A stretch of DNA of 32,000 bases from Candidatus Lokiarchaeum ossiferum (GTDB lineage: Archaea; Asgardarchaeota; Lokiarchaeia; Sigyniarchaeales; Promethearchaeaceae). The position numbers were made by a program, and so were the translations under genes. Position 1 is the first letter of the stretch. Every line of letters starts with the position of its first letter. The DNA is taken from NCBI GenBank assembly GCA_025839675.1, contig CP104013.1, positions 5,160,001 to 5,192,000 of the forward strand, in the 5' to 3' direction. The notes below the pieces were generated by a model. The model ran no database searches. It had not been told where the DNA came from and saw only the letters and a list, made by a program, of their open reading frames with translations. Positions 1-32,000 of the stretch are shown piece by piece.

Positions 1-479
1 GGTTGTTCTTCTTGCATGATATTGCCACAAATCGGACATTCAAAAGTGGCATTTGTTATTTTTGGTCGAACGACCGAAGATCGAATTATAATCCCCTTTA
101 GAAAAATTAACCGATCAATATGTTTGGCCCGAATCATTCGTAAAGGGACTTCATTGGAATTATTATGAGTTGCAATCTGGACAAAGAAATCTTCATCGGG
201 ATTAAAATAGCCCCCTGCATCGATACGGATGATATTTTTAAAAGATTCCACCGCTTCTTGTAAAGCTTGTTCGGGATTCGTTTTCAGATAATTCGCTAAG
301 GGAGGATCGTAATTGAGGATATCTTCAAATAAAACGGTAATATGGTGTTCCGATCGGGCGTATGCCTCACTGATTTTTTGTCGATATTTAAATTCATTTG
401 GGGTTTCTTCAAAATTCTTAAGAAAATCCTCAAAATCTCCCACAGGATTGGATGGGGGGGCATCAGTTTCTATTACCAT
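1..479 (-). CDS. mcm: MCM replicative helicase, N-terminal part (CDS continues beyond the left edge of the window)
   Basis: Not in the supplied ORF track because there is no stop in the window. My reverse-complement translation from ATG 479..477 is open to position 1: MVIETDAPPSNPVGDFEDFLKNFEETPNEFKYRQKISEAYARSEHHITVLFEDILNYDPPLANYLKTNPEQALQEAVESFKNIIRIDAGGYFNPDEDFFVQIATHNNSNEVPLRMIRAKHIDRLIFLKGIIIRSSVVRPKITNATFECPICGNIMQEEQ. The order YR..I, L.V.FEDIL.YDP.LA..L...P, LR.IR..HI..LI...GII.R.S.V.P, then a C-P-x-C-G zinc motif matches the MCM N-terminal domain. The frame stays open upstream to a GTG at 557..555, preceded by an in-frame TAA, so the true start could be 557. Confidence 0.75.
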   Translation of the reverse strand, partial: MVIETDAPPSNPVGDFEDFLKNFEETPNEFKYRQKISEAYARSEHHITVLFEDILNYDPPLANYLKTNPEQALQEAVESFKNIIRIDAGGYFNPDEDFFVQIATHNNSNEVPLRMIRAKHIDRLIFLKGIIIRSSVVRPKITNATFECPICGNIMQEEQ

Positions 480-819
480 TAATGTATCTCCGATTTTTGT
501 AATAATTATTTTCCGATCGTCAAAGTTATTGTTTTGTCGGAAACTATAATAAATCACTTATTGTTGCATTATTAGGAGTGTATTTTTTCCTTAAATGCAA
601 GCTATGATTAAGTTTAAAAAGAATTGTTAGAGCGGTTGTTTAGTAAAATAGTCAAAGTGAAAATAAATTAAGAATCTTATGATTTTTGAGAGATGATCTT
701 CAAATGATCATATCTACATCGATGACCTAGGTAAGAATTGTTTGGCAAATGTAACTAATTCTTTTTTTAGAATTTTGCATTTTAAAAGTATATTGTATCA
801 AGAGCCTTAATGAAGTTGC

Positions 820-1842
820 GTGGTAGAGATGTCATCGGAAAATAAATCAAATATAAAATCAGAAAAAGAATCCTCACAAGAATCCCCTAAAGCTAGCCCC
901 CTAGATCAAGAAATAGCGAAACTGAAATCCCACGATTTTCGTGTAAAAAACAATGCGATTAAAACTTTGGGAAAGATGAAAGATGCTAAAGCGCGGGAAA
1001 AATTGTTTGAAATTGCCAAATCCGAACATTTTGATGGAAGATTGCGAGTGTCGGCTATAGATTCATTAGGAAGAGGATCAAAAGGAAATGAGTTGTTCCG
1101 TTTACTCCAAGCGCTTGCGGGAGATCCAAAACAAAGTCGAGAAGTTCGTCGAACTTGTATTACTCAACTTACTCGATTCAAAGATCCAAAATCTATACGT
1201 ATCTTTGTCTCTGCCCTTGATGATGAATATAGATTCATCCGGTTCTGGGCAGTTCGAGGTTTAATAAAAATTCAAGATATTAAAGCTACAGTTGGTTTGG
1301 TGAAAGCTTTAGGTGATGAAGATGAAGAAATTCGGAAAGAAGTAAGTGCTCATTTAGAACGTATTGGAGAAGAAGCGGTTCCTGCTCTTATCAAAGCCTT
1401 TAACAACCCTGAAGCGAACAAATTCCTAAAGTATGGAGTGATGGGATTGCTGAAACGGATTCCGTCACAAAAATCTTTTGAAGCCCTTGTAAAAGCCCTT
1501 GAAGATGAAAATGATCGTGTTGTGACTATTGCCATCCGTGGATTGGGAAAATCGAATAATCCCGATGCAATTCGTCCTTTAATTCATTTATATAAAACAA
1601 ATGAGCGCAAAAGAAGATTGATTGAAGATGCTTTATTTAGGATCGGTCAAGAAAATCCCAAGATATTGGTGATTATGTTGGCTGCCCTTTTATTGGAAGA
1701 AGATCAAAGCCTTCCTGCTATGGCGATGTCATTATTTGCTAAAATTCCTCAAAGTTATATTCAGTTGGGAGATATTGCGAGTGATAAAGAATTAAATGAA
1801 GACTTTCGTGCAAAGATCAAGAAAGTTATGGAACAATTATAA
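820..1842 (+). CDS. HEAT / PBS-lyase-type repeat protein
   Basis: 340-aa ORF (GTG 820; alternative ATG 829). It has repeated ~30-aa helical units, e.g. VKNNAIKTLGKMKDAKAREKL, LRVSAIDSLGRG, FIRFWAVRGLIKIQDIKATVGLVKALGDEDEEIRKEVSAHL and ALVKALEDENDRVVTIAIRGLGKSNNPDAIRPLIHLY. These fit the A-x-x-x-L-G...D...A-V-x-x-L-x-x-A-L-x-D-x-x-x-x-V-R pattern of HEAT_2-like repeats. Confidence 0.8.
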   Translation: MVEMSSENKSNIKSEKESSQESPKASPLDQEIAKLKSHDFRVKNNAIKTLGKMKDAKAREKLFEIAKSEHFDGRLRVSAIDSLGRGSKGNELFRLLQALAGDPKQSREVRRTCITQLTRFKDPKSIRIFVSALDDEYRFIRFWAVRGLIKIQDIKATVGLVKALGDEDEEIRKEVSAHLERIGEEAVPALIKAFNNPEANKFLKYGVMGLLKRIPSQKSFEALVKALEDENDRVVTIAIRGLGKSNNPDAIRPLIHLYKTNERKRRLIEDALFRIGQENPKILVIMLAALLLEEDQSLPAMAMSLFAKIPQSYIQLGDIASDKELNEDFRAKIKKVMEQL

Positions 1843-1852
1843 TCATTGCCCA

Positions 1853-1861
1853 TTTTTTTTT
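1853..1861 (+). terminator. Oligo-T tract (T9) directly after the HEAT-repeat gene; candidate archaeal intrinsic terminator
   Basis: The sequence cattttttttttg lies 11 nt after the TAA at 1840-1842. Archaeal RNA polymerase terminates on oligo-T runs (established knowledge). Confidence 0.35.
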
Positions 1862-2003
1862 GAAAGTCTTCTATCTTTTTCCTCATTTATTCCTGTCTAA
1901 AATTTGGTATTAATTTTCATATTTCATACATTTCCTTAGCCTTTACAAATATTAATTTAACAATCTAAAATTTTTATTTATATGAAATCCTAGTAAGTGT
2001 AGA

Positions 2004-3191
2004 GTGCCAAACAAAAAAATTATTCGTCGTGTTCCCCATCTTACCACTACCGAAGAAAAAGAACTTGCTAAATTATTAGATATTGAAACATCCGACGAAA
2101 TTATTGAAGAACCGATTCCTGAAATCAATGAAGAAGATATAATTACTACTCTTCATCTCTCTCCTGCAGGTTATCCAATAAAACCTTTAGATGCTCCAGA
2201 GCGCTCTGAAGTTACGGTAAACAAAGATCTAAGATTATTTCAAGCCTATGCTTCTGAACAATGGGCGGGATTAACGGTTAAACTTGATGATTTTATATTT
2301 GATCAACTCCTTATTCCGGATTTTGCCTTTAAAATTCAAAAAATTATTCCCGCTCATGCTAATAAAATAACTTCCGAAACCAATTTTGTTATCCTTAAAA
2401 AAGATCGCCCTCAGTTACGATTTCAGAAAATTGCCTTCAACGAAATTATTGGAAATGACCAAGCAAAAAACAAGGCTGACATTATCGTTGAATATCTTAA
2501 AAATCCGGATAAGTTTGGGGAATGGGCGCCCAAAAATATCTTGTTTCATGGTCCTCCGGGCACGGGAAAAACGTTAACTGCAAAAGCCATTGCATCGGCA
2601 GCCGATTGCGCTTTTATTGCTAAAAAGGGTACAACTTTAATTGGTTTACATGTGGGAGACGGTGCCTCAAAAATTCATGGTTTATTCGAAGAAGCTCGAA
2701 ATCTTAAACCATCAATCATATTTATTGATGAACTTGATTCAATTGGACTCAATCGGAGCTATCAAAGCGTTCGGGGAGATGTGATTGAAGTTGCCACTGC
2801 ATTGCTGGCTGAACTTGATGGTTTAGATCCTAGTGATGGGGTGATCACTATCGCGGCCACCAATGGGATCGAATTGTTAGATATTGGACTTCGTAATCGC
2901 TTTGAAGAAGAAATAGAATTTCCCCTTCCTAAGGAAGAAGAACGTATTGAAATGTTGGAATTGTTCTGTCAAAAATTACCCCAAAAATATGAAATTGATT
3001 TTGCTCAAATCGCCCGATTAACCGAAGGGTGGAGTGGTCGTGCTTTACATGAAAAATTAGTTAAAATTGTCGTTCATCAAGCCTTCCGTGAAAAAAAGAA
3101 GATCGTTACAACTGCGATGTTGAAATCTATCATCGAGTCTGTAAACAAACAAAGTTCAAGAAAAAATGCACCTTCCGAATTTTTTGCTTAA
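2004..3191 (+). CDS. AAA+ ATPase (single classical AAA module, CDC48/FtsH-like clade) with a unique ~160-aa N-terminal region
   Basis: 395 aa, GTG start. Walker A is GPPGTGKT and Walker B is IIFIDELD. The second region of homology is ATNGIELLDIGLRNRFEEEIEFPLP. I recognise no motif in the acidic N-terminal region. Confidence 0.85.
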   Translation: MPNKKIIRRVPHLTTTEEKELAKLLDIETSDEIIEEPIPEINEEDIITTLHLSPAGYPIKPLDAPERSEVTVNKDLRLFQAYASEQWAGLTVKLDDFIFDQLLIPDFAFKIQKIIPAHANKITSETNFVILKKDRPQLRFQKIAFNEIIGNDQAKNKADIIVEYLKNPDKFGEWAPKNILFHGPPGTGKTLTAKAIASAADCAFIAKKGTTLIGLHVGDGASKIHGLFEEARNLKPSIIFIDELDSIGLNRSYQSVRGDVIEVATALLAELDGLDPSDGVITIAATNGIELLDIGLRNRFEEEIEFPLPKEEERIEMLELFCQKLPQKYEIDFAQIARLTEGWSGRALHEKLVKIVVHQAFREKKKIVTTAMLKSIIESVNKQSSRKNAPSEFFA

Positions 3192-3244
3192 TTTTTCTCT
3201 TTTTGTAAAAAAAACTTTAATAATGTCTTTCTTTAACCGTACCC

Positions 3245-3817
3245 ATGAAATTTGCCATTGTGCTATATGATGATTGGAGTGATTTTGAAGTCACTATTTT
3301 AACTTTGCTTTTTCGGAAATATGCTGATATGATAACCATTGGTTTTGGCCCTAAACAGTATGTTAGTGAAGGACAATTCAAAATTTTAGTTGATAAAAAA
3401 ATTTCTGAAGTGGATCCAAACGATCTGGACTTTATTGTGATTCCTGGAGGAGATCCTGTCAAATATTTGAGTGACCATCCTGAAACTCAACCCGAATTTG
3501 AGGCCCTAAATTCTTTATTACACACCTTAAATGATCAAAAAAAGTTGATTGCGGCAATCTGCGGGGGTCCTGTATTTGTATATAAGTGTGGGCTCTTGAA
3601 AAATAAAACTTGGACTAGTGGGATAGGGAAGGAGGATCAAGAAGACTATCCCGATGGTAATAACACTGATGGGGTGATAGAAGTCGATGGGAATCTGATC
3701 ACTTCTAAAGGGAATGCTTATGTGGAATTTGCGGTTGAAGTGGCTAAATGGATGAAGTTATTCAAATCTGAGGGAGAAATCATACAGGATATGAAATGGC
3801 TAAAAAATCAGCAATAG
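3245..3817 (+). CDS. DJ-1/PfpI family (class I glutamine-amidotransferase-like) protein
   Basis: 190 aa. FIVIPGG strand-turn, nucleophile-elbow motif LIAAICGGPVF, and a C-terminal ITSKGNAYVEFA segment; length and motif order are typical of DJ-1/PfpI. Confidence 0.75.
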   Translation: MKFAIVLYDDWSDFEVTILTLLFRKYADMITIGFGPKQYVSEGQFKILVDKKISEVDPNDLDFIVIPGGDPVKYLSDHPETQPEFEALNSLLHTLNDQKKLIAAICGGPVFVYKCGLLKNKTWTSGIGKEDQEDYPDGNNTDGVIEVDGNLITSKGNAYVEFAVEVAKWMKLFKSEGEIIQDMKWLKNQQ

Positions 3818-3848
3818 TTTTTTATTGTTTTCTTTTCTGTTCATAATC

Positions 3849-4106
3849 ATGGTTCATGAAAAGTCAATCTTAAGTGGTATTCGGCGGAAATATCTTCTGG
3901 CCTATATTCAATCGCTCTGTGAAAACTCTAAGGATGATACTTTTTTTTTTGGACCTGGATGGGAAATTGAAGTACAAGAAGAACAAGCTAAATCTACGGG
4001 CATTGTTAACTTAACGAAAACTTTAGTAATTTTTCGGGGAGATTCAACCATCATTGATCCAATTATGTATCGATTTCGAATGGAATTTCTTTCAGCCGGA
4101 GGTTAA
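3849..4106 (+). CDS. Hypothetical small protein ending in Gly-Gly
   Basis: The track ORF starts at TTG 3825; the first ATG at 3849 gives 85 aa (MVHEKSILSGIRRKYLL...RFRMEFLSAGG-stop). It lies 8-30 nt after the DJ-1 gene on the same strand. No family recognised. Confidence 0.45.
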   Translation: MVHEKSILSGIRRKYLLAYIQSLCENSKDDTFFFGPGWEIEVQEEQAKSTGIVNLTKTLVIFRGDSTIIDPIMYRFRMEFLSAGG

Positions 4107-4121
4107 CACTTCAATTTTTAC

Positions 4122-4700
4122 TTAATCGGCCAAACCAAGATGAATCAAATGTAAAATGATAATTCCAAGAAAAATAATGATATTAACATGCGATTTGTAG
4201 AGATTTTTCCATAGTTTTTTATGCTTTTTCATAAATGGAAAATTAATTTTAGTTAGGATTCCAGAAAGGAAATAAAATAGATACAGCACAGTTGTAACTA
4301 TCCCCAGAATGACAGTACTGAAATCTTGTCTTAAAAAAAGGATTCCGTGGATAATTATCGTTCCTAATCCCAATAATCCCGCAGAATAGTGAGTTATCAG
4401 TAGAGGTTTTCTGAATTTTGTTAGAAAAAATTTGATACCTGTTTTGATTTGATTGACTAATTTATTTTCAAATTCTCGCTTTCGTAACAGTTTTTGGAGC
4501 TGGAATAGTAAAATATAGATGGAGGCAATGATGAAACTCACTCCAGAAATTGTGCCCAAAGTTTCTGCAAGATCATTTTCATCTCCCTCTCTGTCGTCAT
4601 CCAAAGCCAGTGTTGTATTCAAGGCGCCAAAAAAAAGCAGTAGGGTGACACAACCTACTAATAGAGGTTGGTTAATGAAGGGTTTTTGATAAGTCATCAT
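4122..4700 (-). CDS. Hypothetical integral membrane protein (about 5 hydrophobic helices)
   Basis: 192 aa with long hydrophobic stretches (LLVGCVTLLLFFGAL, VSFIIASIYILLF, LLGLGTIIIHGILFL, ILGIVTTVLYLFYFLSGIL, IIIFLGIIILHLIHL). No family recognised. Confidence 0.6.
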   Translation of the reverse strand: MMTYQKPFINQPLLVGCVTLLLFFGALNTTLALDDDREGDENDLAETLGTISGVSFIIASIYILLFQLQKLLRKREFENKLVNQIKTGIKFFLTKFRKPLLITHYSAGLLGLGTIIIHGILFLRQDFSTVILGIVTTVLYLFYFLSGILTKINFPFMKKHKKLWKNLYKSHVNIIIFLGIIILHLIHLGLAD

Positions 4701-4852
4701 ACAGTAAATTACCTTTGTCTCCTATTGCTATTAGAATATTTCTGTTTTTGGTGAAATTTATGCTAATTTCATGAATTAAACAATGAATTTTGCTTCAAGG
4801 CAAAAAAAAAATCTTCTTTCATTCGGATAATCATATTGATGAAATTAAACAT

Positions 4853-5785
4853 TTATAATTTCTTGGCTTGCACATTGACACTGATAATGGATTCTTTAAT
4901 CCCATCGAGGTCTTCAAACGATAAATTATGCTCAATTTCTTTCCCTCCAACAACGATTTTTGGTTTATTATCCTTTTTCTTATCAGCGTGTTTAGTCAAT
5001 GATCCTGTAGTCCTTTCTGAAATGATTTCTACATCTGAAAATCCCGCTTCTTTAATACTACCAAGATAATCTTCTTTCAACATAGCTCCTGCCACACATC
5101 CGACATAACTTGCAATGGAATCTTTCACTCTTTCTGGAAGTTCTTTAGTTAAAATGATATCCGAAATCATCATGCGTCCTCCTAATTTAAGCACTCTATA
5201 TGCTTCCCGAAAAACTTGATCTTTATTTGTTGATAAATTTATGACACAATTTGAGATGATTAAATCCACGGAATTATCGGCAATAGGAAGGTGTTCAATT
5301 TCTCCTAATCGAAATTCAACATTTTTGAAGGTCGAATCTATAAGACCGCTCCGTGCTCGTTCTAGCATTTGAGGTGTCATATCCACACCGATTACATGAC
5401 CGGTTGGACCGACCTTTTTAGCCGCTAAAAAACAGTCAATTCCCCCTCCCGATCCGAGATCAACCACTACTTCCCCCTCTTGGATAGAGGCAAGAGCGGT
5501 TGGATTACCACATCCTAATCCTAAATTTGCGAGATCTGGAATACTACTGAGTTCATCTTCCGAATATCCTAATATTTTAGCTTGTTCTACCATAGTAATT
5601 ACGTGTTGATTTCCAGAACATCCGCAACCTTGATTTAGTTGTTCCGCCACTGATCCATATCCATCCCGAATTGATTTTTTAATCATTATATCATTGGATA
5701 GATCAAGCTTATCGGATAATTTTGGGGTATCTTGGGATTTCTGTCCTCCACAACAGGGACTATTTGTATCATTTCTGTTTGACAT
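4853..5785 (-). CDS. arsM: Arsenite S-adenosylmethionine methyltransferase (ArsM/AS3MT family)
   Basis: 310 aa. SAM motif I is [39 protein letters not shown], followed by [55 protein letters not shown]. Cysteines sit where ArsM has its As(III)-binding residues: N-terminal SPCCGG and GCGCSG, then SNCVINL and YVGCVAGA. Confidence 0.85.
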
Positions 5786-5809
5786 GTTAATTTTCCTCTA
5801 TTTTTTAAA

Positions 5810-5883
5810 GAATATTCAAAAACTATATTCCTTATGAATATTCTATATGGGGAATATTTATAAATATTTTCTATGGAATATTC
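5810..5883. promoter_or_regulatory. Divergent arsM/padR control region: three GAATATTC palindromes plus a perfect 16-bp palindrome over a TATA-like box
   Basis: GAATATTC occurs at 5810-5817, 5836-5843 and 5876-5883. AATATTTATAAATATT at 5853-5868 is its own reverse complement and contains TTTATAAA (5857-5864). GAATATTCTAT(A/G)TG is a direct repeat at 5836 and 5876. Confidence 0.5.
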
Positions 5884-5927
5884 TATGTGAATACAAATTC
5901 GCGAAATTTAATTTTGCTGTGAAAACT

Positions 5928-6296
5928 ATGTTCGGTAAAAACTTAGAAATTACACCTACGGAAGCCATTTTTCTCCTTGTTTTAAAGAAACAGGATTCAA
6001 TTTCTGGTTCTGAAATTGTCGAGTCAATTTCTTCTAATTTAGGGTCAGATTGGGTACCTACACCTGGTGCAACTTATAAAATCATTCGTTCATTGGAAAA
6101 TAAAGGTTTTATTGAAGAGACAACGGGCTCTGAAGGTCGGAAAGATCAACGCATTCGAACATATTCCCTTTCTTCTGCTGGAAAATCAATAGTTCCTAAA
6201 GTTTCAGAACGATTTCGTAAAGTGGTCTTATTCATGGATTCTTGTTGTCCAGGCTGTTGTGATGGAATAATTGTTATTCGGAGAAAAAAAACATAA
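5928..6296 (+). CDS. PadR-family winged-helix transcriptional regulator with a C-terminal Cys-rich tail (CCPGCC)
   Basis: The core ...LVLKKQDSISGSEIVESISSNLGSDWVPTPGATYKIIRSLENKGFIEE...RIRTYSLSSAGK matches the PadR pattern (G.EI...I......W.PS.GT.Y..L..LE..G.I....R..Y.LT..G). The track ORF starts at 5847, but that ATG lies inside the palindrome/TATA cluster. I therefore prefer the in-frame ATG at 5928 (122 aa). Confidence 0.7.
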   Translation: MFGKNLEITPTEAIFLLVLKKQDSISGSEIVESISSNLGSDWVPTPGATYKIIRSLENKGFIEETTGSEGRKDQRIRTYSLSSAGKSIVPKVSERFRKVVLFMDSCCPGCCDGIIVIRRKKT

Positions 6297-6415
6297 AATG
6301 CTTTCTTCTGAATATGTTCGACATGTTTTCCACTTCTGGGTTGTGTGAATTTGAAAAAATTTATTTCCCATGTGAATTTTACCTACATAGATATCAAGCC
6401 TAATTTTTCAAACGT

Positions 6416-6492
6416 GGGAAAGTGGTCTAGCTTGGTATGATACTCGGCTGGGGGCCGAGTGGTCGTGCGTTCGAATCGTGCCTTTCCCACCA
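6416..6492 (+). tRNA. tRNA-Pro (anticodon GGG), CCA encoded
   Basis: Hand-folded cloverleaf. Acceptor GGGAAAG (6416-6422) pairs with CTTTCCC (6482-6488), followed by discriminator A and CCA (6490-6492). Anticodon stem is CTCGG/CCGAG with loop C-U-GGG-G-G; G37 is as expected for tRNA-Pro. T arm is GTGCG-TTCGAAT-CGTGC (with G-U pairs). The D loop carries the GG dinucleotide. Confidence 0.9.
6478..6492. repeat. attL core (15 bp, identical to attR core)
   Basis: GTGCCTTTCCCACCA, the last 15 nt of tRNA-Pro including the CCA. Confidence 0.7.
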
Positions 6493-6495
6493 TTT

Positions 6496-6523
6496 TTGTC
6501 CTCCCATTTGTGCGGACATTTCG
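6496..6523. repeat. 28-bp sub-terminal repeat, left copy (candidate integrase or accessory-protein arm site)
   Basis: TTGTCCTCCCATTTGTGCGGACATTTCG matches 14611-14638 at 25/28 positions. It contains the inverted repeat TGTCC-N12-GGACA (6497-6501 / 6514-6518). Confidence 0.6.
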
Positions 6524-7123
6524 AATTTGAAAATAAAGTAATTTCAGTAGGGAAAAAACTGGTCAAATAAAATCAATTTTTCATTCCAGGAACGAAATTT
6601 TTTAAGATAGTGGAAGGAATTAACTGATCCTGGTTTTTGATTTAGGAGAATTGCTCTATTTGATTCTAACATATTTAAATCAAACCATCGAGTATTTATC
6701 GCAGTCAAGAAAGTCTATTATAAAGAAGATAATAAATTTACATTACGGGCTAAAGATTTCGAGATTAAACATGTTGGAATCAAGAAATCAGAAGTTATTT
6801 TTGCTTTTGTGTAAATATCCTTGAACATCGAATGATATAACTCTAAGTTCCTTACGTTTCGCATTTGATTTGCTTTTTTCCCTTTGTTTTAGGTCAGCAA
6901 GTAGTTTTCATGAATGCGACTATATTATATTAATAATATAGGGGTTGTTCGAATGTCCAACCACGGGAAGAAAAAGGGGCTCACATTGACTTGAAATACC
7001 AAGGGAGATGTACATTAAATCAATTGATTGTATTAATGTCCTTATAAATGAAATCTGCAAAAATTTTCAAGTTTTCGAAATTTTTGGAAAATTTTTAAGA
7101 TAGAAAAATGAATAATTAAGCAA

Positions 7124-7954
7124 ATGATGAACTCATCTTTCTTTGAAACCTTCTCACTTTACAAAAAATTGGCTTTGGGAACAGATTTCGACCCAAAATC
7201 TAAGAATTTAGATCAATTTACTCTTACTATGGATTGCAAAAATTGTAATTCTAAACAAACTTTCACTCAAATAACTTGTGAAAGATTATATGATGGTGAA
7301 ATAACAAGTGTTCGGGTTGGTTCTTCACAATTTACGGGATTACACAATGAAATTCGACTTATTAAATTTCGATGTGCGAAATGCAATAATTTCCATCGCT
7401 TTTTTATAATATATTTTGATGATAGTTTGGATTATGTGATGAAAATCGGACAATATCCTCCTTGGGATATCAGTATAAGTAAAGAAATGAAAGAAGTTTT
7501 AGAAAAAACAGATTTGAAATATTTCAAAAATGGATTAATTTGCGAATCGCAAGGATATGGAATAGGAGCATTTGCATATTATCGCAGAATTGTTGAAAAT
7601 TCAATTGAAAAATTACTCAAACTTATCCCAAATCTAATGACAGGTGATGAGAAAGCCAAATTTGAAAATGCCTTGGTTCAAGTTGAAAAAACTAGAGTTA
7701 CTGAACAAAAAATTGAACTGGTAAAAGATTTATTGCCTCCAACTCTAAGACCAAATTCTTATAATCCATTAAAAATATTACATAGCCAATTAAGCATTGG
7801 ATTGCATAGTTCTTCAGAAGAAGAATGCTTGGAAATTGCTTTACAAATACGTAGCGTTTTAGAATTCTTTATAAAACGTTTACTACAAACTAGAAAAGAA
7901 AACCAAGAATTCACGGAAAATATGAAGAAATTACTAAAGAAAAGAATTAGTTGA
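7124..7954 (+). CDS. Hypothetical protein: N-terminal zinc ribbon (CxxC...CxxC) plus C-terminal all-helical domain (possibly DUF4145/HEPN-like)
   Basis: 276 aa. CKNC (MDCKNCNSKQTF) and CAKC (FRCAKCNNFHRFF) lie about 45 residues apart. The helical part, starting at GYGIGAFAYYRRIVENSIEKLLKLI and ending LKILHSQLSIGLHSSSEEECLEIALQIRSVLEFFIKRL, recalls from memory the DUF4145 layout. This is not verified. Confidence 0.6.
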   Translation: MMNSSFFETFSLYKKLALGTDFDPKSKNLDQFTLTMDCKNCNSKQTFTQITCERLYDGEITSVRVGSSQFTGLHNEIRLIKFRCAKCNNFHRFFIIYFDDSLDYVMKIGQYPPWDISISKEMKEVLEKTDLKYFKNGLICESQGYGIGAFAYYRRIVENSIEKLLKLIPNLMTGDEKAKFENALVQVEKTRVTEQKIELVKDLLPPTLRPNSYNPLKILHSQLSIGLHSSSEEECLEIALQIRSVLEFFIKRLLQTRKENQEFTENMKKLLKKRIS

Positions 7955-8125
7955 TATTATTTTGTTTATTCTATACGTTAAGAAATTAAAAAAACCATGT
8001 GGACACATTTTGTTATTTTTTTTTCCTCTGTTAAAAATCCTAACTACTGTATAGGAAGTTCGGATTTTTGAAAATTTAACTCGGTTTCATAACTGAATTT
8101 CTGATGGTAGGAAGTGTGAAAAGTT

Positions 8126-8929
8126 ATGATTTCTGAAAGTGATAACTACCAGGGCAATTTGATCCAAAGTATATATAGTGCAAATCCAGATTTAGAAAAG
8201 ACCTATAAAATCAAAAAAATCAAATTTGCTATGAATGAAGCCCAAAGAGAAGAATTGTTAAAGATTGCTTATGAACGAAACTTCAAGCATGGTTTAATGA
8301 TTAAAACTCAATTGGAACTCGGACTTCGAGTGAATGAACTGGTAAATATGGGAATTGAACAAATCAATTTTAACCAAAGATTAATTATTATCAACTCCCG
8401 AGAAGGTTCAAAATATCTCAAAGCATTCAAAACTAAGACAAAATCAAGTAATAGAATAATACCTTTAGGATACAAATTAGCGAAGGAACTTAAAGCCTAT
8501 ATTGGAAATCGGAAAACAGGATATGTTTTTGTTTCGAATAAAGGAGGTGGGTTTATAAAAAATAGTGTAATTGATTTTATCAATAAATACTCAAACCTTT
8601 GTGTTTCCTTGCCAGTAAATCAAAAGGGTAATAAAAACATAGGCTCCCATATTCTAAGACGAACTTTTGCCTCCTATATTATCAATAATGGAATTACAAT
8701 TGATAAACTTTCTAAAGTATTAGGACACGCCTCAATTAGAACAACTATGCTTTATCTATTTGATATTACCACTCTTGATTTTGATGATATGACTAAAGTT
8801 ATAGATAAGATGAATAAAAATTCGCAAAAATACAAACCAAAAATGCGAATTCAAGAAAATAAAACTCGTGGAATTGTTAATAAAAAAGCAATCAACGAAT
8901 TTGTTGATGAATGGGGGAATAAATTATGA
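8126..8929 (+). CDS. int: Tyrosine recombinase / phage-type integrase
   Basis: 267 aa. Catalytic signature in order: GLRVNELVNM (Arg I), HILRRTFAS (H-x-x-R), and LGHASIRTTMLYL (His and the nucleophile Tyr). Confidence 0.9.
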   Translation: MISESDNYQGNLIQSIYSANPDLEKTYKIKKIKFAMNEAQREELLKIAYERNFKHGLMIKTQLELGLRVNELVNMGIEQINFNQRLIIINSREGSKYLKAFKTKTKSSNRIIPLGYKLAKELKAYIGNRKTGYVFVSNKGGGFIKNSVIDFINKYSNLCVSLPVNQKGNKNIGSHILRRTFASYIINNGITIDKLSKVLGHASIRTTMLYLFDITTLDFDDMTKVIDKMNKNSQKYKPKMRIQENKTRGIVNKKAINEFVDEWGNKL

Positions 8930-9123
8930 GTTATCAAGATGAATATACCCAATTATCCGATGAAATGAACGCTATTGACAACGCTCAAGATACTCTCGTT
9001 ATTCTACAAGAATTAGGAAAAATTTGCAAATTTGCTTCTGAATTCGAATTTTCTACAGGTAAATGGTCGAAAGCATGGTTCAAAATAAAATTCAAACGAA
9101 AGGAGATTGAGCAGAAATCATGA
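8926..9123 (+). CDS. Hypothetical small protein (65 aa), translationally coupled to int
   Basis: Its ATG overlaps the int stop (ATGA at 8926-8929). No family recognised. Confidence 0.5.
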   Translation: MSYQDEYTQLSDEMNAIDNAQDTLVILQELGKICKFASEFEFSTGKWSKAWFKIKFKRKEIEQKS

Positions 9124-9464
9124 GTTTCATCCTTAAATCTCTTGAACAACTTCAAGAAAATTCATTTTGTCGAAAAGCCTTTAGAAAACCCTTTGCAGAA
9201 ATTAACACTATTCTACTGGAAAGGATACTTGTTCATCAATTGCAATTCTATTGTGATTTTGATGAACGATGTTTCTTCAATCGAGCCCGAGAAGCCAAAA
9301 TTCCAGATTTTCAAATCGAAAAAATGCTCCAAAGATGGCGATATAATGGGGTTTTAATAGAGAAAAATGGGCTTTATAATTTTAATGAAGGAAAGGAATA
9401 TCAAACAATTCAAAAGAATATGAAATTGAACAGAGCCCAAATAATAGACTCTTATTTTATTTAA
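9120..9464 (+). CDS. Hypothetical protein (114 aa), possibly winged-helix DNA-binding
   Basis: ATGA overlap with the upstream gene (9120-9123). The C-terminal segment MLQRWRYNGVLIEKNGLYNF looks like a recognition helix plus wing; this is weak inference only. Confidence 0.5.
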   Translation: MSFILKSLEQLQENSFCRKAFRKPFAEINTILLERILVHQLQFYCDFDERCFFNRAREAKIPDFQIEKMLQRWRYNGVLIEKNGLYNFNEGKEYQTIQKNMKLNRAQIIDSYFI

Positions 9465-9479
9465 TGGAGTGAAAAAACA

Positions 9480-9653
9480 ATGGGAATAGAAATAAGTGAA
9501 AAAACCAATACCGGGACAATTGATAATCTGGAAGAAATAACTGAGAAAAGTTGTGAAATTTGCGAAAATAAAGATCTTAAATGCCATCTTTGCGATGAAT
9601 TCTCGGAATTCTACAATTTTTCAATCATAACAGAAGGAATTGAGAAAATATGA
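9480..9653 (+). CDS. Small zinc-ribbon protein (57 aa), not in the ORF track
   Basis: My translation: MGIEISEKTNTGTIDNLEEITEKSCEICENKDLKCHLCDEFSEFYNFSIITEGIEKI-stop. It carries CxxC-x6-CxxC. The start is 15 nt after the previous stop, and the stop overlaps the next ATG (ATGA at 9650-9653). Confidence 0.5.
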   Translation: MGIEISEKTNTGTIDNLEEITEKSCEICENKDLKCHLCDEFSEFYNFSIITEGIEKI

Positions 9654-9861
9654 GTAAGAAATGTAAAAATTGTGGGAATGAATTCTTTTTTCCTCATGAA
9701 AAAAAATAGGTGTATGTGATGAGTGCAAAGAAGCCGAATTAGACTATAAAAAATGTTGGGAGAAATTATCTAATTTTTTAAGTTTAGCGTTTTTATCAAC
9801 TGATTCTGTAGAATTGATGGAAATAATGATTGAAATTGAAAAAAAGGTCTTAGAATCATGA
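9650..9861 (+). pseudogene. Zinc-ribbon gene interrupted by a -1 frame change in an A8 run (pseudogene, assembly error or programmed slippage)
   Basis: Frame A reads MSKKCKNCGNEFFFPHEKK-TAG (9707-9709). From 9709 the -1 frame reads GVCDECKEAELDYKKCWEKLSNFLSLAFLSTDSVELMEIMIEIEKKVLES-TGA (9859-9861). Slipping -1 on A8 (9699-9706) joins them into a 70-aa protein whose CxxC...CxxC zinc ribbon is split exactly by the shift. Its stop overlaps the next ATG (9858). Confidence 0.6.
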
Positions 9862-10139
9862 ACTCAGAAAATGAAAAAGATATCACCCTCTTAAACGAGA
9901 TTATTGGATTTCTTAACTACGCATTGGATAGAATAATTCTAATTCCAAGAGGTTTAACTAAAGCAATCAGCAAATCTACGGAATTACTAAATAGATTTAG
10001 AGAAAGAAATGAGTTAGAGAAACCAAATTTTGTTTCATTCACATTTGTAAAATATATTGGATGTATTGATTTAACTCCAAAATCATTCTATCCAAGTGAG
10101 AATAATCTAAATAAAGCAAAATGGTTGAATATTTATTAA
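9858..10139 (+). CDS. Hypothetical protein (93 aa), last gene of the integrase operon
   Basis: Track ORF; ATGA overlap with the upstream frame-shifted gene. No family recognised. Confidence 0.5.
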   Translation: MNSENEKDITLLNEIIGFLNYALDRIILIPRGLTKAISKSTELLNRFRERNELEKPNFVSFTFVKYIGCIDLTPKSFYPSENNLNKAKWLNIY

Positions 10140-10221
10140 CAAAATAATTTTAATTCTTTTTTCAAGTCTATCAATTTTATAAACACTAAATAAAAAAAAA
10201 TTGAAGAATTAAATATTGTAA

Positions 10222-10932
10222 TTATGTATCCTCATCCAAATAAAACCCATATTTCTTTCTACTTTCATTAAGTATTTTTTGCATTTCTGGATCTCCAAGT
10301 GATTCTCGATATATCTTGAATTCCGAATCATCCATAAAAATACAATCATCAAATGCCAATCTTGTAAAATAATTTTTTATTTTATCCTTTAAAACTACAT
10401 TTGCATGGTCAATTATTCTCGCTTTCCAGAAAATATCCAAATTATTTTTAACTAACTCGGTAGGAATTAGGAAAATTGTTTTAAATTTTAAATGAAATGG
10501 TCCCAACTTCGTTCCATTAGGGAAATTTATCTTAGGAAAAAAGTGGTCATTAGGTTTGTTTCTAATAAAATCTCTTATCTGGTGATTGATTGCTTTAATA
10601 CATCTTTCTTTTTGTTTATTAGAGGTCAGTTTTTTAAAATCTTCATAAGAAGTATAGTCTATGTCTATTTTCTTCAATTCCCCAATTACTAGGAAATCTC
10701 CTTTTTTTGCATTTTCAATATTACATGTTTGTGTTAATATTACTCCCATCGTTGGCTCAGGCAAAACTGAGAATTTTACAGTAGGTCGTTTGTCCGTTTT
10801 TAAACAATCAACATAGAAATTCCATTCATCATCAATACCAACAGTATATAAGCTTTCTGGAAGAATTTTCGGAATATCAAATAAGATATCGCCTTGTTCG
10901 ATTCTGTCATTATGCTTAAATTTATAATACAT
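10222..10932 (-). CDS. Hypothetical protein C (236 aa), third gene of a compact three-gene operon
   Basis: Track ORF; it starts 12 nt after the stop of the upstream gene. The N-terminus has RIEQGDILFDIP ... GVILTQTCNIEN. No family recognised. Confidence 0.65.
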   Translation of the reverse strand: MYYKFKHNDRIEQGDILFDIPKILPESLYTVGIDDEWNFYVDCLKTDKRPTVKFSVLPEPTMGVILTQTCNIENAKKGDFLVIGELKKIDIDYTSYEDFKKLTSNKQKERCIKAINHQIRDFIRNKPNDHFFPKINFPNGTKLGPFHLKFKTIFLIPTELVKNNLDIFWKARIIDHANVVLKDKIKNYFTRLAFDDCIFMDDSEFKIYRESLGDPEMQKILNESRKKYGFYLDEDT

Positions 10933-10944
10933 CTAAAATCTCCT

Positions 10945-11508
10945 TTATGAGTTTTTTATTTTCAATAATTTGTATAGTATCCACGCTTGCTCCAAATATT
11001 CTTTCTTCACATTTTTTGAAAGAGAATCAAAATATTCTTTGGAAAAGGAAACTGAGATTTTATCTTTTTGTAGTCTATTCCATTGCAATTCCCCACTTAT
11101 CCTATCTAAAGACTTAATTGATATATGCTTTAATCCTGAATTTCTAAATTGCAAGAAAACATCTTCAAATTTCAATTCTGGTAAGGATTGGTTTTTTATT
11201 GCCAATTCGAGCCAAGTATCCACAAATATATCAAAAAGAAGAGATAAAATAGATTCAGAGTGTTTAGACTTAAAATAATTTAAGATATGTCGAAAGTCAA
11301 TATGTAAGACTTCGTTCTTATATTTCGCTTCCATTGTCGATGAATTAGATGTTTGTTCAAGAATCTGCCTATTATTTCGATACTCAGAAGATTTTGCATT
11401 TTTAATTTCATCAATTTTACTATTTATCCAAGAAGAAAAATCTTCTAAAGAATATTCAAAATTAGCATCATCTTCATTGAAATGTGTTTCTGGATAATTA
11501 AGAGTCAT
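10945..11508 (-). CDS. Hypothetical helical protein B (187 aa), middle gene; contains an R-N-x4-H motif (possible HEPN-type site)
   Basis: Track ORF; its start overlaps the upstream gene by 11 nt. The motif FRNSGLKH lies at residues 121-128. The rest is predicted helical from residue pattern only. Confidence 0.6.
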   Translation of the reverse strand: MTLNYPETHFNEDDANFEYSLEDFSSWINSKIDEIKNAKSSEYRNNRQILEQTSNSSTMEAKYKNEVLHIDFRHILNYFKSKHSESILSLLFDIFVDTWLELAIKNQSLPELKFEDVFLQFRNSGLKHISIKSLDRISGELQWNRLQKDKISVSFSKEYFDSLSKNVKKEYLEQAWILYKLLKIKNS

Positions 11509-12229
11509 CGAATAAACCTACCATAGATTTTGTTTTTTCTGTTAAAAAGTCCTTAAATAATAAAATTAATTTCTGATGAGCAATATCAAGATTTTTCTTT
11601 ATAGATTCAAATTCTTCTGGGTATTTTAAATTTTCATTGATATTGAAGTGTGTTTCAAGTCGAATAGTGTATTCATCCTCATTTTTCGGTGTTACACCCC
11701 TTAATCTTAGAATTGAAGTTGCCCCCTCAATATCTGTCTTGAAATTAAGTCCAATAATAAAATCTTCAAATCCAATCATGTAATCATTTGGATGTTTCAA
11801 TTTCATTTCAAAATTTTCATTTAATCTGAAATTTTCTCTATCAAAGGTAAAAATATCTATATAATCAAGAGAAATTCTAATGATATCTTTAATTTTTAAA
11901 TCATTGAAAATCATTTGACTAATTTGTAAAATTTTTGGAAAAATCTCATGCCAAGATGTATATTTGTCGTTATATTCGAACAATATTGAGTCAGAATAAA
12001 TAAGAATTGCATTATCCTTACTTTCAGATTTGAAGGTTAATGGTGAAAATGAAATCTGTTGTTCCATTACTCTTGAAGAAATTAATCTTATTGTGGTAGG
12101 TTCTGGATAACCTAAATCGCCCAATTTCTCAGATATTTTTGTTACCTTTTGAATCGTGGGTTCTTCAATTTTATTGTAGGAAATTCGAAGTACAAATTTA
12201 TCTAATCGTGGATATTTTAACTTCGTCAT
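11498..12229 (-). CDS. Hypothetical protein A (243 aa), first gene; resembles the TIGR04255 family of uncharacterised proteins
   Basis: Track ORF. The N-terminal PRLDKFVLRISY and the internal IIRISLDYIDIF recall, from memory, the N-terminal strand and the R-[IL]-G-L-R-Y-[IV]-N-like motif of TIGR04255. Not verified. A TATA-like ATATTTAAAT lies about 30 nt upstream on the minus strand. Confidence 0.65.
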   Translation of the reverse strand: MTKLKYPRLDKFVLRISYNKIEEPTIQKVTKISEKLGDLGYPEPTTIRLISSRVMEQQISFSPLTFKSESKDNAILIYSDSILFEYNDKYTSWHEIFPKILQISQMIFNDLKIKDIIRISLDYIDIFTFDRENFRLNENFEMKLKHPNDYMIGFEDFIIGLNFKTDIEGATSILRLRGVTPKNEDEYTIRLETHFNINENLKYPEEFESIKKNLDIAHQKLILLFKDFLTEKTKSMVGLFDDS

Positions 12230-12554
12230 TACTATTACTAAGGAAAATATTCATTTAAATATTGCATGGATTTACTTTCAAAAAAATATTAACCATTTGA
12301 TAACAAATTGGAAACAATTCAATAATTACACCTCTTTTAACATTTAATTTATTGAACAAAATTATTCAATTTTCCACTAACACTCTTTAATAACCCAGAA
12401 TTGAAATTAGAAAGGAATTTATAAATTCTAACAAGCGCTATTTGCGCTTAAACTACTTTTTAACCAGAAATCTCTCAAAAAATTATCCAAAATCAAAGGG
12501 TTATGAATCTATTTTGTAAAACAAAAGAGAAAAAAAAGTGATTAAAATGAGAAT

Positions 12555-12760
12555 AATTGGCGGGTAAGGACTTGGCAAGACCGTTCAATAACCCCGCAGA
12601 TTATATAGTGATTACACCCGAAGGTATCGCATACGAACTATAATCAAATTCAGTGTATGCCACTTACCCTTATTGGCTATTTTACTGAGTAATGTTGCTC
12701 CTTACCCTTGGTTTTTGGTACTAGCAAAGAAGGGATTCGAACCCAATTCAGCCTAAAACA
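12555..12760 (-). ncRNA. Candidate structured non-coding RNA / tRNA-derived relic (GC-enriched island in an AT-rich spacer)
   Basis: No ORF, and visibly more G+C than the flanks. Minus-strand features: ACC-UUCG-GGU hairpin (12625-12616); 6-bp stem 12629-12634/12655-12660; 5-bp stem 12560-12564/12593-12597; an 8-nt complementarity GGGTAAGG (12562-12569) / CCTTACCC (12700-12707); and a tRNA-like 3' end GGGTTCGAATCCC...TGCTAGTACCA (12750-12716). No complete cloverleaf can be drawn. Confidence 0.3.
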
Positions 12761-12837
12761 CCATTACTAATTGAGAAATAGCTCATTCAAGAATTTAAGC
12801 CTTAGACATTGATGATTTTATAGATCATTATACAAAA

Positions 12838-13068
12838 TTATGGTTCAAGATAGGAATAATCATTTACTTTACAGATTTGCTCAAATTTGATGTTATTTTT
12901 AGATTGAAACCAAAATTCAAATTGGATCTTCACAGGATCATTATTTTTTACTGATAAAAATTGAACTATTTTCATATATAATCCATGTTTCTTTAACCAT
13001 TTTTTCAATAGTATCTTTTCCCAATTACATAACCAAATATCCCTTAATTCCTCTGATTTTTTTTTCAT
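12838..13068 (-). CDS. Hypothetical small protein (76 aa), paralogue 1 of a tandem pair
   Basis: Track ORF. About 40 of 76 positions are identical to the neighbouring gene in my hand alignment (e.g. WLKK, QFLS, KIQFE, WF, ICK, LEP). Confidence 0.55.
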   Translation of the reverse strand: MKKKSEELRDIWLCNWEKILLKKWLKKHGLYMKIVQFLSVKNNDPVKIQFEFWFQSKNNIKFEQICKVNDYSYLEP

Positions 13069-13266
13069 AATTTCCTCACATTCGTTTTAAAAACAGTATT
13101 TGAAGTAAGAAATTATAGGAAACTTACCCTTTTAAAGATTAGGTTAGTTAGAATTACATTCCAACTAATTAGGTTTTCAGAGTTTGAGCCACAGAAATTT
13201 AAACGACACTTATTAATTCGCTTAAATATCTCTAACTAAAATGGCAAAAATCCACCCCTATACGAC

Positions 13267-13503
13267 CTATAATCCTGGTTCAAGATCGGAAAAATCAATT
13301 ATCTTACAGATTCGCTTCAATTTGATGTCTTTTTTTGAGTGAAACCATAATTCAAATTGAATCTTCCCAGGTATTTTATTTTTTGATGATAAAAATTGAA
13401 AAATTTCTTGTAATAATCTGTTTTTCTTCAACCAAATTATGAATAATATCTTATCCAATCCACCTAAACGTATTTCCCCTAAATTCACTGATTTTCTATG
13501 CAT
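13267..13503 (-). CDS. Hypothetical small protein (78 aa), paralogue 2 of a tandem pair
   Basis: The track ORF extends to 13551. The ATG at 13503 (MHRKSVNLGEI...) aligns with the start of paralogue 1, and the conserved upstream block AAAAACA(A/G)TATTTGAAGTAAGAA then falls outside both CDSs. Confidence 0.55.
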   Translation of the reverse strand: MHRKSVNLGEIRLGGLDKILFIIWLKKNRLLQEIFQFLSSKNKIPGKIQFELWFHSKKDIKLKRICKIIDFSDLEPGL

Positions 13504-13804
13504 TAATCCCACCATAATCTTTCGCAAAAACAATATTTGAAGTAAGAACATCTAAGAATTATATATTTTTAAGTTTTGGGTTAATAGATTTCTCATGTTC
13601 CGCATTTGGTCGAAAAAATTAGATTTACTAAATTCTAATGGTGTTCTTATGAAGTATAGATACTTGAAGTCAAAAATCTCAAAAAAATACCCATTATTTC
13701 TAATTAATTAGATTAACTGAATTTCATGTATTTCTTCACAATTATTTTAGACTTAAGGTTAAAAATAGAACTAAAAAATCTTTAAAACCCGGATTTCACA
13801 TATC

Positions 13805-13903
13805 TTTTTTTGGTTCTCGTTTTGGTTCTCGAAACATTTTTTGGTTCTATCTCAATTCTGTTTTCGATTCTTTTCTAGATACTTTCATATCACAAGAACC
13901 AAA
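13805..13903. repeat. Iteron-like cluster: three direct copies and one inverted copy of TTTGGTTCT
   Basis: TTTTGGTTCTCG ends at 13819. TTTTGGTTCTCG is at 13820-13831. TTTTGGTTCTAT is at 13839-13850. The inverted copy AGAACCAAA is at 13895-13903. The cluster lies in a 670-bp ORF-free AT-rich spacer. Confidence 0.5.
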
Positions 13904-14224
13904 CACAATTTGGAGCCTTTTTGATTTCGAGAGATGAGATGGTGATTCTTTTCTTTCCCCCACTAAAGAATTATTTTTAATTATTGTGAACTCTATTTCA
14001 ATTAAATTTTTGAAGAATTAGAAGGTTTAGAAAAATATGTCAAATGATAGTTTTAATGACAATCTAAGGTGTTTTTTTGGGTATAGTTTTGGTATAATTC
14101 GATAACAAAAAGAAATATATAAGAGTTAAGAAGATTATAACATAATTGATTATTCCTATCATTTCTAAGATTGAAACGATGAGTAATCGATTGCTAAACA
14201 TATAAATTATCCAAAGGGATCATT

Positions 14225-14473
14225 ATGAAATTAGATATAACAGAAGATAGAATATTGGTTGAAATAGAAGAGGGATCTTTTCGAAGATTTGAAAGAAATC
14301 AGTTAAAATTGGTAAAATTAATTAAAGGAAATCATGTTAGTAATCCAGAAACTGAATTCTTTCGAATCCCTTTAGAAGAAAGAACCAAAACATTGATTGA
14401 ATTCGGTTTTATTGAATTAATAGAAGCAAAAATCCGTGATGGTGGCTTAGTTATTAAAGCGAGGACAAGATAG
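14225..14473 (+). CDS. Hypothetical small protein (82 aa), last gene before attR
   Basis: Track ORF, with AAGGGATCATT-ATG upstream. No family recognised. Confidence 0.45.
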   Translation: MKLDITEDRILVEIEEGSFRRFERNQLKLVKLIKGNHVSNPETEFFRIPLEERTKTLIEFGFIELIEAKIRDGGLVIKARTR

Positions 14474-14610
14474 TACAATCAAAATCCATTTTTTTATTGA
14501 ATTAATAGACTCAAAATATTAGATTTTACTAACACTTGAATATACAAAAGGAGTGCTCTCCCCCGAATGCACCACGGCTTAAGTTTATTGTTTTACAAGT
14601 GTAATTTTTT

Positions 14611-14638
14611 TTGTCCGTTCATTTGTGCGGACATTTCG
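14611..14638. repeat. 28-bp sub-terminal repeat, right copy
   Basis: TTGTCCGTTCATTTGTGCGGACATTTCG; the inverted repeat TGTCC-N12-GGACA is conserved (14612-14616 / 14629-14633). It lies 8 nt before the attR core. Confidence 0.6.
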
Positions 14639-14646
14639 TTTGGGAT

Positions 14647-14661
14647 GTGCCTTTCCCACCA
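14647..14661. repeat. attR core (15 bp, identical to attL core)
   Basis: GTGCCTTTCCCACCA; no tRNA body lies upstream of it. Confidence 0.7.
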
Positions 14662-14741
14662 ATTTATTTTCAAGCGATTGGAAATCTTTGTAAGAAACAC
14701 AATTTGCAATATTCAAATAATATTAAAACAATTACATTGAT

Positions 14742-15194
14742 ATGGATTCCCGAAAATTTTCTTATAATTGTGAAAATTGTGGTACTGAGGTTAACGCCTA
14801 TATACCTAAGTCTTGTATTTCATGTGGCATTAAACTATGTAGGGATTGTCAAATCAACCAACTGTGCAAACCTCATTTCTTAGGAATGAATTCAGTTGAT
14901 CAAACACAAGTTAGGAGTCAAAGCAAAAATATTCAAGTTTTATGGTTGGTTTTAAAGGTATACTTCGCCGCCTTCGTAGTTATTACTCTTTTTATCCGAG
15001 CAAGAAAGTTTTTCGATTTGGGTGATGAAAATGCGTATTTTATAGGAAATATTATTCAATACTCCATGTTTTTTGTATTTATTGCCTTATTTGCAGGGAT
15101 TTATAAATTTACAAATAAGAAAAGAAGGGTAATTAGAAATATATGTTCCAATTCCTTTGGAAACGATGAAAAATCGTTCAAAAATGTTGATTAG
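14742..15194 (+). CDS. Zinc-ribbon membrane protein (N-terminal Cys cluster, two C-terminal TM helices)
   Basis: 150 aa. The Cys cluster is YNCENCGTEV...SCISCGIKLCRDCQINQLCKPHF. The hydrophobic helices are VLWLVLKVYFAAFVVITLFI and YSMFFVFIALFAGIY. Confidence 0.6.
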   Translation: MDSRKFSYNCENCGTEVNAYIPKSCISCGIKLCRDCQINQLCKPHFLGMNSVDQTQVRSQSKNIQVLWLVLKVYFAAFVVITLFIRARKFFDLGDENAYFIGNIIQYSMFFVFIALFAGIYKFTNKKRRVIRNICSNSFGNDEKSFKNVD

Positions 15195-15365
15195 ACTCTT
15201 TGGGATATAATTCAGATTAAATTTGGTTTTACGCTTCCTTTTTTCTCTATAAATATGAATTTTTTACAGTTTTAGGCCATTTCCATTGAAATAAACAAAA
15301 AAGAACTGCGATGATATTTCTTCAACCTTAAGATAAAGCAAAAAAAAAAGATTTAAAATAGTGAG

Positions 15366-16754
15366 TTAAATCAATCCAAATTTCTGCCCACAATATTCGC
15401 AAAATCGATTTTGAGAATTATCTCTTCTTTCCCCACATTTTGGACAAAATTTTTCACTGGAATTTGATTGAACTGTATGTTTTTGTGTTTCATCTCCACC
15501 ATTATATCCATTGGTATGAATTCGGAAAGATGATTGAATTGGTTTTAAATGAGACAAACAGGATGCTAAGATAATCCAGCAAACGGAAGCAATTATTATT
15601 CCTAACCAAAGCCAATTTAAATGGTCACGATTTCCAAAAAGATAATATCTCAAGATAAGTGAAATACTTACTGTTATTAAAAGTCCAATAGTCGAAAAGA
15701 CGGTTATTTTTTTGTGATACAGTCTCTTTTTCCAGATTTGAATATAATACCCATGCCAAACGATTGCATTTCCCCATGATAAGATGGTAATTAAAGACCA
15801 AGGATTTTCCATTATACCTCCATTTATTGCATTTAAAATGACTAAGAAACTATTAACTAATAAATAGATGATTAGGTGGTTCCAGAAAGCAATTCTATGC
15901 CAAACATGCCTGAAAGCTAATGGTTTGGATGTTGTTACTGTAGTGGGGATTTGATTAATTACTTTATTTTGCATCTTCGTGAAAAGTGAAATGTTTTTGT
16001 TGAATCGTGGAGTAATTATAGAGTATATGATATAATGATTAATCCATGCTAGTCCAAGGGGGATGGCCGCAAACCAGATCCAATTTAAGTGGTGGTCTCC
16101 CTTTAAATCGATCCAGAATAAGAAAAGGGCAATGAGACCTAAAACCGTTCCATTTATTACAAGTCCGCGAACAGAATATTGTTGAATGTGTTCGATTGAA
16201 TAAATTACTGATGTGTGAATTCCAAAGGCGATAGTCCACGCTAAAAGCGGCCACAAAAACCATAAATTACTTGGACCAGTAAATAGGTTTATGAAGAAGA
16301 GTGTTAAATTAACCCAAATATACACACCTACATGAATCGCTAAACCTATCTTTGTTCCTTCTGAAAATTTTCTATTTGATAATATAACTGAACCATGGAT
16401 TCCCCATGGTAATCCTAAACCTATCAAGGCCCATAAGTGCCAAGGATATGAATAACCTGCTAAGAGGTTCATTCCAAAAACGGCCAGATTTATTGAAATC
16501 ACCGCTGAAGCATGGATTGCTAATCCTCTGGATCCAGAATCCCCGAATTGAGTGATTGCAAGATGTGTTCCAGCATGACAACCTAAGAAAATCCCCCACC
16601 CAAGAACTGACCATAAATGCCAAGGATATTGGTATCCTACTGCTAAATTTATGATAAGTAGAATCAAATTAACAGAAATATATGTTAATAAGTGTATTTT
16701 AAGTCCTTTCCCACGTGTTTTATGAGAAATTTCATTGTAAACTTCATTTTCCAT
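15366..16754 (-). CDS. Polytopic membrane protein with about 6 tandem 2TM-type repeats and a C-terminal zinc ribbon
   Basis: 462 aa. A ~50-aa unit repeats: GLKIHLLTYISVNLILLIINLAVGYQYPWHLWSVLGWGIFLGCHAGTH / GLAIHASAVISINLAVFGMNLLAGYSYPWHLWALIGLGLPWGIHGSV / GLAIHVGVYIWVNLTLFFINLFTGPSNLWFLWPLLAWTIAFGIHTSV / two to three more degenerate copies. This matches, from memory, the 2TM domain pattern. The C-terminus is CPKCGERRDNSQNRFCEYCGQKF. Confidence 0.7.
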   Translation of the reverse strand: MENEVYNEISHKTRGKGLKIHLLTYISVNLILLIINLAVGYQYPWHLWSVLGWGIFLGCHAGTHLAITQFGDSGSRGLAIHASAVISINLAVFGMNLLAGYSYPWHLWALIGLGLPWGIHGSVILSNRKFSEGTKIGLAIHVGVYIWVNLTLFFINLFTGPSNLWFLWPLLAWTIAFGIHTSVIYSIEHIQQYSVRGLVINGTVLGLIALFLFWIDLKGDHHLNWIWFAAIPLGLAWINHYIIYSIITPRFNKNISLFTKMQNKVINQIPTTVTTSKPLAFRHVWHRIAFWNHLIIYLLVNSFLVILNAINGGIMENPWSLITILSWGNAIVWHGYYIQIWKKRLYHKKITVFSTIGLLITVSISLILRYYLFGNRDHLNWLWLGIIIASVCWIILASCLSHLKPIQSSFRIHTNGYNGGDETQKHTVQSNSSEKFCPKCGERRDNSQNRFCEYCGQKFGLI

Positions 16755-17162
16755 TTTTTTTCACCGTTTTATATTACTATGTAGTTTTAACAATTCTGAT
16801 TTATTGAAATTTGATGACACCAATAATTAGCAAAATTGAAAATGCACATTTTTTTTTAGAATCATAGAGAGAGAATTTCAATATTAGAAGGACATTTTAA
16901 AAATTTACAGATGAAAAACTGAAGTTTTGGGAAAAACCAATTAAAGAAAACTTAGGATTATTTCATCAAAATTTAAGATTTTTTACTTGGTGTTAACTTG
17001 GACCAAGAGGGGATAAAATAGATTTATACTATTTTTGGACAAATAATTCAAACTCAAATGGTTTTTATAGCAAAAAAAACTAACTGAAGTATGCAGATCC
17101 CTCGTTATTTTGAAGAATCGTTAATAAATATTTGTAATTAACACAAAAAACGGGGAATTTTG

Positions 17163-17183
17163 ATCGTTTCTGGATGAAACGAT
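17163..17183. promoter_or_regulatory. Perfect 8-bp inverted repeat (ATCGTTTC-N5-GAAACGAT) about 40 nt upstream of the activase-fusion gene
   Basis: Read directly: 17163-17170 is the reverse complement of 17176-17183. It could be an operator or a 5'-leader hairpin. Confidence 0.3.
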
Positions 17184-17220
17184 TAAAAAATTACCAATTA
17201 TCAAAAAAAAGGGATATTAA

Positions 17221-20200
17221 GTGAGTCATTTTAACATAGGAATTGATATCGGATCTACAACAGCCAAAACTGTGATCATGGACCAAGATAAGAACATTAT
17301 TTTCTCAAAATATGAACGTCATAATGCAGAAATAATTCCATCACTTTTAGTGCAATTGCAAGCCGCGCGCCAAGAGTTGGGGGATATTCAAATCTCATCA
17401 ACTGTGACTGGGTCGGCAGGAATGGGTGTTTCAGAAAAAACAGGCATGAATTTTGTGCAAGAAGTGGTAGCTTCCGCCGAAGTTATTCGGAAATTATTTC
17501 CCGATGTGAAAACCTTAATCGATCTCGGGGGAGAAGATGCAAAAATCATATTTTTTAACGAAGACATGAAACCGGATATCCGTATGAATGGTAATTGTGC
17601 AGGCGGAACTGGAGCGTTTATCGATCAGATGGCTTCGTTACTGAACGTTCCGATAACTGAAATAAATAGCTTAGCGGAAAAAGCCCAACATGTGTATCCT
17701 GTGGCTTCTCGGTGTGGAGTCTTTGCAAAAACGGATGTGCAAAATCTCATTAGTCGGGATGTTCCGGCAGCGGATATTGCTGCTTCTATTTACCGCGCGG
17801 TTGCTTTTCAATCCATTAATTCCCTATCACGTGGTTTTGATGTCCATCCAAAAGTTATTTTTACTGGGGGTCCTTTGACCTTCCAACCCGAATTACGAAA
17901 AGCATTCATGGAAATTCTTAAAATTTCCGATGAAGATGTGCAACATTTTGATTCTCCAGAATTATTTCCGGCTATTGGGGCGTGTATTCATTGCAAAGAT
18001 GAAAATGTTAAATCTCTTGATGAGTTAATCGCTTTGATTCAACCTAATAAAAATGAAAAAATTGTTTTAGACACTCGCTTAGAAAGGCTCTTTGAATCTG
18101 AAGAAGAATTTGAAACTTGGCTAGAGCGTAAGAATCAACATTCTGTTAAAAAAGTTGAACTTAGTGCATTGAGTGGTCAAGATGTGTATTTAGGGATCGA
18201 TTCTGGCTCCACAACAACTAAAATTGTGTTAGTAAACGAACTTGGGCAAATTGGGGCTCAATTTTATCGAAATAACAATGGAAATCCTATACAAGCTGTC
18301 GTTGATGGACTAACTGAAATTGGAAACCAGATTAACGAACAAAATTTAGATATTCAAATTCGGAGTTCTGCAGTGACAGGATATGGGGAAGATTTAATTC
18401 ACTTTGCCCTTAATTTAGATGCTGGTATTGTTGAAACAATTGCACATTTTAAAGCGGCTTCCTTTTTCGATGAAGAAGTATCATTCATCATGGATATTGG
18501 AGGGCAAGATATGAAAGCAATCTTCTGTGAGGGAAAAATTATTAACAATTTAGAACTCAACGAATCTTGCTCATCGGGGTGCGGCTCGTTTATTGAAACT
18601 TTTGCTAATGGATTAGGTGAAACAGTTGCTGATTTTGCACGTGCAGCCTGCTATAGTGAAGCACCTTGTGACCTCGGTACCCGATGCACGGTGTTCATGA
18701 ATTCCAAAGTCAAACAATCTTTACGGGAAGGTGCAACTAAAGGAGATATATCTGCCGGAATTGCCATTTCGGTTATTAAAAACTGTTTTAATAAAGTATT
18801 GAAGCTTACCGATCTTTCGATTCTAGGGGACCACATTGTTGTGCAAGGTGGTACCTTTAAGAATCCTGCTGTGTTACGTGCTCTTGAAAACTACCTTGGA
18901 AAGGAAGTTGTTCGACCTAACATTGCAGAACATATGGGTGCTTATGGGGCTGCATTAGTTGCTAAAACTAACTATCAGAAATCTCACCAACCTTCAACTT
19001 TTATTGGTTTTGATAAATTAGAATCCGCTCTTCAATATACTCGTAAATCTCACCAATGTAAAGGTTGTGAGAATACATGTACTATTACAAAATTAACTTA
19101 TCCCAATGGAAAAGCATTTTATACTGGAAATAAATGTGAATCCATTTATTCTAATAAACTCAAAGGCTCTTACAAAGGAGAAAATCTCCATAAATTCAAA
19201 AAGCAAATTATTTTTGATAGACCGATGGAACCTCAAACTCCTCCCTTACTCACAATAGGAATTCCACGGGCATTGAATATGTGGGAAGATTTTCCATTCT
19301 GGTGTACTCTCTTTGTGGAATGTGGAATCAAAGTTGTGATTTCTGATCATTCTACCATGAAGTTGGCAGAAAAAGGATATGGGACGGTGATGTCGGAAAA
19401 TATTTGTTTTCCAGCCAAGATTACTAATGGCCATATTATGGATTTGATTGAAAAGAAAGTTGATCGCATCTTTTATCCGATGGTTCGGTTTAACCGCACA
19501 GAATTGGATACTTCCGTAAACAATTATAATTGTCCAATTGTTACAGGATATCCCGAAGTTATCAAATCTTCGATAAATCCTGCTAAAAATTATGGAATTC
19601 CATTTGATGCTATACCTTTTACTTTCAATTTGGAATCAATGGCCAGAAAAATCGCCGAAGAATATTTAATTTCCTTAGGTGTTTCGGAAGATGTTATTGG
19701 AGAGGCATTTCATAAAGCCCAACAAGAATGGAGAAATGTAAAAGATGAAGTTGCTGCAAAAGGGCGAGAAATTGTCCAAGATGCTCAAGAAAATGATCAT
19801 TTGTCCATTCTCTTATTAGGAAGACCCTATCATGTTGATTCCTTAGTCAATCATAAAATTCCTGAATTAATCACAGCTCTGGGTGTTAATGTAATTACGG
19901 AAGACGCGGTTCCCTATGATGAACGGTCCGATATCTCAAAAGTACAGGTATTATCTCAATGGACATTCCCTAATCGTTTATTTGACGCATCAATATGGGT
20001 GGGGGAAAATAAAAATGTTGAATTGGTCTATTTGAATTCCTTTGGCTGTGGACCCGATGCTGTTGCAGTGGACGAAGTTAAACCTATTTTAAATTCTTTC
20101 GGGAAAAACCCTACAGTTCTTCGTATTGATGAAATCAGCAGTCCCGGTTCCGTGAAATTGCGAATACGCAGTTTAATTGAATCCATTAAAATGCGTGGAT

Positions 20201-21516
20201 CTGATTATGTCCAAAAGAAAATTCCCCGAGTAGATACACCTACATTTGAAGTTGAAGATAAATATCGCACTATTTTGGCTCCTGAATTTTCTCCCTTCTA
20301 TACTCGATTTATCACTGCGGGATTTGAACTCAAGGGTTATAAAATTATCAACTTACCTGAACCAGATCGTCAAAGTATAGATATTGGTCTTAAATATACA
20401 AACAATGATATTTGTTATCCCGCCTCAATCGTGATAGGAGATCATATTAAAGCTCTACAAACAGGGAAATATGATGTGAATGAAGTTGCCTGTGGAATTA
20501 CTCAGACGGGGGGACAATGTCGGGCTTCAAGTTATGCGGCCTTATTAAAAAAAGCCTTGGTAAATGCTGGTTTCGCTCAAGTTCCTGTTGTTGCCGTGGC
20601 AGCCTCTACTAATAAACCTCTGAATATTCAACCTGGTTTTCAGTTAAGTGGGGTTCAATTTAATTATACGGCCTTCTTTGGCATAGTTTTTGCTGATGCT
20701 CTTGCCAAATTATATTATCGATCTGCTGTGCGAGAGAAAAATAAAGGTGAATCTTGGGCGTTAGTTGAAAAATATATTGAAAAAGCTTTTAATCATTTGA
20801 AAATCAGTCATCATGGTAAGGTTTATCGCATTTTGAAAGATGCTGTGAAAGAATTCAACCAAATTGAGATGGATCCAACACCTCTTCCACGTGTTGGTAT
20901 TGTTGGGGAAATTTATGTTAAATTTAATCCCTTCTCCAATGGATATATTACCGATTGGTTAATGGAACGGAAGGTGGAAGTTGAAGTCACCCCGCTCATC
21001 ACCTTCTTCCTTAAATTCTTGGTCAATAAACCATTTAATCATGAATATAATATTCTTCCCAAGTCCAATAAATATTTACGGGCTATGGCGGCAGGCGAAA
21101 AGGTTGCTTGGCATTATATAAATAAAGCTAATAAAATCATCAAGAAATTCAAATTGGGCATTTCCCCTATCCATCCGGTAAGACAAGTAGGTGAAGAAGC
21201 TGCAAAAATTATGAGTGTAAACCATCAATATGGGGAAGCTTGGTTAGTTTCCGGTGAAATTGGAACTTATGTAAATGATGGAATTCAAGATGTGGTCTGT
21301 TTACAACCCTTCGGCTGTATTGCCAATCACATTGTCGCTAAAGGGGTCGAAAAACGCCTTCGAGAATTATATCCTAGTTTAAATTTGCTCTTTTTGGATA
21401 TGGATGCGGGGGCAAGCGAAGTGAATACCGCCAATCGTCTTGAATTTTTGATCCGAGGGGCTCGGGAATCACTTGAAAAACAACTTAAAGATGAGTTTGT
21501 GAAAGCTACAGTATGA
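17221..21516 (+). CDS. Acyl-CoA dehydratase activase-related fusion protein (two BcrAD/BadFG/HgdC-type ATPase modules plus a large C-terminal domain)
   Basis: 1431 aa, GTG start. It has two ASKHA ATPase modules, IGIDIGSTTAKTVIM and LGIDSGSTTTKIVLV. Each carries the cluster-ligand cysteine pair of HgdC-type activators (NCAGGTG + SRCGVFAKTD; SCSSGCG + TRCTVFMNSK). These are followed by a Cys-rich linker (CKGCENTC) and about 800 aa resembling the uncharacterised CoA-enzyme-activase C-terminal region. Confidence 0.85.
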   Translation: MSHFNIGIDIGSTTAKTVIMDQDKNIIFSKYERHNAEIIPSLLVQLQAARQELGDIQISSTVTGSAGMGVSEKTGMNFVQEVVASAEVIRKLFPDVKTLIDLGGEDAKIIFFNEDMKPDIRMNGNCAGGTGAFIDQMASLLNVPITEINSLAEKAQHVYPVASRCGVFAKTDVQNLISRDVPAADIAASIYRAVAFQSINSLSRGFDVHPKVIFTGGPLTFQPELRKAFMEILKISDEDVQHFDSPELFPAIGACIHCKDENVKSLDELIALIQPNKNEKIVLDTRLERLFESEEEFETWLERKNQHSVKKVELSALSGQDVYLGIDSGSTTTKIVLVNELGQIGAQFYRNNNGNPIQAVVDGLTEIGNQINEQNLDIQIRSSAVTGYGEDLIHFALNLDAGIVETIAHFKAASFFDEEVSFIMDIGGQDMKAIFCEGKIINNLELNESCSSGCGSFIETFANGLGETVADFARAACYSEAPCDLGTRCTVFMNSKVKQSLREGATKGDISAGIAISVIKNCFNKVLKLTDLSILGDHIVVQGGTFKNPAVLRALENYLGKEVVRPNIAEHMGAYGAALVAKTNYQKSHQPSTFIGFDKLESALQYTRKSHQCKGCENTCTITKLTYPNGKAFYTGNKCESIYSNKLKGSYKGENLHKFKKQIIFDRPMEPQTPPLLTIGIPRALNMWEDFPFWCTLFVECGIKVVISDHSTMKLAEKGYGTVMSENICFPAKITNGHIMDLIEKKVDRIFYPMVRFNRTELDTSVNNYNCPIVTGYPEVIKSSINPAKNYGIPFDAIPFTFNLESMARKIAEEYLISLGVSEDVIGEAFHKAQQEWRNVKDEVAAKGREIVQDAQENDHLSILLLGRPYHVDSLVNHKIPELITALGVNVITEDAVPYDERSDISKVQVLSQWTFPNRLFDASIWVGENKNVELVYLNSFGCGPDAVAVDEVKPILNSFGKNPTVLRIDEISSPGSVKLRIRSLIESIKMRGSDYVQKKIPRVDTPTFEVEDKYRTILAPEFSPFYTRFITAGFELKGYKIINLPEPDRQSIDIGLKYTNNDICYPASIVIGDHIKALQTGKYDVNEVACGITQTGGQCRASSYAALLKKALVNAGFAQVPVVAVAASTNKPLNIQPGFQLSGVQFNYTAFFGIVFADALAKLYYRSAVREKNKGESWALVEKYIEKAFNHLKISHHGKVYRILKDAVKEFNQIEMDPTPLPRVGIVGEIYVKFNPFSNGYITDWLMERKVEVEVTPLITFFLKFLVNKPFNHEYNILPKSNKYLRAMAAGEKVAWHYINKANKIIKKFKLGISPIHPVRQVGEEAAKIMSVNHQYGEAWLVSGEIGTYVNDGIQDVVCLQPFGCIANHIVAKGVEKRLRELYPSLNLLFLDMDAGASEVNTANRLEFLIRGARESLEKQLKDEFVKATV

Positions 21517-21587
21517 TTTTTCAAATTTCGTTTTTTCCCATATTCTTAATACCCTACACAACCTATTCATAATACGTAGTGAATACT

Positions 21588-22340
21588 ATGGAATTAGGAG
21601 CTATCATTGGAATAAGTGCCGGTGTTTTTCTTCTCGGTCTTGCCATTTATTTTATTTTATGGCAGAAAAAAATGTTCAACCCTCTTCCAACGGGTCAAAT
21701 TTCCGTTGAGGATCCTCAATTGCAATTTTATGCAATTAAAGAGCAATCAGTCAATTTTTTTATTATAACCGATGGCTTAGAATATATTATGATCGACTGT
21801 GGATATGGCAAATCTTCTCTGATAAGTGATATGGAGAAATTGAAGTTAGATCCGAAAAAAATATCTCATATTTTTATCACTCATGCTGATCTTGATCATA
21901 TTGGAGGTCGATCTTTCTTTCCAAATGCAATTTTTCATCTGCATGAAAAGGATATGCAAATTATTGATGGGACTACCCATCGTTTTAAAAATGTCTATAA
22001 ATATCCCAAGGTAAAACATCCGTTTGAGTTGTTTTCTGATGGTGAAAATTTTGAAGTTGGACAAATGCATGTAAAGACAATTGCAACTCCTGGTCACACT
22101 CCTGGAAGTTCTAGTTTCTTGCTGAATAATTGTTATTTATTCACAGGAGATACATTAACCCTTCATAATGGAGAAGTTCATACATTCTATAAATTCATTA
22201 CTATGGATATGGGCTCTCAAAAAGCCTCCATCCGTAAATTAGCCCATTTGGAAAATATTCTGTTCTTATTCAGTGCTCATACACAATTTACGGCTGATTT
22301 CGGTCGCGCAATGGAAAAGTGGAAGAAATCCTCTATGTAA
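21588..22340 (+). CDS. Membrane-anchored MBL-fold metallo-hydrolase
   Basis: N-terminal TM helix ELGAIIGISAGVFLLGLAIYFILW. MBL motifs THADLDHIGG (HxHxDH), TPGHTPGS and FTGDTL. The track ORF starts at GTG 21579; ATG 21588 is the alternative used here. Confidence 0.8.
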   Translation: MELGAIIGISAGVFLLGLAIYFILWQKKMFNPLPTGQISVEDPQLQFYAIKEQSVNFFIITDGLEYIMIDCGYGKSSLISDMEKLKLDPKKISHIFITHADLDHIGGRSFFPNAIFHLHEKDMQIIDGTTHRFKNVYKYPKVKHPFELFSDGENFEVGQMHVKTIATPGHTPGSSSFLLNNCYLFTGDTLTLHNGEVHTFYKFITMDMGSQKASIRKLAHLENILFLFSAHTQFTADFGRAMEKWKKSSM

Positions 22341-22497
22341 TGGTGTGATGCAGCTCTTTTTTAAAAAATGTACTATGATGAATGCATCAATTCCACTTCT
22401 TTGATTTTTCTCTGTTCATATTATGGGTTAATCTGATAATGAAATGAAACCCTTCTTCTGTCATGAAAGTTATTAAAGAATAACAATAACTAATATT

Positions 22498-23217
22498 ATG
22501 GTTGTTTCTACCCCGCATATTATAATGCTTGCAATTGTTACTGGATATATATTCTTTCAATACTATTTCACAATCAAATTGACACTTTTCTTGAATCTAG
22601 ATCAGAAAGCCAAATCAGATAAAATGGTGATACTTGGAATTTTTTCCCTCATTTTTGGGGATACGATTCATATTATCTATCTGTATATTAACTACATTAC
22701 CGATGATATTTGGTTGAACGGGTTTGGAGTAGTTGCTTTGATAATTACTTCGATTTTCATGAGTGCCTATTATTTAGGTCTTTTATTTTTCACCATCTAT
22801 GAATATGGAAGTAGGAAAATCGAATTAAAACATGTGATAATTTTACTATTTTTCGTTGTCCGCGTTATTCTTTCTCTTCTACCACAAAATAATTATGCAG
22901 TGGAATCATCTTCACCGACTGCAGTGCGGAACACCTCCAATGTATTCTTTTCCATTTTTGGAATTCTAACTCTCCTTTTATTTTTGAGTGAATCTCAAAA
23001 AAGAAACTTAAAGGCAGATATAATCTTTAAAAACGTGGTGATTGCTGGCATAATATCGTTTGCATGTTATATCGGGCATTTGATCCTGTATCCGATTAAC
23101 CCTATCTTTGGAATGCTGATGTTACCAAAATCCATAGCGTATAATTTCGAAGTTTATTTCATCATGAAAGGTATCATGTCTCTTAGAGAAAAAAAAGCAA
23201 CCTCGGCAAAAAATTAA
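22498..23217 (+). CDS. Hypothetical polytopic membrane protein (about 6-7 TM helices)
   Basis: 239 aa, almost entirely hydrophobic helices. No family recognised. Confidence 0.6.
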   Translation: MVVSTPHIIMLAIVTGYIFFQYYFTIKLTLFLNLDQKAKSDKMVILGIFSLIFGDTIHIIYLYINYITDDIWLNGFGVVALIITSIFMSAYYLGLLFFTIYEYGSRKIELKHVIILLFFVVRVILSLLPQNNYAVESSSPTAVRNTSNVFFSIFGILTLLLFLSESQKRNLKADIIFKNVVIAGIISFACYIGHLILYPINPIFGMLMLPKSIAYNFEVYFIMKGIMSLREKKATSAKN

Positions 23218-23260
23218 AGAAAGTTGCTAGTCTTTCTTTAGTTAGTCTATTACCGAAATT

Positions 23261-24811
23261 ATGGGTTTTGTTAAAATGAGTGATGATGAAGCAACAAAAA
23301 TTTTAATGTTGATGGGCCATCGTGGGTTCATCTGGGGGCCTTCCCCCGAAATTTATAATCCTGTCAAAGGTGCTTATGAAATTGGACCTTTGGGAAAAGA
23401 AATGAAAAATAATCTCGAACGTTACATGCGCAAAAAGTTCCGGAAAAATAATTTTTGGGAAGTTCAATGTCCCCTTATCAGTCCTGAAATTGTCTGGAAA
23501 GCTTCAGGTCATGTTGAACGATTTTTCGATTATATCACCCAATGCTCTAATCCAAAATGTGACAACGTGCATCGAGTCGATACCATGTTAGAACGAATGG
23601 GATTTGAACTCACCGATGTATCCCAAGAAGGTCTACAGAAGCTAGTCAACGATAATAAGATCGTATGTCCAGATTGTGAGGGTGAACTCGGACCTGTGGC
23701 TACTCAGAATTTGATGGTCACTTCCAAATTAGGTTTTCCTGCTTCAGAATTTATCTTACGGCCTGAAACGGCCACTACCACCTATCTTACTTTCCCCCGC
23801 TTGCATAATTACTTCCGTACCAGCATGCCTATTTATGCATTCCAGATGGGATATGCGTTCCGGAATGAAATTTCCCCTCGCAACATGCTCTTACGTACTC
23901 GGGAATTTGAACAATGTGAAGGTCAAATTTTTATTACTCCCGATCAAGAAATCGATTTTCCCCTCTTTGAAGATAATAAGGATCAACATGTCGTGTTATG
24001 GCCGGCGGCTTTGCAAGAAAAAAATGATAAAACCCTTCTGGATCTTTCCATTCAAGAAGCAGTGGATCAAAAAATCTTGCAAAAGCCTGCCTATGCTTGG
24101 TTAGTTTATCTTGCTTATGATATGGTGAAAGGCTTAGGAATTCCTGCTGAAAACATTCGATTGCGACAACATAAACAAGATGAAATGGCTCACTACGCAC
24201 ATGATGCATGGGATCTTGAAATTAAATCGAAAATCTATGGGTGGACCGAAGTGTGTGGAGTTCACGATCGAGGAGATTATGATCTCTCCAATCATCACAA
24301 AATGTCTAAGAAAAAACAGTTGCTCGTTTCGGGAGCAAAAAAAGGTGAAAAAGTAGTCCCTCACATCTTAGAAATTGCTTTTGGACTTGGTCGATTATTT
24401 TTCTTCGCATTAGAACAAGCTTTTAAATTTGAAGAAGAACGCAACGTCTTGGATCTTCCTATTGAATTAACTCCTGTACCTTTTGCCGTATTTCCATTAA
24501 TGAAAAAGCCTAAAGAATTACAAGTGGTTGCAAAAGAGATCTTTGATGATTTAATCGAAAACGATTTTGGAGCAATTATGGATATGGCAGGTTCGATTGG
24601 AAAACGATACCGGCGTACGGAAGAAATTGGGGTTCGGTATGCGTTTACCATTGACCATACTACCTTAGAAGATGATACTTTAACTATCCGTAGCATAGAA
24701 GATATGAGTCAAAAGCGTATTAAAAAAGCAGACCTCATCGATATTGCTGCTAAACTCATGCATCGGAAGATAACCTATGCCGAGATTGAAGATTTAACTG
24801 TTTCAGAATAA
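23261..24811 (+). CDS. glyS: Glycine--tRNA ligase (archaeal/eukaryal alpha2 type)
   Basis: 516 aa. N-terminal RGFIWGPSPEIYNPVKGAYEIGPLGKEMKNNL; zinc-ribbon insertion CSNPKCDNVHRVD...CPDCEG; LRPETATTTY; class II motif 2 FRNEISPRNMLLRTREFEQCEGQIF; motif 3 region EIAFGLGRL; C-terminal anticodon-binding domain PVPFAVFPLMKK. Confidence 0.9.
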   Translation: MGFVKMSDDEATKILMLMGHRGFIWGPSPEIYNPVKGAYEIGPLGKEMKNNLERYMRKKFRKNNFWEVQCPLISPEIVWKASGHVERFFDYITQCSNPKCDNVHRVDTMLERMGFELTDVSQEGLQKLVNDNKIVCPDCEGELGPVATQNLMVTSKLGFPASEFILRPETATTTYLTFPRLHNYFRTSMPIYAFQMGYAFRNEISPRNMLLRTREFEQCEGQIFITPDQEIDFPLFEDNKDQHVVLWPAALQEKNDKTLLDLSIQEAVDQKILQKPAYAWLVYLAYDMVKGLGIPAENIRLRQHKQDEMAHYAHDAWDLEIKSKIYGWTEVCGVHDRGDYDLSNHHKMSKKKQLLVSGAKKGEKVVPHILEIAFGLGRLFFFALEQAFKFEEERNVLDLPIELTPVPFAVFPLMKKPKELQVVAKEIFDDLIENDFGAIMDMAGSIGKRYRRTEEIGVRYAFTIDHTTLEDDTLTIRSIEDMSQKRIKKADLIDIAAKLMHRKITYAEIEDLTVSE

Positions 24812-25081
24812 TTTATAACTTTTTTTATATGTTTTACATGCTTTTCATTTGGGTTTGCTTATATTTTTGCTCAAAAAGTAACCTCTTCTATTTAAAGGAA
24901 AAATTTGTCGGTGAATACTTTCGATTTTGGATGATTTAGTGTATATATCTTGCAGATTAGTAATTATTTGATTTGCATGTCCCACAAAATATTTCATTAT
25001 ATTAATAAATGTTATAATTGAAAGAATGTAGTTAATTACTCTCAAAAAATCGATGAAAAAAAATTTTTGTAGTTCATATTT

Positions 25082-26323
25082 TTAGGGAAAGATTCCTCTT
25101 AATGACTCTGCTTCATAAATACGTTTTACAGCAATACGATAAGCAGCATCTCTCAAAGAAATTTCTTCTCGAATTTGAAGATCATATACTTGATGAAAAA
25201 CTGCCACAATAATCTTCCTTAGTTGCATTTTTACATCATCCATTGACCAAAGAATTTGCTGGAATCCTTGCACCCATTCAAAATAACTTACGATTACACC
25301 GCCTGCATTGGCTAAAATATCGGGAATGACCATGATATTTCGATCCCATAAGATTTTCTCTGCTGCCGAGGTAATTGCGGCATTTGCACCTTCTATAATT
25401 CGACGGCACCTTAATTGATTAACATTATGTTTAGTGATTTGGCTATGAGTTGCGCATGGAATTAAAACATCGCATTCCAGTTCAAATAAGGATGTATTTG
25501 TTATCATCCTTGCATTTGGATAATTAATTAAACTTCCTGTTTCTGCTTTAAAATCAATTACTTCTATTATATTAAGTCCATCGGGGTTGTAAATTCCTGT
25601 TGAACTGTCCGAAATTGCAATTATTTTTGCCCCCATATCTTGAGCTGCAATCGCGAAATTTCGTCCAACATTCCCAATTCCTTGTATCACAACTGTTTGT
25701 CCTGAGATCTCTTGAAACTCTTTTCTATATAATTCATGTAATAAATATCCTAATCCCCATCCTACCGCTTCCTCACGGCCGATAATGCCTCCTATATCTA
25801 CTGGCTTACCTGTACAAATCCGATGGGTCGTTTCCCCGACTCCCATGGAATAAGTGTCCATGATATAGCCCATAATTTTTTTATCGGTATTTAAATCAGG
25901 ACCTGGAATATCGATTTCAGGACCAATAACGTTGATTATTGAAGCTGTAAATCTTCGGACCATTCGTTCTAATTCTTTATTGGAGTATTTAGTTGGATCT
26001 GCTACAATTGCCCCATTTGATCCTCCTAGAGGAACACCAATTAAGGCACATTTCCATGTCATTAACATTGCCAAGGCGCGAGTCTCATCTAAAGTTGCAT
26101 ACTGGGAGATAATTTGCCCTCCTTTTGCAGGACCTAAAGCATTGGAATGTCGCACACGGAAACCTTGCAACATTTCTAATTTTCCCGAATCTTTTATTAC
26201 TGGAAAATTTACGATTACATTTTGTTCTGGAGTGGCTAAAAATTTACTATAGCCTTCATCTATCCCCAAATTTGCGCAAGTTTTTTGCAATTTTCTTATT
26301 GTGTCTTCTAATAATGAACCCAT
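25082..26323 (-). CDS. Glu/Leu/Phe/Val dehydrogenase-family protein, divergent paralogue lacking the catalytic lysine
   Basis: 413 aa, alignable over its whole length with the 27064-28338 GDH. The Rossmann motif VVIQGIGNVGRNFA is intact. The active-site motif reads VPLGGSNGAIVADP instead of [LIV]-x2-G-G-[SAG]-K-x-G..., and KGGIR is replaced by KGGQI. The Asn codon is at 26015-26017. Confidence 0.85.
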   Translation of the reverse strand: MGSLLEDTIRKLQKTCANLGIDEGYSKFLATPEQNVIVNFPVIKDSGKLEMLQGFRVRHSNALGPAKGGQIISQYATLDETRALAMLMTWKCALIGVPLGGSNGAIVADPTKYSNKELERMVRRFTASIINVIGPEIDIPGPDLNTDKKIMGYIMDTYSMGVGETTHRICTGKPVDIGGIIGREEAVGWGLGYLLHELYRKEFQEISGQTVVIQGIGNVGRNFAIAAQDMGAKIIAISDSSTGIYNPDGLNIIEVIDFKAETGSLINYPNARMITNTSLFELECDVLIPCATHSQITKHNVNQLRCRRIIEGANAAITSAAEKILWDRNIMVIPDILANAGGVIVSYFEWVQGFQQILWSMDDVKMQLRKIIVAVFHQVYDLQIREEISLRDAAYRIAVKRIYEAESLRGIFP

Positions 26324-26671
26324 TTTTTATCCTCAAATGTTGAAAATGCTTGTTTTGATCGATATGATCTTAATTCACATAATTTGAACGTTTCTTGCTT
26401 AGATTTATACTTCGTTAGATTAAAAATATGTGATTCTTGATCCCACATCAAGCCCACCACATCCCCACAAAATTCCCACGTTTAGTTTTAATTATTAAGT
26501 ATCTTAATCAAAATTCCAGTAATGTATCCATTCACTAAAAATAACCAAGGTAGGATCAATTTGTCATAATTAAAACTATCGTTTCCATTTGGTTAATTAA
26601 AACATTGGTAAAAATCAAAGATCAATAAAACAGAGACAAAAAAAAAGATAGTAGGAAGCTGTTCTTAACTT

Positions 26672-26830
26672 TTAGTCGCCATAACAGAACTTTGTGTTGA
26701 TTTCTGGATGATCATCCTTTAAGAGCTTCATTTTTTCTAATATATTTAATCCTTCTTGAGTATCACTAGTCTTTAACCAGCGTTGGCGTAAATTATTGTA
26801 CTCATCTTGAACGAATTTGTTTTTTTCCAT
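26672..26830 (-). CDS. Possible small ORF (52 aa) in the spacer between two GDH paralogues
   Basis: My translation: MEKNKFVQDEYNNLRQRWLKTSDTQEGLNILEKMKLLKDDHPEINTKFCYGD-stop. Below the track cut-off, no family recognised, and it could be spurious. Confidence 0.3.
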   Translation of the reverse strand: MEKNKFVQDEYNNLRQRWLKTSDTQEGLNILEKMKLLKDDHPEINTKFCYGD

Positions 26831-27063
26831 TTTTTATAACCTCGTAATAATCAATTCGGGTAGCGAGTATATCCCTATATTAAATTCTTCTCACTAATAT
26901 AAAAAAGCTGACATTTTTGTATCAACGAATCACATCATAAATCATAGAAACGCGACATGTAACTAAAATTCAGACTAAATGTCGAAACAAGATCATATAA
27001 TTTGAAAATTTTGTGAAAAAACTAAAAAAATGAATAAATAATATATTTTTTAGAATAATTTGA

Positions 27064-28338
27064 TTATGGATAGATCCCACGCATTTCAATTGCTTTAGCA
27101 ACTCTTTGCACTGCAATGAAGTAAGCGGCTAATCTGTATGAACATTTTTTTTCTTGTGCCAATTCGTGGACTCCATCAAATGCTCGGAGCATAATTTTAT
27201 CCAATTCTTTATTGACTTGATCTAAATCCCAGAATAAGGCCATTCTGTCTTGTACCCATTCAAAATAGGAACATGTTACTCCACCAGCATTAGCTAAAAT
27301 GTCTGGAACGACATCAATACCTCTGCTTTCTAAGATTTCATCGGCTTTTGGTGTGACTGGTCCATTTGCTCCTTCTACCAAACATTTAGCTTTGATACGG
27401 GGTGCATTTTCTTCGGTTACTTGATTTTCCAATGCACATGGGTTCATGAAAGTACATTCCAACTCTAATAATTCAGAATTTGAAATCTTTTGAGCTTTTG
27501 TATAACCTTCTAAAGTGCGATGTGCAGGATCAGAAATATATGCAAACATTTCATCAATATCTAAACCTTCTGGGTTATAATATGCTCCAGAAATATCGGA
27601 AGTGGCAATGATTTTATATCCAAAATCTTTCGCGGTTAAACAAGTATATTGACCAACGTTTCCGAACCCTTGAACTACAACAGTGCATTCTTCAGGTTTC
27701 ATGTTATGTCGTTTTGCATATTCGTGCATACAAAATGCGACTCCGTGTCCAGTTGCTTGAGTTCGACCTAAAGAACCACCAATTTCGACTGGTTTTCCGG
27801 TGCACACTCCGTGAACTACGTGACCTTTTTGCATAGAATAGGTATCCATCATCCAGCCCATTTCTCGTCCTCCAGTATTCATATCTGGGGCAGGAATATC
27901 TGTTTCTGGACCAATTACGTTAATAATATTTGCGGTAAAGCGTCGTGTCAAGCGCTCTAATTCACCAACAGACAATTTACGTGGATCCACTGTAACTCCT
28001 CCTTTGGCTCCTCCGTAAGGGATTCCAACACAAGCACACTTCCATGTCATCCATGTGGCTAATGCTTTCACTTCATCCATGTTGACTTCGGCAGCATATC
28101 GAATACCACCTTTTCCAGGTCCTCGTGCAGAGTTATGCAATACTCGAAATCCTTCAAAGATTTCTAAATGGCCGTCATCCATCTTGACAGGGATAGATAC
28201 TTGAACAATGCGCTGTGGATGAGATAAATAGTTGTAGATATCTTCGTTGATACCCATTGCGTCACACGCTATACGTAATTGCTTCAAAGCGTTTTTAAAC
28301 GGATTAGTTTCACCAGTCATGGTTTTGTCATTCCTCAA
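27064..28338 (-). CDS. gdh: Glutamate dehydrogenase (about 420-aa hexameric type)
   Basis: 424 aa. All hallmarks are present: GPGKGGIRY, MTWKCA, the active-site motif IPYGGAKGGVTVDP, PAPDMNT, VVVQGFGNVG and EGANGP...ILANAGGV. Confidence 0.9.
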   Translation of the reverse strand: MRNDKTMTGETNPFKNALKQLRIACDAMGINEDIYNYLSHPQRIVQVSIPVKMDDGHLEIFEGFRVLHNSARGPGKGGIRYAAEVNMDEVKALATWMTWKCACVGIPYGGAKGGVTVDPRKLSVGELERLTRRFTANIINVIGPETDIPAPDMNTGGREMGWMMDTYSMQKGHVVHGVCTGKPVEIGGSLGRTQATGHGVAFCMHEYAKRHNMKPEECTVVVQGFGNVGQYTCLTAKDFGYKIIATSDISGAYYNPEGLDIDEMFAYISDPAHRTLEGYTKAQKISNSELLELECTFMNPCALENQVTEENAPRIKAKCLVEGANGPVTPKADEILESRGIDVVPDILANAGGVTCSYFEWVQDRMALFWDLDQVNKELDKIMLRAFDGVHELAQEKKCSYRLAAYFIAVQRVAKAIEMRGIYP

Positions 28339-28367
28339 AATGATCGGTCCTAAAAAAGTCAGACTAT

Positions 28368-28399
28368 CGATCGAAATTCATCAATTATACGATCGAAAT
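28368..28399. promoter_or_regulatory. Direct repeat CGATCGAAAT x2 (plus a partial third copy) 30-60 nt upstream of gdh (27064-28338)
   Basis: CGATCGAAAT at 28368-28377 and 28390-28399, with AGATCGAGT at 28412-28420. The position is compatible with a promoter-proximal operator for the minus-strand gene. Confidence 0.3.
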
Positions 28400-29108
28400 C
28401 ACACAAATCTAAGATCGAGTTCAAGTGTAGAAATCTTAGAGGGTATTTAAATGACATGAAAATGAATAATAGAAGAAACGAAAAATGCTCTATATTAGGA
28501 AAATGGGTAATAAATCCCTTCCTTTTGGAACATCTTGGAAGTATTTTTTGTCCGTGAAGAGAAATGTTTGAAATGGGAAGGAAGGAATTTTTTCAAAGGG
28601 AAGATAACAAAAAGTGATCATCATTTTAATTCAAATGAAAAAAAACGATCAAAAAATGAAAAGGTAAAAAATAGTAGATATGTGTTAAAACTATTAAAAT
28701 GAATACGGATTTTAGATTTAAGATAAATTTTATCAGGATTAATGATAACCTTTTACCCATATTAGATTTTCCAATTTTCTTATATATTTAGAAGGGATAG
28801 TATTTGAACGCAAATGCAGAGCAGTAGTTATTTGAGAAAAGTAATCAAAATTATACTTATGAATCCAAAAAAAGTATCTAAATGATCAAATTTCAGGTCT
28901 TTTTTTTTGAAGAGGTTATCATTTTTTTTCATTGAAATCTATTAGATCCATACTAAAATCGACATTATTGGTTATGGCGCAAATCAATCATACATGAGTC
29001 TATTTTTTCGAATATTGGCAATTCTTTTTTTGACAATATTCATTATTGCCTAAAAAATGATCTAATGGTTACATTTTCACCCACTTTTTGCCCATTTCAA
29101 CGAAAAGA

Positions 29109-30541
<1,433 letters not shown>

Positions 30542-30703
30542 TATTCTGAACTTGATTTAAAATAGTTCAAATTTTTTTCTTTTCCTTAATAATATGATAT
30601 CCTTTGAAAAATCAAAGTAATTTTAGATCATTGTTGGTTTTTAACTGAGCAACTCTAAAATTTAAACATTAATTGATATTGAATCAAGAAAAAATGGAAA
30701 TTA

Positions 30704-32000
30704 TTATTCTTTCACTTTGCCTTTCAAATAGCAAACACCTTTTTGAGTCAAAGAATCCAAGGTAAGATGAATTTTTTGTCCTGTTTCCATCTTATCTGCA
30801 TCTATCACTTTAAGGGCATAGGACCAGTTCTCGTAATCAGGAAACAGTTGTTTCAAAATATTGGGGACTGTATGGAAAAAGGTGCGATTTAGTTTGAAAT
30901 CGCCCTTATCTGGATTCATGGCAAAGTAAATAATATTGTCTTCTACGATATTATTGAAGAAATGAGTTCCTAACGAAATATCGGGAACAAGGCCGTCATG
31001 CATTTCGGCAATTTCTCCCATCACAGTGACATTACTTATTTCTGAATAATTTACAGGAATTCCTAAACTTGGCGTGGTTGTTCCCCATCTACCAGGTCCT
31101 AGCAATAAAATTTTATGTCCCTTAGAATTTGACAACTCATTCAATTTTCCGATTAATCTTGCAATGGAGTACTTTTCACGGGTAGTCAATTTTCCATAAA
31201 TATTTGGGACTACGTAAATAACTCGATCTATTAAAATTGCCCGACTCGTTCCAATTATTGGCCCATTGGTTTCAAAGATTAATTTTTTTGCTTGGATATT
31301 TTCTGGCATTTTTATTTTGTGGATTTCTTTATGAACTTGAAAAGGACGACATTGGAGTAAATTTATGCGAAAATCCGATGGATTCATGAAATTGGCTGTG
31401 TACTCTATATCGACGGGGTTGACATAGACTTCTTGCAAACATTCCATTAAACGTTTCATTGTACTGATAAAATTTGTGTTTGAAATCACAGGATCAAAAG
31501 TGAGAATTCCGGTGAACACATCTTTTCTTCCTGCATTTTCCATCCTTTGTTCTAAACCCCTATCCGTGGTTGTGAAAAGTTCCAACGGTAATTCTTCAAT
31601 TTTCGGAGCCACTTTGTAGATGTGATTGTTGGAAAATTGGTTTTGTTTTAAGTCAATATAATCAAATTTATTTTGGGAATATTTTCGTATTTGTTCGACA
31701 TTCGAGGAGGTTCGTAAATCAGGGATATTTAAAGCGATTAATCTCGTATAATCATCATCCGTTCTATCTACTGCGCGGGTACCAAGTCCAAAAACCATTC
31801 GGAGAAATCCCGATTTGGGATCGATTTTCTTATTCCACACAAATGGATTGTATGAAAACCCCACCCCAGCGAGATGCGGGAAAAATATATCCTCATATTT
31901 CACACCTGAAACCCTCATGATTAAAAGAGCCATTTCTTCATCTTTGTCCAACAAACCTCGAGAACGACGATACTGCAAAGCATCACGATTAATGGTGCTA
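30704..32000 (-). CDS. PEP/pyruvate-binding-domain (pyruvate,water dikinase N-terminal-like) protein, C-terminal part; CDS continues beyond the right edge
   Basis: The track ORF begins at an internal Met (31978), but the frame stays open to 32000. The segment MRVSGVKYEDIFFPHLAGVGFSYNPFVW...FGLGTRAVDRTDDDYTRLIAL recalls the end of the ATP-grasp-like PPDK_N domain in large PEP/pyruvate-binding proteins. This is recognition from memory only. Confidence 0.5.
   Translation of the reverse strand, partial: STINRDALQYRRSRGLLDKDEEMALLIMRVSGVKYEDIFFPHLAGVGFSYNPFVWNKKIDPKSGFLRMVFGLGTRAVDRTDDDYTRLIALNIPDLRTSSNVEQIRKYSQNKFDYIDLKQNQFSNNHIYKVAPKIEELPLELFTTTDRGLEQRMENAGRKDVFTGILTFDPVISNTNFISTMKRLMECLQEVYVNPVDIEYTANFMNPSDFRINLLQCRPFQVHKEIHKIKMPENIQAKKLIFETNGPIIGTSRAILIDRVIYVVPNIYGKLTTREKYSIARLIGKLNELSNSKGHKILLLGPGRWGTTTPSLGIPVNYSEISNVTVMGEIAEMHDGLVPDISLGTHFFNNIVEDNIIYFAMNPDKGDFKLNRTFFHTVPNILKQLFPDYENWSYALKVIDADKMETGQKIHLTLDSLTQKGVCYLKGKVKE

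Follow-up and report, generated by a model that had tools for sequence, protein, structure and literature searches.

A three-gene cassette on a tRNA-integrated element

The window (the whole stretch of DNA that was analysed, 32,000 nt) carries three tightly packed minus-strand genes, here designated A, B, and C, on an 8.2-kb integrase-bearing element inserted in a tRNA-Pro gene of Ca. Lokiarchaeum ossiferum. The features on which the analysis rests, in order along the window, are the following:

6416-6492, tRNA-Pro(GGG) gene (ARAGORN and Rfam)
6478..6492, plus strand, attL core, the 3' end of tRNA-Pro(GGG), GTGCCTTTCCCACCA, 15-nt exact repeat
8126..8929, plus strand, tyrosine integrase (Pfam Phage_integrase, 87.6 bits)
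10222..10932, minus strand, gene C (NEF87_004418), 236 aa, founder of an unmodelled family and candidate effector/toxin
10940..10944, minus strand, AGGAG Shine-Dalgarno-like motif in the B/C spacer, read from the sequence
10945..11508, minus strand, gene B (presumably NEF87_004419), 187 aa, the helical and rapidly diverging middle member of the trio, a possible neutraliser of C and adaptor
11498..12229, minus strand, gene A (NEF87_004420), 243 aa, a member of TIGR04255 and the conserved leading gene of the trio
12253..12260, minus strand, TATA-like box ATTTAAAT, putative operon promoter, read from the sequence
14647..14661, plus strand, attR core, the duplicated 3' end of tRNA-Pro that closes the 8.2-kb element, 15-nt exact repeat

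An earlier note on this DNA had placed the trio on a mobile element, and the boundaries bear this out: exact copies of the 15-nt tRNA-Pro 3' end stand at either end of an 8.2-kb, low-GC stretch that encodes the tyrosine integrase, which is the arrangement of a tRNA-integrating element, and the GC content falls from about 35% to 27-30% within the element. The trio is convergent with the plus-strand integrase block (8126-8929, plus small ORFs up to 10139), and the ORF listing confirmed the sizes of the three genes, the 11-nt overlap between A and B, and the 12-nt gap between B and C. The peptides quoted in the note (PRLDKFVLRISY, IIRISLDYIDIF, FRNSGLKH, QGDILFDIP, and GVILTQTCNIE) were all found in the ORF translations. 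The AGGAG motif, 7 nt upstream of the ATG of C, is consistent with internal translation initiation on a polycistronic mRNA. The trio had also been credited with its own TATA-like box; the ATTTAAAT box is indeed present 24-31 nt upstream of the ATG of A, but it is weak evidence for a promoter, because TATA-like heptamers are frequent in this DNA of 27% GC (in the 8.2-kb element, TTTAWAW has a density of 2.15 per kb and strand). A tRNA-like patch at 12.56-12.76 kb proved to be a 13-nt T-arm fragment only and was rejected as an RNA gene.

Distribution of the cassette and its sister cassettes

Orthologous trios are present at 9 other Lokiarchaeal-type loci, and the three ORFs can therefore be regarded as real genes; A, B, and C are colinear in 10 of the 10 Lokiarchaeal-type loci with enough sequence. 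Genes of the element are likewise common to the Lokiarchaeal trio loci, and the Lokiarchaeal copies travel on small mobile elements that are related to one another. Of 80 genome loci analyzed, 66 have a TIGR04255 gene whose end lies ~370 nt upstream of C; these loci are nearly all bacterial and span more than 15 phyla. One further locus has a divergent A. A middle ORF of ~120-145 aa was found in 59 of these 66 loci, and at most bacterial loci the stop codon of B overlaps the start of C by 4 nt. The cassette occurs from Lokiarchaeia to many bacteria, and the A-B-C order, on which the coherence of the trio as a unit had been made to depend, is fixed across many genomes, with no matches of the trio to housekeeping families. 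Several copies of the cassette are disrupted, and disrupted copies are common for toxin genes.

TIGR04255 genes also head cassettes with other third genes. Viral TIGR04255 cassettes have, in third position, a gene with a full-length match to Pfam PemK_toxin (score 27.8; gathering score 23.1); a short member of the C family takes this position in another viral cassette. In a Pantoea prophage, a TIGR04255 cassette lies between the lysis genes and the terminase; the partners in cassettes of the Pantoea/L110 type (189 and ~150 aa) showed no relation to C by profile comparison. Searches of phage collections and IMG/VR with either bacterial or Lokiarchaeal seeds retrieved no members of the C family.

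Gene A belongs to TIGR04255

The resemblance of A to TIGR04255, previously proposed, reflects true membership: the protein scored 50.4 bits against the NCBIfam model (E 2.6e-13; profile positions 6-248 of 252), membership being judged by the curated cut-off of 30 bits with near full-length coverage. Orthologues of A, 40-46% identical, come first in every Lokiarchaeal trio and scored 48.5 and 54.4 bits, whereas the A proteins of bacterial cassettes reached up to 141.9 bits. No Pfam or PDB relative of A was detected, also with a 44-sequence profile, and Lokiarchaeal-type A is absent from IMG/VR. NCBIfam describes TIGR04255 as a 'sporadically distributed protein' with no function given, and no paper mentioning TIGR04255, CHP04255, or IPR026349 was found in the searchable literature. 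A has few conserved polar residues, and a binding, sensing, or regulatory role is therefore more likely than an enzymatic one. What is new here for the family is its context, at the head of three-gene cassettes ending in MazF-type or other small genes.

Gene C represents a new family with a predicted MazF/PemK-like fold

Consistent with the earlier observation that C falls into no recognised family, neither Pfam nor PADLOC has a model for it. C and 76 family members gave no Pfam match, PF02452 included, and the 76 members gave only three isolated, chance-level matches against PADLOC. Clustering at 50% identity divides the family into 111 representative clusters; at 90% identity there are at least 602. 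Judged across 76-121 members, residues Y3, Q13, G14, D15, P21, W37, Q68, C70, R191, and E204 are invariant and D71 is nearly so; the window's copy has N in place of D71 and could be attenuated.

The structural model of C (pLDDT 86.8, pTM 0.75) predicts a MazF/PemK-like barrel into which helical segments are inserted and which is extended by helices at the C terminus; a first model built from a 4-sequence alignment (pLDDT 42) was discarded. When the model was compared with the PDB using Foldseek, the top 15 matches were all MazF (probability 0.87-0.98, E 0.07-0.3), with TM scores of 0.54-0.66 normalised to MazF and about 0.3 normalised to C. The match is weak, with no E at or below 0.001, identity of about 8%, and about half of C covered. 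In the viral library, the sole credible match was an endoribonuclease (probability 0.95). Sequence comparisons gave no corresponding link: the C-family profile matched no PDB sequence, hhalign found no match between the C family and the viral PemK protein or between the C family and MazF, Kid, or EndoA (unvalidated seed sequences), and jackhmmer searches from these seeds over all fetched ORFs returned nothing. The catalytic Arg and Thr of MazF show no recognisable conservation in the C family. In MazF RNases, this Arg precedes strand 2 and the Thr (or Ser) follows strand 3; the bacterial consensus of the C family has 'RP' before the strand (VRPVxAIVATQDCD), which the Lokiarchaeal C proteins lack.

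The invariance of Q68, C70, R191, and E204 suggests that the active site of C differs from that of MazF. C might be a cysteine-dependent enzyme or binding protein on a MazF/CcdB-like barrel rather than an RNase toxin, modifying or poisoning another target (compare CcdB and gyrase) by a chemistry new for the fold. We regard this as distinctly unlikely, even though the invariant Q68 and C70, the nearly invariant D71, R191, and E204, the unrecognisable MazF catalytic residues, the missing profile link to PemK, and the large helical insertions and C-terminal extension all speak for it, as does the acidity of the C-family proteins (median pI 5.4), since acidic pI is atypical of RNA-binding MazF toxins. 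Against it, the structurally characterised close fold matches are all endoribonucleases, the corresponding slot of sister cassettes holds a member of the canonical PemK RNase family, and the C family has no invariant His to complete a Cys-His catalytic pair. The pattern of an acidic antitoxin and a basic toxin, tried as a separate test, is not discriminating, the C-family proteins being acidic.

Gene B is a candidate partner of C

The earlier note had placed a possible nuclease of the module in B, on the strength of an Rx4-6H motif of the HEPN type; the predicted fold of C and the PemK gene in the sister slot point to C as the nuclease-like candidate instead. FRNSGLKH does occur in the window's B, a helical protein, and would fit a HEPN RNase (R122-x5-H128) that serves as the nuclease effector. 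In the orthologues, however, this segment aligns with FYANGFRI, FFNYGLRI, and FNLYGFRI: R122 is replaced by Y, F, or N and H128 by I, and neither residue is conserved in any orthologue. Pfam, NCBIfam, and PADLOC, and the PDB searched by profile, yielded no HEPN match, and we consider a HEPN function of B extremely improbable.

B as a whole matches nothing in these four resources, and no DNA-binding antitoxin domain (AbrB or RHH) was detected in it. The protein evolves fast: orthologues are only 21-33% identical, and Lokiarchaeal and bacterial B showed no similarity by hhalign or hmmsearch. Bacterial B is modular: loci that lack A retain a counterpart of its C-terminal ~55 aa as a separate gene of 63 aa, which overlaps the start of C and is homologous to this part of B (E 2e-9 to 2e-6). 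The last 35 aa of bacterial B have a net charge of -3, and a Trp lies within the last 12 residues in 43 of 59 bacterial B proteins. [quoted passage not shown] From these sequence properties, B is a candidate two-part protein, adaptor and neutraliser of C.

The cassette is recurrently embedded in defence operons

Roughly a fifth or more of the genome loci are nested in BREX, Hma, or restriction-modification (R-M) operons. The 114 immediate neighbours include PglX (6), BrxHI (4), PglZ (2), DUF1156 methylase (5), HmaA (3), HmaB (3), and type IIG R-M (3); Hma-type homologues occur at 10 loci, and at one locus the trio lies between HmaA and HmaB. The majority of loci have no known defence genes adjoining. 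The neighbourhood expected of a defence or addiction module was recovered, the trio being enriched beside, and often inside, known defence systems, and also present on mobile elements.

That no described system has this composition also held for PADLOC-DB 2.0.0 and the searchable literature. The PADLOC-DB 2.0.0 scan, which took in A, B, and C of the window and the 76 C-family members, gave no match for the three window proteins, and nothing resembling the trio appears in the inventory published for L. ossiferum B35 from PADLOC 2.0.0 and DefenseFinder 2.0.0. Embedding in Hma, BREX, and R-M operons has been used to predict new defences, seven of which were confirmed (Payne et al., bioRxiv 10.1101/2024.01.29.577857); the text and 11 supplementary files of that study do not mention TIGR04255, PemK, or MazF.

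This context bears on two further explanations. The cassette could be a pure addiction module, stabilising its element by post-segregational killing with no antiviral role, in which C would be the toxin, B the antitoxin, and A a transcriptional or stability regulator. The carriage of the window's and other Lokiarchaeal copies on small mobile elements, the prophage and viral copies, and the ordinary neighbours of most bacterial copies would fit such a module. We nevertheless judge it unlikely, considering the repeated nesting of the bacterial cassette in chromosomal BREX, Hma, and R-M operons, a 'guilt by embedding' context that has predicted real antiviral systems (10.1101/2024.01.29.577857), and the lack of any C-family match among 72,556 plasmid records, plasmids being usually rich in addiction modules. 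Alternatively, the insertion of the trio between Hma core genes, its adjacency to BREX genes, and the lack of a recognisable biochemical domain in A and B might indicate a non-toxic unit that assists or regulates methylation-based systems or mobile elements, be it a BREX/Hma modulator, anti-defence cargo, or a conserved protein set of the element. Most copies, however, have no BREX, Hma, or R-M neighbour, and neither do the archaeal elements, so the cassette is autonomous; moreover, a MazF-like or PemK third gene with a small overlapping upstream partner fits a TA layout. The accessory role is accordingly very unlikely in our estimation.

A putative three-component toxin-antitoxin-like module

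The explanation that we favour, and hold to be modestly probable, is that the trio represents the Lokiarchaeal branch of a widespread and apparently undescribed three-component TA-like module that travels on mobile elements and resides in defence islands. Its effector would be C: a divergent protein of the MazF/PemK fold, distinguished by an invariant Q-x-C-D loop, that most likely arrests growth as a toxin and is plausibly an RNase. B, whose gene immediately precedes that of C and is translationally coupled to it, would be the cognate neutraliser and at the same time an adaptor, its C-terminal helix with the acidic aromatic tail going with C and its N-terminal half with A. A, the conserved hallmark of the module, may act as the sensor or regulator that sets C free in response to a signal, for instance infection or element loss.

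The effector role of C is favoured by the MazF top matches, the viral endoribonuclease match, and the PemK gene in the sister-cassette slot; the neutraliser and adaptor role of B by the 63-aa remnant and the acidic Trp-containing tail; and a role in defence or mobile-element biology by the Hma, BREX, and R-M neighbours, the tRNA-integrated element, the prophage copy, and the disrupted copies. Several observations weaken the proposal: the link between C and MazF comes from a predicted structure with weak E values and no sequence-profile support, the MazF Arg and Thr are not recognisable and the C family is acidic, B has no DNA-binding antitoxin domain and Lokiarchaeal B is unlike bacterial B, most loci have no defence neighbours, and the window's C has N at position 71.

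A broader and more tentative proposal, which we consider possible but short of probable, is that TIGR04255 marks a large, hitherto unrecognised class of modular tripartite immune or addiction systems with interchangeable effectors, common to Bacteria, Archaea, and their viruses. A TIGR04255 sensor would control, through the two-module adaptor B, PemK/MazF, the C family, and at least one further ~150-aa type of effector, and the C family would have a cysteine-based chemistry new for the MazF/CcdB fold.

If the favoured three-component explanation is true, TIGR04255, so far an orphan in the NCBI annotation pipeline, gains a function, C defines a new family of divergent MazF-fold effectors, and the defence/TA catalogue gains a three-component system found in BREX/Hma operons, prophage moron slots, and mobile elements of Asgard archaea, a group for which little is yet mapped of either mobilome or immunity. 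Since cassettes exist with and without A and B changes to match, the division of labour among sensor, adaptor, and effector is directly testable.

Relation to known systems

The closest parallels are with MazEF/PemIK (Kid-Kis; PF02452). The predicted core fold of C weakly matches MazF, a small partner gene likewise lies directly upstream and overlaps or abuts the toxin gene, the acidic, Trp-containing C-terminal tail of bacterial B recalls the tail of MazE, carriage on mobile elements is common to both, and a true PemK-family gene sits in the sister TIGR04255 cassettes. C differs from MazF in being twice the size, with helical insertions and a C-terminal domain, in having no sequence-level match to PF02452, and in its own invariant motif (QGD, Q-x-C-D, R191, E204). 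B, for its part, has no AbrB or RHH DNA-binding domain, and the B-C pair is preceded by an obligatory, larger third component, TIGR04255.

Tripartite TA modules (omega-epsilon-zeta; TAC; CmdTAC, PMC11618068) share with the putative module formed by the trio the arrangement of three co-transcribed genes in which the third protein controls a TA pair; the omega-epsilon-zeta order of accessory, antitoxin, and toxin genes is the same as that proposed for the trio, and CmdTAC shows that tripartite modules can be antiviral (PMC11618068). No homology was detected between the trio and these modules: A is neither an RHH repressor nor a recognisably SecB-like chaperone, and the toxin type of C is predicted to be MazF-like, not a zeta kinase, HigB, or ADP-ribosyltransferase. 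Among the candidate systems predicted from embedding (HEC/PDC; 10.1101/2024.01.29.577857), none of HEC-01 to HEC-09 has the composition of the trio, whereas the genomic context is shared, the bacterial trio lying between HmaA and HmaB(DUF1156)/HmaC(DUF499) and also adjoining PglX, PglZ, and BrxH.

The trio is cargo of an integrated element

The ORF listing returned the 3 minus-strand genes with exactly the coordinates, sizes, overlap, and gap that had been read from the sequence alone in the earlier note. Genes A and B share 11 nt, and an AGGAG motif stands in the 12-nt spacer between B and C, 7 nt before the ATG of C.

Trio and integrase genes in the window
11498-12229, minus strand: gene A, 243 aa, 100% identical to NEF87_004420
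10945-11508, minus strand: gene B, 187 aa
10222-10932, minus strand: gene C, 236 aa, 100% identical to NEF87_004418
8126-8929, convergent with the trio: tyrosine integrase

A ATTTAAAT box is found 24-31 nt before the start codon of A; in the element, each strand has about two similar AT-rich heptamers per kb, and the box is thus only weak evidence. Immediately before the promoter region of the trio, a ~435-nt unit is tandemly duplicated (12836-13583; 240 nt at 75% identity and 58 nt at 74%), each copy holding a paralogous small minus-strand ORF (76 aa, 12838-13068; 94 aa, 13267-13551).

The proposed location on a mobile element was borne out. The trio is cargo of an integrated element of 8.2 kb, bracketed by the last 15 nt of tRNA-Pro(GGG) (6478-6492), which recur at 14647-14661; GC content is 27-30% inside versus ~35% outside, and the tyrosine integrase is present. 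Just inside both ends, adjoining the 15-nt att cores, lie the 90% identical copies of a 31-nt direct repeat (6493-6523 and 14608-14638; TTTTTGTCC...CATTTGTGCGGACATTTCG), which may be arm-type binding sites of the integrase. The element also encodes a 276-aa protein (7124-7954, plus strand) that matches phrog_25239 (E 2e-40) and has a weak similarity to a phage DNA-binding PHROG. A GC-richer noncoding patch at 12540-12760, in which neither ARAGORN nor Rfam called an RNA gene, contains a perfect tRNA/tmRNA T-arm (GGGTTCGAATCCC, 12732-12744, minus strand) followed by an acceptor-like stretch; it may be what is left of a tRNA 3′ half, marking an old att site, which would make the element composite. 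Just beyond attR, GC content is still low (~30%) at 14742-16754, where the minus strand encodes two proteins, one of 150 aa with a weak PHROG match and one of 462 aa with four 2TM domains (PF13239); a second and older island may adjoin the element here.

The trio is conserved in Lokiarchaeia and bacteria

The order A-B-C is the same in every Lokiarchaeial locus with enough sequence, the set comprising the window and the homologous loci L002/L003, L011 (Lokiarchaeote CR_4), L012, L013, L112-L115, and L117, with identities of 40-46% for A, 21-33% for B, and 40-47% for C. Flanking genes are also common to these loci, including a 40%-identical homologue of the 276-aa gene upstream of the trio in L115 (180-1025), so that the loci look like related mobile elements and point to a Lokiarchaeal element family that carries the trio. 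In several trios, a notable share, one gene is broken, namely A in L113 (split), B in L012 (frameshift), and C in L011, L118, and L119 (truncated), which could be either genuine degradation of a module that is costly or an error of metagenome assembly.

In a collection of one genome per species, relatives of C were found in 112 stretches, nearly all bacterial, of which the best 80 were analyzed. Co-occurrence and gene order extend to these loci: a TIGR04255-like gene lies on the same strand, ending ~370 nt upstream of C, in 66 of the 80, and 59 of these 66 have a middle ORF of ~120-145 aa, the stop of which in most cases overlaps the start of C by 4 nt. Among the 14 exceptions, 4 run off contig ends, 1 has a divergent A (L097), 2 have a degraded A (L048 and L051), and 7 form a clade, mostly Pyrinomonadaceae, with a long C (306-433 aa) and no A. 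The long-form C of L066 and L069-L074 (Pyrinomonadaceae and other Acidobacteriota) carries an additional helical C-terminal domain of ~100-220 aa without a Pfam match, present in L070 as a separate 135-aa ORF; in 4 of these loci, a conserved gene of ~566-570 aa comes next.

The likeness of A to TIGR04255 proposed in the earlier note was correct (50.4 bits against a cutoff of 30, near full-length), and the bacterial first gene is a strong member (142 bits). TIGR04255 has no Pfam model, no solved relative was found even with a 44-sequence profile, and no mention of it was found in the searchable literature. Across the 44 sequences, the only near-invariant polar residues are one Glu and one His, a pattern that suits a binding or sensing protein better than an enzyme.

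Protein C has a predicted MazF-like fold

C matched nothing in Pfam, NCBIfam, PADLOC, PHROG, or PDB sequences, and none of 76 family members matched Pfam or PADLOC models. The family comprises 111 representative clusters at 50% identity by exhaustive profile search and at least 602 at 90% identity by word-seeded search, spans many bacterial phyla and methanogens, and is annotated throughout as hypothetical. In the methanogen locus L014 (4800-7008; Methanotrichaceae archaeon M04Ac), the C homologue follows genes for 204 and 198 aa and precedes one for 111 aa; the 204-aa protein gave no TIGR04255 match at E < 0.1, so that A is here either highly diverged or replaced.

A model of C built from 4 sequences was useless (pLDDT 42) and was discarded, and the one built from a 121-sequence alignment was confident (pLDDT 86.8, pTM 0.75). 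Its top 15 PDB matches were all MazF toxins (MazF-mt1 and MazF-mt3; Foldseek probability 0.87-0.98, weak E-values of 0.07-0.3; TM 0.54-0.66 normalized to MazF), followed by antibody noise, and its sole credible match among viral structures was an annotated endoribonuclease (Foldseek probability 0.95). The predicted strand order and C-terminal helix agree with the MazF barrel, to which the model adds two helical insertions (residues ~23-58 and ~95-125) and, past residue ~195, an extension that is also helical. Invariant family residues are Y3, Q13-G14-D15, P21, W37, Q68, C70, R191, and E204; D71 is nearly invariant and is N in the window copy, which may attenuate it. Given the invariant Q-x-C-D loop, an acidic pI, and no recognizable MazF catalytic residues, C could act by some reaction other than the cleavage of RNA.

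Cassettes led by TIGR04255 vary in their third gene

TIGR04255 is also followed by 2 tightly packed genes in viral contigs and in a Pantoea prophage (there between the lysis genes and the terminase), and the third gene of the cassette was of 3 types. In L105-L108, it encodes a 124-126-aa Pfam PemK/MazF toxin (27.8 bits, cutoff 23.1, full-length), and in L109 a short C-family protein of 184 aa; L104 and L110 have partners of 189 and ~150 aa that are related to neither B nor C. Occupation of the slot of C by a canonical MazF-family toxin independently supports both the fold assigned to C and its reading as a toxin. The A, 189-aa, ~150-aa cassettes lie at L104:5001-6849 (Pantoea sp. Lij88 plasmid prophage) and L110:3989-5827, and their 189-aa protein carries a W-D-G-x-G/D motif.

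Protein B may link A and C

A HEPN RNase motif had been proposed in B, a reading that fails: FRNSGLKH of the window is replaced by FYANGFRI, FFNYGLRI, or FNLYGFRI, and R122 and H128 are kept in no aligned orthologue. The earlier interpretation stands in part, in its conserved trio, TIGR04255 membership, mobile and defense context, and absence from described systems; its nuclease-like component would be C rather than B. Pfam, NCBIfam, PADLOC, and PDB searches with B gave no match, and Lokiarchaeal and bacterial B share no detectable similarity, so the middle slot is kept by position rather than by sequence, a pattern typical of antitoxin-like partners. In the long-form loci without A, a ~63-aa gene overlapping the start of C is homologous just to the final ~55 residues of bacterial B (E 2e-9 to 2e-6), a helix plus an acidic tail that contains W or Y; this module thus travels with C. 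The N-terminal half of B is found only where A is present, which favors B as a bridge between A and C.

From these patterns we infer the toxicity of C, the roles of A and B, and a function in either defense or stabilization of the element. C would be the effector, with a divergent MazF fold, B its cognate neutralizer and adaptor to A, and A the conserved hallmark of the cassette. We lean slightly toward a tripartite toxin-antitoxin-like defense or addiction module, a reading with a somewhat better than even chance of being right; it would belong with modules of the toxin-antitoxin or abortive-infection type whose effector has a MazF fold.

The cassette recurs in defense neighborhoods

No described system of this composition was found in PADLOC (searched with A, B, and C of the window and 76 relatives of C), the cited defense papers, or the published inventory of this Ca. 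Lokiarchaeum ossiferum strain, so the earlier claim of novelty holds there. That inventory (PADLOC 2.0.0 and DefenseFinder 2.0.0) lists viperin, R-M/DrmD, Pycsar, Gabija, type IIG R-M, Prometheus, and DMS, and nothing like the trio (10.64898/2026.02.13.705702). MazF or PemK modules likewise go unmentioned in a 2026 survey of BREX diversity (PMC12839542).

The recurrent families among 114 immediate neighbors of bacterial trios are defense proteins: PglX (6), BrxHI (4), PglZ (2), DUF1156 methylase (5), HmaA (3), HmaB (3), type IIG restriction-methylase (3), and N6_N4 methylases (6). The other neighbors are housekeeping genes of unrelated kinds; the cassette thus stands on its own yet is frequently nested in methylation-based defense operons. 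Embedding in such operons is the signal by which Payne et al. predicted new defenses and confirmed seven; their tested cassettes, HEC-01 to HEC-09, differ from the trio, and neither text nor supplements mention TIGR04255, PemK, or MazF (10.1101/2024.01.29.577857). Hma-type homologues are present in 10 loci, and in L017-L020 and L024/L025 the trio lies between the HmaA helicase and DUF1156/DUF499 genes.
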